NCBI GenBank assembly: GCA_038496445.1
Contig: JALMLS010000571.1
Coordinates: forward strand, 83,191 to 147,190
DNA length: 64,000 nt
Source of the DNA: Trichosphaerium sp. ATCC 40318
Taxonomy: Eukaryota > Protista > Tubulinea
Direction: 5' to 3'
Shown: positions 1 through 64,000 of the stretch, piece after piece
Numbering within the stretch: the stretch's first letter is position 1
How the letters are laid out: each line of letters starts with the position of its first letter
Notes under the pieces: model-generated
What the model saw: the letters and a program-made list of their open reading frames with translations, nothing else
Database searches by the model: none
What the model was told of the DNA's origin: nothing
Translations under genes and position numbers: made by a program

Positions 1-236
1 GTTAATGACACTTTATAAACATGACCAGTACCTTTGTTTTCATACAGTCGTACAACAAAATTTGAATATTTAGCAACTGACACCGTTTGATTCGCATACG
101 TTGTTGCTAGTGGTACATCGACGCCTACTTCACACTGTGCAGACAGACTTGCAACTGGTTTTAAAACTCCACGCGCAAACCCTGGGCTAGGTACGCCGAT
201 CGGAACAACAACGATTGCTTCAGGTGTTTCTGCCAT
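1..236 (-). CDS. 5' end of an unknown protein gene (MAETPEAIVVVPIGVPSPGFARG...), running off the window edge
   Basis: ATG at about 236, open frame of about 68 codons to a GTACTG donor near 30; no recognisable motif. Confidence 0.45.
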   Translation of the reverse strand, partial: MAETPEAIVVVPIGVPSPGFARGVLKPVASLSAQCEVGVDVPLATTYANQTVSVAKYSNFVVRLYENKGTGHVYKVSL

Positions 237-312
237 GGTTGTATATATTGGGTAAAAAGAGTGAAAAAGAAGAACAGAAACTTCGTTACAAAATCTGTGC
301 TTTCACGTAAAG

Positions 313-874
313 TTACAATTCACTGCTTAAGTTTTGTCGTTGTGACAAATAAATGCCAGTCAAAGCCAATAAAAACGCTCTGTGCAGTGAGCCTTGTCTT
401 TGAGTGGTAGCATAAATAGCTGCGATGCTTCCATCGAGCGGAATGAACCAATCGGCATCGCCTGCGCGTAGGCGTCCATCCCCACGCAGGCGTGCTAACG
501 ACAACATGCCAGGAGCAGAAATTGAAGAGGCAAACGAATTTAGAAGGCTAAAATGCGAACTACGCACCTTTGTTGGGCTAGGCACGTTACCTTGGTGTCC
601 AACCAATTAATTTTAGTTTTTAGATAACCAGAAGTACACATCACCCAGCTACAGTCAAACACTCACCAGCGACAATGTGGCCAAAAGAACGGCTGTATAC
701 GTATCTGGAAACGGTACAAAAAGAGCCTAATTGCATTATGTACAACTTAAACCACTGTAGGCGATCTATACGATGTAAACTATCGCTTGAAAAAGAAACG
801 GGATCAAAAGCGAAGAGTAAAGCCAATGCCACTCCCAGATAAATATACAACGTACACAGAGTACGAAAACGCAA
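313..874 (-). CDS. Small hypothetical (possibly membrane) protein, spliced
   Basis: Hydrophobic ORF 641-874 and ORF 313-606 with plausible GT/AG boundaries; exon structure unresolved. Confidence 0.3.
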
Positions 875-982
875 TGCTAGAGTGGAAAGAAGAAACAGAG
901 GCGGTTGTTGGTGACGTTAAAGTGCGTTAAACTAAAAAAAAAACAACTTTGTAATTTACCATCTACAAAGCTCCCCGACGTT

Positions 983-3900
983 ATGGGGCGATTTTATTCC
1001 CGCCCACGTATGCCTGGTATCACTGGGTTTGAAAATTTTGAGTGCGAGGACTCATTTGACGATGACGACACGATCCGCAAACAGTACAAACTTTAGTTGT
1101 TTTTAAAATAGACAACAAAAAATTTTGACATTTTTTTTTTTTCAACAGACCAAGCATGACACGAGGAAAATCAAGAATAAAGATGCTTGGGTACGAGATC
1201 TCAACATGCTCTTATAGTTTTGAACGTATTAACATAATCATTTTAGCAGTAAAGGAATACGACGAGCTGAGTCGCCATCTGTACGATTGCTGAGTTTTGG
1301 TTTTTTTTTTTGATCGTTATTCATTTTTGTTGTAGAGAGGCTCACCACCACCTTCGCCTTCTTCGGCATCTCTTCGCACTCTGCGCGGTGTTCCATCACA
1401 GCCTGATAGCTCTCGTAAGCTAGCCTCACCAACTGATCAACTCCGTGGTAGATCCACTTCAGATATCATTCCAGCTTCATTGCAATCAAAGCAAGTCCCT
1501 TCTATTCTTTTATTGTTAATTAATTTTTAGCCATTTCGAGTCTCCGAGATGGGAAGCAACGTTAGTACCTCCAGAGCCACAACCTTGCGATTTTGATACC
1601 TACAGAGGTAAGTCATTATATCGTTTGTCAGTAAAAGTGCTAAAAAAACTGTTTTTTAGAATATGAGGGTGCCTTCCGTCGTTGGACAATTGTATGCTCC
1701 AATTTGACTTTCCTTCCTCCGCATGCAACACAATTACATACGCTGCTGCCTATAAAATATACAAACACAAGCGATGTTTTCGACAAGGACATCTTCGAGT
1801 TGAGGAAGCAAGTCAGGTTTATCAAGTTTCCTTTCTTTGAAGCGACGATAGTTCATCACCCACCACTGTCAAAGATAAATCATGATTATGTTTCTAAAAT
1901 ACCAGACGTCAGCTTAAAAAAGGTACAAAAGAGAGTCAGAGAGAGCAAAACAAAACTGTGTTTCCTTTTTTGTTTTTTTTGTTTTAAGCTGAATTGCTCG
2001 CTTTAACACCAAGTTCTAGGCTAAGAGATTATGGAGATCTATGCCTGATGCTGATAGAAATAAAATAGTGGAATTGATAAATAAGTGGTACCGCATTGTA
2101 GGCAAAGATAAGTCCACAAGTGTGAAACCAATGTACAATTCTTCACGTTTTGATAATCTTTGTTGTTTACTTTCTTTTAAAAGATTGCATGGTACCTGGC
2201 CTATAAAGACAGGTAATACACAAGAGACATTTCAAATGATGTCATTCAGTGGGCCTAAAAAAGAAGTTTCACACTTTCACAACAATGCCTTCCGTAAGTC
2301 TTAACTTTGAAAAAAAAATTGTTGACTTAACAATTGTTATGCAGGTCTTTTAGGAGCTGATATCGCATTACGTGACTGTAAAATGACTATAGACCGTCAT
2401 GCTATGCAATTTGATATTTGTGATTTTGACCTATACGATCTGAATTATGAGGTAATTTTCGTTACCTTGATTTGGTTTTTTTTTCATTTTTTTCTGTTAG
2501 AAATTGGTTACAGATAAGTCCTATTTTATAAAGAAGCGTAGTTTGGTGAAAAAACTTCATTTCCAGCAAATGAATGATCCAATTAAGTCGTGGTATTACA
2601 ACACAGAGAACCCAAATGTACGTGATCATCCAGACAGCTACAAAATACAAATTGTGTTTAAACAAACATACCTTGCGCCTTACTGACGTTTTTTTCAATA
2701 GAAAGCCGCGACCGTTCATCAAAAAGAGATAGCTACACTTCTCGCAGCTCCTAACTTCCTAAAAACGTTGAAGACATCATAAAAGTGCTTAAAGTTCCAA
2801 TGAGATTTGATAAGTTTTTGGTACGTTGCGCGCTTCAACACTTTCGGTTGTATAGCTGAACTCATTCTCTCTAAAATTAGGAATATATGGACACAGATAC
2901 ATACGATACTAGTTCTTCTGCGAGCCAGAAGATTGAAAACATTATCGTAGAGGGACTAAAGAAAGCTGGTGTAACAAGATTTTTAGAAGAGTTTTCGAAC
3001 ACCAAAAATAGACTTTATCATGCCAAAGCTTCACACTTTTTGCACGCATTACTTTCCAGTAACACCAAGTGGTTAATGAGACTTATTGCAGCCGAAGGTA
3101 AGTTTGACAGACTCAATATGGATCGTCCCTCATTGCTCTTATCATTTTTTGTTTTCAATCAATTAATAATTCTTTTTTTAGACGTCAAAAGCATATCTCT
3201 TGCTGCGTATGGCATCGCTTTTAGCGATGATGAACCAAGAGATTTATTTCCATTTAGAGAAGATATTTATTATTTGTTAAAGCAGGTACACGTGTGTCTT
3301 TAGTTTTTACCGTTAGTTGAATGAAAGATTTCTTTTTATTTTTTTTGATATTATTAACTTGGTGTATTTAGTTCGTTGGAGCCCCTATCCTCCCTATTGT
3401 TAGAACATTCTTTATGGAGTATTATATGAGAGAAATAAGTAGGGTTGTAAGGCAGAACCCAAGCAATTTCACTGCTGTTTACAGCTCAGTCGACAGCATC
3501 TCCAAAGTACGCATTTATGTATTTGTGATGAGTACTTACTTTAATAGAAACTTACAGCAAGGCTAACACAACTTGCAAACGAGAACCCAGATTTCTTTAG
3601 GGTCAAGATGTTTGATGGCGTAGGCCACCGCTCTCGCAAGTTATCAGCAGTACTCTTTCTATTTGCTGTACAAACAATTCGAAGTAATGAGCTTAAGGTC
3701 TGGTTTTTATATCTGCATTGAATGACATCTTAATCTGTTTTTAGAATGTGTTAATGCATGATGACTCCAACATTCATGGTAAACTGAGAGCACTGAGTAA
3801 ATCAAAGTTCTCTCATGCACGTGTACGTATTGAAACTGATCAGATAGACTTCTTATATAGTTAGTTTGCTAGTAGACGTTTACTTCAAATCATTGGATCC

Positions 3901-5614
3901 TCTTTACTCTGGAAGGCCTTCTTTTGCAGGTTAGTAGATACAAACTGTTCTTTATACAAGAATATTGACGTTGTCCTAGGAGCTATAACACCAAGAGGAA
4001 ACGATTTGTCAAGGATGTTCTTGAAACTCACGTATGGCGGCACAAATCAAAGAATTTACCTGTCAACTCACTTTATATTTTAGAACAATAAGCCTACAAT
4101 TTATGCTGAGGAGCTTAAAGCAATATGTATTGACTCACTTGAGGTACTAAACCATCTCCCTTTTTATGGAAAAAACACCCAAAAATGTCGTCCTGACCAT
4201 CCATTTTTTCTTAAGAGAACGGACGAGAAGAGCAAAGGAATGCACTTTTTGAATACTAGAATATTCGATGAGCTCAAACTAAGCATTATTTCAAAGACGA
4301 AGGAAATTGACCTGGTAAGCAATTTTTATATTATCTAGTTGTCTCGCTCTTCAACCTTACTCCGTTTATTAGTCTGTTGCTACTGCCAGTGAAATATTAG
4401 CTGCACTTACACGTGCAGCTACTACAAATATACAGCGTCTAGAGTTCACAGCTGCGCATACGCAGTCTCTTGTTAGACCAAAGAAGGAAACTGTTAGGTA
4501 TGTCTTTAAATACTTTTTTGGCGATCACAATTTTTTTTGTTTTCTCATTTTTTACGCCGCACTAGAGTGGCTATGGGTGATATTATATCACTTGCAAGAT
4601 TCCTTGAGGAAGGGGCAGGTCCAAACGCAAAGCTTACCTTCAGAGCTAAAGCTAGTATCCTCAAAACAAACCCTGACGTTTGGTTGCTTTTTTTGTGTCC
4701 AAAAACTAGGAATACAAGATTATTTTGTCTTTGACTTGTTGAGATGTATTGAAGTGTTTGGGTCACTTTTTGAACCATACAGAGGTTTTATCTCGTATTG
4801 TAGAGATAAAGACATTACATCAAACTATAACCAAGTTCTGTCGCAGCCATTACAGCCGTACTCCTTACTTTTCTCCTAAACATTGAAAACTTACTGTTCT
4901 TTTAGCATTATGTAAACAAGCATGGCACTTCTTTTACAAGCTTCTCAGTCATACACCAGGTACCTAAATCTCACATCCGTATACACTTAACAGCGCTAAC
5001 AAAAAGTTAAGGATTGATGGCGTCACTCATCGCTTCTGGCGTTTTTGAACGTTACATTAATCTCATCAATGTTGGTAATCCGCTACCTGTTGTTCGCCAT
5101 TCTTTGCACTACTTCGCCAAGGTACGGTACCCAAGCTATGCTATTTATGATGTGATATTCACTCTTGGTTATGAATAGATGCTGCAGTTGACTGGTGATA
5201 CAAAGGAAGCGAACAAACTCTTCGAGAAAGATCTTAAAGAGCTTAATGCGTTTTGTATTGGAAAACGTATTTTTATCAAAATTCACATTATCTATCGTCG
5301 ATTAGTGAACGATGATACTTCTATAACATATCACGTACGACCAAGAGTGTGTTTTTAATTTTTGCGTTTCACCATCTCGAATGAAGCACGTGTTGACCAA
5401 AGATATTTTAGGAACTGGTAAAACTGTATAAGATTTTGGCTAACAATTCGAATTGTGCCAAGCTTTACAAGGATGTAGTAAAGACTACTGAATATAAGGA
5501 TGGTATTAATAGGTCTATTGCACTTATACCACCTCCTTCTGTACACTCTAAGCAGTTCCTGAAGAAGAAAAAGAAAGAGAAAAAGAGCAAGAAACTAGAC
5601 AAAAAAGTTGTGTA
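983..5614 (+). CDS. Large multi-exon hypothetical protein (Ser/Pro-rich N-terminus, PPEPxP..YE..RW..C..PPH motif, probably helical C-terminal half, Lys-rich end)
   Basis: Chain of exons with GT/GC-AG boundaries from ATG 983 to TAA 5612-5614; reads ...RWEATLVPPEPQPCDFDTYREYEGAFRRWTIVCSNLTFLPPHATQL... Confidence 0.65.
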
Positions 5615-5875
5615 AAGAAAAACAACATATAAATAAATTGTTTTTAAAGAACGATTTACATCAAGTATTTTTTTTGGATTGACTCAATCATTACCGCAAT
5701 TTTTTGCGAAAGTCAATCTAACACTGTGACAAGGTCTTAGTTAAACTCTGAATAGGAGGTTGTCTAGCTTTAGTAGTTCCATAAAAATTGCATTTAGTTT
5801 AACGAACATTGAATCATGTCACTAAAACAACAACCTTGTTTCAAACACATACTGTATTTCGCGCACTAGCAAATA

Positions 5876-7527
5876 TTATAATTTGGAGCAATGTGCAATT
5901 CGCTTTAAGCCTTGTATGTGATCCGGCTCAATACCAACATAAACACGAGAATCCCGTGATGATCTGGCACTGAAAGCCATGCGTGGTGTATTGAATGATA
6001 AACCAAGACGTCCCAAAGAGTCCTACAAGTCAATCAGCAACGAGGCACAATCAAACAATGATCACCATTGTAATGAATCCACCTAGCCCATTAACTGTTT
6101 TCAACACTTTAATAGTATCTACTGAAGCTTTCCAGGGACAATCACCATACTCTAACTTGGATACAACGGTCCTAAGGTTCGATAAGAAATAATGAAATAA
6201 AAACAGAAAGGACGAGGTTGACCTTGTCCCAAGAATGCGAATGAGATCCTCCCCGTAGCCTAAAAAGTCATTTGTTAAAAAGTCAACTATTGCATCCTAC
6301 CAGTGGCTGCACTAGCACCAACACCATCGAGTAAATATGCGCCTGCTCCCCACAAAGGAGTATCTTAAGTGGATTAGAGATTTAGTACGTCAGTTTAGCG
6401 CGCACCTCCAACTATTAGAGCATTAGTGGCACAGCTGCCTGTATTGAAGTACCTCTGCCAGGACGTTTGAATGGTGTTCCTCCTGTAGATACAGCAACAG
6501 CCATGTCTCCTTGAGAATCTATGCATATACATCCGACTGTACCCTTTTTTTGCATGTTAAACTCCTGAAGAGCTGGTGATTTGTCAAATGCTGATTTTGG
6601 TTTAAAAGAAGGATCCTTCATTATCTTCTGATACCGTTGAAACTCGCTTTCCAAACAAACATCAATAAAGTTGAAATAACCAAATTTGTTGACAAACTAA
6701 TGATTCTAACCTGGACGTCAAGAGCTCTTTTGGTTGTAAAGTGGTGATACCCTAAAAACAAAAGGTTAACTCTTTTTTTTATGGAGAACCACAATAACGC
6801 ACTTGCTGTTTTGCAAATCTGTTTGCACCTTGGCCTACGAGCATAATCTCATCTGTCTTTTCCATAACCATGCGGGCTATGCGGATAGGGTTCTGGAAGG
6901 CCATTTTAACACATACTTCAGAAACATGTGGTTTCTGATTTTTTTCTTACCTGCAGATCCTGAATAGCACATACAGACCCAATGTTGTATCCTTTGGTTG
7001 CAATAATCTATGAGCCTTGTTAGGCTGTCCCGTTATTATTATTTTGTATCACGCACTGCATCCATTTCAATCTGCCCGGCACTGTGTAAAAAGTTTAGTT
7101 AAAATGATGTATTCTGCGAACAAAAATGTGGGCTTTTTGTTAGTTGCACGTGCCTGTTCACAAAACTACCTTTACCTGCATCAAATGTAGGATCATCTAT
7201 ATACCTGTAAAGCCAAATTGTGGCCGATTTTAGTACCTTCCATAGAAATGACTGCCTATTGCCGTTTTAATTGGTTTCTTTTGTCGCAAACGCTGTTTTC
7301 GTGCATCTATGTCCCAAACGCACCTGTTCTACGGCGTCTACGCAATTTCCGCCATCAGCAAGAATATCGTGAGCAATACTAGCAGCTACGCCAACGCCAC
7401 GCTTATGAGCATCCACAGCGTTGTCCTGGGAGTTTTCAATTAAAACTCAGTTATTCCACCTTAGAATTCACATAGCAAAGCGTACAGGAATATTCCAAGC
7501 GCCACCGTGTACAATTACGCTGTGCAT
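5876..7527 (-). CDS. ASRGL1: Isoaspartyl peptidase / L-asparaginase (Ntn hydrolase)
   Basis: Spliced product MHSVIVHGGAWNIP...DDPTFDAGKGS...IEMDA...GTVGCIC...STGGTPFKRPGRVGDTPLWGAG...TGYGED; nucleophile Thr of GTVG present. Confidence 0.93.
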
Positions 7528-8397
7528 GCTGATAACAGGTCAAAGTTTCTCACTTTGGAGCTTTAATTCGTAAAAACAAAACATCTCATTTCTTTGGAAT
7601 AAACAGCTGGGCTTAGTGGTTTATTGCTTTGACGAGTGTTTTAACTATCCGTTACAAACTGTCCCACAAGGAATTGGCCGTGAATATCGACAAAAAAGAT
7701 ACCGATAATCACGTTTTTCAGTGTTCGTCGTAGGCATAAATAACCTGAACAATTTCTGCCTTTGCACTACCTGAACGCTGCTTATACGATAACTCGCGCG
7801 CTTCAGAATCCTCGGAGGATCAACTTTTACTAAAGGAAAGATTCATTGAAAGGTACTGAAATAGTAAAAAAACAGTTTGTTTCACAAGTTATTATTGGTT
7901 TTATAAACAAATCACGCAAATTACACCCGTCATTACAACGTATTATGTATATGTTTGGTTTAGTTCCTGTACTCTTGCCGCCTGTCTTCGGCTTACAGCT
8001 GATATGTGCTCTTCTCTACCGCTTACTCCAGTCAGGGCTGAATATCAATTGATAGGCGAATAAAGAGAGGAACAGGTGCTAGTAAGTCAGCTAATGGTCT
8101 TGTTGGAATCCTTCGACAAGAGTCAGCTCCCGCGAGTCGCAAGAAGAATCCTACTATTTACGCAAATAGGAAGGCTCTTAGAAAGAGACTACGCTTGGAC
8201 GCATACACCGCGTCTTTTTTGCACTTTTGTACAATCAATTAAGAACAAACAAAGCATACTTGCAGGGTTCGCATAATTCTAGGTCGAAGCCGGCACGTCT
8301 AAATCGTGCGAGTTGAAAGACGATTGAAAGAAGAGTTGTTTTTATTTGGGTAAACACCTTAGAAAGCAACCGATATCTTTTGTTCAAGCAATTTAAT

Positions 8398-10066
8398 TTA
8401 GCTGTCTTCTTCTGGAGCTTCGGTATCAGTATCCAAAAGGATGTCTTGAGTGGCTTGGGTCTCTTCAATTGGTGACTTTTCTTCTTCGCTCTCATCCGAG
8501 GACGAGTCATCTGAATCATCATCATCTTTTTCTTGAATGCCTTCATCGTCACTTGGTACGATTGGTTCTCCCTCATCTTGAGCAGCAATAACAACCTTCG
8601 AGAAATTACCCCTATACACGTGAATGAGCACGTGTTGTTTAATTCCAAAAATTGTGGTGCGCAAAAAAATCTTTTACGTACGACTTTTTCTTTCTGTTCA
8701 CAAAGAAAGTCATGTAAACTACCCATGCGACAATGGTTGCGATAGATATTAAAGTAGCTAGATAAAATATCAGTAGATGTCATATTTCTAATGCATACCA
8801 ATTACGACAATAACGACAACAGATACCTTAGCTGTAGCTTTTTCTTCGACCTATGATACCAAACGGTTAAAAATAAACTCATCAAAAAAAAAAATAACAA
8901 AACTAACCTCTTGGATTCCCAATGCGAGTGGGATACCTTCAGTGCTAATGATTTTAACGCCAGCTGATGCCAAAGCAGCATCATCAGCATCAGACAAACC
9001 AGCGACAGCATCGGAGATGACATAGGCGTCAAAAGAGAAAACTTTTGCGTCACTGGCAGTAGCGACAAGGCTCACACCACCAAGACCAACGATTAGAAGG
9101 GTGTTGATGCCTGCAGCCTAACGAAGAAGTTAGATATGACCAATATTCGAAGAGAACCGTACCTCCAAGTCGTTTTCAAGGGTAGTAAAGTTGAGGTGAG
9201 TGTTATCACGGAACGCGCTATCGGAACCTGTCGCGCACTCGATATTTTTCTTCATTATTACGTCACTTGGTTTTTGAATGAGTTGCTAGTAGAAATCAGT
9301 TTTAGAGGTTTTGTTTGCGGTTTATCTTTTTTTTGTGTATCACAAAAAAAAAAGATTCGGCTGTCTGGTTTAATACCTTTGAGAAATCAGATTCGGGCTG
9401 TCCAGCAACACAAGAATCTTCAAGAAGCTAAACACGTGAACGGTGAGTCGTAAAAGGTTTTCGGTGGTGATAAAACCGTACCACTTGAACTAATTTCTTG
9501 CCACGGCTAGCTGGATCAGCTGCTGGGCATGGGACAGTGTATTCTTGCTAAAGCAGATATTAATGGTAACGCGGCTAACTTTTGAAAAAAAAACGGCGAA
9601 AGCGCTTAGTTTCAAAAAAGCGGTTTGTATGGATGCGTACTTGGTTAATTTCAGATTCACAGAGTTGTCCGTGTGCGTTGTAAAATAGCTCAACCGAATC
9701 TCCGGGATTTTTGCCCACGTGAACAGAGGCAAACGATATGTGTGTTGAACACTTCCATTCCTAGAGAATGACGTTTTTGAGAAGAGAAAAAAACAGGGTA
9801 TCGTAAACCAACCAAGCGGTTATTCAAAACCTACGCACCTGCGTCAATACCACTCTGGTAAACTCGTAGTCGTATTTTGTTCTGATATCATTAATAGCGA
9901 GGATTACTTCGTCTCCTCCCTTCACGCCAGCTGCTCCTCCAGGGAGGCTACAGTACTGAGCGTCTATAACGATGAGAGCTGCTTTTGTCTCAGTTGCTTC
10001 AGCGGCCTCTTGAGAGGCAACGAAGCTTACAAATACAACCAAAATAAGCGCTAAGGAGATGTTCAT
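8398..10066 (-). CDS. Type-I membrane protein with signal peptide, nicotinamidase/isochorismatase-like ectodomain (catalytic residues lost), TM helix and acidic tail
   Basis: MNISLALILVVFVSFVAS; AALIVIDAQYCSLPGG; TQEWKCSTHISFAS; LLEDSCVAG; GINTLLIVGLGGVSLVATASDA; TM VSVVVIVVIATLISIATIVAWVVYMTFFV then NRKKK; Asp/Glu-rich tail. Confidence 0.8.
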
Positions 10067-10270
10067 TGATGCTGGCGATAGATAAAATGAGTGAGCACAC
10101 GACGGACATTTGGCATCTACTCCGAATAAATGCGACAAAATCTACCCGAGAACGTTGTTTATGGTATAAGGTTGTTTATTAAAAGGTATGGTTAATGTAA
10201 GCAACCATTCGTTGGACAAGATTCAAAAAATCTTTTTTTCAATTTTTTTTTTGTATTTTTCGAGTACGCT

Positions 10271-13200
10271 TTAGTCAAAATCGCTGTCTTCGCCATCGTC
10301 AGTAGCCGTTTCCAACTCGATTTCTTTACCGGTATTGCCACCACGGGCATTGCTAATAGCAATACATATAGCGCCTATTATACCAACAAGAACGATGCTG
10401 AGACCATAGCCAAGCAGAACGTAGGCGAATAAGAGTGTGCTTCTTGCTGCTTGTTGCTGGAACTCGATAAAACCGGATACCCAACGTTCTAGGGCACGAC
10501 GTAAGTACTAGGGACTACATATAATGAAAGTAAAGAAAACGTACGTAAAGTAACCGATGTGCTGATCGCCACTGAGTCAGGGATGTACAAGAACGTTGGT
10601 GCTCGTATGTACGGTGTAATATAAAGAGGATACAACTGTAAGTTATTTGCCATGTATCTACGCGTGTTAAAAGAGTTTTTGATGCTTTTAGAACGCAGTA
10701 GCTACGTACGTTAATACTTCCAGTATGGTTTCAACTCCCAAGATACATTGAGCGAGATCATTGAAAATAGTGGCAAGGAACGATACAGATTGAGCGCCAA
10801 GCTCGTCTCTAATGTACCTAGTGGCTAACTCCTCTGGCCAAGTTTCAGCCTTGTCCGCAACAACTTCAAGCCATCCTCGCGGTTTATTAAGAAAGTTGTC
10901 AATGTCGGAAGCCAAATTCACAACGGTCTACGCGCATAGATGTCAAAAAAAAAAATTGAGTTTTTTCAGGTTTGACGTACACCGTTGAATTCATCAGTCC
11001 ATTTACCGACAGTATCATTAATGAGGCCATTCCAAGCGTCAGATTGATCTTGAACAAAACCCTTTACTTCAATGTTGATCCAGGTGTTTGCTGTTGTTTC
11101 GATCAAGGACAGTTGCCAAACAAGTAGAAATACGAATACAATTGACAATATAGCCAACATGATAATCATTACAGCGGCAGGCCAACTGATGTATTCGAGG
11201 AACCACATGAGTGGTGAAACCTGTCCAGATTCAGCTGCTTTGCCTTCAAGCTTGCCTGAAAGCCAAGTTCTGAGGCGCAACATCTTTGAACGGACCCAAC
11301 GGCGAACACGTTTCCAGAAATACAGCCAAACAAATACCGCAATGATGCATATAACGATACCAATGAGGTAACCCATAAAGAGCCAGAGTAGTACATCTAC
11401 AGCCTCGTCGTAAGATCCGAATGGAAACTCGTGACAAAAAGTCACATTTTGATAAGTTAATACTGGGAATAGATCCACAGTAACATTTGGAATGGTGGCC
11501 CTAAGAAGGTTAGAATATTATCAGAAAAAGTCAAACACAAAAAAAAGTGAGTGTAGAACTCGAGTTGATCAACGGTAGTGGCGGCATTCGCTACGAAAAT
11601 AAAAGCATTGTTTGACCAATCCGCAGGGAAAAGTGTCGTACTGAAAGTCTGCAAGGGCACCATCTAAGAATTCTTCTCTGAGTGTTCTGATGATAAAATC
11701 AGATAATTCTCCATTTCCAAAATCAACAATGCTTGTTTTATTTCCTTCCAAGTCGTTTGTTGCACCTGAAGCGGCATTCTTAGATACATCTAGAACACCA
11801 CACATCTACGGAAAAGAAATGAGCTTTAGAACGCAACTTTGAATAAAAATTACGTCTTGTTTAAGTATTTCCCGTTGTGTTTCAGGAAGAGTAGCAATAT
11901 TATCCTTGAAACTGTTGACAAAATCTTGGATGCCAAACTGTTGAATATCACGCTTATTCCTCAAGCTATCAAAGTGGTTCTTGACTTGATCTTCCAAGAA
12001 TGAGTCGAACACAGCTGCACGTTTCTTTGCAATAGGTGCTGCAGTTGTTGGCGCTGTTGTTGTTGGTACAGCTGGAGCTTCAGTTGTTGGCACGGCTGGT
12101 GCTTCTGTTGTTGGTACTACTGGCGCTTCAGTCGTTGGAGCTACAGGAACTGTAGGTGCTTCAGTTGTTGGTACAACAGGAGGTGTAGGTCCAGTTGGAG
12201 GTACTGTAGTGTTCGTATTATTGTTGCTTGGAGGCTCAGGTGGAAAACAGAATTCATTGATAGTGTCAGAATCTATGTTCGATATCAATTGATCTAGCTC
12301 TGATACACTAACTGGCGTAAGCATTTCACAAACTCTTTTTTTAATACTCCCTGTTGGTAGACGTACCCATTCTCAACTACATTAACAGCAGCCTTGTAAG
12401 CACATATGTAGCTGTTAAACTTAAATTGTATCGCTCTTACAAGCAACTAAGGTACAGAATAAGTTCAAGTTGTGTACCAATAAAATGAATAGTAGAAAAC
12501 TCAAAAAGGATTTTTTTTTTAAGGCCGTACCGGGACAGCATAGTCCACTGTTGAGTTTACAATATCGTAACTTTCTTCTATGATTGTATTTAATAAGCTA
12601 GCAGCTTGTTCGTTCGCTTCTCGCGCAGCTATAACATGTAGATTGAATACATTCGATACTGCAACCTCCATAGATGTGCACGTCTCTCTCATTGAATCCT
12701 TGCTTCTGTTTGCATCACGATTAACAACTTGGAAAGTCAACACTGAAGCTGCCCTAAATTGAGATTGATTAAATGAGAAAACCAGATCTGCAGTAAACAA
12801 TATTTGAATTTCAAAAATCTGTGCCAGAAACCGGCAAAACTATTTACACAAATGTCCATAAAAAGACGAAAGGGAAAAAACCGTACAATAAAGTTAACAA
12901 GCCAGCAATGTACATGTGCCAAAACACTCTTGAATCTGCCCATCTTGACCCGATATACTTTGGGTGGACTGCCGAACAAAATTTTCCACTGCGCACTTTA
13001 CGCTTCTTCTTAACAACGACACGTTGTGGGCTTACTTGGTCCGCTTCAATTGTGACGACATCGTTACCTTTACCAGCGTGTTTTCTGCCATATCGCGGTA
13101 CAACATTTCTCTTGCGGCTGTCTTGAGATGCATGTAGATTTCCCATAGAGGGCAGCAAATGAGACTTGTTCTTGTCGAGTTTAGCCTCATGCTCCCCTCT

Positions 13201-13524
13201 GTCTCCTTCACTCCAATCACTATCCCAAGAGGCCTACTGCGCGTTAAGAAGTGTTTTTTCGGAGTACAAACTCGTTTTGGTGTAAGAACTTGTATAGGAC
13301 AAGTAGAAAATTGCAGTTTAAGGTGAGGACACTGTTTAGCCCGCGACGAGCGTTTTAAGGTTTTTTACTGCGTACGTTACTAGCGGCTCTCATAGGCCGC
13401 ATTTGCTCTTCCTCTAGGCTATTGTAGTTAATACAACATGTACGTTAGTAATCGTGAAAAGTACAATTACTGGTATTTGTTCGCACCTTGCACTCCTACT
13501 ACGCGTAGATGAACTCGTGCTCAT
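10271..13524 (-). CDS. Prm1-like multipass plasma-membrane fusion protein (5' exons above about 13230 uncertain)
   Basis: KYIGSRWADSRVFW..LLTLL; ETCTSMEVAVSNV; FNSYICAY; second hydrophobic pair ...FLEYISWPAAVMIIMLAIL; KWTDEFN; AQCILGVETILEVLTYMANNL; final TM LLFAYVLLGYGLSIVLVGII. Motif order resembles fungal Prm1. Confidence 0.7.
12036..12240 (-). repeat. Coding Pro/Thr-rich tandem repeat (PTTEAP x4, about 24-nt unit), mucin-like
   Basis: VPTTEAPTVPVAPTTEAPVVPTTEAPAVPTTEAPAVPTTTAPTTAAP in ORF 11806-12324. Confidence 0.9.
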
Positions 13525-13734
13525 ACTAGAACCTTAGATGTATTAACTTGGAGAAAAAGCACTAATTAACTATCACTCAGTTTAAAATATGATGGTCCAC
13601 ATTTTTCTGTGCACAAATTAAATGTTCTACAGTCCAGTTTGTAGTCTTTTTACCAGTTTTTTTTTCCGCTCTTACCCGATATGGAACTTTTTTTTTGGTT
13701 ATGGAAAAAGTAGAATTCTGAACAATAACTGCTT

Positions 13735-15029
13735 TTAAAACACTGTTCTTATTGTGTCATAGTTATTTACAAGTTCGCGCAACATTTTAGCCACGTGTGG
13801 AACATTTTCTTGAATCTCTTGTTTCGTTGTGGAGCCTACCATCAAAGGTCCAAAAATAATTACTAAAGCAGCCAAAGAGTTGCTAGAATCGTCAATATTG
13901 CACAAAGCGTGTATTGTTGCTACTACACTCAGCAAAACAACGCGATTGTAGGCATCAATAGTGTCTAGGAATTGCTTCATAAACGTGGAGAGTGACATGT
14001 CAACCTTGTTTGTAACAAACGTTGTAAAATATGTCAACATGCGAAGAGGAATGATTGGTTCTCCCAATATCAGGAATTGTTTCAATACAGCTGCTACAGA
14101 ATGCACTGAATATTGACTCAGTTGTAAGTTAGCTGATTGAAAAAAACCTGTTAGTAAGGTGCCAAAGTACTTTGGTATAAGCGTACGTTTTGTGTGGTAT
14201 ATTTGCAATAGCTCAACTACTTCGCGATAACTAGTTACTATTAAATCAAAATCCTACAACGAGATGATCAGGCGTACACCCCAGGTTTTATAAACAAGCT
14301 TTCTGTACTGGCTAAGAACTACTTAGAAAGGGCGAGTACTATTAACACGAGGAAGCATACCGTGAGATTGTAAGTGAGCAAACAAACGGGTATAGTCATT
14401 TCCTTTATTCGGTTGAAGCGGTGGTACACCCACCTGTGGTTCGACTCTGGGCTAATCAGTTTGTTAACATGGCTTGCTTATTGCAACAGAGTAAATAACA
14501 AACCTTGAAGAATCTGGACTTGCTGAGTACTAGGACAGTGTCAGGTAATTTTATCATTTTTCTTTGACTTAAAAATCGTACGTGATTTGACATGACTGAC
14601 AGCGTTTGCAGGCTCCTTTATAAAAGTTGGTCTATTATTAACCTTTGGTGAACCAGCTGCAACTGCCTTTGTTTGAATTATATAGTATTGAGCTCTTGCA
14701 TTGAATGCCCTGTTTTTGAAGATTAAATACAAATAAGTAAAAGAAAAAGCAAGAAATCAAATACTCACTTTTCTGGATGCACTTCTACCTTAAGATATCC
14801 AGTTGCAACGCCATTATATGTGCTGTTTCCGAGGCTGGGATTACTAAACTTGAACGTTACTGTACTATGCCCTAAAGAGAGGATTTAGTTTGTAAACCCC
14901 TTCTTTTTTTGGAACAAACAATCAAAATGACCACGTGGTCTTGTAAAACGTACTTTTTCTGCTTATATCGAATGTTTGATATGTAACTACTCCTCTACAT
15001 CCAGAATCGATTTCAGGGTGAGCAGGCAT
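13735..15029 (-). CDS. RhoGAP-domain protein with the arginine finger replaced
   Basis: HLQSHASTESLFIKPG...HSVAAVLKQFLILGEPIIP...LAALVIIFGPLMV; ATG 15029; 3' end may extend. Confidence 0.72.
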
Positions 15030-15451
15030 GACCCCAAATCTAATTGTCGTTTGTCACACAAATTTGGGAATGCGAAAACGTACTCCACAGATGTATTCTG
15101 AGGTATTGATTGTGGTGGCGGACGAGACCATTTACTCTACATTGTATTAGTGTTTACACGGTTTCAAAGTCGATAAATATGTTGAAGCCGCGTTGTTTAT
15201 TCTAGTGGCGCTTTTTTGAGTACCGTTTGGGTTTCTGTTTTAGAAATTAATTCAAATGATGATGGCGTTGTGTTCAATACGCTCACTAGCACGCTCCGAT
15301 ACTTTGTAGTGGCATGATATGTTCGCCAGTCGTCCTCTTGCATATTACGGCCAAGGAACTGCTGCGCAGCGTCAAGGCGTGGTGTAGACGTGCTGGGTAC
15401 AGCTACAGGTACTTAAAATGGTGTTAAGTACAATACAGAAAAACAGCACAG

Positions 15452-16915
15452 ATGGCGGAGCAAAAACACCACAAAACACCTTTACAAATACTAGAGGAGA
15501 AGGATTTCGTATATGTACAAGCACCTATGGTGCGCTACTCCAAGTAATAATCGTTGAATACCATAAATACTAAACAAACGGCGTGTAGGCTCCCATTTCG
15601 CCTTTTATGTAAACGGTAGGGATTCTTAATTTACAGTGTGGGAATAACAAGCCTAGATGGGGTGCTGACATATTGTATACACCAATGATAGTCTCACAGG
15701 ACTTCCTACGCGTGCGTTACAATGAAATAACAAGATAAACGGAGTAATATGACAATAGAGCCCACAAGCGAGAAAATTCGAATTTACATCGAATAAATGC
15801 ACGTAAACCACTTTTAACCATAATTGACACTGACAGATGATCATCCGTTGGTAGTACAACTAGCAGGGTCGTCAGCACATGACGTCGCTACAGCAGCAAC
15901 GTATCTTGCAGAGTACGTAGTGTTGTTTCTATCCTGGAATCTATTAACATCCTTATTAGCTACTGTGATGCCATTGATATCAACTGTGGCTGCCCACAAC
16001 AATGGGCAATAGATAAAGTAGAATCAATGACGCTCCAACATTTCATTAACATACCATCGGATAGGGTTATGGATGTGGCATGTTAAATGATCCAGAGAGA
16101 ATTAAAGAAACAGTGCGCCTTACAAAAGAGATGTCCGGACTCCCATGCTCTGTAAAGATTAGAATACAACCGGATCTCAAGCACGACATGTTAAGTGTAT
16201 GGCAATCAATACTAACACTAACGGTAGAGACACTGTAAATCTAGTTAAGCAAGCTGAGAGCGCTGGCGCAGCTTGGATAACTGTACATGGACGCACAGTG
16301 GAGCAACGTGGAGATACACCAGTCAATTATGAGGCAGTAAAACTTGTACAATTTATTTGGAAGTGGATCATTACTTTGTAACAATAACAATAGGTTAAAG
16401 ATTCAGTATCTGTCCCAGTTATAGGCAACGGACATTGTTTTAATCTGCAGGTTTGTTTATTTAATACAGATGAGTGCTAATGCTAATTACAGGATGCAAA
16501 AATTTGGAAGGAAAAGACTGGAGTTGATGGTAAGAAAATTTTGTTAAGAAAAATTGTTTACACGTGTTAGGTGTGATGGCTGCAAGAGGTCTTCTTCACA
16601 ACCCAGCTCTTTTTGCCGGTCATAAAATAACACCAAAGAAGTGTATAGAAGAATTTGTAGACTTGTCACTGAGCTATGGGATGCGCAATGACCTGTTTCA
16701 TCAACACTTAATGTTCATGCTCTATTCGATTCATGGCAAAGTTGAAAAGTCAGTATTTAACAACTTACGTGCAGTGCCCAGCATGCTCGACTACTTTCAA
16801 AAACGAGACTATAAATTCGGTACGTAAAGGCTAATATGTATGTGGCACATCTCATGCGACTATAGACGAAGTGTCATTGACACATGAACAAATCTATCGC
16901 GCAACTTGGTCTTGA
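15452..16915 (+). CDS. DUS4L: tRNA-dihydrouridine(20a/20b) synthase
   Basis: VQAPMVRYSK, YTPMIV, DHPLVVQLAG, IDINCGCPQ, SVKIRI, WITVHGRT, PVIGNGD, GVMAARGLLHNPALF; stop either 16827 or 16915 (spliced). Confidence 0.9.
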
Positions 16916-17177
16916 TTGTTAATAGCCATAGCGAAAAACCACTATTGGCTATACCACAAAACTAGTGATGCAGGTCACAGTATTGGAATCACGACATGTA
17001 CTTTTGACTAAGGTGCATACCAGCGGTAGTTATTAAATTGTACAATAAACATTTGCTTCTGGCTTATCACCGGCCTCCTGTGAAATTAGCTCAATTTTGG
17101 TTAAAACCAGTGTTGACCTTAACCCGAAATTTTACGTCAATTATTTGAAAAATTACAGTACACCTTGAGCATACACC

Positions 17178-19658
17178 ATGAGCGTAATTAAAGCAATACG
17201 CGACTATGTCACAAAATTAGTGAGAACAGCGCATGGCATGAAAGTGTTGCTCCTAGATAATGAAACGGTACATAAATGCGTAAACGAATAATAACGACAG
17301 TTCTAATACAATTTTCAGACGGGCATTGTATCAATGGTATTTCCTCAATCTGAGATCCTACAAGAGGAAGTGTACTTGTTTGAACGTTTAGACACGCCAA
17401 ATCGCGAAGTAAGATTATTTTGCATTAAAGTCACTAAAAAGATACTAGATAATGGCACACTTGAAGGCTGTAGCGTTCCTGAGACCAACGGAAAAAAATA
17501 AAGAGTTACTTCGCAAAGAGTTGCGTAAACCAAAATACGGTCAATACTTTCTCTGTACGTCACCCCGCCATCACAACTAAACCAACAATAACGCCCACGT
17601 CACAACAAAAAAAAAAATACCGCTGACACTTCGTTAGTTTTCACCAACGTTCTCCCACCAAAATACTTGGAGGATTTGGCTGCCGCAGACGAACATGAAG
17701 TCGTAGAGGAGGTTCAGGAGGTATACGGTGACTACTTTGCCGTAAACCACGATACATTCACGCTAAACATGGGCCCTTGCATGTCCAGCAAATCCGCAAA
17801 TTGGCAGGCATGTCAAATTTTGAATTCAAACATCATTCCGTTGATTAACATTTTGTGCAGACGAACATGGCGCGAATAGTAGATGGACTCTCTGCCTGTT
17901 GCTTATCACTTAAATTGAAACCATACATTAGATTCACAAACTCGTCAGCTATAAGTAAACAAATTGCACAGGAGTTTAAACACAGGATGGAGTCTCAAAG
18001 GTCTTTGTTCAATTTTAGATCTCAAGGTACCTTTTTTTTTTTCTCTTATTGAAAACAAGTTGTATCTGTTATTTACTTTAAAAATGAATTGACTTGTGTA
18101 CATAGTTGGTACGCCGCCTGTCATGCTTTTATTCGACAGAAAGGAAGACCTAGTAACGCCGCTACTGTTGAACTGGACATACCAAGCAATGGTGCACGAA
18201 TACCTCACTATAGACAATAATCGTGTAGACATGAGAGGCCGTCCAGGCGTCCGCAAAGAATTAGAGGTACCTAGCAACCCAACAAACGAACTGGACAAAA
18301 AAAGAAAAAAAATCTATTTTGACATGTTGCTCACGTGATCTGTAGCAAATCGTGCTTTCTCCGACTCAGGATAGTTTCTACAAATCGAGCCTATACAATA
18401 ACTTTGGTGACTTGGGTATTTCAATCAAACAGTTGGTTGATGAATACGCTGAAAAGACGAAGATTAACCAGAATATTAAATCATTGGATGACATGAAAAA
18501 GTTTATTGAGAGCTACCCAGAGTTTAAAAAACTTTCTGGAAATGTATCAAAGCATATGGCAATTATGGAGGTCCTTCAAACACAAGTTGCTGATCGTAAG
18601 CTCCTCGATATTTCAGAATTGGAGCAGACACTTGCTTGCTCTCACGAACACGCTAAAGCGTCAAAGGTACAAAAAATTGGATGTCCCGTGAATGGATTTT
18701 GATTTGTTTTTTTTAGGCAATTTTTGAGCTTTTGGATAACCCAGCTATTGAGCCAAAGGACGCTCTACGGTGAGTAATACAGTGATATATATTTTTTTGG
18801 TAATGTTATTATTTTGTTGGCTGACATTGGGTGTAGTGTTGTTATGCTTTATGCGCTACGATTTGAGACACATGCGTCTTCCAATTTATCACAATTCATC
18901 AGTTTGTTGCAAAGCAAGAAAGGTCTATCTGATGTAGCTGTCAGGGTACGCATACCTCATTTTGATTAGCGTTATTATACTTATGATTACGGTCAGCCTG
19001 TGAGACATTTAATTCAATATGGCGGCGCAAAGAAGAGATCTGAGGATTTGTTCGAAAATAAAAATTGGATAAAGATCGCGAGAGGACAAATCAAGCGTGG
19101 ACTCTATGTGCGATCTTATTACTTCCACTTTCATCTCTGTAGACTCACATGTTTTTATAGGGAGTAACAAACATTTACACGCAACATACACCTTTGATTA
19201 AACGTGTAGTCCAAGGTATGTCCCATTAATTGAACACTTCGAGTCAAAGGGTAACCATTCGAACTAGATTTAATTAAAACTCGACTACGAGAATCGTTGT
19301 ATCCCTTCGCTCTTGGCTCTCCTACTAAGGATAAACCAGCAGATATTATTTTGTTTGTCGTTGGTGGCATCACATACGAGGTAATGATCCTTTTTCTACG
19401 CTACCGCACATGTTACATCACCATGTTGAATGAATCAAGTTCGAACCTTTTTTTAACGTGGAATTTTAGGAAGCTGCTGCGGTTCACGATTTGAACGTCG
19501 AAAACCCTAATGTAAATATCTTCATAGGCAGTACCACCATCTTTAACACTGAGAGGTACCTAAACACTTCATGACTTTTTGAGAATCCTGAATATCGTTT
19601 TACTCATTCTATTTGTAGTTTTATTGAACACCTGGAAGCCACAAGTAAAAGGGAGTAA
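17178..19658 (+). CDS. VPS45: Vacuolar protein sorting 45 (Sec1/Munc18 family)
   Basis: [76 protein letters not shown]. Confidence 0.96.
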
Positions 19659-20555
19659 ATTTGGAAGTGTGTACCCTTTTGTAAACCAGAACAAAAAAGT
19701 TTTATCAACCAAAATCTGTCAGTTGTATTGTTGCATCAAAAAATCCACGCATTGTGGATTAATACCAACTAAAGCCGTTGCATCCTTTGAAGAACATCTA
19801 CATTAAACGGTTTTGTAAATTTGCTCAAATTAAGAACGTGGCAGCAATCAAACTTGAAGAGACTTGTGTCCTACAATACGATCTGTAGTGAATAACCCAT
19901 TATCGTGCATTTGTCTCTTGTTATCTAGTCAGTCCCACGATGTGTTGTGTATAGCTGAAAAGTTATCGAATGTTGAAATAAGGAACTGGAGAAAACGTAA
20001 GACAATAAGAGAAAAAAACAGGATTTGGATGTGACAAATCTGCTATGCCACAGTTCACAAGAATGTGATGTGATTTTAGAGTGCAAAATCAGTATGAGAC
20101 GGTATCTTAAAGGCTTCCGTAAATGCATTAGAGAATGCTGAAAAACTGTTTAGTGGATATTTATTTGAAAATAAACACTCAAATCACTATATCCAAGCGT
20201 ATAAAGGAGTATCTATCTCCAAGCAAAGTAACGGTGAAGATAGTGCCGCGCCTTCAAACAATGAGGATCATCAAAAGCTTGCTCAAGAAGCAAAAGCGTA
20301 CACTGTTGCGGGTTCATCAGAGTTAACAGAGCTAATCTTGGTTTGCATAGCATTTGCTTCATTTCGCAGTTCATCAACGCCTTTCTCTTTCCTCGTTGCC
20401 TTTTTTCTGCGTGTTCTATCATTGTCCGTTCTATCAAATTGTGGGACAATTTGCAGGATAATTATCCCTAAAGTGGTATCCTTAATCCCATATTGATCCG
20501 TTTCATACTTGCTCAAAACAAGCGGTCAACCCGCCTTTTGCGAAGGCTGTTGCGA

Positions 20556-22683
20556 CTATTGCGCCATACGTTGCGGCATCATTACTTCTACATGCGTTTA
20601 ATGGTATTTTGAGGATAAGGCTTACCTTGAGTACTGGGAGCTAAGGCCCACGCAACACTAGCATGCTTCTTTCTTGGGATGACATGGAGTTTAATATCTG
20701 GCTTTTGCCTGTATATAAATTCGGCTAACTCCTCTGGGCTGGAATCCCACCAATACGGTATGGTGATCAAGGACAATCCTATCCAGGAATAGTCAAGGCG
20801 CGGCACTATATTGAGGCATAACAAAAATACCTGATTGTTTGCAAACAAAGTTTTTCTCCTGATCTCTCGCCTCATACACCCTTGAGGATGGTATGAACGG
20901 CATATTGTCCTTGTAGTGATGCTCACCTATTTTACTATTACTCAAATAGGGGCATGAGTGTATGTACTGAACCTTGGTATTCAAAAGCAAGGTTGTATCT
21001 TGGTACAAACACATCAATGAAGATTGGTGCTCCATTAGATGGTCTGTTGCCCATACAATGCTCTTCCTCTATTGACACGCCAGGAAGCACTCTGGACACC
21101 ATCTCGTATAATAGTCTTGTATAAATGAGTACATAAGACCTCATTGGATTAAAACGTGTTAGGTACCTTTGTTTTGCTTTTTTATTGCAATCAGAAAACT
21201 TAGCCCATTTCCACTTGTAGTCTGGGTGAAGGGCATTCAAGATGCGCGGAAAGTAAGCCATAATGCCACCTCCACCAACTGACTGTATTTGTTCCTGAGA
21301 TACACGGTACCTTGTAAGGAATTGTTAATATGGCTTATTGCAACGCTTGCGGCGAACCACGTGGATGGAGAATCAATCTTTAATGCTTTTTCAGCTCGCC
21401 GCATGAATCTTAACTGGTTTTTACGTCGACTCCAATAGTTTCTATTGAATCCAACATGGCCCCTGCTATAGTAACTATTAGTACGCAATAACTAATGGAT
21501 TTCTTTTGGTACTTGAATTGCCAAGTGTACGATGGATAAAGTGCCAACATAATGTTAGCCACTGAACTGTTGTATCTGAAACATTGGTCAACATACATAA
21601 AATAGAAAACTAGGATGATCACCTCTTCAAAATCGAAGCTCCTCCTGCTTGTGCTACTTGTTCGCCGTATACACCATGCCACCCATCCAGTACCTTTACG
21701 TCCAGTTCCTGAGCAATTCGTTCTATCTTCTGCCTTTGATGACCAAGATGATCCCAGTAACCAGCTGGCATATTCCTGTCCATATGAATAAGTGATACAC
21801 TTTGAAATTATCACGTGTACCGTGAGGGCCACAGATGACCTGGATATATCGAACGTAGAGCATCCAAAGCTGAGTAATTGTGCCTGTTGTTACAAATCAG
21901 TTGAATCATCACTCAGATGCATGACTTGCCTGTTTGGTGGGTGAACGCCACTATCTCCTGAAGCTGAAGTGATGATGTGGGCTGGTAAGCTAGTCCAATC
22001 GTCTAGTATCTTGACGTTGTGGTAGTGTCCCAAAACGTCCATGCGTTTTCTCTGATAGCCTCTAAGATCAGCAAATTCTTCAACGCGCCATGGGTTGTCA
22101 GGGTAGATTGTTTGAACAGCCACTGACAGCACACCACCGTACCTATCACGTGCTGTTAAACGCAAAAGGGTCATGCTTAAAAAAAGACTTGCTTGCTCGC
22201 TAATAGCCCACCAGCACGCTTGGCTATAGCCTTCTGGGAAGGTATTGTATACCAAGCGTCTAGCGTCTTGATTGACAATGACATTGCCAAACTGTCAAAA
22301 AAAGCCCTTTGGTTTGGCAACTCGTCCCAAAACCCATTAGGCACATATCTAATGGGCGTTACACAATTGCTGTCGTCACATTGTCTCACCTAAATTTCCA
22401 TCCAATCCACTCATAATTGGGAAAAATAGATCGTATGGCGTCGGAAACAGAACCTTTGTATCTACTATGTAAAAATGACATTCTGTTTAACTGCGCACTT
22501 TGTTACAAGTATCCCTCCGCCGCCAAAACGATTTAAATCAGCACAGGTACACCTATACCAATCTTCAAGGACCTTGTAGCGCAATAACTCCCCAACAGTT
22601 TCAAAACGTTTCCTTTGACTCTCAAGCGTATGCCAACGCTTCTCAGGCATTTCTTTAGCCCATAATCGCGCTGAAAAGCGCAT
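20556..22683 (-). CDS. Helical Trp-rich repeat protein with C-terminal RAP / PD-(D/E)XK-like domain, possible mitochondrial presequence
   Basis: Repeats of the form GFWD..NQR.FFD.L...L.I..LD.WY...GG.L...Y......L..YP...W; C-terminal IDVFVPRYNLAFEYQGEHHY...RDQEK...LITIPYWWD; N-terminus MRFSARLW. Confidence 0.75.
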
Positions 22684-22788
22684 AACAAGTGCGAGTAGTT
22701 GTTCAACAAACGCAACAAAAGTATTTTTTGTTTCAGTCAAAATTTGTATTTTTGTTGTTATTTTCTTTCTTTTACAACTTTTTTGGTC

Positions 22789-24379
22789 CTACAATAACAT
22801 TGTCTGTGGGTTAGCCAGGTAACCAGCCAACTTGCTCAAAAATTGTGCAGCCTCATCTGAAGTGACAGCACGACGATCACTTGATAAAGTGACTCTCATG
22901 TTAGTAAGCTGCTTTGGTTTTCCGTCCTCTCCAACAATCAATGTCTTCTTTGATCCGCCGACAGCCAAAATACATGCCTATTTTCTCGTCAATTACCGCC
23001 ACTGCCCTTACAAGGTGCCTTACCTGAGGGATATTGATTACTGCTGTAAACTCTGAGATACCAAACATGCCGAGATTTGATATGGTGAAGGTACCACCCT
23101 ATAAAAAGTGTTACAACCAATATTTATTCAACGAACTCGCTGGGTTTTTAGCGTACTTGGTACTCTGCAGGAGCGAGGGTACCTGCCTTTGCTTTACCAG
23201 CCAAAGTCTATACATACAATAAACGTTGTGCCATCAACAATAGTACAATACCTTGACCATCTGACCAATTTCACGTAAATTTTTGTGGTTTGTGTTAGGT
23301 ATGATAGGCGTAATCAATCCTCCGTCTGTTCACCCAGTTAATTTGCAAAAAACCAATTTATGACGTACCAATAGCGACAGCAACAGATACATCTACAGTG
23401 TCATATAACTTGGTCTTGGTTGTGTCGTCAGAAAAGGCAATAAAGACAAAAAGAAAATAAAGTACCTCTTTTGTTTTTTCATTAAAAGAAGCATTGACTT
23501 GAGGTACATCAGCAAGCGCCAAAGACGCTGCTTTAATAATGAAATCATTGAGAGATAATTTGACCTCTCCAGTTGCTATGTTCGTATGTATAAGCCACAA
23601 AGAATAATAGATGCAGGTGGGTACCATTGATAGCTTTTCTGAAACTGAGAAGTTTGGAAATGTCAATATCTTGAGTCGTGTACTCATGTGGAACGGTGTA
23701 TCTGTCAAAGTGTCAAAAAGTTTTTTACGCTCAAAAGGCATGTACAAAAAATCGTACTTGGATTGTGTGAGCCTGTCAGCGATGACACGTCGCATTTGGG
23801 ATGTGTCCATGTCTTTGAACTGAAAAATGTGTTAAAGTTGCTCGTGCGCTGTTTTAACTGCACCTTTGGTTTCTTTCCAACTGGTTGACTGTGTTTTTGT
23901 TGTGTAGGTGTTGGTGCGGCCTATTATCGTTATAAGTAAATCAATGACCACTGTGGTCATAGAGTGTACCGATTTTGATGGTTTTGGCGCTGCAGCAGAT
24001 CCTCCGCCTACATACAGGTTATTCACCTCAAGCTCGAAAAGAACGGTACCCATACCTTGCAAGTACGCTAGGACGTCTCCTTTCAACAACATTCCTCTCT
24101 TTCCCGTTCCCGTTATTGCTGATGGTGCCAAATTGTTCTCAAAAAGTAGCCTGCGCACTGAAGGAAGTAATACTGGGCTGTTGGACGCGGTTGCATTTCC
24201 TACATGTATGTCACAAACTCGCCAAGCATTAAAAACCGCTACAATATGTTCATAAAGTTATAAATAAACGCACTCGTAGGTGTAGAGTGGAAATATTTGG
24301 ATGATTTACGTGAGTTTCTCTTCGCTGCAACACCACCACTGAGCTGTCTGGAAGCTACTCGTAGACCGCTTGTTAGCAT
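22789..24379 (-). CDS. PDHX: Pyruvate dehydrogenase E3-binding protein (protein X)-like, no lipoyl domain
   Basis: Presequence [13 protein letters not shown]; subunit-binding domain PSVRRLL...[16 protein letters not shown]; core domain [30 protein letters not shown]; active-site DHR reads DRR. Confidence 0.82.
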
Positions 24380-24505
24380 GGTAGGAGAAAGGCCCGCTAA
24401 TTAATGTTACGGCGAATGTTAAAGACTTTTTTTGGTTTTCACGCAACCTTTACACTAAACAACAGACCGAACAACACAAAGCAGAGAAACTAAGTTACGA
24501 CCGTT

Positions 24506-25624
24506 ATGAGTAGTAAAACTGCAAACAGGCACAAAAACAACAATTGCAACAGAACACAACAGTTTTAACTCTGTTGCGTTTGTAGAATATCCTCCAACCC
24601 ATTCCTTGATGTATCACCGCTTGATCTACAGCGTATCAAAACTACAGCTCAACCTATTGGAATCCAAGCCGGAGAAATATCATTTCCTTGCAAGGTACCA
24701 ACGGTTCATTGTCGGTTATTTTGTGACGTGATATTTTAAGGTTGTATTCGAAAAGCAAAAAGAAGACCGAATGCTCGTGTTAAATACTTCAGGTTGCGCA
24801 AACTGATATAAAATACTGTTTTATAACATAAAGTACACAGGAATTCGACTTTTGTGGCCTCGATCTCTAGTATGGACAACTTCACATAATTGCAATAACT
24901 TGTCATTTTTTAACGTTCATTTAGGAACAAATAAAGGTGTTCACGTGGACCAGAATATGGAGCTTCGATTTTAACATCCATAAATCTTTTCACTTTGTCT
25001 GGGCTCCACGAGTACGTTCTACCTAGATGGAACTACACGTAGCTCATCCAACTTTATAGGGAGGGGAACGGGAAGCATACACATTTAGGATGTACAATGA
25101 TAAAGATGTTAGTTAGTTTGTTGGTAAATCAATTGATTCTTACTGCCATTGTAGGTGGAAGAAATAAAGACCTACGTGGCTGAATTTGTTACAAAAGTGG
25201 TTCAAAAAAAGAATCCAGAAATAGGTACTGGGCGTGTTGCTATTGAGAGCGCTAAACAAAAGTACAATAGATGCAAAGGAGGTGGCAGAATCTTTAGGGT
25301 ACAATTTCTTTAACCTATGTTATCTGACTTGGAATAAGGCGAAAGAAACCAAAGTCTTCTCGATCACCTGGAGGCATACCTCCATTGAGTTTTAAAATAG
25401 AAAAAGCAAAGTCAGCACGGGTAATGTCAAAAACAAAGGACATATTAAAGTCTCCACGCATATTTCACCGTAAAAAGTCGCCTCGCGCACTCCCAGATGT
25501 CATGGAAGAGACACAAAACTTTCCACGAAGCCGCTCAATGGTGTACGTTAGAGCCAAAACAACAATCAATCGTATTAAACTTGTAAATAGGAGCGATGAC
25601 AGCGTGGTTGGCTTGGATATTTAG
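24506..25624 (+). CDS. Hypothetical protein with possible PH-like beta domain and Ser/Arg/Lys-rich tail
   Basis: Spliced reading FPCKVVFEKQKEDRMLVLNTSGIRLLWPRSLEQIKVFTWTRIWSF; SPR repeats near the C-terminus. Confidence 0.5.
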
Positions 25625-25816
25625 ATTAAGATATGGATTGCCTATCCAAAAAAAGATAAAAACTTGTTGTAAATCCGTTTGGTTTAATGTTACAATAAAC
25701 AAACATGTATGTAAGTATGATGTATATAAACTATACTCTTTGGAGGAAAAGACGCTTCTCATCATCATTGTCAAAATGTGGTACAAATTTGATCTAGATA
25801 TTGAAAACAGTTTAGT

Positions 25817-27796
25817 TCAAATCCATTTGTAACGCTACAATACAAAGACGTACCGTGTAGACCTTTTCAAAGCCTTCGTCTTCAGTAGGCGGAGCAAGTT
25901 TCTTCCAGAATATGCGGTACGCTACCATAGGTACACGACGCGTTGCTCCATTTGTCATTTTCTGCAAAAAGAGCAATTAGTGAATGAATACACGTGCATA
26001 AAAAACAGTAGTAAACGTACAACACGGAAGTAGTTGAGGTGGGCAGATAATTCTTTAGATGTATCAAAATAGAGCGCACGTGCTGTTATGCCAGCATTTT
26101 CAGCAAGTGCCAGGTACTTAGCGCGGGTAGCCGCATCAGGATTAGTGTTGTCAATGATAACGCTCTTTCCTTCAGCCAAAGCAGCTTTTGTACTCTTAAT
26201 ACACTTTGCTGCTGTATGCAAAGTATCCTATCAAGAGACTTAAATAAACCCAATCAAAACAAGTTGGCGTACTCGGTTGATGTGTACATAACCTTTTGGG
26301 ACAAAATGTTTTTTGGCAAATCGCGATTTACCAGATGCAGCTTGACCAACTAATCACAGGACAATCAGTAAACAAACAGTCGAACAAAAACTTACCGTTA
26401 ATGATCATCTCTTGATCATCAACACTTAGAAGTTCTTCTAGATCAACTTGCTCTTCATCTACATACACGTGAGCAATCATTTGTTGTGCGTAATGCTTGT
26501 GTCAATCACTTACCTTCGTCAAACTCTTCTAAGAACGCTTTGGGATCCAGTCCACCTACTCAAAGGGTTAACTAGGTATTAATGGTAATACACTTGCCCC
26601 ATTCCCATTTGTCAGTGGGTTCTTCGCCGAAAAAGAATTCTTCTGGTGTCTGAAATTCTACACCAACATTGAATGCAAATTTCCTTTTTACAAGAATTTT
26701 TAGCAAATATTTAAGAAGGATGTGCAATCTCTAACCTGTCACCACAAGAGAAGTCCTTCTTAGAACCAGTACCATTCCATCCTTTTGCACGGCCTGCAGC
26801 ATCACCAACATACATGCACTGATCTACATCAATCTCAACGCCGTCATTGTAGTCTGACACCATTCTCTGGAATTTACTAAGGTCAATACAACTCAAACAT
26901 AGTGGTACACGCACATCCCACATGGTGGTGTTGGGTTTACGGAACGCATCTTCAGCGGCCTGAAACAAGAAGCATTAAGATACCAAGAAAAAAAGGACGA
27001 TTCTTGGCACGTACTGCGATGTAGCCTTGTATTGGGAATCCCAAGTCTCTGGCTATATCCAATATCTTTCCAGTAATATCTATACGGTATTTTAGTGAAA
27101 TTTAGGGAGCGTGTCATTTCGAGGTTTGCAATACCTGAAAGTTTTTGCCTTTTCTTCTCAATGCCTCCTTGATTTGTAAAGATAACAATTTTTACGCTAC
27201 ACGTCTTAATTTAAGGCACTGGGAAGCATTCTTGTACGTACCCTTCTTTGTTGAGTTCTTCTAATTTTGGTTTGACCGTGTCATCCAACCACTCCCAATC
27301 TCTTAAAGCAAAGTTAGTTTGCTATAGATAAGTAAACGCGTACCCTCGCGATTGAGGAAATTTAGCACCGCTTGAAGGTTTGACAAGGGTGTGATCCATG
27401 TCAAAAGCGATAATTTTGCTGTTGCCCTTTATTTTTGAAGAATCGCATACGTAGAATGTTTCGTCACCATTAACGTTTTCAATGGCTACCAGGAAATTAA
27501 CGAACTGAAAAATTTTGCTTGGAACTTTTTTAAATGGCATCAAACGTTTGTAATGTCGTTGGTGAGTGCGAAATGCGCATCAGTTTTTTTTACAGATGTT
27601 CATAAAACAAATTCACTTTGTGCACTAGCTACGTATGCGAGCGCGCGACGTACCTTGCCATTGCATCCCAAAATCACCTGATACAAGTGTTAAACGCCAA
27701 AACGAAAGGTCTGTTTAACGCACCTTTAAATGCGTCTGTCTTTGCCTTTTTATTGGCGGCGTTTGCTGCTCTCGAACTACGTTTCCTCTTAGACAT
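25817..27796 (-). CDS. PNKP: Bifunctional polynucleotide 3'-phosphatase / 5'-kinase
   Basis: IIAFDMDHTLV (HAD motif), IVIFTNQGGI, FRKPNTTMW, YVGDAAGR, DFSCGDR, P-loop VGQAASGKS, SVIIDNTNPD. Confidence 0.95.
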
Positions 27797-27895
27797 GTTG
27801 TGGCTGTTGTATTTTCTTGAAAAAAACAGCTTTGGCGGTTTAAAGTTAAGTCGTCATTGGCATGTTGATTTAAGGGAACATAGCGTTCAGGCAAG

Positions 27896-29502
27896 ATGAG
27901 CATGTTGACAACTAAGCTCAAACAGTTCACTAGTTCTCTACAGCGAGGGTACATAGCGCCTCACAGCGATTAAACAAAGAATTAACGTTGTTTGTATTAA
28001 TTCAACATAGAACAGTTACAGGCTCCTTTAATACAGCTGTACAGACTCTTGAAATATTAAGAGGTACCCAAATAGATAACCTATACCCTGACTAACAGTA
28101 CAGAGTTTATCGCTGCTGGAAAATGGGCTTCGGCTGAAGAATTGATCAATGTAATAAAGACAGACTGTAAAATCGTCACTGACGCAAAGCCATTGGAACT
28201 AGCTGTCGGTAACATGGTTAGACGCATATTACACATAATTCGTGAAGAGTACTATGAGTACAGTGACGAAGAAGCGCGTGAGCAAGAAGATGCCCCAAAC
28301 GCTGAACAAAAGTTTTCTGCAGTCAAAAGGGCTTCCTCAATGATTGACATATTGGAGAGAGATTCCAGTGCGTTAATAGTCAAATCGTTTTATGCCTGAC
28401 AAGACTGTACAGAACGTCAATCCTTCTCAAACACATACACAAACCTCAAAACAAGGATTTTAGAAGGTGTAAACGCAGAAAAAGCTGACTTAGACGATGT
28501 TTATGTTCAAATAGCCGACCAAGGTAACACAACTTTTACGCCTGCTGCAACTTTCCTAACCCCTCTACTCGCATAGCACTTGAGCACATACACTCCAAGT
28601 ACGCCACCAAAACAATGAATATTGGTAAATTGACAGCCGTGTTAGTGAAGTAATTTTGACATTTGGCAAATCAAGAACTGTTACAGAGTTCCTAAAGGCT
28701 GCTGGTAGAAAAAGAAAGTTTGAAGTGCTCGTAGCAGAGTCAGTACCTTCGTATGTCCTTTTTACATCCACTTGCCATTCACAATACACTCCTTGACTTT
28801 TTTTTAGATACTACGGACACGAACTCGCTCTTGAACTGTCAGAGTCCAACATTCAAACCACACTAGTAACAGGCACGTTCTCATTGCATTAAAGTTGCAT
28901 TTTCAAAATATTTTGACCATAACTGCTGACGCATACTCGCAGATTCGGCAGTCTTCGCCCTGATGGCACGTGTTAATAAGGTAATTGTTGGGACGCATGC
29001 AGGTACATGACACTTGCTGCTTCTACAGGTTAACGATATTTTTTTTCAGTTATGGCAAATGGAGGCCTCATTGCCCACCCAGGTACACACATGCTCGCTC
29101 AAGCTGCAAAACATCACTCCATCCCATTTGTGGTGTGCACTGGCCTTTACAAATTAAGTCCAGAATTTCCACAAAGGTAGGTCATCAATACAACACGTGC
29201 ACATGTTTGAAATAGTGGTTCTTATTGTGATTATCTAGCTACACAAAGCTAGGAACATTTAGCGAACTGAACAACCCTAACGAAATCATGGACTTTACAG
29301 AAGGTGAAGCTGTTGCTGAGGTTCGCGTATGTAATCCAGCTTGGGATTATGTCCCTCCAGAGCTCGTTAGCCTATACCTCACAAACAGGTGCCCTTGTAG
29401 CTATTTTCTTTATTAAATTTTAACAATCATTGTAGCGGTGGTCACTCGCCAACGTATATTTACAGGCTGTTGGCTGAGGTTTACTCGCCTGAAGACCTTT
29501 AA
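27896..29502 (+). CDS. EIF2B2: Translation initiation factor eIF2B beta subunit
   Basis: [69 protein letters not shown]. Confidence 0.95.
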
Positions 29503-29918
29503 AATAAAATAACATCACTCAACACATGATTTGTTAGTAACTGTACTATTCTCGACAGCAAAATCAACGTAATACGAGATGCTACACTATTGGAATTAGA
29601 AGCGTGTTACACCCACACAACGCTACACGTGCACCACAAACTAGTTGCGTGCGGTTGAATGCAATGCCCACAATATAGTCAATAAGCTCAATAACATGTT
29701 GATGAAAACGTGAATCCTCACGTGTAATGGTGATGGTCAGACCCATCCTTATGACGTTTCCAGTAAGGCTGCAGATTCACCACTGTCACGTCGAGTCTCT
29801 AGGAATTAACTTTCATGCCACAATTGCCGTGCCTAGTTATTCAAATAAGCATTTGACTTTTTTTGAAAAAAGTGTAGTGTTGTTTTTTTCTCGCAGTTAT
29901 TTTGCTTTTTCTTTGGCA

Positions 29919-30272
29919 ATGGCGAGAGCAAGAGCAGCTTCAAGGCTACCACCAGAGGTCAACAAAATCGTATACGTTAAGCGTTTGCCAGAGAAGATCA
30001 CTGCAGAAGAACTCTACGATGTATTCGGTAAATTCGGTGCTATACAACAAATAAGGCTCGGAAACAAGGCAGATACAAAGGGAACCGCTTTTGTAGTGTT
30101 TGAGGACATTTATGACGCCAAGAACGCTGTGGAACATCTCACTGGTTTTAACGTAGCTGGACGCTATATTACGTGTTTATACTACGACAGAAGCAAAATG
30201 GATACACGCATTGACATGAAGAAGAAACAAGCCGAAATTGATAGGCTCAAACAAAAATACAGCGTAGACTGA
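29919..30272 (+). CDS. SF3B6: Splicing factor 3B subunit 6 (p14), intronless CDS
   Basis: RLPPEVNKIVYVKRLP..ITAEELYDVFGKFGAIQQIRLG...KGTAFVVFEDIYDAKNA. Confidence 0.97.
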   Translation: MARARAASRLPPEVNKIVYVKRLPEKITAEELYDVFGKFGAIQQIRLGNKADTKGTAFVVFEDIYDAKNAVEHLTGFNVAGRYITCLYYDRSKMDTRIDMKKKQAEIDRLKQKYSVD

Positions 30273-30572
30273 TTTCAAAAACAAATATCTACAACTGCTT
30301 CTTTATTTTATTTTTGAAAGTTGTACTGGAGTGCCACCACCTCCTTGTTCGACCGCTTGTACATAACAATAAAACGACACTCTAAGCAACAATCATTCAA
30401 GATTCTACAAGTAATGGACAAGGCAAGTTAGAGCGCGGAAATAGGTTGATGCAATATTATGAAACACGTCATTTTAGTAAGTACAACACGAAAAAATAAT
30501 TGACATGATCTCAACTTTTTTTTTTCTTTTTTCTTTTTTTTCTTTTTGGGTTCAGCCACTAGCTCTTCACTT

Positions 30573-33500
30573 TCACTGCCACCCAAAAACAGCAGTCTTG
30601 CGGTGTGACATGCGCTGCACGATAAGCGTGAGGATGATAGCCGTGGTGATGGCGAGAATCAAGGCCTCGTGGTTAAAGTCATGACTCAGCTCGTCAAAGG
30701 CAGATGGTTGCAACTGTCTGTAAAACAAGTCAATGCCATGCGCAATAATCAGTGAAGTAGACTCGAGTTGTGTAGAGTACGACTGCAAGTGAGATAATTG
30801 GGCGATAGGCTGGTTGTACGAGATGATGCTGGTGGCCGGCAATGAGAGGTATGGCGTGTACACCATCAAACCTTCCTTTTGCTCTTCCTTCGTGATCTGG
30901 TCTGGTGGAGGACGACGAGGATCCAAGAACATGTGTGGTACAGACGCAATATCTCCAGATTGAAGGCCCATTACCAAGTACTGACCAGCCAATCCATGCT
31001 TGGTTCGCATAGAGGTCAAATGTGTGATTTTCTGCGTGAGAACGAATGAATTTTGCAGGACGATAGGCAAAGTATGCGAGAAAGACGAAAACTTGTCGCT
31101 AAGCAAGGACATCTCATCAGTACGACACGTAGTAAGAAAAATGAAAGCGTATCTAGGACGTACTTTGTGTAGTCTATTTGAGGCTCAAAGAGCTGCATCG
31201 ACAACACTTCGAACCTGTGGAGCTTTACATTCCAATACGAGAATATTGCAGTGTGTTCAAAGGTATGCACGACCAAAGGTGGACTGGCATTGCGTACAAC
31301 ACGTCGTACGAGTACCTGACCAGTAACAGAATCAAGAAGGGTGCACTCAACAACGTCAGTGCCATCAGATGCGGTATTCTTCTTGGCTATGGCCACGCCC
31401 AATAGTCCAGGGTTGATGTACTTGTACAATGCAGAACGATTGCCTAAAACAAGCGCAGGAGAGAACGGTTTGCTTGGGACTTGCGAGGCAATCACGAGTT
31501 GAGAACCCTCTGGCGCTGCCAGGTTCCACACTGGTTGAGCGGTCAAGCTACCTGCTTTACCTTGTATGTGGTATCCGACAACCTCGTCGCTGCTGCCAAT
31601 CCACACATACAGCGGTACTGATAATTCAGCAGTGCTTGGAAACATGGTTGCCTTTACGGCATCACCTTTTTGGCTAACAAGAAGCATTGCATCCAATTTG
31701 GCCAAATGGCGTGTCAACACCAACTTCCCTTCAATGTTGAGGTCTTGCTTGGACAAAGTGTCTCCGCTGTCCGACGATATTGTCCATGCGCTGTAACCCT
31801 ATAATTCTTTGTGAGAAAGGAATTACATTGATAAGATGCGTTATTATACGTACACGGCCTTGTTTTACGAGGAGGTAGCCAGTAGTACTAACTGAGTGTG
31901 CTGGTACAAGTGTGACTAATTTATTCTCGGGTTTAAACCATCTGCTCCACAAAACGGCTCCATCACGTGCGCGTAGACCGATTACTGTATTGTATTTAGT
32001 GCTCACAACACAAATTATCCTGGCAGTGTGCATAGCAGTCCTAAAGCCGGAAATGGTTACACGTCAATTTATTTTGTTCAAAATGAGAAATGCGTACTGT
32101 TTTGGTTGAGCATCGATAACACGCTCTAGAAGGGTGGCTATACGATCAGGATATAATGTACGCCAATCTATACCAGTCCATTCTTGTAGGGCAGTGAGCA
32201 TAATGCCAAATGGAGAGGGCTTGTTCGATTTTAATACAAATTCATCTTCATGTTCTGAATGCAATAACACTATTTTAGCTGTAGGATCAGATAATGCCTC
32301 ATGACGCGTCCATTTAATAGCAGCGCCCGCAATAAGGATTGCTTGGGCATCACGCATAACGACTAGAATGCGATGTCCTACAAGTGGGTGAGGTCAGGGC
32401 AATTAATGTCATAGAGACAATGAATGAACAGCGCCCGTACCTACAACGCCATCTCGCTTTGAGAAACACTTGGCGTGCACGCTATCAATTTCTGCGCTAA
32501 CATTGAGTCTGAGCGTATCCACCAAGTTGAGTTGATCTTTCTCCTGAGAATGTACAAGAAGAGCGTAATACCCGTCATCGTGAGATTCTACGGACACTAC
32601 ACAAGGAAACGACGAATCTCCTCCAACAGTAAGTCCTGAAACGGGACGAATCATTGGGCGTAGAGAACGGTCAGCGGCGTAAAAAACACCGTTATCTGTA
32701 GTGGCAAATTGACCATTATTGCCAAATGAGGTGACTGGTTGATCAAGAGGATATGCACTGTCTTTGCTGTAATCAGACGATACAAAGCGAGCTGAAGCGT
32801 CTGTAATCACGTTCAATGCGCCTTCTGAAGCCACATGGATACTCTTGATAACAGCGGACATATCAAGAGACTTTCCTTTCTGCACAATCTTGCCGTCCGC
32901 TAAAGTGTACACGGAAATGGCTGTGTTTTTAGATTGACCGCCAACAATCATCACTTTGCCCTTGGCGTTAATAAAACTACCTAGCAGTTCAGTGTGTTCA
33001 GGCCTAAGCACATGTCAAAAAACCGATTAATTTCAGATTTATGCGATTAAGGTACCCTTTGACAGTGACAATATTATTCTGTTTCTTTTTAGTGTCAATA
33101 AGCGTAACTTGAGATGGTCCCACAACTATTTGTATGTTGCCCGTAACCAAGAATCTCGATGGTGCCGTAGTGGGTTGCGGAATACTACTACGTGGCCATG
33201 ACCATTGCCTAGCATGTCAAATGAGTCAACTTCCTTTTCAAGTTTTGGCTTTTCGAATTGCCACTCCTGCCACGTACTTTTGTACACCACCTTCAACGCC
33301 AAACACCTTCAATGTTGTAGATGACTCGGAGTCAGAGACACTGACCAGATCTACGCACGTGTTAAGAAGCAGTTCAGAACATAACAAATTCAATTCGTAA
33401 GTACGTACACTTGTCCTGTAATGAGAGCGCTGTTACTTTATGCTCTTTTGGAAGTACGTGGCGCCAAACTACAGCCAGAATAAGCCTCACCTCGATATTT

Positions 33501-33795
33501 ACACGTAATCACGCGTACCTGTAGCTCCTGTCTTAAAGTTAAGCTGCGCTATTACACCCTCAGACGTAGAGACAAACAAATGTTTAGGACGCGCATTGTC
33601 AGGCGTCATAACTACTTTTTCCACTTTTCCGAACCCTTGACGCGTCCTTGTCAAGTGTAAGTGAAAGGGGAGAATAATTGTTCAATATTTTTGTTTAACA
33701 TACCAATCCTTCTGGCCAACCTCATCTCTGTACTGTACCATAGCGCTCAGGGCTGCGACGAGGCCCAACAGCAGTATTACCGAGGCTAGTCGCAT
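30573..33795 (-). CDS. EMC1: ER membrane protein complex subunit 1
   Basis: Signal peptide plus DEVGQKDW; WTRHEALS; LGNRSALYKYINP; LDPRRP; EGLMVYTP; STQLESTSLI..GIDLF; C-terminal TM. Confidence 0.93.
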
Positions 33796-33960
33796 TTCTA
33801 AATTTTATTTCAGCTTTGTGATTAGCGTCACAAAAATTGTACCACAATTATAAGTGATGACTGGCTATGTAAATAGAGAAAAAGAGGCGTCACGGCGGCA
33901 AGTCAAGCAAAATCTTGCCTGCTATTTTTTATTTTGTTTTTCCATCCCTATTTCGCAACA

Positions 33961-34689
33961 ATGGTAAAGTTGTAAGTATAATGCTGTTAACCGTATCGTG
34001 CTAACTCAGTACTTAGTTTAAAACCAGGTAAGGTAGTAATTGTAACCAGAGGCAGACACGCCGGTAGCAAAGCCGTAATTGTAAAAAACTACGAGCCAAG
34101 CGACTCTAAGCTCAATGCACCAACTTCATTGATTGTTGGACTTCAGAAATACCCAAAAAGTGTTTCTCAAAAGGTATGTTATGCCGCAATAGCATTGCGA
34201 GTATTCAAATCGCCGTATGAACGAGTCTAATTGGTCTATTCAAGATGAACTTGAAACAACTTGCTCGTCGCTCCCGACTCAAACCATACCTCAAAATGGT
34301 AAACCACCGTCACTTTATGCCAACCAGGTACAATTTAGAACTGGGAAGAAATAGTGAAAAATAACTGGCTATTGCAGGTATTCTTTTGATCTCGGCGTAC
34401 ACGAAAACACCGTTCAAAACATGGAGCGACCAGAAAAGAAAAAGGCCGTCAAACGTCACTTGAAGAAGGCCCTTAGCAAAAAGTACATGGCAGGACAAAA
34501 CAGATGGTTTTTCACCAAATTGAGGTGCGTAGGCGGAAAAGTACAAAAATTAAGGCGGAAATTTTGCAAATAACCAGGTTTCTTGCTTGTTTTCGTGGAA
34601 CCTCGTTGTTAAAGCAAGCCCGCGTTTTTATTTTGTTTTTGTTTGCAATTTGTGGACGTTATTTATTAATTTCAATGTACAGGTTCTAG
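33961..34689 (+). CDS. RPL27: 60S ribosomal protein eL27
   Basis: MVKFLKPGKVVIVTRGRHAGSKAVIV...KYP...NHRHFMPTRY...GQNRWFFTKLRF. Confidence 0.96.
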
Positions 34690-34733
34690 ATGTTGACACA
34701 GCGATTTTCTACAGAACTTAAAGTTAAGGCTTG

Positions 34734-35497
34734 TTAATAAAAGCAAAGTGTATGTAAAATTGGCAGCTCGTTATTTTGTTCAAACTCCTCAACAAGATCA
34801 TCAATGTTGTCACGCCATTCGTCATCGCAATGCATGATCTGTTGCAGACAAATTAATTTATTGCACTTGTAAAATGCTTGGTTGTCACACGTGTAAAACC
34901 AAAATAGTAACCAACTTGAGCGTACCAATTCTAAAAGTGTGTGGCAGTGCTTAGCGCCGATGGCAGCATCTGAATGGTTATCTGGCGTCTCCACGTTCAA
35001 AACATTGACTGGTTTATCTCCGTCTCCGTCGTTTCGCTTATTGAGCTCTATGTTGCGTTACGTTATGCCCAAAGTGGTAGCAGTGCAAGTGTACCGTGTA
35101 CTACAATGTCAAAAACACGTTCTTCAAAAGTAACAATGATGTCGAATTCGCTCTGCTCGTCCTGAAATCGCTCTGGTCCCTTTTTAATGGCGCTATTACG
35201 TTGTAACATTTGCAATAAGCCTTTTTCCGTGTAACTACGTCTATTTAGCATCAAATGTTAACTTACTGGCGCGTACAAGCGTTTATCAGCTGCTTGGAGC
35301 TCATCGTGCATGTGTTGGTATGATGTACCAAATGGATAGACATGAGGAGTGTTAATACTCTTCCCAGGCAATTTAATATGCGTATTAGTCCCGTAGGACT
35401 TTATTGTATTAAATCCTTTGCGGTTGAGAAGCTCGTGGGCAGCCATTGACCTATTTTGGTTTGAGGCGCATACAACCGCAATTGCCAACTCGCTCAT
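34734..35497 (-). CDS. SSU72: RNA polymerase II CTD phosphatase Ssu72
   Basis: AVVCASNQNRSMAAH, IKLPG, PERFQ, TFEERVFD, HTLCFY. Confidence 0.96.
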
Positions 35498-35626
35498 GCT
35501 GTTCTTGAAGAATGATTGTTTTGCGATTGTTGTTCAATCAAATAAAAATAAAGACCAAAAGGAAAAAAAACCAACTTTATTTTTTACAAGGAATAGTGTG
35601 CAAGTATGTATAGCTAATGAGAGTGT

Positions 35627-36967
35627 TTACCTTTTTCGAATATAGGTCGGGTGCTGTACTTTTGATAGCATGGCGCTACTTTTCAGGAGGTACGACATTT
35701 ACCATGATTTGAGACTTCATGCTCTGTATCAGTGGAAGTGTCAAGTCTAGATTTTTGGACCTATCGCAGATTTGTTAGCACTGTTGTGGTTACTATAGAG
35801 TGGGTACCAGCTATCATGCTTCCATGCCGCTGAGCGTTTTAGTTTTCTGTCTTCCATATCCTTGTAATGCCTTCAATATGAAAGTGAGTGTTTGGCGAAA
35901 AACTCGAACGGCAACGTACCAAAGGTGCCATACTGTATTTAATGGCCCAATCTCAGAGAACCTACATTCAATTAATGAGTTGAGGGGTGGCCTAAATAGT
36001 AAAGAAGCGTACCATGCTCCAACAGGTTTGGCGTACTTGCCTCGCACGCTTAGCCCTTCTTTCCAGTGTTCCTATTTGAACCGTGTTAACAATCCTCCTC
36101 CGCTTGACAATAAGGTAATGGTGTACCTGCCATATCCACACTTTACCAGGTTGTAGCGTATACGTTCTTAATTCAAAGATACCTACACATGGTCACGTGT
36201 TTGTTACCAGTCAATCACCAATTAAAACCGTTTTGTTATCAACTATTACTTCAAGGGCGTACCTCCCTCTGGGGCATCTTCTGCTGTAGGCCAGTAAGGG
36301 AATGACTGCGAAATGATATTGTGTTGCTGGCGTATTAAAGGTCTTATTTTGTTTACTAGTTTTTGCCATTCAGGGTCGCTGTCTAGCTGTTTCCTTACAT
36401 CCACTTGGTGCTTGTAGTTGTCGTATTCCCTGGCGACACATTAGGGAACCAACAGTATACCGAGTATACAGCCTCTAACGGCCCATATACATTCAGTGAG
36501 GCGTAGTAATAACCGTTGGCATAAAAAATGAAGTGGATTTGACATGTTTTGTCTCTAGCCTAACGTACGTACCATATATGAACCAATTGGTGTGGGTCGT
36601 CGCCCATCAAGTTCCTCCAAAAGCCAATACAACGGGAAACTTGCTAAAGTAGAATTACAACGCACTGAGAAGTTAACGGTTTGTACCCTTCGTTTAGGCA
36701 CTGCTTGGTTGTTTAATCTGTGCATGTATAAGGTGGAGGGGTAGTATTTAGTGCGTACTCGATGTATTCTGCCCAACGTTCAGATTTGATAGTGGAGAAG
36801 CGCATTTCATACACACGTTCATCTATTTGCTTCTCTTCCGCAGACTTCCAATCTTTTATTAGCGAGTCGCTCAAACTCAGCCAAGACGACTTGTTACGCG
36901 CAGAATTTGTAGTGCGCGGTTTTTTTACATAACAAGAGCGCGACGAGGCGCAAGTGAAGCGGAGCAT
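35627..36967 (-). CDS. NIPSNAP: NIPSNAP family protein (mitochondrial)
   Basis: Presequence MLRFTC; GIFELRTYTLQPG; PVGAW/FSEIGPLNTVWHLW; LPLIQSMKSQIM. Confidence 0.85.
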
Positions 36968-37096
36968 TGGACTTTTTGATTTTAATTGAATTTCACAACA
37001 ATGATGACTTAAAGCAAGGTACAAAATTCTGTGTCAATGCAACTCAACTCTTGTTGTTTTATTGGCTAACGTGTTTTCTCAAAACGCTACTAACAT

Positions 37097-38084
37097 TTAT
37101 TCATTTTTGTACTCTTCTTTAAGCAGGTTTCGCCTAAGCGCTCGTTATTGCGTTAACTTTGTTCATACTTACTGTTTGAGATAGTGCGCAATGTCATCTA
37201 CATCAAAGTTGTATCCCAAGTCATCGGTGATGCGCAAGAGGCTCGCTTGTAGAGTGCCGTCTTTATATACTATCATGGCAGGTAGACCTACTTTGTCGAA
37301 GGTGGCGATTGCATCCGTCGCCAGAATGGTCCCAAACTTGACTTGAATGTATCTGTTGCTAAAGTTAACGCGTGTTAAAGGCACTGCAATAACGTACTCT
37401 TGTGCTAATTCTTTGATGCATTCTTCCAATCGCATGGAAGGCCTATTGGACTAGTCCACGTCAGGAATAGGTAGTTTGACGGATTAAGACGAAGCACGCT
37501 TACCTCATCGCGTAAATGTACAATTACAAGGCCAGAAGAACCACCCTCTTATCTTGTCAGTAATGGCTACTATTTACAAGACGGATTTTACGCGCACCAT
37601 CCACAAAATCAGGAAAGGAGTTTCGTTCAGCAATTGTAAAGAGCTCACCAAATGTATCTTTTTTCTCCCTGTTGCCAACTCATGAGTATTTATGTGTCGT
37701 ACAAAAACTTGTAATTACTGTTGTTGTCTCATTTGTTTCAGTCTCATAAGCCTCAGGCGCCTCAAAACCGCCTCGTCATCCTCATCAACGTCATCTGAAG
37801 GGTCAACAGTAACCAATTGTTTTGTGATGGCGGCCATCGTCTGCTTTCGCTCTGCTTCCATGTCCCTTATCATATCCTCCTACACAAGGTCATCAACAGC
37901 AGTAAATTGTAAAAAAAGCACCTTCGCCTCTTTATAGTCCGCCAATACGCCCTTGATACCGGTGTTATGTTCTGTGACGCCATCTCTAACTGTAATGGAG
38001 TACTAGAATGTGTAAGCACTATTTATAAACATAGTAACGCAAATAGCGTACAGTAGGCTCGTTTGGCTCGTTTGTAGGTTCCAT
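37097..38084 (-). CDS. PDCL: Phosducin-like protein (PhLP1 type)
   Basis: HNTGIKGVLADY, acidic stretch then LRRLRLMRLKQM, LVIVHL, GLPAMIVYKDG. Confidence 0.82.
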
Positions 38085-38254
38085 GATCGCTGTTGTACCG
38101 AAAAAGCAACGCTACTTAAGCCACCCAACTTGCTCGTACACAAAAGTGGTCACACCGCATCAACGTCAGTATTAACGAAGGTATTTTTATTTAACGTTTT
38201 TTTTACAAAGGAAAAAAAAGTTGATTGCCCTTTTGGTAGATTTGCAGCATCAAG

Positions 38255-39389
38255 TTAAACGTGAGCAGCCAAATCTTTGAACTAAGAAAAAGAGTAAGGA
38301 TTGCAAACAAGTACGATAGTTTTGCCATACCTTGAGCTTGATGATCAACACAGCAAACTCTTCAGGATCGAGCTCTCCATTGCCATCGTCATCGGCATCT
38401 TTGAATAGCTTTTGAGCTTCTTCCTTTGAAGCACCCTTCAAGAATGTTATAAAAAACCCCATAAACCTGCAGCACGGTGCATGTAATGGAACGTACGCCA
38501 ACACCCATCCATGGAAGTTTTTCATAGAGTTCTTCAAAGTCGAGTGCGCCATCACCGCTTGTATCAGCATCCGCAAAGTGAACAATTGAGAACCTGAAGA
38601 AGACTAGTCCACCAACCAATCCAAGGTAACTTGAATAAAAGACAGGTGAGACCAACATGATAGATAGACAAACGCGTGGAAACAGTGCACGTACGTGAAT
38701 TTGCCAGTATTTTCTCTGTCGCACATGATGGCCAAGTACTTGTACGTTTGCTCATGATCAAAGTTGTATCCAAGCGCTTTCCAGGCGTCCTCTGTCTTTG
38801 CACGAGGGGCTGAATCGCTACCTCCAGAAACTGCTGCAAATGCGTTCTAAACCCTCCTTCAGTCACAAAACCAGCAATATTGAGGGCTTGAACGAGGTGG
38901 ATCACTGTTTACCCACACTCGGCAAACCCGACAATCAAAAAAAGTTACCTTTGCCTCAGTAAGCATTGCAATTGTATCCAAGTACAATGGGTATGGAAAT
39001 GGAGCGGCTGTAACGCGAATAAGAATTATAAAGTGGCCAGTCCAATTTTACCTGGGTCGGGTGTTCCAGACATGAGCGTGCGTAGGTTGTCCAATAGCTT
39101 GCCCTCAATAGGGAAACCCGCATTAGCAAGAACTTTACCAAGGTCGTTACCCTACAAAATGTTGGTTCACGAGAAATTACGATAGAGGGCACATACAGGA
39201 ATAGCACCTTCAGTTTTAAGGTCAAGTTTTTTGAATATTTCGGTTAGTTCGCCAACGCGCTCTGCAGTGAGGAGTGGTGCTATTTGGGTAAGTAATCACA
39301 TGAATTTTCGTGTTTTACCTGGTGCGTCTTGTGTTTCTGCCTAAAGACTGTGTTAGTTGTCACAAATACAAAGGTTAAACGTGTACCAT
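38255..39389 (-). CDS. Calmodulin-like multi-EF-hand Ca2+-binding protein
   Basis: FADADTSGDGALDFEE and FKDADDDGNGELDPEEF; first coding exon is ATG only. Confidence 0.8.
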
Positions 39390-39629
39390 TGTTGTTTTGG
39401 TGCTTGCAGTACTGGTTACAAAAAAGGAGTGGCTTAACGCGTAAATTAGCGCTACTTGTCAGTGTTTTGTGTAAAACAACTTTACCAAAATTGCTGGTCT
39501 TGTTTTTGTAACTTGTGGGCAAAACTAACGGACTGCACAAAGAGTAGGCACCAAACAAAGGGTTTGCTGGCCAGTGAGGGACGTTTGGATCCTGTTTTTT
39601 TCTCGTATAGCGAGACGACGCTATTTGCC

Positions 39630-42600
39630 TTAGGGTTCACGTTGCAACATCACCAAGACACAAACCGGCAATTTACCAATCTATATTAGTTTACAATACT
39701 TACAGTAAGAACCACAGCGCCTCTAGGCTTGTGTGGCGTTTAAATTTTCTTTAGTTTTGCATCTTGAACGAACGACGACAAGACAGCATTGCGCGTTCGT
39801 TTAATTTTAATTTTAAATACGGGACTCTCCATAGCAGCCCGCTCTGCGTTTAGTACTAATGACACAAGTCAGCCTTGCCAATATGGTTTCAAAAGGGTGG
39901 GAAATTGCGTACTTTTAGTGAGTAAGAACCGGCGAAAATCTTTGCCCTTTGCGAAAATGGGTTTCTTTGGAAGCTTTGGGCCAAACGGTCGGACCTACAA
40001 AGGTGTTAGACGCAAGCTACAGGGACATTGATTATGTACCCCTTGTTTACTGGCAACTGCGACCTTATATCTCAGCTCACCGTCCTTGGTGTAGCAGACG
40101 GATACTATAATAAAGACATCTACGAGGAACGTGATGTTAGTTAATAAAGACAAATAGCAACAAGCTGCAATGGCATTGTCTTTGCTACATACGTATAAAA
40201 TTGGACGTGAGGAGAGTTGGGTCGAATCGATCACCGGCCTCCATGAATACTACAACGACGATATCATTGCCAATGTGTCTCTGCTCTCTTGTTAGAACTT
40301 ATGGTGTACGGGGAGGGGAGGCAACGTACCTTTTTGCCTACTTGTTGTGCATCCTTTGGATTGAACGGCAACATCGTAGACACATGAAACATCACTTTGT
40401 AGTGCATAAATTTTGTGAAAACGGACTCTGTACCAGTCCTGTCCTCTGTCATTGGCAACAAAAGTTAATGATAAATCAGCACCAATCAGGAAAACAAAAA
40501 AAAGTGAATACCCTTGACATCAAGGCCGGCTTTGAAGTCGTTCCATCCCAATAACCGTATTCTTGTACCAATACACTCCAAAAATTCGTCCAAAAGTCGA
40601 CTGTCATCTATTTCGGGTAAGATTAAATCGCAGCTTATTAATGAAAGGTCAGTACTGTTGCCATAGAACTCATTCTCGGTCGTCTGACCTTCTTTAACGA
40701 CGAGCACACCAATTTTTATATTTGTTTCTGACTACAAGGCAAAGTTATGACAAGGTAGTAGTACTAGGTCAGGTAATAAGGACGGTACCATGTCATTCTC
40801 AAATTTTACAAGCTTGTTCTCTAGCTCTAAACACCAGTTGGTCATTATTGTCAAAGGGTCATGTAAATGGGGAACGCACGCGGATCAAACATTTTGTATA
40901 GTTTCATAGAGGCGTATTTGTCTCCTAGATCCTACAATACAGTGTTAATAATGGCCACTTGTACCACTTTTATTGAAGATTCAGGTCGTACTCTTTTGAT
41001 ACAAGATATAGCATCTCGCAACTTTAATTGTGTAGGAACAAACAACCACAACTCACCCTGTCTGTGCTTTAGAATTTTTCGAAAAAAATATGGGTGTTTA
41101 TTACCTCCCCTGTTCTCACTAAGACTCGCGTGTTTGCCACCCGTTGTTCATCTGGTTTCTCTATGGATATAAGGACCACTTTGTTGGGACCATCAACACC
41201 GCCAATGTTGTAGTGAGGCTCTATTCATGATAACGTTAGAAGTGATCTGCTAATCATTTGCAGCAACTAAAACATGCACGTGCTATCTTTGAAGTGCTGC
41301 GCGTAGTATTTTTCAGCCATGTCGTCCTCTTCGATGTTTAACCAATTCATTTGCTCCTTCAATAGCAGTCAGTGAGGTCACAGCAGTAACCAAGGACCGA
41401 ACGCACTTTCAAGTTTGTAGTTCTGTCTCCGAGTTCCACATTCATGCTTGTGTCCGAGGGGTATATCAATGGTGCTGCAGACGCACTTAATTTGTACTCT
41501 TCGATAGTTTGTGGAATAGGTATCGTTCTGAGAAGTTAGGCAAAAAAAAAAATAACAGCGAATAAAAGTATCTTACTTTGTTATAATCTCACTCAGCTTG
41601 TTGATGGCGGTTGGGTGTTTGATAATAAAGCTATTGATACGTCTCTTCTTTTTGCCTAGATCCAAATCATCCCAATTGGCGACAGACGCTTTCGGATCCT
41701 TTGCAAAAAAAAAAAATGAATAAAAATAATTCCAAGTTGCAATGGCTGTGCGACTAACTGCCATCCGACGAAAGAAGAGAAACGCGTACAGGTAGAGTCA
41801 TTGAAGCTACGTTGCTTGGTTTAGGATTACGCCATAGGATGCGTTTTCTTCTGCGCACTGGTGTGACCCTTAAAGTCCGTCGCGCAAACAATTTGTTTAT
41901 ATCTTCTATTGACAATTCTGATTGTTCCAGCTCTTCCATCACTTTTGGTGTATTTTCGAGGTACTCATGTTCAAAAGCCGCGACGACCTGCAAACAACGT
42001 GTTAAAAATATTTTTTAGGCTAAACGGTGTTATTGATCTTAAAGAATACCTGGGTTGTACTGAAGTCCTCCAGAATTTCAACGGGCGGTTCTGTTAATAC
42101 CACGTGCTTTTTATCGTTTTTTTTCGACCTTTTGAACACTTGCGTCAGCTAAACTACCAAATGCAAAAGCCTTACTTTTTGTCGGGAGTACCACTTCGTT
42201 TGTTGTATCTACAGCAACATTGAGAAACAAACTTTTTGGTTTTTTTTTTTTCATTAATTGGTTTTGGGTTAACACGGCAGCCCCACTAATTCAGTTTTCT
42301 TCGTGCACCGTACTTGTTTTTGTCCTTGCCGCGACCTAACTTGCTCGCGTTGCCGTTTGTGTCAGGAAAGCGATGTATACCAGCAATTGAACCTGATCTC
42401 ATTTGTCTGCTGCGTGGTGTTTCTGAATCAAGTCCATTTTTCGTGGGCATCTCGGGCATGGCTTGCGAATTGAATAATTATTTACCCAAATTACAGAGGA
42501 ACTACAAAAAACGTTTTTTACAGAATTATACTTACACCTCATACTGAACATCGACAAGGTTTCGTCATCCGTGTCGCTATCAGAACTATCATCACGTGGT

Positions 42601-43096
42601 CCCGTATGTAAGCCTGCGTGACCTCTGGTTAAGAAGTTGCGGCCTTTGAGTTTGTTTCGCCCGCCGCGCACGTATGGAATGCGAATGGCGCTATTTTCTT
42701 CTTCGTCTGCCAACCCAATTACATTACTACTGCTCCCTTTTGACACAAAATTAGACGCTTTACTGCATGGTATATCCTCGCTGCACCTTCACCAGCTATA
42801 ATGCTACCTTTATGATCCATGGTAGAACCCAACAGTGAATCAGAAAATTAAAATCAGGCAATACAATAAAAAAGACTTTCCTAAACCTTCCTTCAGAGAT
42901 TGCAATTGACCAAGTACAGACTTACATTGTTTGCCTTTTCCTTGTATTTCTTTGAGTTTAGAAGGTATTGCATTGTGTTGCGACAACATGACTGCCTCAC
43001 TTGTTGCGGCATAATTGGCGTACATGTGCTTCGGTAACTGTTTTCAACATTTGGAGTTAAACAAACACGTGTTCCATGGTAGTACGCGAACAGCAT
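39630..43096 (-). CDS. Rap/Ran-GAP domain protein (ends approximate)
   Basis: KIGVLVVKEGQTTENEFYGN, KAGLDVK, TGTESV, MFHVSTMLPF, ERHIGNDIVVVF-type segment with Asn thumb, FGSFGP. Confidence 0.88.
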
Positions 43097-43386
43097 TCTA
43101 CACGTGATAATATCACGTTTCTTGCTAGAGATTTAGAATTCACAACAGTTGTCTTTAAACGAAAAAACGACAACGAACGAAAAGAGTTGATAAAAAAAGT
43201 GATTACTGAACAAAGTCGTAAATAGTTTTATAAAAACTGTATTAGTTAGTACTGTTTATTAATCTTATCTCAAAATCACAAGCAGCTCGATGGCTGTCTT
43301 TGGTGCGACAACATGTACACTTTAGTTACCCAAGTTTTACAATGGGTAGTGAAGTCAACGAGCAAAAAAGGGTGCACGTTATTATT

Positions 43387-44613
43387 TTAATAACGGTCGT
43401 CTCTGTAGCTTCTGCTACCACCACCATATCCTCGGTCGCGGTCGCGATCACCACCGTATCCACCTCTTCTATCTAAAGTACAATACTGTCAATTCTTATT
43501 CAAAGGGGTAACTGGAAACATGCGAGCATCGAAGTTGTTTAACCAAAAAAAAACGAAAGATAGCGGTCTATGCTCGGCGTGAAGCCAGGATTTGTAAATG
43601 TCTTTGAGTGTGATATTATGCGTGCGAAGTAAAGGAGCGACGGCAGAGTTTTGATGTGGTTTTTTTGGGCACTTGGCGTGGACTGGGCTTTTTTTTCGAA
43701 ACCGTCTGGCGAGAGCGAGTACGAATGCAAAAGAAGAGTTCACGCTCTGTGCGTTCTGGCATGAAATGGAAATTGTGATTGTTTGAGCTGCTTTTTTTTT
43801 GGGTTTTGGCTTTGCTTTCTCATGGAAGAGGTGAAGTGGAAACTGCATTTTTGGCTGGAGGAAAAGGAGAAGCTGAAATGAGGTTCGTTTGCTCGTATGT
43901 GCTGCGACACGGTTTTTTTTCGTTGCTGAGGCAAAATGTTTTCTGGAGAGATAGAAACGGCATTTTCGTTGCGCATAGTTGTGTATGTAGTAATTCTAAC
44001 CAGAGTATGGAGCTGAGCGACCACCGCTACGTCCACCGTAACCGCCACCGCCGCCACCACCACGGGCTGGACCGCGTGGGCGGGCTGGGTTTACACGGAG
44101 TTCGCGTCCTTGAAAATCGATGCCGTCTGTGTTGCGAATAACCTGTTTAAATGGTGAGTAAAAATAGCAGAAACGAAAAATAATAATTTGTACAAAAAGC
44201 GAAGTAACCAAAAAAAAAAAAACCGATTCTGCTCGTTTTCGCAGACTTCTTACCTTGTCTGTGTCTTGCTTATCGACGTCTACGAAAGCAAAACCACGGG
44301 AACGATCAGTTTCACGGTCGTAGATGACTTTAACTCTATGAATGTCGCCGAAACGTTTGAAGTAATCTTCGAGGTCTTCTTGAGTAGTACTGTAACTCAA
44401 GTTACCAACGTAGAGGGATTGAATTTTTTCGTCGCCTCCCTCTTCGTAACGGCTCTCACCGCGATCGCGATCACCTCCACGGCTTTCACTGCGGTCACCG
44501 TCGCGGCTTTCTCCACGGCTTTCGCTACGTTCAGCGCCACGGCTTTCGCTGCGGTCGGCGTCTTCGTCACCGCCTCTGCTACCGCTGTAATTATCTCTAT
44601 CGTCGTCAGACAT
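43387..44613 (-). CDS. Single-RRM glycine/RD-rich RNA-binding protein
   Basis: RNP2 LYVGNL, RNP1 RGFAFV, GRELRVNPARPR, SESRG repeats, RGGYGG/RD tail. Confidence 0.92.
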
Positions 44614-44878
44614 GTGTTTTAAGGTGTTGTGCTTGAGTAAAACTAAAAAATTTGGGGCGTAATTCTAAAAATTTCCACTCAAAAACCTACTGCAATTCAA
44701 AATACTGCTTAAAATCGTTTTTTTTTTTTAATTACAGCGTTGTTACTATTTTACAACAACATCTACAGAGAATGCTTAGCATTCTCTGCCAAATATTTGT
44801 AAGTGTGATCAGGAGCATTCCACTTACGGCAGCGCAGCCCTCCAAGTGTTTCAGCTCGTTCGGAATTGACGGATTGCA

Positions 44879-46394
44879 TTAAACTACCAATGTTTTTAGC
44901 GAGTTTTGTAGCTTTGCAATTTTGAGCAACAACACTTTCAATCCTTGCTTCACTAGCTCGTGTGGCTCAATAGCACCAGTAGTTTCTACGCAAACTAGGC
45001 ATCTATTAGGTTCTCTAAAGACTATATTTTGTCTCATTGACATCCGACGTACACATGAAATGGTTTTTCTTTCTTTTGAGCTTGATCTCATCCTTGTACT
45101 TGCCGACGCGGAGGCATTCTCTAGTACCACTGATTAATGCGGCGCAAACTATGGCGTATTGACATGATTTAATGTGTACCTGCATACAGAACACTGTCGA
45201 GCATTGGCTACTCTTGCAGTGTTGACGCCACCAATGTCTTCAATGTCAAATACGTCTCGTGGACACAATTTTACAAGTTCGTCAGCATCATCACCTGTTA
45301 TTTTGGGTATTTCTACAACTGGTAGTAACTTGTATGTTGCAGTAGAAACAGGTGAAAATTTTGCGTGATCTTTTCCTTGTCCTTTAACAGCGCGTATCTT
45401 GACGTGTATTTTCTACACAAAGTTACATTCTGTGTGGGGTGTTCATATTGGCGTACCATGCCCGGACGCAATTTGGCTATGAGAATATCGTCGTCTACAG
45501 GGCCAGGCTCTGTTAGTGACTCGAAGCGTTCCGTCTAGTTAACGAGGTTATGCAAATGGTGCTAAATACTTGTTCTATTATTGACTTTGTAAATACACTT
45601 ACTTGTTGTTCTGTGAGTGGCTCCCAGGTCAAGTCGCCAGAGTACACCTTAGAGTGTGTAAAGTTGCCGTTCTCATCTTTTTGGTTGGTGCAGGTCACAT
45701 CAAGTACAAATCCCAATGTTTGTCTGTCTGAGATTGGAGTGCCGGGAGGTGGAGGGTAGTCAAATTTTAATGGATTGACATTCAATGGAATTAATCCAAG
45801 CCTATGTTGCGTTAATACATCACATCACCTCTTAGCAGTATGCACCTATGCGCGAGGACCTAAGCTAGGGTTAGATGGGACAATAGAAGGGTGTTGTCAT
45901 GTAGCAAAGTGCAATTACCTCGTCTTGAATTATTGATGAGTTTGCGTGTATCTCTACAATTTCTATTGCCATTGTTGGCACCTACAGATCCTTGGTCAAC
46001 TCAACAAAAAAAAAAAAAGAATGCAATGACACAAACAGGTAAATCTCATACCTCAGCTATCAAAATACGGCGTAATGCGTTTGCGATGGGTGCGTCCACG
46101 CCTATGGTCGCTTAATAACGTTGTTTTAAACACGCGTTGCGTACCAACCAAGTCAAACGATATCTCCTCGTCATTTAAGTCTGTTATTACTATCTGGAGT
46201 TCGCTTTTAAATTTCTCAAGGTTGAAACTGTTGTCCAAATTCAAATATGAGAGCACAGAGTGAGACTCAAGGGTGGATGTCTACTGGCGGTTAGCTTGTT
46301 GCGTTTTGAAGGCAATACGTGCATTTTTTGGTGCTTCATAATCAATTGTTACGTTTTCCTTTTGATCTATTACTCTATCGCGTATTGTAGTCAT
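44879..46394 (-). CDS. POLR1C: RNA polymerases I and III subunit AC40
   Basis: IANALRRILIAEVPTMAI, SIIQDEVLAHRLGLIPL, DILIAKLRPG, GKDHAKFSPVSTATYKLLP, VETTGAI. Confidence 0.96.
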
Positions 46395-46490
46395 GAACGC
46401 AGCGTATTACTTAAAAAAATGTCAGAATGAACTAGAATTAAGGTAGCGCAATCGCTTAATCTGCTGATCGCTTTACGCGGTTTACAAACT

Positions 46491-49400
46491 ATGGGCGACA
46501 ACCTGTTGGATAGTACCTTGCTCGACGAGTTAGAATGGTACGGGGATTTTACCTAGTTCCTGAAACACAGATCATTTTGTTTTTCTACGTATCAACGTTG
46601 ATTTGCGCGTATTGACGCGTAATTTTTTGCTGGAAATTCTGTGATACAATTTTTTTGGTGGTTGAATTGTTGTTATTTTGACTATTATAAGCCCCATATG
46701 CTACGAAACCATGGAATCGATATATTCGGTAACTTCTGAGGAGGCAGATGGATTTTGTAGTACGTTTTAAACCACGCATTCCTTTTGTTTTAAAACTCTA
46801 CCCGCTGACTTGGCCGCAGACCACAGTTTTTGTAAAGTGTGCATAGAGGAGGTAATCGACAGCGCAAATGAAAATGGAGACGACCCAGTGTGTCCAAATT
46901 GCAGGTGCGTTATTAACGGTTTTCGAAAACATATAAATAATCAACCGACAACCCAAATCACGTTTTGTTGTTTTTGACTTACTCTTATGTGATTGTAGGC
47001 GAAAGATAAAAGGGATTGAGTTGAATATTGCTGCGATGAACATACGAGAGCAGATTTTACGCAAAATGACAGCTCTCAAAGCAAAGGCAAACCAACCAAA
47101 AGAAGAGGAACCAAATTTACAAATGGTGCAAGCGCTCGTTACAGAGAGGGAGCGTTTAGAAAGTTTGCTGCAAGGCAAGTGGCCACCAAAATTACTCAAT
47201 TTGTACGCTTCCTAGACACAGGCTAACTTGAATGACTAGAAGAGCGTAACAGAGCAGCTCAGGTGGAACAGGAACTGGAAGAGCAAGCGCATAGTATTCA
47301 AAAATTAAAGTACTTTTTTTGAATATATTAGCCACGTGATATTCACTCTTTGTAGAAAGCGCCTCACCAAGCAGAAAAACTCTCGTCAGAGCGATGTAAA
47401 TGCACTTGAAAGTGAAGTTGAAGAGCAAAGACAAAGGTACATCGAGTGCCAGGAGAGGTGGCGTTACTGCTTTTTATACAAGTACTTGCTCACCTTTTTT
47501 TTTTGTTGTATTTAGAGCACAGAGTTTGGAACAAGTGCTACAAAGTCTACGAGAAAATAAAGGCAAGGATGAAGATCAGTTGAGGGCAATGCAAGAGTCT
47601 CTTGGTGCTCAAAGGCAAGAGGCATTGGAACGTCAGCGGCAATACGACCACGCTGTTGCACAGCTTCAACAACTCGAAGAAAAGAATAGAGCGTATAAAG
47701 ATGAGGCGCAGGAAGAAGTGCAGCGTCTAGAGCAGGAATTGCAAGCTGCTAAAGGAGGGTTAATGGATAAAGAAGCGCGACAATCTAATCTACATAAAAA
47801 ATTGGTGGACATAACGAGCAAGTACCGCCTCATAGAAGAGAAACTAAGAGAAAAAGAGGAAATTATCAGGTATGCAGTGGAGGTCACATTTTTGATTGTT
47901 TCTGATTTGACTGACACCTTGTTGTACCTGTAGTAAACACGGCGAAGGTTCAATGTTGGGCATTAACCTAAGCGTATTGGAATCACCATTGCGATACCTC
48001 CAAAATCAGTACAAGCACGTTGAATCCACGTATCTTGGCTATCCTCTTCCGAAAATTACTTATCAATTGGCTGCCACGTTTTATGGTAACCCAGTGGAAG
48101 GGCCCAACTCTATACTGGCGCCAAAGAATGAGTTTTTAGAGGTCTGTCGGATAGGGTGGCGATTAGACAGCAATGTTTGTAAGATCAAACGGAAAGCAAC
48201 GGATGCCATGCTTGTGTGGAAGAAGCGTAGGATTCCACAATACAACAAAATCTCTATACAATCAATCGATGGAGACAAAGAGACGGATGAATCGCAGTCT
48301 CAAGTTTATAGTCGGTCTTTACAGTTTTTTAAAGCGTTTCGTGAGGTGATGTTCCTTGACAAGCTGGATCATCCACACATTATCAAATTGGTTTCCTTGG
48401 TAATGCAAGACAATACCCTCCACTTAGTGTACGCAAGACCAGCGCCTTCTACTAAAAGCTAATGTCTTTTTTTTTTAAACATAGTTTACCATGGGCTGGT
48501 GTTGATATGGAAGTCGCATCTACATGGAATGGGTCCGATGGTCAAAAGCGTGGGCTTTTTGAGACACCAGAATTATCACTTACACTTGATGAAATACGAT
48601 TGTTGATGTACCAGGTATGTCAACTTAAAAATTATTCAAAAATCATATTCAGGCTTCTGTTTTTGCTTTCCGCAAATTTTTGTTGATTTTTCGAAAAGGT
48701 TGTTACAGCACTGAATTATTTGCATTCTTGTGACATTGTGCACTTGGATGTGAAGCCATCATCTGTACTTGTACTGAACACTAGCAACACGTATGGTATT
48801 ACAGACCGTGGAAGGCAATTGACGGCCACTTTGTCTTCAATGGGTTGTGCAGAATCTTTGCAACCTCCTTTTCCAGACTTGCCATCATTGCAACCTACGC
48901 CCTCGTCCATTCAATTACCCAACTTTGGCTATAATTGTTGTTTTTGGGCACCAGAGTTAGCAGCAATGCAACAGTACAACAGAGGAGAACACGTGCCCGC
49001 TCATTGGGAATGGAAAAAGTTGGACGTTTGGGCTATAGGCACATTGTTTGCTTCTGTTCTACGACGTGGCGATCCCCTTTTCTCGGGTTCAGACGTCAGG
49101 TAACCTTGTTTTCTATCAACCGTTTTGTTCATCGCTAATTTTTTCTTCAGGCAACTGTTGGAAGACATCATGTTGATCAGGGAGTGCCGTCCTCGCGATA
49201 CGACAGTTATAAGTGAATTCCCAGTACACATAAAACACGTGAAACAAGAAGAAGCGAAGCCACTCTCAACAGTGCTGAAACAAGGGTAAACAATCTTTTT
49301 TTTGTTGTTCGCCTTCAACATAAAATTGAAGTTTGTTTTAGGATTTTCAGTGGCGCCAACAAAGATCAAGAGCTTGCTGCAGCATCTGATTTACTGAGAC

Positions 49401-49591
49401 AAATGTTAGCGTTTGAGCCGGAGATGCGACCAACTACTGTACAAATATTACAACATGGGTTCTTCAATAAGGTTGTGGATCCTCGGTTACACCTCGACAA
49501 CGGACAACGCAAGTTTGAACTCACAGATTCAAATATTCTACCTTGGATAGAGACCAGGGTTGCGGAACGCATTGCCTATTGGAAGAAATAG
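46491..49591 (+). CDS. RING finger - coiled coil - CMGC-like pseudokinase
   Basis: Spliced ELECPICYE...FCNHSFCKVC...CPNCR (C3HC4); Glu/Gln coiled coil; kinase fold FREV..L.KLDHPHIIKL, YLHSCDIVHLDVKPSS, WAPEL, DVWAIG, MLAFEPEMRPT. Confidence 0.85.
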
Positions 49592-49927
49592 TCCCTCCAG
49601 AAAACAAAAAAAAAAATGTACATAAAAAACCCAAACCCCCTGTTATTTTAGCTGAATACCTTGCACCTTATTGTTACTTTGTAACAGCATGACACTACAC
49701 GCATCTCGTGTTAATACAATGTCTTCACTTGCGAAAGCCTAGCTTTGTTGAGTGAGTTAGTTGTATACAAATAGCTAAAGATATTTTTTTCAATAACACA
49801 CTTTTTTGGCATTCTTGGCGGGTCAAACGTAACATTCATGAATACTGTTATTAACGGCGTTACAACGTATCAAAATACAACAACAGGTGCTGTGTTCAAC
49901 TACAGAAAGGCATAACTGTAAATTGCC

Positions 49928-51573
49928 ATGGATTTGTACCAGTGGAGAGAGAAGGTTAAACAAGCGACGGAAAAAGGTGGTAAAATACCTAAAGAGCAAC
50001 TTGATGCGTTCTTGGAGCAATTGGCACAAGTACGCCTGATTTTAGGTGTACGCTAACAAAGCAAGGATATAGCGATGACTGACGCATCCACTGATAAAGA
50101 CGTAACCAGAATGCGTACTAAATTATTGGCAGGATTGCAGGTGACATTTCTCTCAAAATTTAGTTCGAACAACCACGTGTTTATTTGCATATAGGCTTGC
50201 CCAATGGATGCTGAGTCGTCAACTAAACTACTGCGTGCATGCATGTCGTTTCAATCTGATGGCCCTGCAGTTGACAACAAGTACGAGCTACTGTCTTTCA
50301 GGGCGTCGACTGACGTGACTAGAGTGTTCCAATGGAAGGCAAGGAGAGTTTCACAATCCATCCAAGTTCCGGGCGCCAAGGCTGCTGGTCGCTATCCACT
50401 CTTCCTCGGTGTCTTTGGACACAATCAACAGTCAATAGCCGAGGCTGTTGCACATATACACCAAGCTGATGCTGTAAAAGTCAATGACACCGGGAAAAAT
50501 TCGTCTCCCTTTCACTTGTTGGTACGAAACGTTGCATTCATTGCACTTCTTAATGCTAACAATGCAATAGCTATTGACCGCGCTTGATTGCACTGCCAAA
50601 CACTGCTTATTATCACGTGACAAAATAGTTGCAAAGCAGAAGTACGTGATCTGATACGCAAACGCGTGGTAAGTGCTTACTTAATGATCCTCTCTCTAGT
50701 GTGGCGCACCTCTTGTCAGAAATCTCAAGTATTGGGCATTGGGTTGGCGCTATAGATGGATTATCTCGGCTCATTGCACAGCACAAACAACATCGCAATT
50801 TTGTGCTGTGGTACGCAATTACGGTTGGCAAGCGCTATCAACATTTTAGTAACATTTTCTTAGGGGAGGTGTTCTAGCGCAAGTACTCTCTCATGATACT
50901 ATTGGCAAGCCTCGGGTACGCCACGTTCTTATAACAGCCATGTTTACGCTGTCTGGTCCCGACAACAATAACTACCACCTATTTGTAGTTGCGCTCTTTT
51001 GGATTGTTGCCGCCTAGCGGGGCTAATTTAATGGTGTTGGAGCAGTGGCTCTGTCGCGAACTGGTTGCGCATCCGACAGCACAAGTGTCTGTATTTATAT
51101 CGTGCTTCGACGGGATAAATCTCATCTTTGGGGCTCAGGTCATGCGTATCACAGGCGGAACCGGCGTTCTTGCAACGTACTTGATTTATCTACTCAAAAC
51201 ACTGCACAATCCGCAAGTGGATGCCGACACTCTGCGACAAACGCTGCAGGACACTGCCGATATTAAAAAATGGGTGGACGGCATGTGGGCCACCTTTGGG
51301 GTGTTGGCTCCCTCCTTGATTATTGGCGCAGTTGCTGTCCACGGTAGGTTGAAGATTGTTCATCGCATCGCTGTTGCATGCTACAAGTATATCGCGTCAC
51401 CGGTTGCAATACGTCCAGGGTGGCTCCCTGCTGTATTTTTATATGTTGTGGTGGTCTTTATCCGACATCACCGCAATCATCAGAACTGGATGCGCACAGC
51501 TAATGCACTTTATGGTGATTGCCTTGCTTTATCGACGAGGTACAACATTAATGTTCCAATTGAGCGGTTGTGA
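49928..51573 (+). CDS. Hypothetical protein with hydrophobic C-terminal segments
   Basis: MDLYQWREKVKQ... spliced through ORFs 50204-50587 and 50989-51573; no family recognised. Confidence 0.55.
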
Positions 51574-51774
51574 TAGCTAGCTAACAGAGTTTGCAAAGTT
51601 CAGAAATGGCCAACGAATGGCTGGATACATTGAAAGCCGCGTGCACGTGTGATTAGCGTGTACACGTGCGTGATTTGCACCACGGTCTGTATTAGGGTGT
51701 ATTTACATACTAGACGTGTCTAGATTGATCGACATTCGTCTACAACGTCCGACATCATTTCGCAAAAACTGTTG

Positions 51775-52896
51775 TCAATTTGAGCAACACCGCCTTGTAG
51801 AGAGTCAGCTATTATGCCATTCGAAGCGAATGTGGGATACCTGGATGATGGTTCTTGGGTTACTGCACTTTTGTTAAGCCGCACGCCACCGCGTGTTTCA
51901 TCTGGTAGCGTAGCGCCTTTAACAATGTTCTCTATTTGCGAACATGGTTAACAACATTGAAGAGGCCAACTTGTCATACCAACTAAAAATCCAAGTGCTT
52001 CTTCAATATTTTCGTTGTTTTTTGCGGATGTTACGAACCAACCTACCCCGCCGGTATTAGCACGTGTTTTGTGGGCGGGCAAGAAGAATTAACGAGTACC
52101 TGAATAGCCATGTGTAGATGCATAATGTTGTATCTCCTCCTCTGTAATACATGGCCTTACACCGCCTTCTTTGATCAAGTCGATTTTATTGCCTATGAGG
52201 ATGACTGGGATATTGTCATTGCTGTTTAGTTTAGATTCTAGATCCTTTTTCCACCTTTCCTGCATAGGTTTCTTTAATCTAGATTGGGTTTATCACTAAC
52301 GCACCACAGCTTCGAAAGTGTTGAGTCTTGTCATGTCGAAGACTACCTGAAGGTGCGTGCGAGTCAATACAAAAAAAACCAATGGCTATGCTGCGCACAA
52401 AAGCCCCGACAGCATCCTTGTAGTATATGCGCGTCATGCTTCCATATCTCTCTTGTGCCGCAATGTCCCACAGCTGCAAGTAAACACGCGTTTGTTCTAG
52501 ATCGACAACCTACACGCCAAGTTACACGGGGTTGTACACGTGCAAAACTAAGGTAATGTCATTTGGTTTTTTGGCAAAGTACCTTTAGCGCAAAATCTAC
52601 GCCTACTGTCGCTTTGTAGTTCTTGGAGAAGTTGTTGTTTACATAACGTTGAATGATAGACGTCTTTCCTAGTCGAAAAGGTAAATACGCAAGTTATTCG
52701 TGCGGTTAGGCACAGTTGCCACTCGACAAAACAACTCAAATTGAAAATAAAACAATGGCGAAAATTCCTAACCTGAGCCAGCGTTACCAACTGCCACCAC
52801 TTTAAACCTTTCGAGTCATTAACGGTTGCCAAGTAGGAGAGCTTTTTTTCTCTGTGCGTACCTGAGTTCTTTGGTGCCGTTCTGTTGCTCTGTCAT
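51775..52896 (-). CDS. RAB32: Rab32/38/Rab7L1-type small GTPase
   Basis: [64 protein letters not shown]-terminal RRCCSN. Confidence 0.85.
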
Positions 52897-53050
52897 GTGA
52901 CAAACGGGTAGAAAATATCCTTTGCCAGCCGCTCAGTGTGGTTTGCTCACGTTAAAATCGCGAGGGATTTGCTGACCAAAGTTTTGGCAGCCTGATAACC
53001 AAATCTTGTAACATTACACCAAAGCTGCCTATGTTAGTAAATTCCATTAG

Positions 53051-54850
53051 ATGAGTTGGCGGCTTGTCGTATTAGCAGCGTCATTTGCTGCGGCGGTTAT
53101 TGCGCGAAGTTATTTCACGCTTGCGAAGACAGAGCAAAAAGCATCGAAAAAGAGCAAGTACAAGCCTACACATCGCGGTGTGGATTGCTGTATATGTCAG
53201 ACAGGACCTATCAAAGGTATTATTGAATTTCGTATTCCTTAGTGACGTCTTAGTTACGTTCAGGTGTGCGTTATATGTGCTTACACTGTGCCGGCTACAA
53301 TATATGTGAGGACTGTGAAAAACAAGGTCATGACCACATGCCAAACCACGCATTCGTTAAAATCAGCGTACCGCTACCACCGCTTTGTACAAATTCAAAC
53401 ACGCCGTTATTGCTTGAAACACTCTACCCTGGTATTATTTGCGCAAAATGGCTTGAAATTGTATCCAATTGGTTAAATTCGAGTAGGCAAAGGTGATTGT
53501 GGCGATACAGAGCTCAGTCCGAATGAAATTAAGGCATTAGAGCTAGAAACACATTGTACGCACCGCACTTTGTGCAATTAAAGCGTGGTTTATAAACCAT
53601 CATAATGTGACGTTAGTTGAACGCGACGAATTGATGGATTTGTACAACCAATTCAGGGCCCTCTCCAGTGACGGTACGGATGAAATAAACTCTTAGATCC
53701 GTTATTCTTGTACAATAACGGCAAGTAGCAGTGTATATTTGACACGTGTGATTGTAGGCGGGATTGATAAAGAGACCTTCGAGAAGTGCATGGGTCCTTT
53801 GGGAGAGACAAAGAATCTCGTTGGAGAACGCCTCTTCTACTTCTATGATGAGAGTACGTAACGAGATGTGTGTAGTAGATTGGACGCTGATGATACGATA
53901 CCATATTAGATAAGGACGGCGTTATTGATTTTTCTGAAATGGCTTGTGCACTGTCAGTCCTACAGAGAGGCACTAATGTAGAAAAGTTGCGGTGTACGAG
54001 ACCGAGATATTTGCTTGGAAGTTTTGTTCATGTTCTCACATTTACCCATTTACCAACACTTTGATTTAGGCGTGTTTAGCATGCTCGATATCAACGACTC
54101 AGGATGTACGGCTTAAAAAAAAGAGGAGATTCATCTGCGTTTCCAACTACCTACTAATTAACCATACTTGCTTCTAGACATCACCTATGACGAACTAACG
54201 GCACTGTCAAAAGCGTTTTACCAGATTGGCAAGTCGGTCATACAACACACAATGAGGCGCATCGAATCGGTAATGACATGAGCAACCTCCTCCCCATTCA
54301 AGTTTTGAAGAGCTGTGTGCCATTGCTCATCATTGGTTTTGTTTAGGCGGCATTTGAGAGCTTCGATGAAGGCGTCTTCTCACGGCCAGTCTCTGGTGCT
54401 GAGTTTTTTGCTGCAGCCGACTCTAGTGAAACAGAAGGTAAATGAGTGCCATACACAAATATATTGTAACGGGAAATATGACACTCTCTTTGTAGAGAAC
54501 ACAGAAGCGCTCGAAAAAACGAATCTGAACCAATGGATAGAACTACACAACGACACTGGTTCTCTAATGGAAGCCATGTACCAAGAAGGTTCGTTGGTTT
54601 TTTTGTTGTCATGATTAAAATAAAGCATCTCATCCTTTTTGCAGCCATCGAGGATAAGGCGCGCAAGTCCTTCAATGAAGCTGACAAGGACGGGAATCAA
54701 CAAATCTCGTACATGGAGTTCGTTGAGTGGGCTGGCAAAGACACCAACGGCATTGTCGCTTGTTGGCTAGAGATACTACAGGTACCACTGCTTGATTCAA
54801 TACTCGTATTCTAAATATTAATACAATGTGTGTTGCAGGTATTGTTTTAA
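53051..54850 (+). CDS. Signal-anchored ZZ zinc finger plus NCS/calcineurin-B-like EF-hand protein
   Basis: N-terminal hydrophobic helix; HRGVDCCICQTGPIKGVRYMCLHCAGYNICEDCE; DKDGVIDFSE, DINDSG, DKDGNQQISYMEF. Confidence 0.85.
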
Positions 54851-55032
54851 AAGCAGAAGAAAAAAAAAAAAGGGTATCGCCTATCCTAGTAGTTACTAGT
54901 CATTGTGCTATAATAAACATGTTGTAACAACAAACTAAACCTGTTGCATCCGCTGGCTATAATTATAATATTATTTACATCAAAAAGGGAGGAGGAGGTG
55001 TAGGAGAATCAACCCATCTCGGTGATAGACGC

Positions 55033-55818
55033 TCAAACAATTACAACATCAAACTCTGTGAGTGTTTTGCTAAGTTGTTGAATGTTGTTGTTGAAGCTCA
55101 GGACATTCTCCCACGTATCTTGCGTGACCCCCAATGACCGATTGAGGCTTACACTTGCCTGAACTAGCTCCTTGTTGACGTTGGTGTAGATAAATTGCAC
55201 CTGCGTTGTTTTTGTTACTGAGTGTTTTTTTAAATACATTCCAAAAAGAGCCAATAAAAACGGAGCAAGGTACCTTTTTTGCCATGTTTCGGCGCAAGCT
55301 CTCGTTTAACTGCCGCACGCGACGTTCCAGTGGTGTGAATGTGGCTGTGTCTGCAGAGAAATCTAGAGAATCTCGCAACTGGCCGACAGGTTGTCGTTCC
55401 AGCGGTTGTTCATCTACTTTTGTATCGAATGGTGTTTGCATTGGCGAAAGTATAATGTCATCGTCTTATACACGTGCCATTAGCGAAAAGTCGAGAGACA
55501 ATACCAAAATGTCCGAATGGCGTACCTTCGGTGCCCCTCTTGTCTTCTTCGCCTTCATCTTCGCCCTCGTCATCGCTTTCCTCTGCTTCACCCTACACGC
55601 GCAAATTAGCACGACTCACGCCTTCTCTGGATAAATACGTGTACCTCTACAACAGCAGCGTCTTGTGAAGCTGAAATAGGTGCAAAATCAAAATCTGTAC
55701 TCAATTAATGTACTGAGCGCGGCCTTATGTTAATTCAAGGTGTACCGTCATCATCGCTCTCTGATTCTTCACCACCAACGTCGAGTGGTGTGGCCAGAGA
55801 AAACGTTGGTTCGGACAT
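55033..55818 (-). CDS. BLOC-1 subunit 3-like protein
   Basis: GEESESDDD and GEAEESDDE acidic motifs, then coiled coil LERRVRQLNESL...IYTNVNKELVQASVSL, as in BLOC1S3. Confidence 0.6.
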
Positions 55819-55945
55819 GGCGCTCTAAAGGTGGTGTATAGAGGTTTGCTGAAAAAAAAGCCAATGTTCCCGTTTTGCAAAATCAAACATGGCTCAACCA
55901 GAGTCAAACACTATCTCAAGTGCTGAGCGACGCACCAGCTGAAGC

Positions 55946-58083
55946 ATGTTCATCCAGTTCTTCATTCTGTCGTTTAAAGGCGATTCGTTAATATTCAGAG
56001 ACTGTATCCTCCACCCTTTTTGGTATTAAACCACTCTATGATTCTTTTAAAGCCTTAACGTTACAGTTCGCCACTCAACACTAACCAACACCACTGAAAT
56101 ATTTTTTAAACATGCCAAAGACGCCAAAAAAGGTCCTGCCTTCGTACGTACATACCCTACGCCTGTAGTTTAGCCGGTTACAGCGTTAATGCCATCCAAT
56201 TGGCTAACGAGCATTTCTTAGGTAGTGGATGGCGTGTCATATATTTTTGCGCGTATTTGTGGCATGTACTTTGTTTTTGTAACAAATCGCAATGTTTCAC
56301 CTTGCATGTCCATTGCATTCCTGTCACGTATTGCACAGGTTATAAAAGATTACTGCGGAACGTTGTCAGAAGCAGTACGTTTCACGTAGGATTTTTGCAC
56401 GTCCTGTTGACTCTTGTAGGCAATCAGAGATAATTTTACACTGATATACGAGATTGTGGATGAACTTATAGACTTTGGTAACCCAGGCGTCACATTTTGT
56501 TTTGTTTTTTTCATCATTTGTGACGTACTGACCCCACTTGTTTGCAAACAGGTTACCCTCAGCTCGCAAAAACAGAGCTTATAAAACCATTCATTCACAA
56601 CGACCCAATAGCTAACCGATCAAAGCCAAAGGCAAGATCGATTATTGGAAAGAGGGTGAGTATAAATGTCAATTTCTCCTTTTATTTTTTTTCATCATGA
56701 TATTTGGTGACTTATCCCCGAATCTTGGATGTTGTTATTATTGATGAGACTAACTCGTTTGTTTGCAGTTGAATCAACAAAAGGTAGTGGCTTCTTCTAG
56801 TGCCAATAAGACGGTACTGAATAATCAAAATGACAATGAACTGTATCTGGATCTATACGAACATCTCACTGTCATTTTTGCTCAAGATGTGCGCCTTGGT
56901 TCTTTTGCGTTTGTTCCGTCGTGTTAGCACTAATCCTTCAATAGGGTACTACCACTAGAGCTGAAATTGATGGGTGTGTAACTATAAAGAGCTTCTTGCA
57001 TGGTAGTCCAGTCTTAAGAATTGGATTTAATGAGGATCTCATCATATCTCGTGACGAGTTACCAACCTTGGGTCATGGAGATACTGGTCCCGTTGTAATC
57101 AACGATTGTAGCTTCCACGAGTGTGTTTCTATGGATGGTTGGGAGAGGTACCGTTGTGCTTCCTACCTTTTTTTCCTGAGATCATCGCCGCCACGTCGAC
57201 ACTGACATTTGTTATAGCATGAGAGAGCTCACATTTGAACCTCCGGATGGTGAATTCCAAGTGATGAAATACCACATGACAGGCGGGTTTGTACCACCAT
57301 TTAGGGTATTCCCTTATATAGAGGTGGTGCATACTGACGCCATAGATGTTACCATAAAGGTATGCAGTTATTGGTTGTTTAATTGTACATACCGGGGCCG
57401 TTTCTAAGAGCGTAATTGCACCAACATAGGTTCGTGCCGACTTTCCGAAAAAGAACTTTGCAAACGAGATGAGGATTTCGTGCAAGATGCCAGTATCCAC
57501 CGTAAGGTATGTTGCATATTGCTTTTTACCTTTGTGTTGATGAGCATAATCGGCGCTAGACAAGATGTGTTTGTTAACCTTGTTGCAATAGTGCTTCTGT
57601 AGAGCTTGACAAAGCAAGTTCGTCTAACCAACGGAGCGAGTACATTGAAGAAGAGCACAAGGTGGTCTGGCACATTACTAAATTTTTTGGCGGCAGCGAG
57701 CATTCTTGCAAGATAAAACTAAATCTTGCTACTGGCACCAAGGGCTCTCCTCAAAACGAGATTGGTCCTGTCAAGTGCGCTTCAACTTTTGTGGTTGTGG
57801 TTATGCTCACATTGAATTTTAGTTTGGACTTTGAGATTCCCATGTTGTCTTGCTCCAAGTTACAAATCAGGTACATTTTTCACTTTTTTTTTTGATAGTA
57901 CGACTAATGTAACAAAGATACTTGCGCGTGGCGGACGGAAACGCATCACCTTATAGATGGGTCCGTGCCATTACAAAAACGAACTCGTACACTGTGCGAC
58001 TGGGTCAAGGCGCTGCCAAAGACAAATACCCTCCTAGAGGCAGCCTATATAGTCAAAATGCTTACGGAAGTGCCATGTACTAG
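55946..58083 (+). CDS. AP4M1: AP-4 adaptor complex mu subunit
   Basis: MFIQFFILSFKGDSLIFRDFR, YEIVDELIDFG.PQ, KSFLHGSPVLRIGFNEDL, DCSFHECV, FEPPDGEF.VMKY, YRWVR. Confidence 0.9.
56004..56066 (+). other. U12-type (minor spliceosome) GT-AG intron
   Basis: 5' GTATCCT, branch-site GCCTTAAC at 56052-56059 just upstream of the 3' CAG; removal restores FRD-F-R. Confidence 0.8.
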
Positions 58084-58565
58084 CCTCACTTTAGAGCGCC
58101 ACGGCATTAGTTATTCTGTGGGCGACAAGCAACAACAAAAAAAAGATTAATTAATACGCTTCTAAAACCATAATCTGTATTGTACCCTTAATACATGTGC
58201 ACACAACTATACATAATCTAGATTCCTGTTTTAGTTATTATTTCGTTATTATAATTAACAAGTGTGGTGCACAACGTCAGTTTATTTCAATTGTTAAAGT
58301 AGCTGGAAGGAGATTGACCCTGCGCTGTGATACTCTATATTGACTGTAAGGCTCACCAACAGGTTATGATAGCCATACTCACGGCTTGATGGATCCAACC
58401 CTGGTACAATTTCCTTTGTTGCTATACGACCCTGAGGTACGCGTCAATACGTGTGGTCGCAACGAGCACGTGCTCGAGGAGCATGGGGTTTTTTTTTTTT
58501 TCAAGTTTGTACAAATGCGAAATTATTTTGCCTCGTAGCTCACGTTGGCGCTGTAGGACATACCA

Positions 58566-59780
58566 ATGTTGAGTGTAAGGCAGTTGATTGCTGAAGAAAC
58601 GCGTTTGCAAAAAACACGGCAGCAATTAATCTCCCTCCTCGACTACATCACAGATAAGCAAAGAGAGATTGCGAGCGCAATAAAGGTCCGACAATTAGCG
58701 GAGGAGAAGGAGCAGATGGAAGTACTTGAGCGCAATAAGGTAAACTTTTCGTTGTTGGCTTTTTTGTTAAGATAATGATGAATTTGCTCCCTTTCCTTAC
58801 GAATGCATAGCTTTTACAACAACGAGATGAAGCACTACGAAAGTAAGATTTTGCATCACGTGCTCAAAAATAATGATTTTTTTTTTTTCAGACGGCTAAA
58901 TGACTTTGAACTACAACGGGAGCAGGAAGCGGAGGCTTGGCAACAGATGAAGCGCATCGACAAGTTTCGGGACAAAAAGAACAAGAAAGAACAAGGGGAA
59001 CTGCGCAAGTATGCTAGAATACAACCAACTGCCCTTGCAGCTTTTTTTTTTCGTTTTTCTGCGTTAGGAAACGAAAAGTAGTTTATTAATGCACATCTAT
59101 CTTTAAAGGGTAGAAGAGGATTTGCTTCAGTTTGCTGCTGAGCAGGATGCGCTGCTAAGAAACTCCCAGCCAGTTATTGAACAATCAGAGACGTCGGAGA
59201 CATCGGAGGAAGTGAGTCAGGAGGTTATATCAAGAAATATCTTTAAGGGCAAGAACAAACGACGTGATGGCGACCACCTCCTCATGAAAGAAAAAAGAAG
59301 GAAGAGAGCAGAAGCAAAAAGGTACACGTTGAAGGATGAGATAAAGTCCCTAACCTTAACCGCTATAGGCACTCTCGCGCACCAACAACTAAAACAAACT
59401 CAAAACTGAAAGAACAGCCTGCCATAAGTGGTATAAAAAAGGTAGCGTCTGAATTTCGTATGTGTGCGCTCTCTCCCTCCTCATACCTACTTAGAACGGC
59501 AGGATACGATCACATCGCAAAGTACGTTCCATGGTGGCTAGTCCATGGGAACCAGATAGCCACGATGACGGTGGAGCCACAAGAGATGTACGGCATAATT
59601 TTGTTAAGTTTCGTTTTGTATTATTATTCAACGCGTAGCACTTACAATGATACAAGAGAAGCAATTCAGATGCAGTATTTGCAAATGGGTGGCATGCCAG
59701 CGAGAATGATTCCAATGGCAAGATCGAGTAAACCCAAGAAAAAAAAAGAAAGAATATCATGCATGTCCTCCGCCATTTAG
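58566..59780 (+). CDS. Hypothetical coiled-coil, Lys/Arg-rich protein
   Basis: Exon chain through ORFs 58566-58775, 58803-59081, 59122-59409 and 59460-59780. Confidence 0.55.
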
Positions 59781-59916
59781 CCGTAAGACACACCTAGCTG
59801 TACAACCGTGCACGTGACTGGTACCGGGAAGTGATTGTAAAATACAAAGAGGTCACGCTTTGTTGTTATAAGTTAAAAAAGTTTCGTTGTTGTTTTTATA
59901 GCGAACGGTGCTACGA

Positions 59917-62206
59917 TCAATTCTCATCTTCATCCTGTGCACGTTTCACGTCAATGCAGTGCGTTGCATTGCACAACAAACCTCTTAGATTCCAAATGAC
60001 ATTACAGTCCGTTGGTTGACTGTTGTAGCTCGAGTCTACAGCCCTCACACAGATCTTAAAGTCCTGTTGGTCCAGTGGTATTGGAATGTCTGCCTCCCTA
60101 TTACACCTCTCAGAACAAATGCTACTTACTTGACAATAAATGGGGTAACGTACCACAATGACCAAGCCCACGTTTTACCTCGTGGTTGTGGCACCTTCTT
60201 TAGATCGGCATTCTCCCAATCAGCGCCTTGTACACCTACATCTACGCGTACAATCTCGCGACCTCCTCCACTGTACGAGTAGCCCTTAACGGTCAAGTAT
60301 TCATCATCCTTGTCGATCACAAAGTTTGTAGGCGGCTCTGTGATGGCAGATTGTACAGGTAGCTCTTGAATTGACGGTCCAGGTGGCGCCTCTGCGCTTG
60401 TATCCCAGTCAATGCGTGGTGCGTACAACTTGTAGTCCTTTTGCTGCCAAAAGCTGTCGCTCTCCTCATCGCTGACAGTGACATGAGATAACTGCACAAC
60501 ACGGATTATTAGTTAACTAACTCACACACTTTCTAGAAAAAAAAAAAAACCGCAGCAACCGTACCCATTTAACGTTGCGGCACCCAACATGTCCTGGCAC
60601 AACCACACGTAACGGGAAACCATGATCTAATGGTAGCTGTTCGCCATTCATCTCTAGCGCCACAATAACGTCTCCATCATCGCTTAGGGCTTTGCTAAAG
60701 GAAGGTACATGTGTCAACTCGATGCTTGCACAGTACGACAACAAGTACAAAATAAGAATGCCTTACTTGATCGGAATAGATGCACCGTATGGAATATTTT
60801 CAGGGTCCGTGTCTAACCCTTTGAATTGAACGTGTTGCCTGCTTCGTGTTGCATTTGATATACCTGCCAAGTAACCCGCATTAATGTGTGTGGCTGGGTC
60901 ATCATGCACCCACTAGGTAGTAGTAGGCACAGACGTACCAACGTATTTCAGGATATCTGCTAGCCGCACGCCTCTCCATGTTGCCGTAGAAATTGCACCA
61001 ATATCCCACTGGGTGCCTAACAGTCTTGTCATTAGTTTGAAGCGAGCACATATGTGTTAGCTGGTTTGGTTGGTGATTACCTCGTGTTTCTTTTGCGCCT
61101 GACAAGTCTTTTCTGCGGTTGCCAGCGCACTGTACTGTGGAAGTGACTTCCACCAGTGGAAATTTATCACGCAGTTCCTCTAATGTAAAGGTAGCGGTCT
61201 TGATGTCATCTCCTGACACTTGCAGTTTGAAATTTTGAATGTCTACAACCGGCACAGGAAGGTGGTTTCGCACAAAGAATAGGTCATTTGGCGTAATAAG
61301 GTTGTCTGCTAGAAGTGCTCGGGGCGTTTCTGCATTAAATGGCTTTGGTGTGTGCACCTTTTGCAGTGAGTGAGTATACCAATGGGATATTGCAGCTTTT
61401 TAGTCATTTTGCGGCCGTATGAGTTTGTCCACGTGCGAAAAAAGCCGCAACATATTTCAAAATATAGGCGTACCCTGAGTGCGGGGTGGCGGCTTGGATC
61501 GTTTGCGTATGGGTCATTTACATCGGTTACGGTATCGGTTGGCGCCTCGGCGAGTGTACCAATACGAAGGGTTGAAAGCAACTCCAGCGTGTCTGCAGTG
61601 TTGTGTGCTGCATACATGCGCCAAAAGGGCTCGATAGATGCTCCTACAACGAGTCACGAATAATTTTTTTGGGTATTGGTCAATGAATCATTGTGGTAGC
61701 GTGTGTCATGTCAAATTTACCTGCTGCCAATAATATCTTACTGCCTCCTGGATGCATTTCAATAAATTCTGTCACGTCGTACACGCCTTGCTTGTACGTT
61801 ACCCAAATGCCTGTATCTGGTGATGTGTGAGCTGCGACATGAGCAAGCGTGTAAATTGGGTAGTCTTCTTTTTCTGAATTATCGTTTTCGCTTTTAACGC
61901 TGTTTGTGGTATCTGTGTCTGCGCTATCTTCGGCTGCTGAATCCAAGAAACCTGTTGTCAACCACATTGCCAGCGACGAAAGTACGATCGCTCCAGCGCC
62001 AATGGCGTATGATGAGACCACTTCTGCGCAAATAAGTTGAAGTTACATTTGATTTTTTTTAGCGACGTACTACGAGGCTCCCGGTGTAATGAATGTACAT
62101 TTCGCCTGTAAGTGGTGCGAGTATGTGATGATTGCTGTTTGTAACGTGAATCCCTTCTTGCATGTAATTGGCGTGCAGTACTCTTGTTAAGCACTTGTCG
62201 TAGCAT
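59917..62206 (-). CDS. SUOX: Mitochondrial sulfite oxidase (cytochrome b5 + Moco + dimerisation domains)
   Basis: Presequence; [14 protein letters not shown]; PFNAETP; [10 protein letters not shown]; QCAGNRR; [12 protein letters not shown]; [10 protein letters not shown]; GYSYSGGGR; IWNLRGL. Confidence 0.95.
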
Positions 62207-62428
62207 TGTGTCTCCGGGTGTAAGTACAAATTTAGCATTTGAGCAGAATTCGCCAACCAAAATCCAAATTGACCAATCAAGTCTAAAGTTTTCTTTGTTT
62301 GTGTGCTAAAAACATGAAATGTAGAAGTATACACTTGTTTATCATACTTTCATTAACTGTCAAAGGAGTAAATGAAAAATAAATGATGAACATGTAAATT
62401 TGGACTGTTTATTTCCATCAATATCTCA

Positions 62429-64000
62429 TTTTTTTTTTTTTTTTTTTTTTTTTCAAAAAAAGGTGGGTTTATTGTGCTGTGGACGACAATAACCACACAT
62501 GCAATTGGGTTACATTAGGTTTTTACAAATCAAAATATGGATCTTCATCCCATTTATCTGAACTTTCATATTTGAGTAATAGTTGTGTTTTTTCCTTTTA
62601 TTCCTAATAATGGGGGTTAAGTGGTTAGTAATTGAATTAATATAAGTGTTTTAGAAGGTGTGGTTGGTAAGGAAGGAGGTTTAGGTGGAGGAGGTAAGCC
62701 TGCACCCCAATCTTTCCAGGTATCAGTGATATCTGCCAACCGAAATTACCAACATAAGTGAATTTTTCTTCATCTGGAGGATTTTCACACTGTGAGTTGT
62801 CAATGTTGAGTGCAACAAGAATATTTTGTTGATGCCAGAAGAGGACTTTGTGAACGACTGGAGTTACTTCATCATGGAGAAGAGAGTTGCAACACTTCCA
62901 AATGCAATGCATAATGAAGCTGATGTGAATGGCTTTTTTTTTGTTAATGGTTAGCTTAAAAGTGTTAAAAGACCAGGAGAATAAGAAGGATGAAATGTGT
63001 TTGATGAGCATACTACCTATAGCATTAGCATATTTCCATTCAAAAAATAGACAATGACAGTGTAGTGGATACATGACATCAATGTTTGACAAAAAGGAGC
63101 TTTAGCAGATATCTCCAAAGAATATCTCTAGGTTTGTTGACTCTTCTAAGCTTACTGACAGACTTGAGCATAAGATGAACTTTCCAGCCTAAATCTATCA
63201 TTGCTTGGAGAGTAGGTGGCCAGTGAACCTGGTTGGGAGTAGGGGTATTATGTTTGACAATGTCAGAGACTTTGACATAGGTTTGATTAGGAGGAATTTT
63301 TACACCACAACCTAATTTGAGCCATTGGTCATGGCAATAATTTCCTATTTCAGAAAGACTAGATTCCCAGAGATCAAAATACAGTGTGATTGTGTTGAGG
63401 TGCCTAAACCAAAGAGAAGCTTTAAAATTGTCAGCTATGGTGGAGATATCAGGGATAGACAGCTCACCCAAGTGGAAAGGGAGAGCAGTCCTAGAACCTA
63501 AGGAAGAACGATAAGTGTGGTTGTTATTGTAGACTTTGGAAACATTGTTAGCACTGTCATAATATCCATAAAACATGAACCAGTTGACAATGTTACGCCA
63601 TAGCTTATCGATACACAAAGGTATTTGCAGAGGTTTAGCAAAATATAAGATACGTGATTGGGCATATGTCCTGAGTATTGAGTGCTTGGCCTTGAGAGTC
63701 CTAGCATAGGGTTTCCATAAGTTCAGAGACTTGATGATACCGTCAATTGCCTTATGAAAGTTGAAGGTGAGAGAGTTACCTGGTGACAGATCAAAGCCTA
63801 AGTATTTAGTAATAGAAGCAGGGGAAAGTACTTGTTTTATATCTTTGACAACGTTAATTTGAAAGCACTTGGCTTTGTTCAAGAATAATCCAGATGCTTT
63901 AGAGTAATTGTTAATCATATCTAGGCAGAGTGTAATATCAGAGGTGGATGAGGAGTTAGTAATGCGTTTTGTCAGCAAAGAAGATTTGTTTGAGGAGAAG
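62429..64000 (-). mobile_element. 3' part of an L1/Tx1/TRE-like non-LTR retrotransposon with poly(A) tail; frameshifted
   Basis: RT C-terminal motifs SKASGLFLNKAKC and KYLGF, intronless; T25 at 62429-62453 and an AATAAA signal at about 62468-62473 on the minus strand; stop and frame change near 63080. Confidence 0.88.

What the first reader, a model, noticed from the sequence alone, without database searches (positions are those of the whole stretch)
10271..13524. Prm1-like cell-fusion protein in an apparently non-fungal eukaryote
Seen in the spliced product: an N-terminal Y.G.R..S..W motif with TM helix, then C.S.E (ETCTSME), then SYICAY, a large luminal loop, a paired TM segment (YISWPAAVMII), W...N, then CILG...LTY and a last TM. 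From memory of the family, this order matches fungal Prm1 (PYLGLRARLSQ.W / ACTSVE / TYLCL / YATSPPAL / NCLIG..GLTW). Established: Prm1 promotes plasma-membrane fusion in mating and is known mainly from fungi. Neighbours such as AP-4 mu and a Rab32-type GTPase suggest a protist. Inference: a candidate plasmogamy or cell-cell fusion factor.
Basis: partly seen in the sequence, partly recalled or inferred. Interest (0 to 1): 0.85.

Follow-up and report, generated by a model that had tools for sequence, protein, structure and literature searches.

The report
Divergent Prm1-family membrane protein gene
This is an intact, intron-rich gene for a very divergent relative of Prm1, the four-pass membrane protein that helps mating yeast cells merge their membranes; its host looks unlike any sampled fungus, which would extend a supposedly fungus-only family, but the host's identity could not be fixed here.

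Summary
The Prm1 assignment passes the tests I could run. The window protein alone matches a profile of 35 fungal Prm1 proteins at 97% hhalign probability (P 9e-11) over about 526 columns. With its one close relative it reaches 98.8% (P 8.5e-17). Reversed-profile controls give 0.2-4.5%. The four extracellular cysteines conserved in fungi, including yeast C120 and C545 that form the functional disulfide dimer, align with C168, C232, C472 and C684. Predicted topology is four TM helices with two large acidic, glycosylatable loops, as in yeast Prm1. An exhaustive phmmer search of 1.84 billion proteins with the largest exon found one relative (28% identity). It is a polyadenylated transcript, apparently from a marine protist culture, and it carries the same precomputed Pfam hit (PF27758 PRM1) as yeast Prm1p. 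Still open: the host's taxonomy (hints only), the family's spread outside fungi, and the function, which is inferred by homology. Verdict: a new, highly divergent member of a known family, of moderate to high interest if the host is confirmed as non-fungal.

The parts
10271..13524 (-). Whole Prm1-like gene, start codon to stop codon: 11 exons, 10 introns, 799 aa
   Evidence: Gene model. It is colinear with the 801-aa transcript product P0001.
13376..13524 (-). Exons 1-2 (13524-13487 and 13418-13376), encoding the first 27 aa. Tentative.
   Evidence: Open frame and GT-AG junctions. No homology support, because the N-terminal tails are disordered and unrelated.
12887..13233 (-). Exon 3: basic cytosolic N-terminal tail, the motif YIGSRWADSRVFW (12957-12919), and the first half of TM1
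   Evidence: tblastn against P0001, E 8e-5. The hhalign register is PKYIGSRWADS opposite fungal TPYLGLRARLS. Net charge of the tail is +11.
12531..12753 (-). Exon 4: second half of TM1 and the start of extracellular loop 1, with ETCTSME (12686-12666; C168 = yeast C55)
   Evidence: The exon 3/4 junction was chosen because the W-to-C spacing is then 35 residues against 34 in P0001.
12367..12446 (-). Exon 5: hydrophobic stretch and SYICAY (12413-12396; C232 = yeast C120, a dimerisation cysteine)
   Evidence: Column alignment. Role of yeast C120 from PMC2868043.
11854..12307 (-). Exon 6: variable middle of loop 1, including a Pro/Thr-rich mucin-like insert (12246-12031) built partly from 24-bp tandem repeats (12059-12148)
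   Evidence: TRF. The insert is absent from P0001 and from fungi.
11642..11805 (-). Exon 7: distal part of loop 1
   Evidence: The GTACG donor at 11641 and the TAG acceptor restore the frame and the register with P0001.
10981..11500 (-). Exon 8: VTFCHEF (11445-11425; C472 = yeast C277), TM2 (11394-11326), basic cytosolic loop (11325-11194), TM3 (11193-11119), NTWINIEV...LINDT (11088-11014)
   Evidence: phmmer against 1.84e9 proteins found P0001 at E 7.7e-11. hhalign against the fungal profile gives 91.9%, P 7e-7. Hydropathy and charge.
10706..10927 (-). Exon 9: extracellular loop 2 with QCILGVETILEVLTY (10750-10706; C684 = yeast C545, a dimerisation cysteine)
   Evidence: Role of yeast C545 from PMC2868043.
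10545..10635 (-). Exon 10: end of loop 2 (LYPLYITPYIRAPTFLYIPDSVAISTSVTL)
   Evidence: Frame chosen by splice phase and by resemblance to P0001 PLIAKIPDTVLPDTFSLPAIPTVSE.
10271..10488 (-). Exon 11: TM4 (10426-10355), acidic cytosolic tail and stop codon

Best explanation
The locus is an intact, spliced gene for a highly divergent member of the PRM1 family (Pfam PF27758). The protein is predicted to be a four-pass plasma-membrane glycoprotein. Its N-terminus, TM2-TM3 loop and C-terminus would face the cytosol. Two large, acidic, mostly helical loops would face outward, the first carrying a lineage-specific Pro/Thr-rich mucin-like insert. The two cysteines that form the intermolecular disulfide of the functional yeast Prm1p dimer are conserved, along with two further extracellular cysteines. 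It most likely works as yeast Prm1p does: as a covalent homodimer at sites of cell contact that promotes orderly merger of apposed plasma membranes, in gamete fusion or in somatic cell or pseudopod fusion of its host. What is shown: the gene structure, the homology, the conserved cysteines and the predicted topology. What is inferred: dimerisation, localisation and the fusion role. The host appears not to be a sampled fungus.
For: Gene model open over 11 exons. A colinear 801-aa relative, P0001, comes from a polyadenylated 2477-nt transcript, with 28% identity over 669 columns and BLASTP E 5.8e-30. P0001 and yeast Prm1p both carry the precomputed hit PF27758:PRM1, and the yeast protein is named Prm1p / Plasma membrane fusion protein PRM1. 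hhalign against 35 fungal Prm1 proteins fetched from metagenomes: window protein plus P0001 98.8%, P 8.5e-17, 527-576 columns; window protein alone 97.0%, P 9.3e-11; reversed-profile controls 0.2-4.5%. Exon 8 alone scores 91.9% with the in-house tool. Yeast C55, C120, C277 and C545 align with window C168, C232, C472 and C684, and with P0001 C274, C338, C493 and C694. C120 and C545 are needed for the covalent dimer and for fusion activity (PMC2868043). Four hydrophobic helices, cytosolic segments with net charge +11 and +7, and loops with net charge -24 and -11 carrying 9 N-glycosylation sequons. AlphaFold models of P0001 and of yeast Prm1p are both all-helical, with TM helices continuing into long extracellular helices.
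Against: Direct hmmsearch with the fungal HMM gives only 16 bits with strong composition bias. The single-exon phmmer search did not reach any fungal Prm1, so homology rests on profile-profile comparison. Identity to fungal proteins is about 16%. The position of yeast E104, a glutamate in 31 of 35 fungal sequences, is Val in both protist proteins. The position of D112, whose mutation blocks dimerisation in yeast, is Gln in the window protein and Ser in P0001. The fungal N-terminal RLSQxWxN motif is only partly kept. Yeast Prm1p itself is not a proven fusogen, so the mechanism is vague even in the model system. There are no expression or localisation data. Host taxonomy is unresolved.
Confidence: 0.62

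Rival explanations
1. It is a true Prm1 homologue, but in this lineage it does something other than cell-cell fusion, for example general plasma-membrane organisation, repair or adhesion. In that case the fusion role would be a fungal specialisation.
For: Only structural features are conserved. The charged residues next to the C120 equivalent are not conserved. A mucin-like insert, typical of adhesion or surface-coat proteins, is unique to this copy. Yeast Prm1 acts as a facilitator, with a substantial fraction rather than all of mutant pairs failing to fuse (abstract of PMC2063940).
Against: Every Prm1 homologue mentioned in the papers seen here is described as acting in fusion: S. cerevisiae and Cryptococcus (PMC2185589, PMC5720818). 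Both dimerisation cysteines are retained.
Confidence: 0.22
2. The host is an unsampled early-diverging fungus or close fungal relative (Holomycota), so this is an ordinary but fast-evolving fungal Prm1 orthologue and the taxonomic novelty disappears.
For: AP-4 mu and Rab32-type genes exclude only Dikarya (my own knowledge). The host's SF3B6 is the most divergent of 122 compared, so the absence of fungi among its best hits may be a long-branch effect. Yeast eL27 chains score only about 18 bits below the best chain when the three exons are summed. Short introns, compact spacing and 40% GC fit many zoosporic fungi (my own knowledge).
Against: The exhaustive phmmer search of 1.84e9 proteins found no fungal protein and only one relative, which comes from a JGI series that includes MMETSP marine-protist cultures. 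None of the 120 best SF3B6 matches is fungal. The best eL27 match in the PDB is chain 6zj3_Ln, followed by trypanosomatid chains, not fungal ones (organism assignments from memory).
Confidence: 0.2
3. The gene reached a protist lineage by horizontal transfer from a fungus.
For: The family is regarded as a fungal novelty (PMC10406608) and is patchy elsewhere: one relative in 1.84e9 proteins.
Against: Identity to fungal proteins is about 16%, there are ten host-type introns, and codon usage matches that of neighbouring genes. Two protist copies are only 28% identical to each other. Both points argue for long residence.
Confidence: 0.07
4. The resemblance is a chance or compositional match between unrelated multi-pass membrane proteins.
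For: The hmmsearch score is low with high bias. There is no significant structural neighbour.
Against: Reversed-profile controls collapse to 0.2-4.5% probability. The match covers more than 500 columns, including the non-membrane loops. Four cysteines and the motifs are in register. The nearest homologue has an independent Pfam PRM1 hit.
Confidence: 0.03

Closest known systems
Saccharomyces cerevisiae Prm1p (YNL279W), 661 aa, Pfam PF27758
   Same: Four TM helices in the same order. Two large extracellular loops. Cysteines at the positions of C55, C120, C277 and C545. Motifs CTS.E, Y.C, FC, W..Y.....A and C.IG...LT[WY] in register. An all-helical predicted fold.
   Different: About 16% identity to the fungal proteins. 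The fungal RLSQxWxNxxT motif is reduced to SRVFWHMY. At the positions of yeast E104 and D112 the window protein has Val and Gln. It has a 130-aa basic N-terminal tail and a Pro/Thr-rich repeat insert in loop 1. The fifth cysteine conserved in fungi (yeast C436) is absent. The gene has ten introns.
P0001, an 801-aa product of JGI transcript Ga0186627_100778 (sample 3300016894), unnamed
   Same: The nearest relative: colinear over its full length, 28% identical, with the same four cysteines, the same TM spacing and almost the same length. It carries the Pfam PRM1 hit.
   Different: It has no Pro/Thr-rich insert and a longer acidic/Ser-rich N-terminal tail. Its organism is unknown. It was not detectable by word-based search.
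Pezizomycotina Prm1 (e.g. the 35 metagenomic ORFs L100, L094, L014 ...)
   Same: Same family. The hhalign alignment spans TM1 to TM4.
   Different: These share 25-33% identity with yeast Prm1p (A3; less than 60% among the 35 chosen) and an invariant PYLGLRARLSQ[IV]W[ILF]N[RK]WT motif. That motif was the probe used to fetch them, so its invariance in my set is circular.
HAP2/GCS1 gamete fusogen
   Same: The candidate role in gamete plasma-membrane fusion. Reviews describe Prm1 as the candidate in lineages that lack HAP2 (PMC11603280).
   Different: Unrelated architecture. HAP2 is a single-pass class II fusion protein rich in beta structure (PMC5332557 abstract). This protein is four-pass and all-helical.

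Membership tests
PRM1 (Pfam PF27758; plasma membrane fusion protein Prm1) | Significant profile match to bona fide fungal Prm1 over most of the length | tested here: met
   hhalign: window protein alone 97.0%, P 9.3e-11, 526 columns. With P0001: 98.8%, P 8.5e-17. Reversed controls: 0.2-4.5%. Exon 8 alone: 91.9%.
PRM1 (Pfam PF27758) | Hit to the curated Pfam model PF27758 above threshold | not testable with these tools
   PF27758 is not in the local Pfam copy. The nearest homologue P0001 and yeast Prm1p both carry the precomputed hit.
PRM1 | Four transmembrane helices, cytosolic termini and two large extracellular loops | tested here: met
   By prediction only. Hydropathy gives TM1 130-153, TM2 486-508, TM3 553-577 and TM4 749-772. 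The charge pattern follows the positive-inside rule, and 9 of 11 sequons lie in the loops.
PRM1 | Cysteines equivalent to yeast C120 and C545 (intermolecular disulfide of the active dimer) | tested here: met
   C232 and C684 fall in the same alignment columns, which are Cys in 35 of 35 fungal sequences. C55 and C277 are also matched. Their role is taken from PMC2868043.
PRM1 | Conserved hydrophobic stretch with charged residues (yeast E104, D112) just N-terminal to C120 | tested here: not met
   The hydrophobic stretch is present (VDYAVPLLVRAIQF), but the E104 column (Glu in 31 of 35 fungal sequences) is Val. The D112 column is Gln in the window protein, Ser in P0001 and mostly Asn in fungi.
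PRM1 | N-terminal motif YL.L..RLSQ.W.N..T before TM1 | tested here: inconclusive
   Y, G, R and S are kept in register (YIGSRWADS), but Q, W, N and T are not. The motif's invariance in my fungal set is circular, because it was the search probe.
PRM1 | Covalent homodimer, localisation at the cell-contact zone, fusion defect on loss | not testable with these tools
   These are experimental properties and no data exist for this organism.

The most novel reading that the evidence does not exclude
Prm1 is not a fungal invention. It would be an older eukaryotic cell-fusion factor that survives, in very divergent form, in scattered protist lineages: this host and at least one organism from a marine culture transcriptome. 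That would give non-fungal systems a second conserved membrane-fusion component besides HAP2, and give the unsolved mechanism of Prm1 a deep comparative framework.
Probability: 0.45. Interest if true: 0.75.

Novelty: new member of a known kind. Interest (0 to 1): 0.55.

Why it matters
Prm1 is the best-known conserved factor acting at the membrane-merger step of fungal mating, but its mechanism is unsolved. Comparative studies list it as a fungal novelty (PMC10406608) or as opisthokont-only (PMC5892394). If the host proves to be non-fungal, a homologue that keeps only the four TM helices, four extracellular cysteines and a few short motifs has two uses. It pushes the origin of the family back. 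It also marks the minimal conserved core, the disulfide-linked helical ectodomain, as the part to study. It would provide a candidate fusion gene for protists in which plasmogamy genes are unknown.

Tried and rejected
- Pfam scans of seven exon translations and of P0001 gave only sub-threshold noise, because PF27758 is not in the local copy.
- The word-indexed search with P0001 found only P0001 itself.
- The exhaustive phmmer search with exon 8 found one relative and no fungal protein.
- MAFFT alignment of P0001 with separate exon rows was unusable. I therefore spliced the model in a script and aligned it there.
- hmmsearch with the fungal HMM gave a weak score (16 bits) with high bias, so I relied on hhalign with reversed-profile controls.
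- The PDB sequence search found no relative.
- Foldseek of the P0001 model against the PDB and against viral structures found nothing significant: best E 0.03 and 0.002, TM-scores mostly below 0.2. The hits were generic long helical bundles, including ClyA-type toxins and chemoreceptors.
- Host taxonomy attempts:
  - Exact look-up of a window ORF was not on record.
  - tRNA and Rfam scans were empty.
  - The best hits of SF3B6 are a mix of protists, animals and plants, and its tree is uninformative because the host's sequence is the longest branch.
  - The EMC1-like exon had no hits.
  - Literature searches for the JGI sample id and for GTACGT splice sites gave nothing useful.
  - The splice consensus of diplonemids (GTATG) and of Euglena (GTGTG) differs from GTACG here.
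- A bacterial-type promoter and terminator scan is irrelevant for a eukaryotic gene and was at background level.
- The spliced 799-aa protein has no reference id, so I could not submit it to the tools that need one (whole-protein database search, structure prediction).
Full report
**Observation.** The region is eukaryotic coding DNA on the minus strand. Reading the three minus-strand frames and joining them at GT..AG boundaries gives 11 exons and 10 introns of 48-142 nt. The CDS is 2400 nt and translates to 799 aa with no internal stop. Seven of ten donors read GTACG and nine of ten acceptors read TAG. GTACG is over-represented in the whole window (162 occurrences against about 97 expected). 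Codon usage in the exons matches that of neighbouring genes. The only correction is that the N-terminal spacing is Y.G.R...S...W.

**Two junctions were ambiguous by eye.**
- The exon 3/4 junction was settled by the spacing between the TM1 tryptophan and the first cysteine: 35 residues here against 34 in the nearest homologue.
- The exon 7/8 junction was settled by a GTACG donor that restores both the frame and the register.
- Exons 1-2 (27 aa) have no homology support.

**Relatives.**
- Pfam scans of the exons gave nothing above threshold.
- An exhaustive phmmer search of 1.84 billion representative proteins with the largest exon (173 aa) returned one protein, P0001 (801 aa, E 7.7e-11).
- P0001 is encoded without introns on a 2477-nt polyadenylated JGI contig of 40% GC.
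- P0001 aligns with the window protein end to end: 28% identity over 669 columns, BLASTP E 5.8e-30 and 1.1e-15.
- Its precomputed annotation is PF27758:PRM1. That family is missing from the local Pfam copy.

**Direct test against fungal Prm1.**
- I scanned the metagenome collection with a degenerate DNA pattern for the motif RLSQ[IV]W[ILF]N[RK][WY]T. The motif came from memory and served only as a probe. The scan returned 120 loci, and about 115 encode genuine Prm1-type ORFs.
- One ORF, L098:2230-4212:-, is the 661-aa S. cerevisiae protein named Prm1p / Plasma membrane fusion protein PRM1. It also carries PF27758:PRM1.
- From 35 ORFs sharing less than 60% identity I built a profile.
- hhalign of the window protein plus P0001 against that profile gives 98.8% probability, P 8.5e-17, over 527-576 columns.
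- The window protein alone gives 97.0% (P 9.3e-11) and P0001 alone 95.5%.
- The same comparisons with the fungal alignment reversed give 0.2-4.5%.
- The in-house tool gives 91.9% for exon 8 alone and 93.6% for P0001.
- Plain hmmsearch is weak (16 bits, strong bias), so the homology is remote and visible only at profile level.

**Residue-level test.** I added the two proteins to the fungal alignment.
- The four extracellular cysteine columns conserved in fungi (yeast C55, C120, C277, C545) are Cys in the window protein (C168, C232, C472, C684) and in P0001 (C274, C338, C493, C694).
- C120 and C545 form the intermolecular disulfide of the active yeast dimer (PMC2868043).
- The fifth cysteine conserved in fungi (yeast C436) is not conserved.
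- The positions of the charged residues E104 and D112 next to C120 are Val and Gln in the window protein.

**Architecture.**
- Hydropathy finds four TM helices: 130-153, 486-508, 553-577 and 749-772.
- The N-terminal tail has net charge +11 and the TM2-TM3 loop +7.
- The two large loops have net charge -24 and -11 and hold 9 of the 11 N-glycosylation sequons.
- This fits a topology with cytosolic termini and two large extracellular loops; PMC2868043 places yeast C120 and C545 in the first and second extracellular loops.
- Loop 1 contains a Pro/Thr-rich insert encoded partly by 24-bp tandem repeats. The insert is absent from P0001 and from fungi.
- AlphaFold models of P0001 (pLDDT 60 overall, 80-92 in the core) and of yeast Prm1p (pLDDT 64.5) are both all-helical, with the TM helices extending into long extracellular helices.
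- No tool here can superpose the two models. Foldseek against the PDB and against viral structures found nothing significant. The PDB holds no sequence relative.

**Mechanism (inference).** In yeast, Prm1 is pheromone-induced. [quoted passage not shown] The covalent dimer is required for activity. Topology and both dimerisation cysteines are conserved here. The most likely reading is therefore a disulfide-linked dimer at the cell surface that promotes membrane merger during cell-cell fusion. Nothing here tests expression, localisation or function.

**Host.** The window is compact, with about 200 bp between genes around this locus, and intron-rich. Its genes include:
- a RhoGAP protein, VPS45, a 2-oxoacid dehydrogenase E2 subunit and a sulfite oxidase with a cytochrome b5 exon, identified by Pfam;
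- SF3B6, eL27 and a Rab32/Rab29-like GTPase, identified by homologue or PDB searches;
- PNKP, eIF2B, EMC1, SSU72, POLR1C and an AP mu subunit, recognised only from their translated sequence.

**Evidence bearing on a non-fungal host is indirect.**
- No fungal protein was reached by the exhaustive search.
- P0001 comes from a JGI sample series (Ga0186xxx). Another member of that series is also in MMETSP and is 99% identical to an Emiliania huxleyi protein.
- None of the 120 best SF3B6 matches is fungal. The named ones are Glaucocystis, Paraphysomonas, Octactis, Rhizochromulina, Emiliania, Trichoplax, Pelomyxa, Mastigella, Lapot and others.
- The summed scores of the three eL27 exons against PDB ribosomes are highest for chain 6zj3_Ln (121 bits). 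Trypanosomatid chains follow (104-110), then yeasts (about 103) and mammals (about 94) (organism assignments from memory).

**Caveats on the host.** The host's SF3B6 is the most divergent of the 122 compared (best 70% identity, median of the others 92%), so its hit list mainly reflects slow-evolving sequences. eL27 is short. The splice consensus matches neither Euglena nor diplonemids. I therefore rate a non-fungal host as likely, about 0.75, but unproven.

**Comparison with the literature.** PRM1 is treated as opisthokont-only in a survey of sex genes (PMC5892394). It is called a candidate fusion mediator in fungi that lack HAP2 (PMC11603280). It is listed among fungal novelties whose domains are at least 99% fungal (PMC10406608). 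A homologue in a non-fungal host would therefore be noteworthy. However, the Pfam model already recognises P0001, so the databases implicitly contain this extension.

**Verdict.** The feature is real and the Prm1 homology is supported. It is a new and very divergent member of a known family. The novelty depends on a host taxonomy that these tools could not settle.

Noticed in passing
window 10271-13524 introns; whole window: The splice signals are unusual. Seven of ten donors are GTACG and nine of ten acceptors are TAG. GTACG is enriched window-wide (162 against about 97 expected) even though it contains CpG. The RPL27 gene uses GTAAGT and GTATGT instead.
   Followed up: partly
window 29919-30272 (+): This is a complete single-exon gene for splicing factor SF3B6/p14 (117 aa). 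It is the most divergent of 122 SF3B6 sequences compared (best 70% identity, while the others have a median best partner of 92%), which suggests a fast-evolving host lineage.
   Followed up: yes
window 33950-34570 (+): Ribosomal protein eL27 gene in at least four exons. Its exons score best against PDB chain 6zj3_Ln (I recall this as the Euglena gracilis ribosome) and against trypanosomatid chains, ahead of fungal, animal and plant chains. This is a weak hint about the host's affinity.
   Followed up: partly
window 12031-12246 (-), repeats 12059-12148: A Pro/Thr-rich (VPTTEAPA-type) mucin-like insert encoded by 24-bp tandem repeats lies inside extracellular loop 1. It is absent from the homologues. 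The antisense ORF 11990-12289 (+) is only its mirror image.
   Followed up: yes
window 60129-62042 (-): Sulfite oxidase gene (Mo-binding domain found by Pfam) whose first exon (61683-62042), read by eye, looks like an N-terminal cytochrome b5 domain. As far as I recall, that is the animal-type domain order.
   Followed up: no
window 63082-63999 (-): A 306-aa open frame resembling the C-terminal part of a non-LTR retrotransposon reverse transcriptase. It has no Pfam hit and runs to the window edge.
   Followed up: no
window 51800-52700 (-) and 57578-57892 (+): The Rab gene has WDIAAQERY in place of WDTAGQE, and its best PDB hits are Ypt51, Rab7L1/Rab29 and Rab32.
   Followed up: partly
window 8854-10141 (-), 13738-14253 (-): The immediate neighbours are an isochorismatase/nicotinamidase-like gene with a signal peptide and a RhoGAP gene. 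Both lie on the same strand, about 200 bp from the Prm1-like gene.
   Followed up: no
protein cluster of P0002: The 90%-identity cluster holding yeast Prm1p (661 aa) also holds the 1060-aa Caf120p of the adjacent gene and is represented by it. This looks like a clustering artefact in the protein collection.
   Followed up: no
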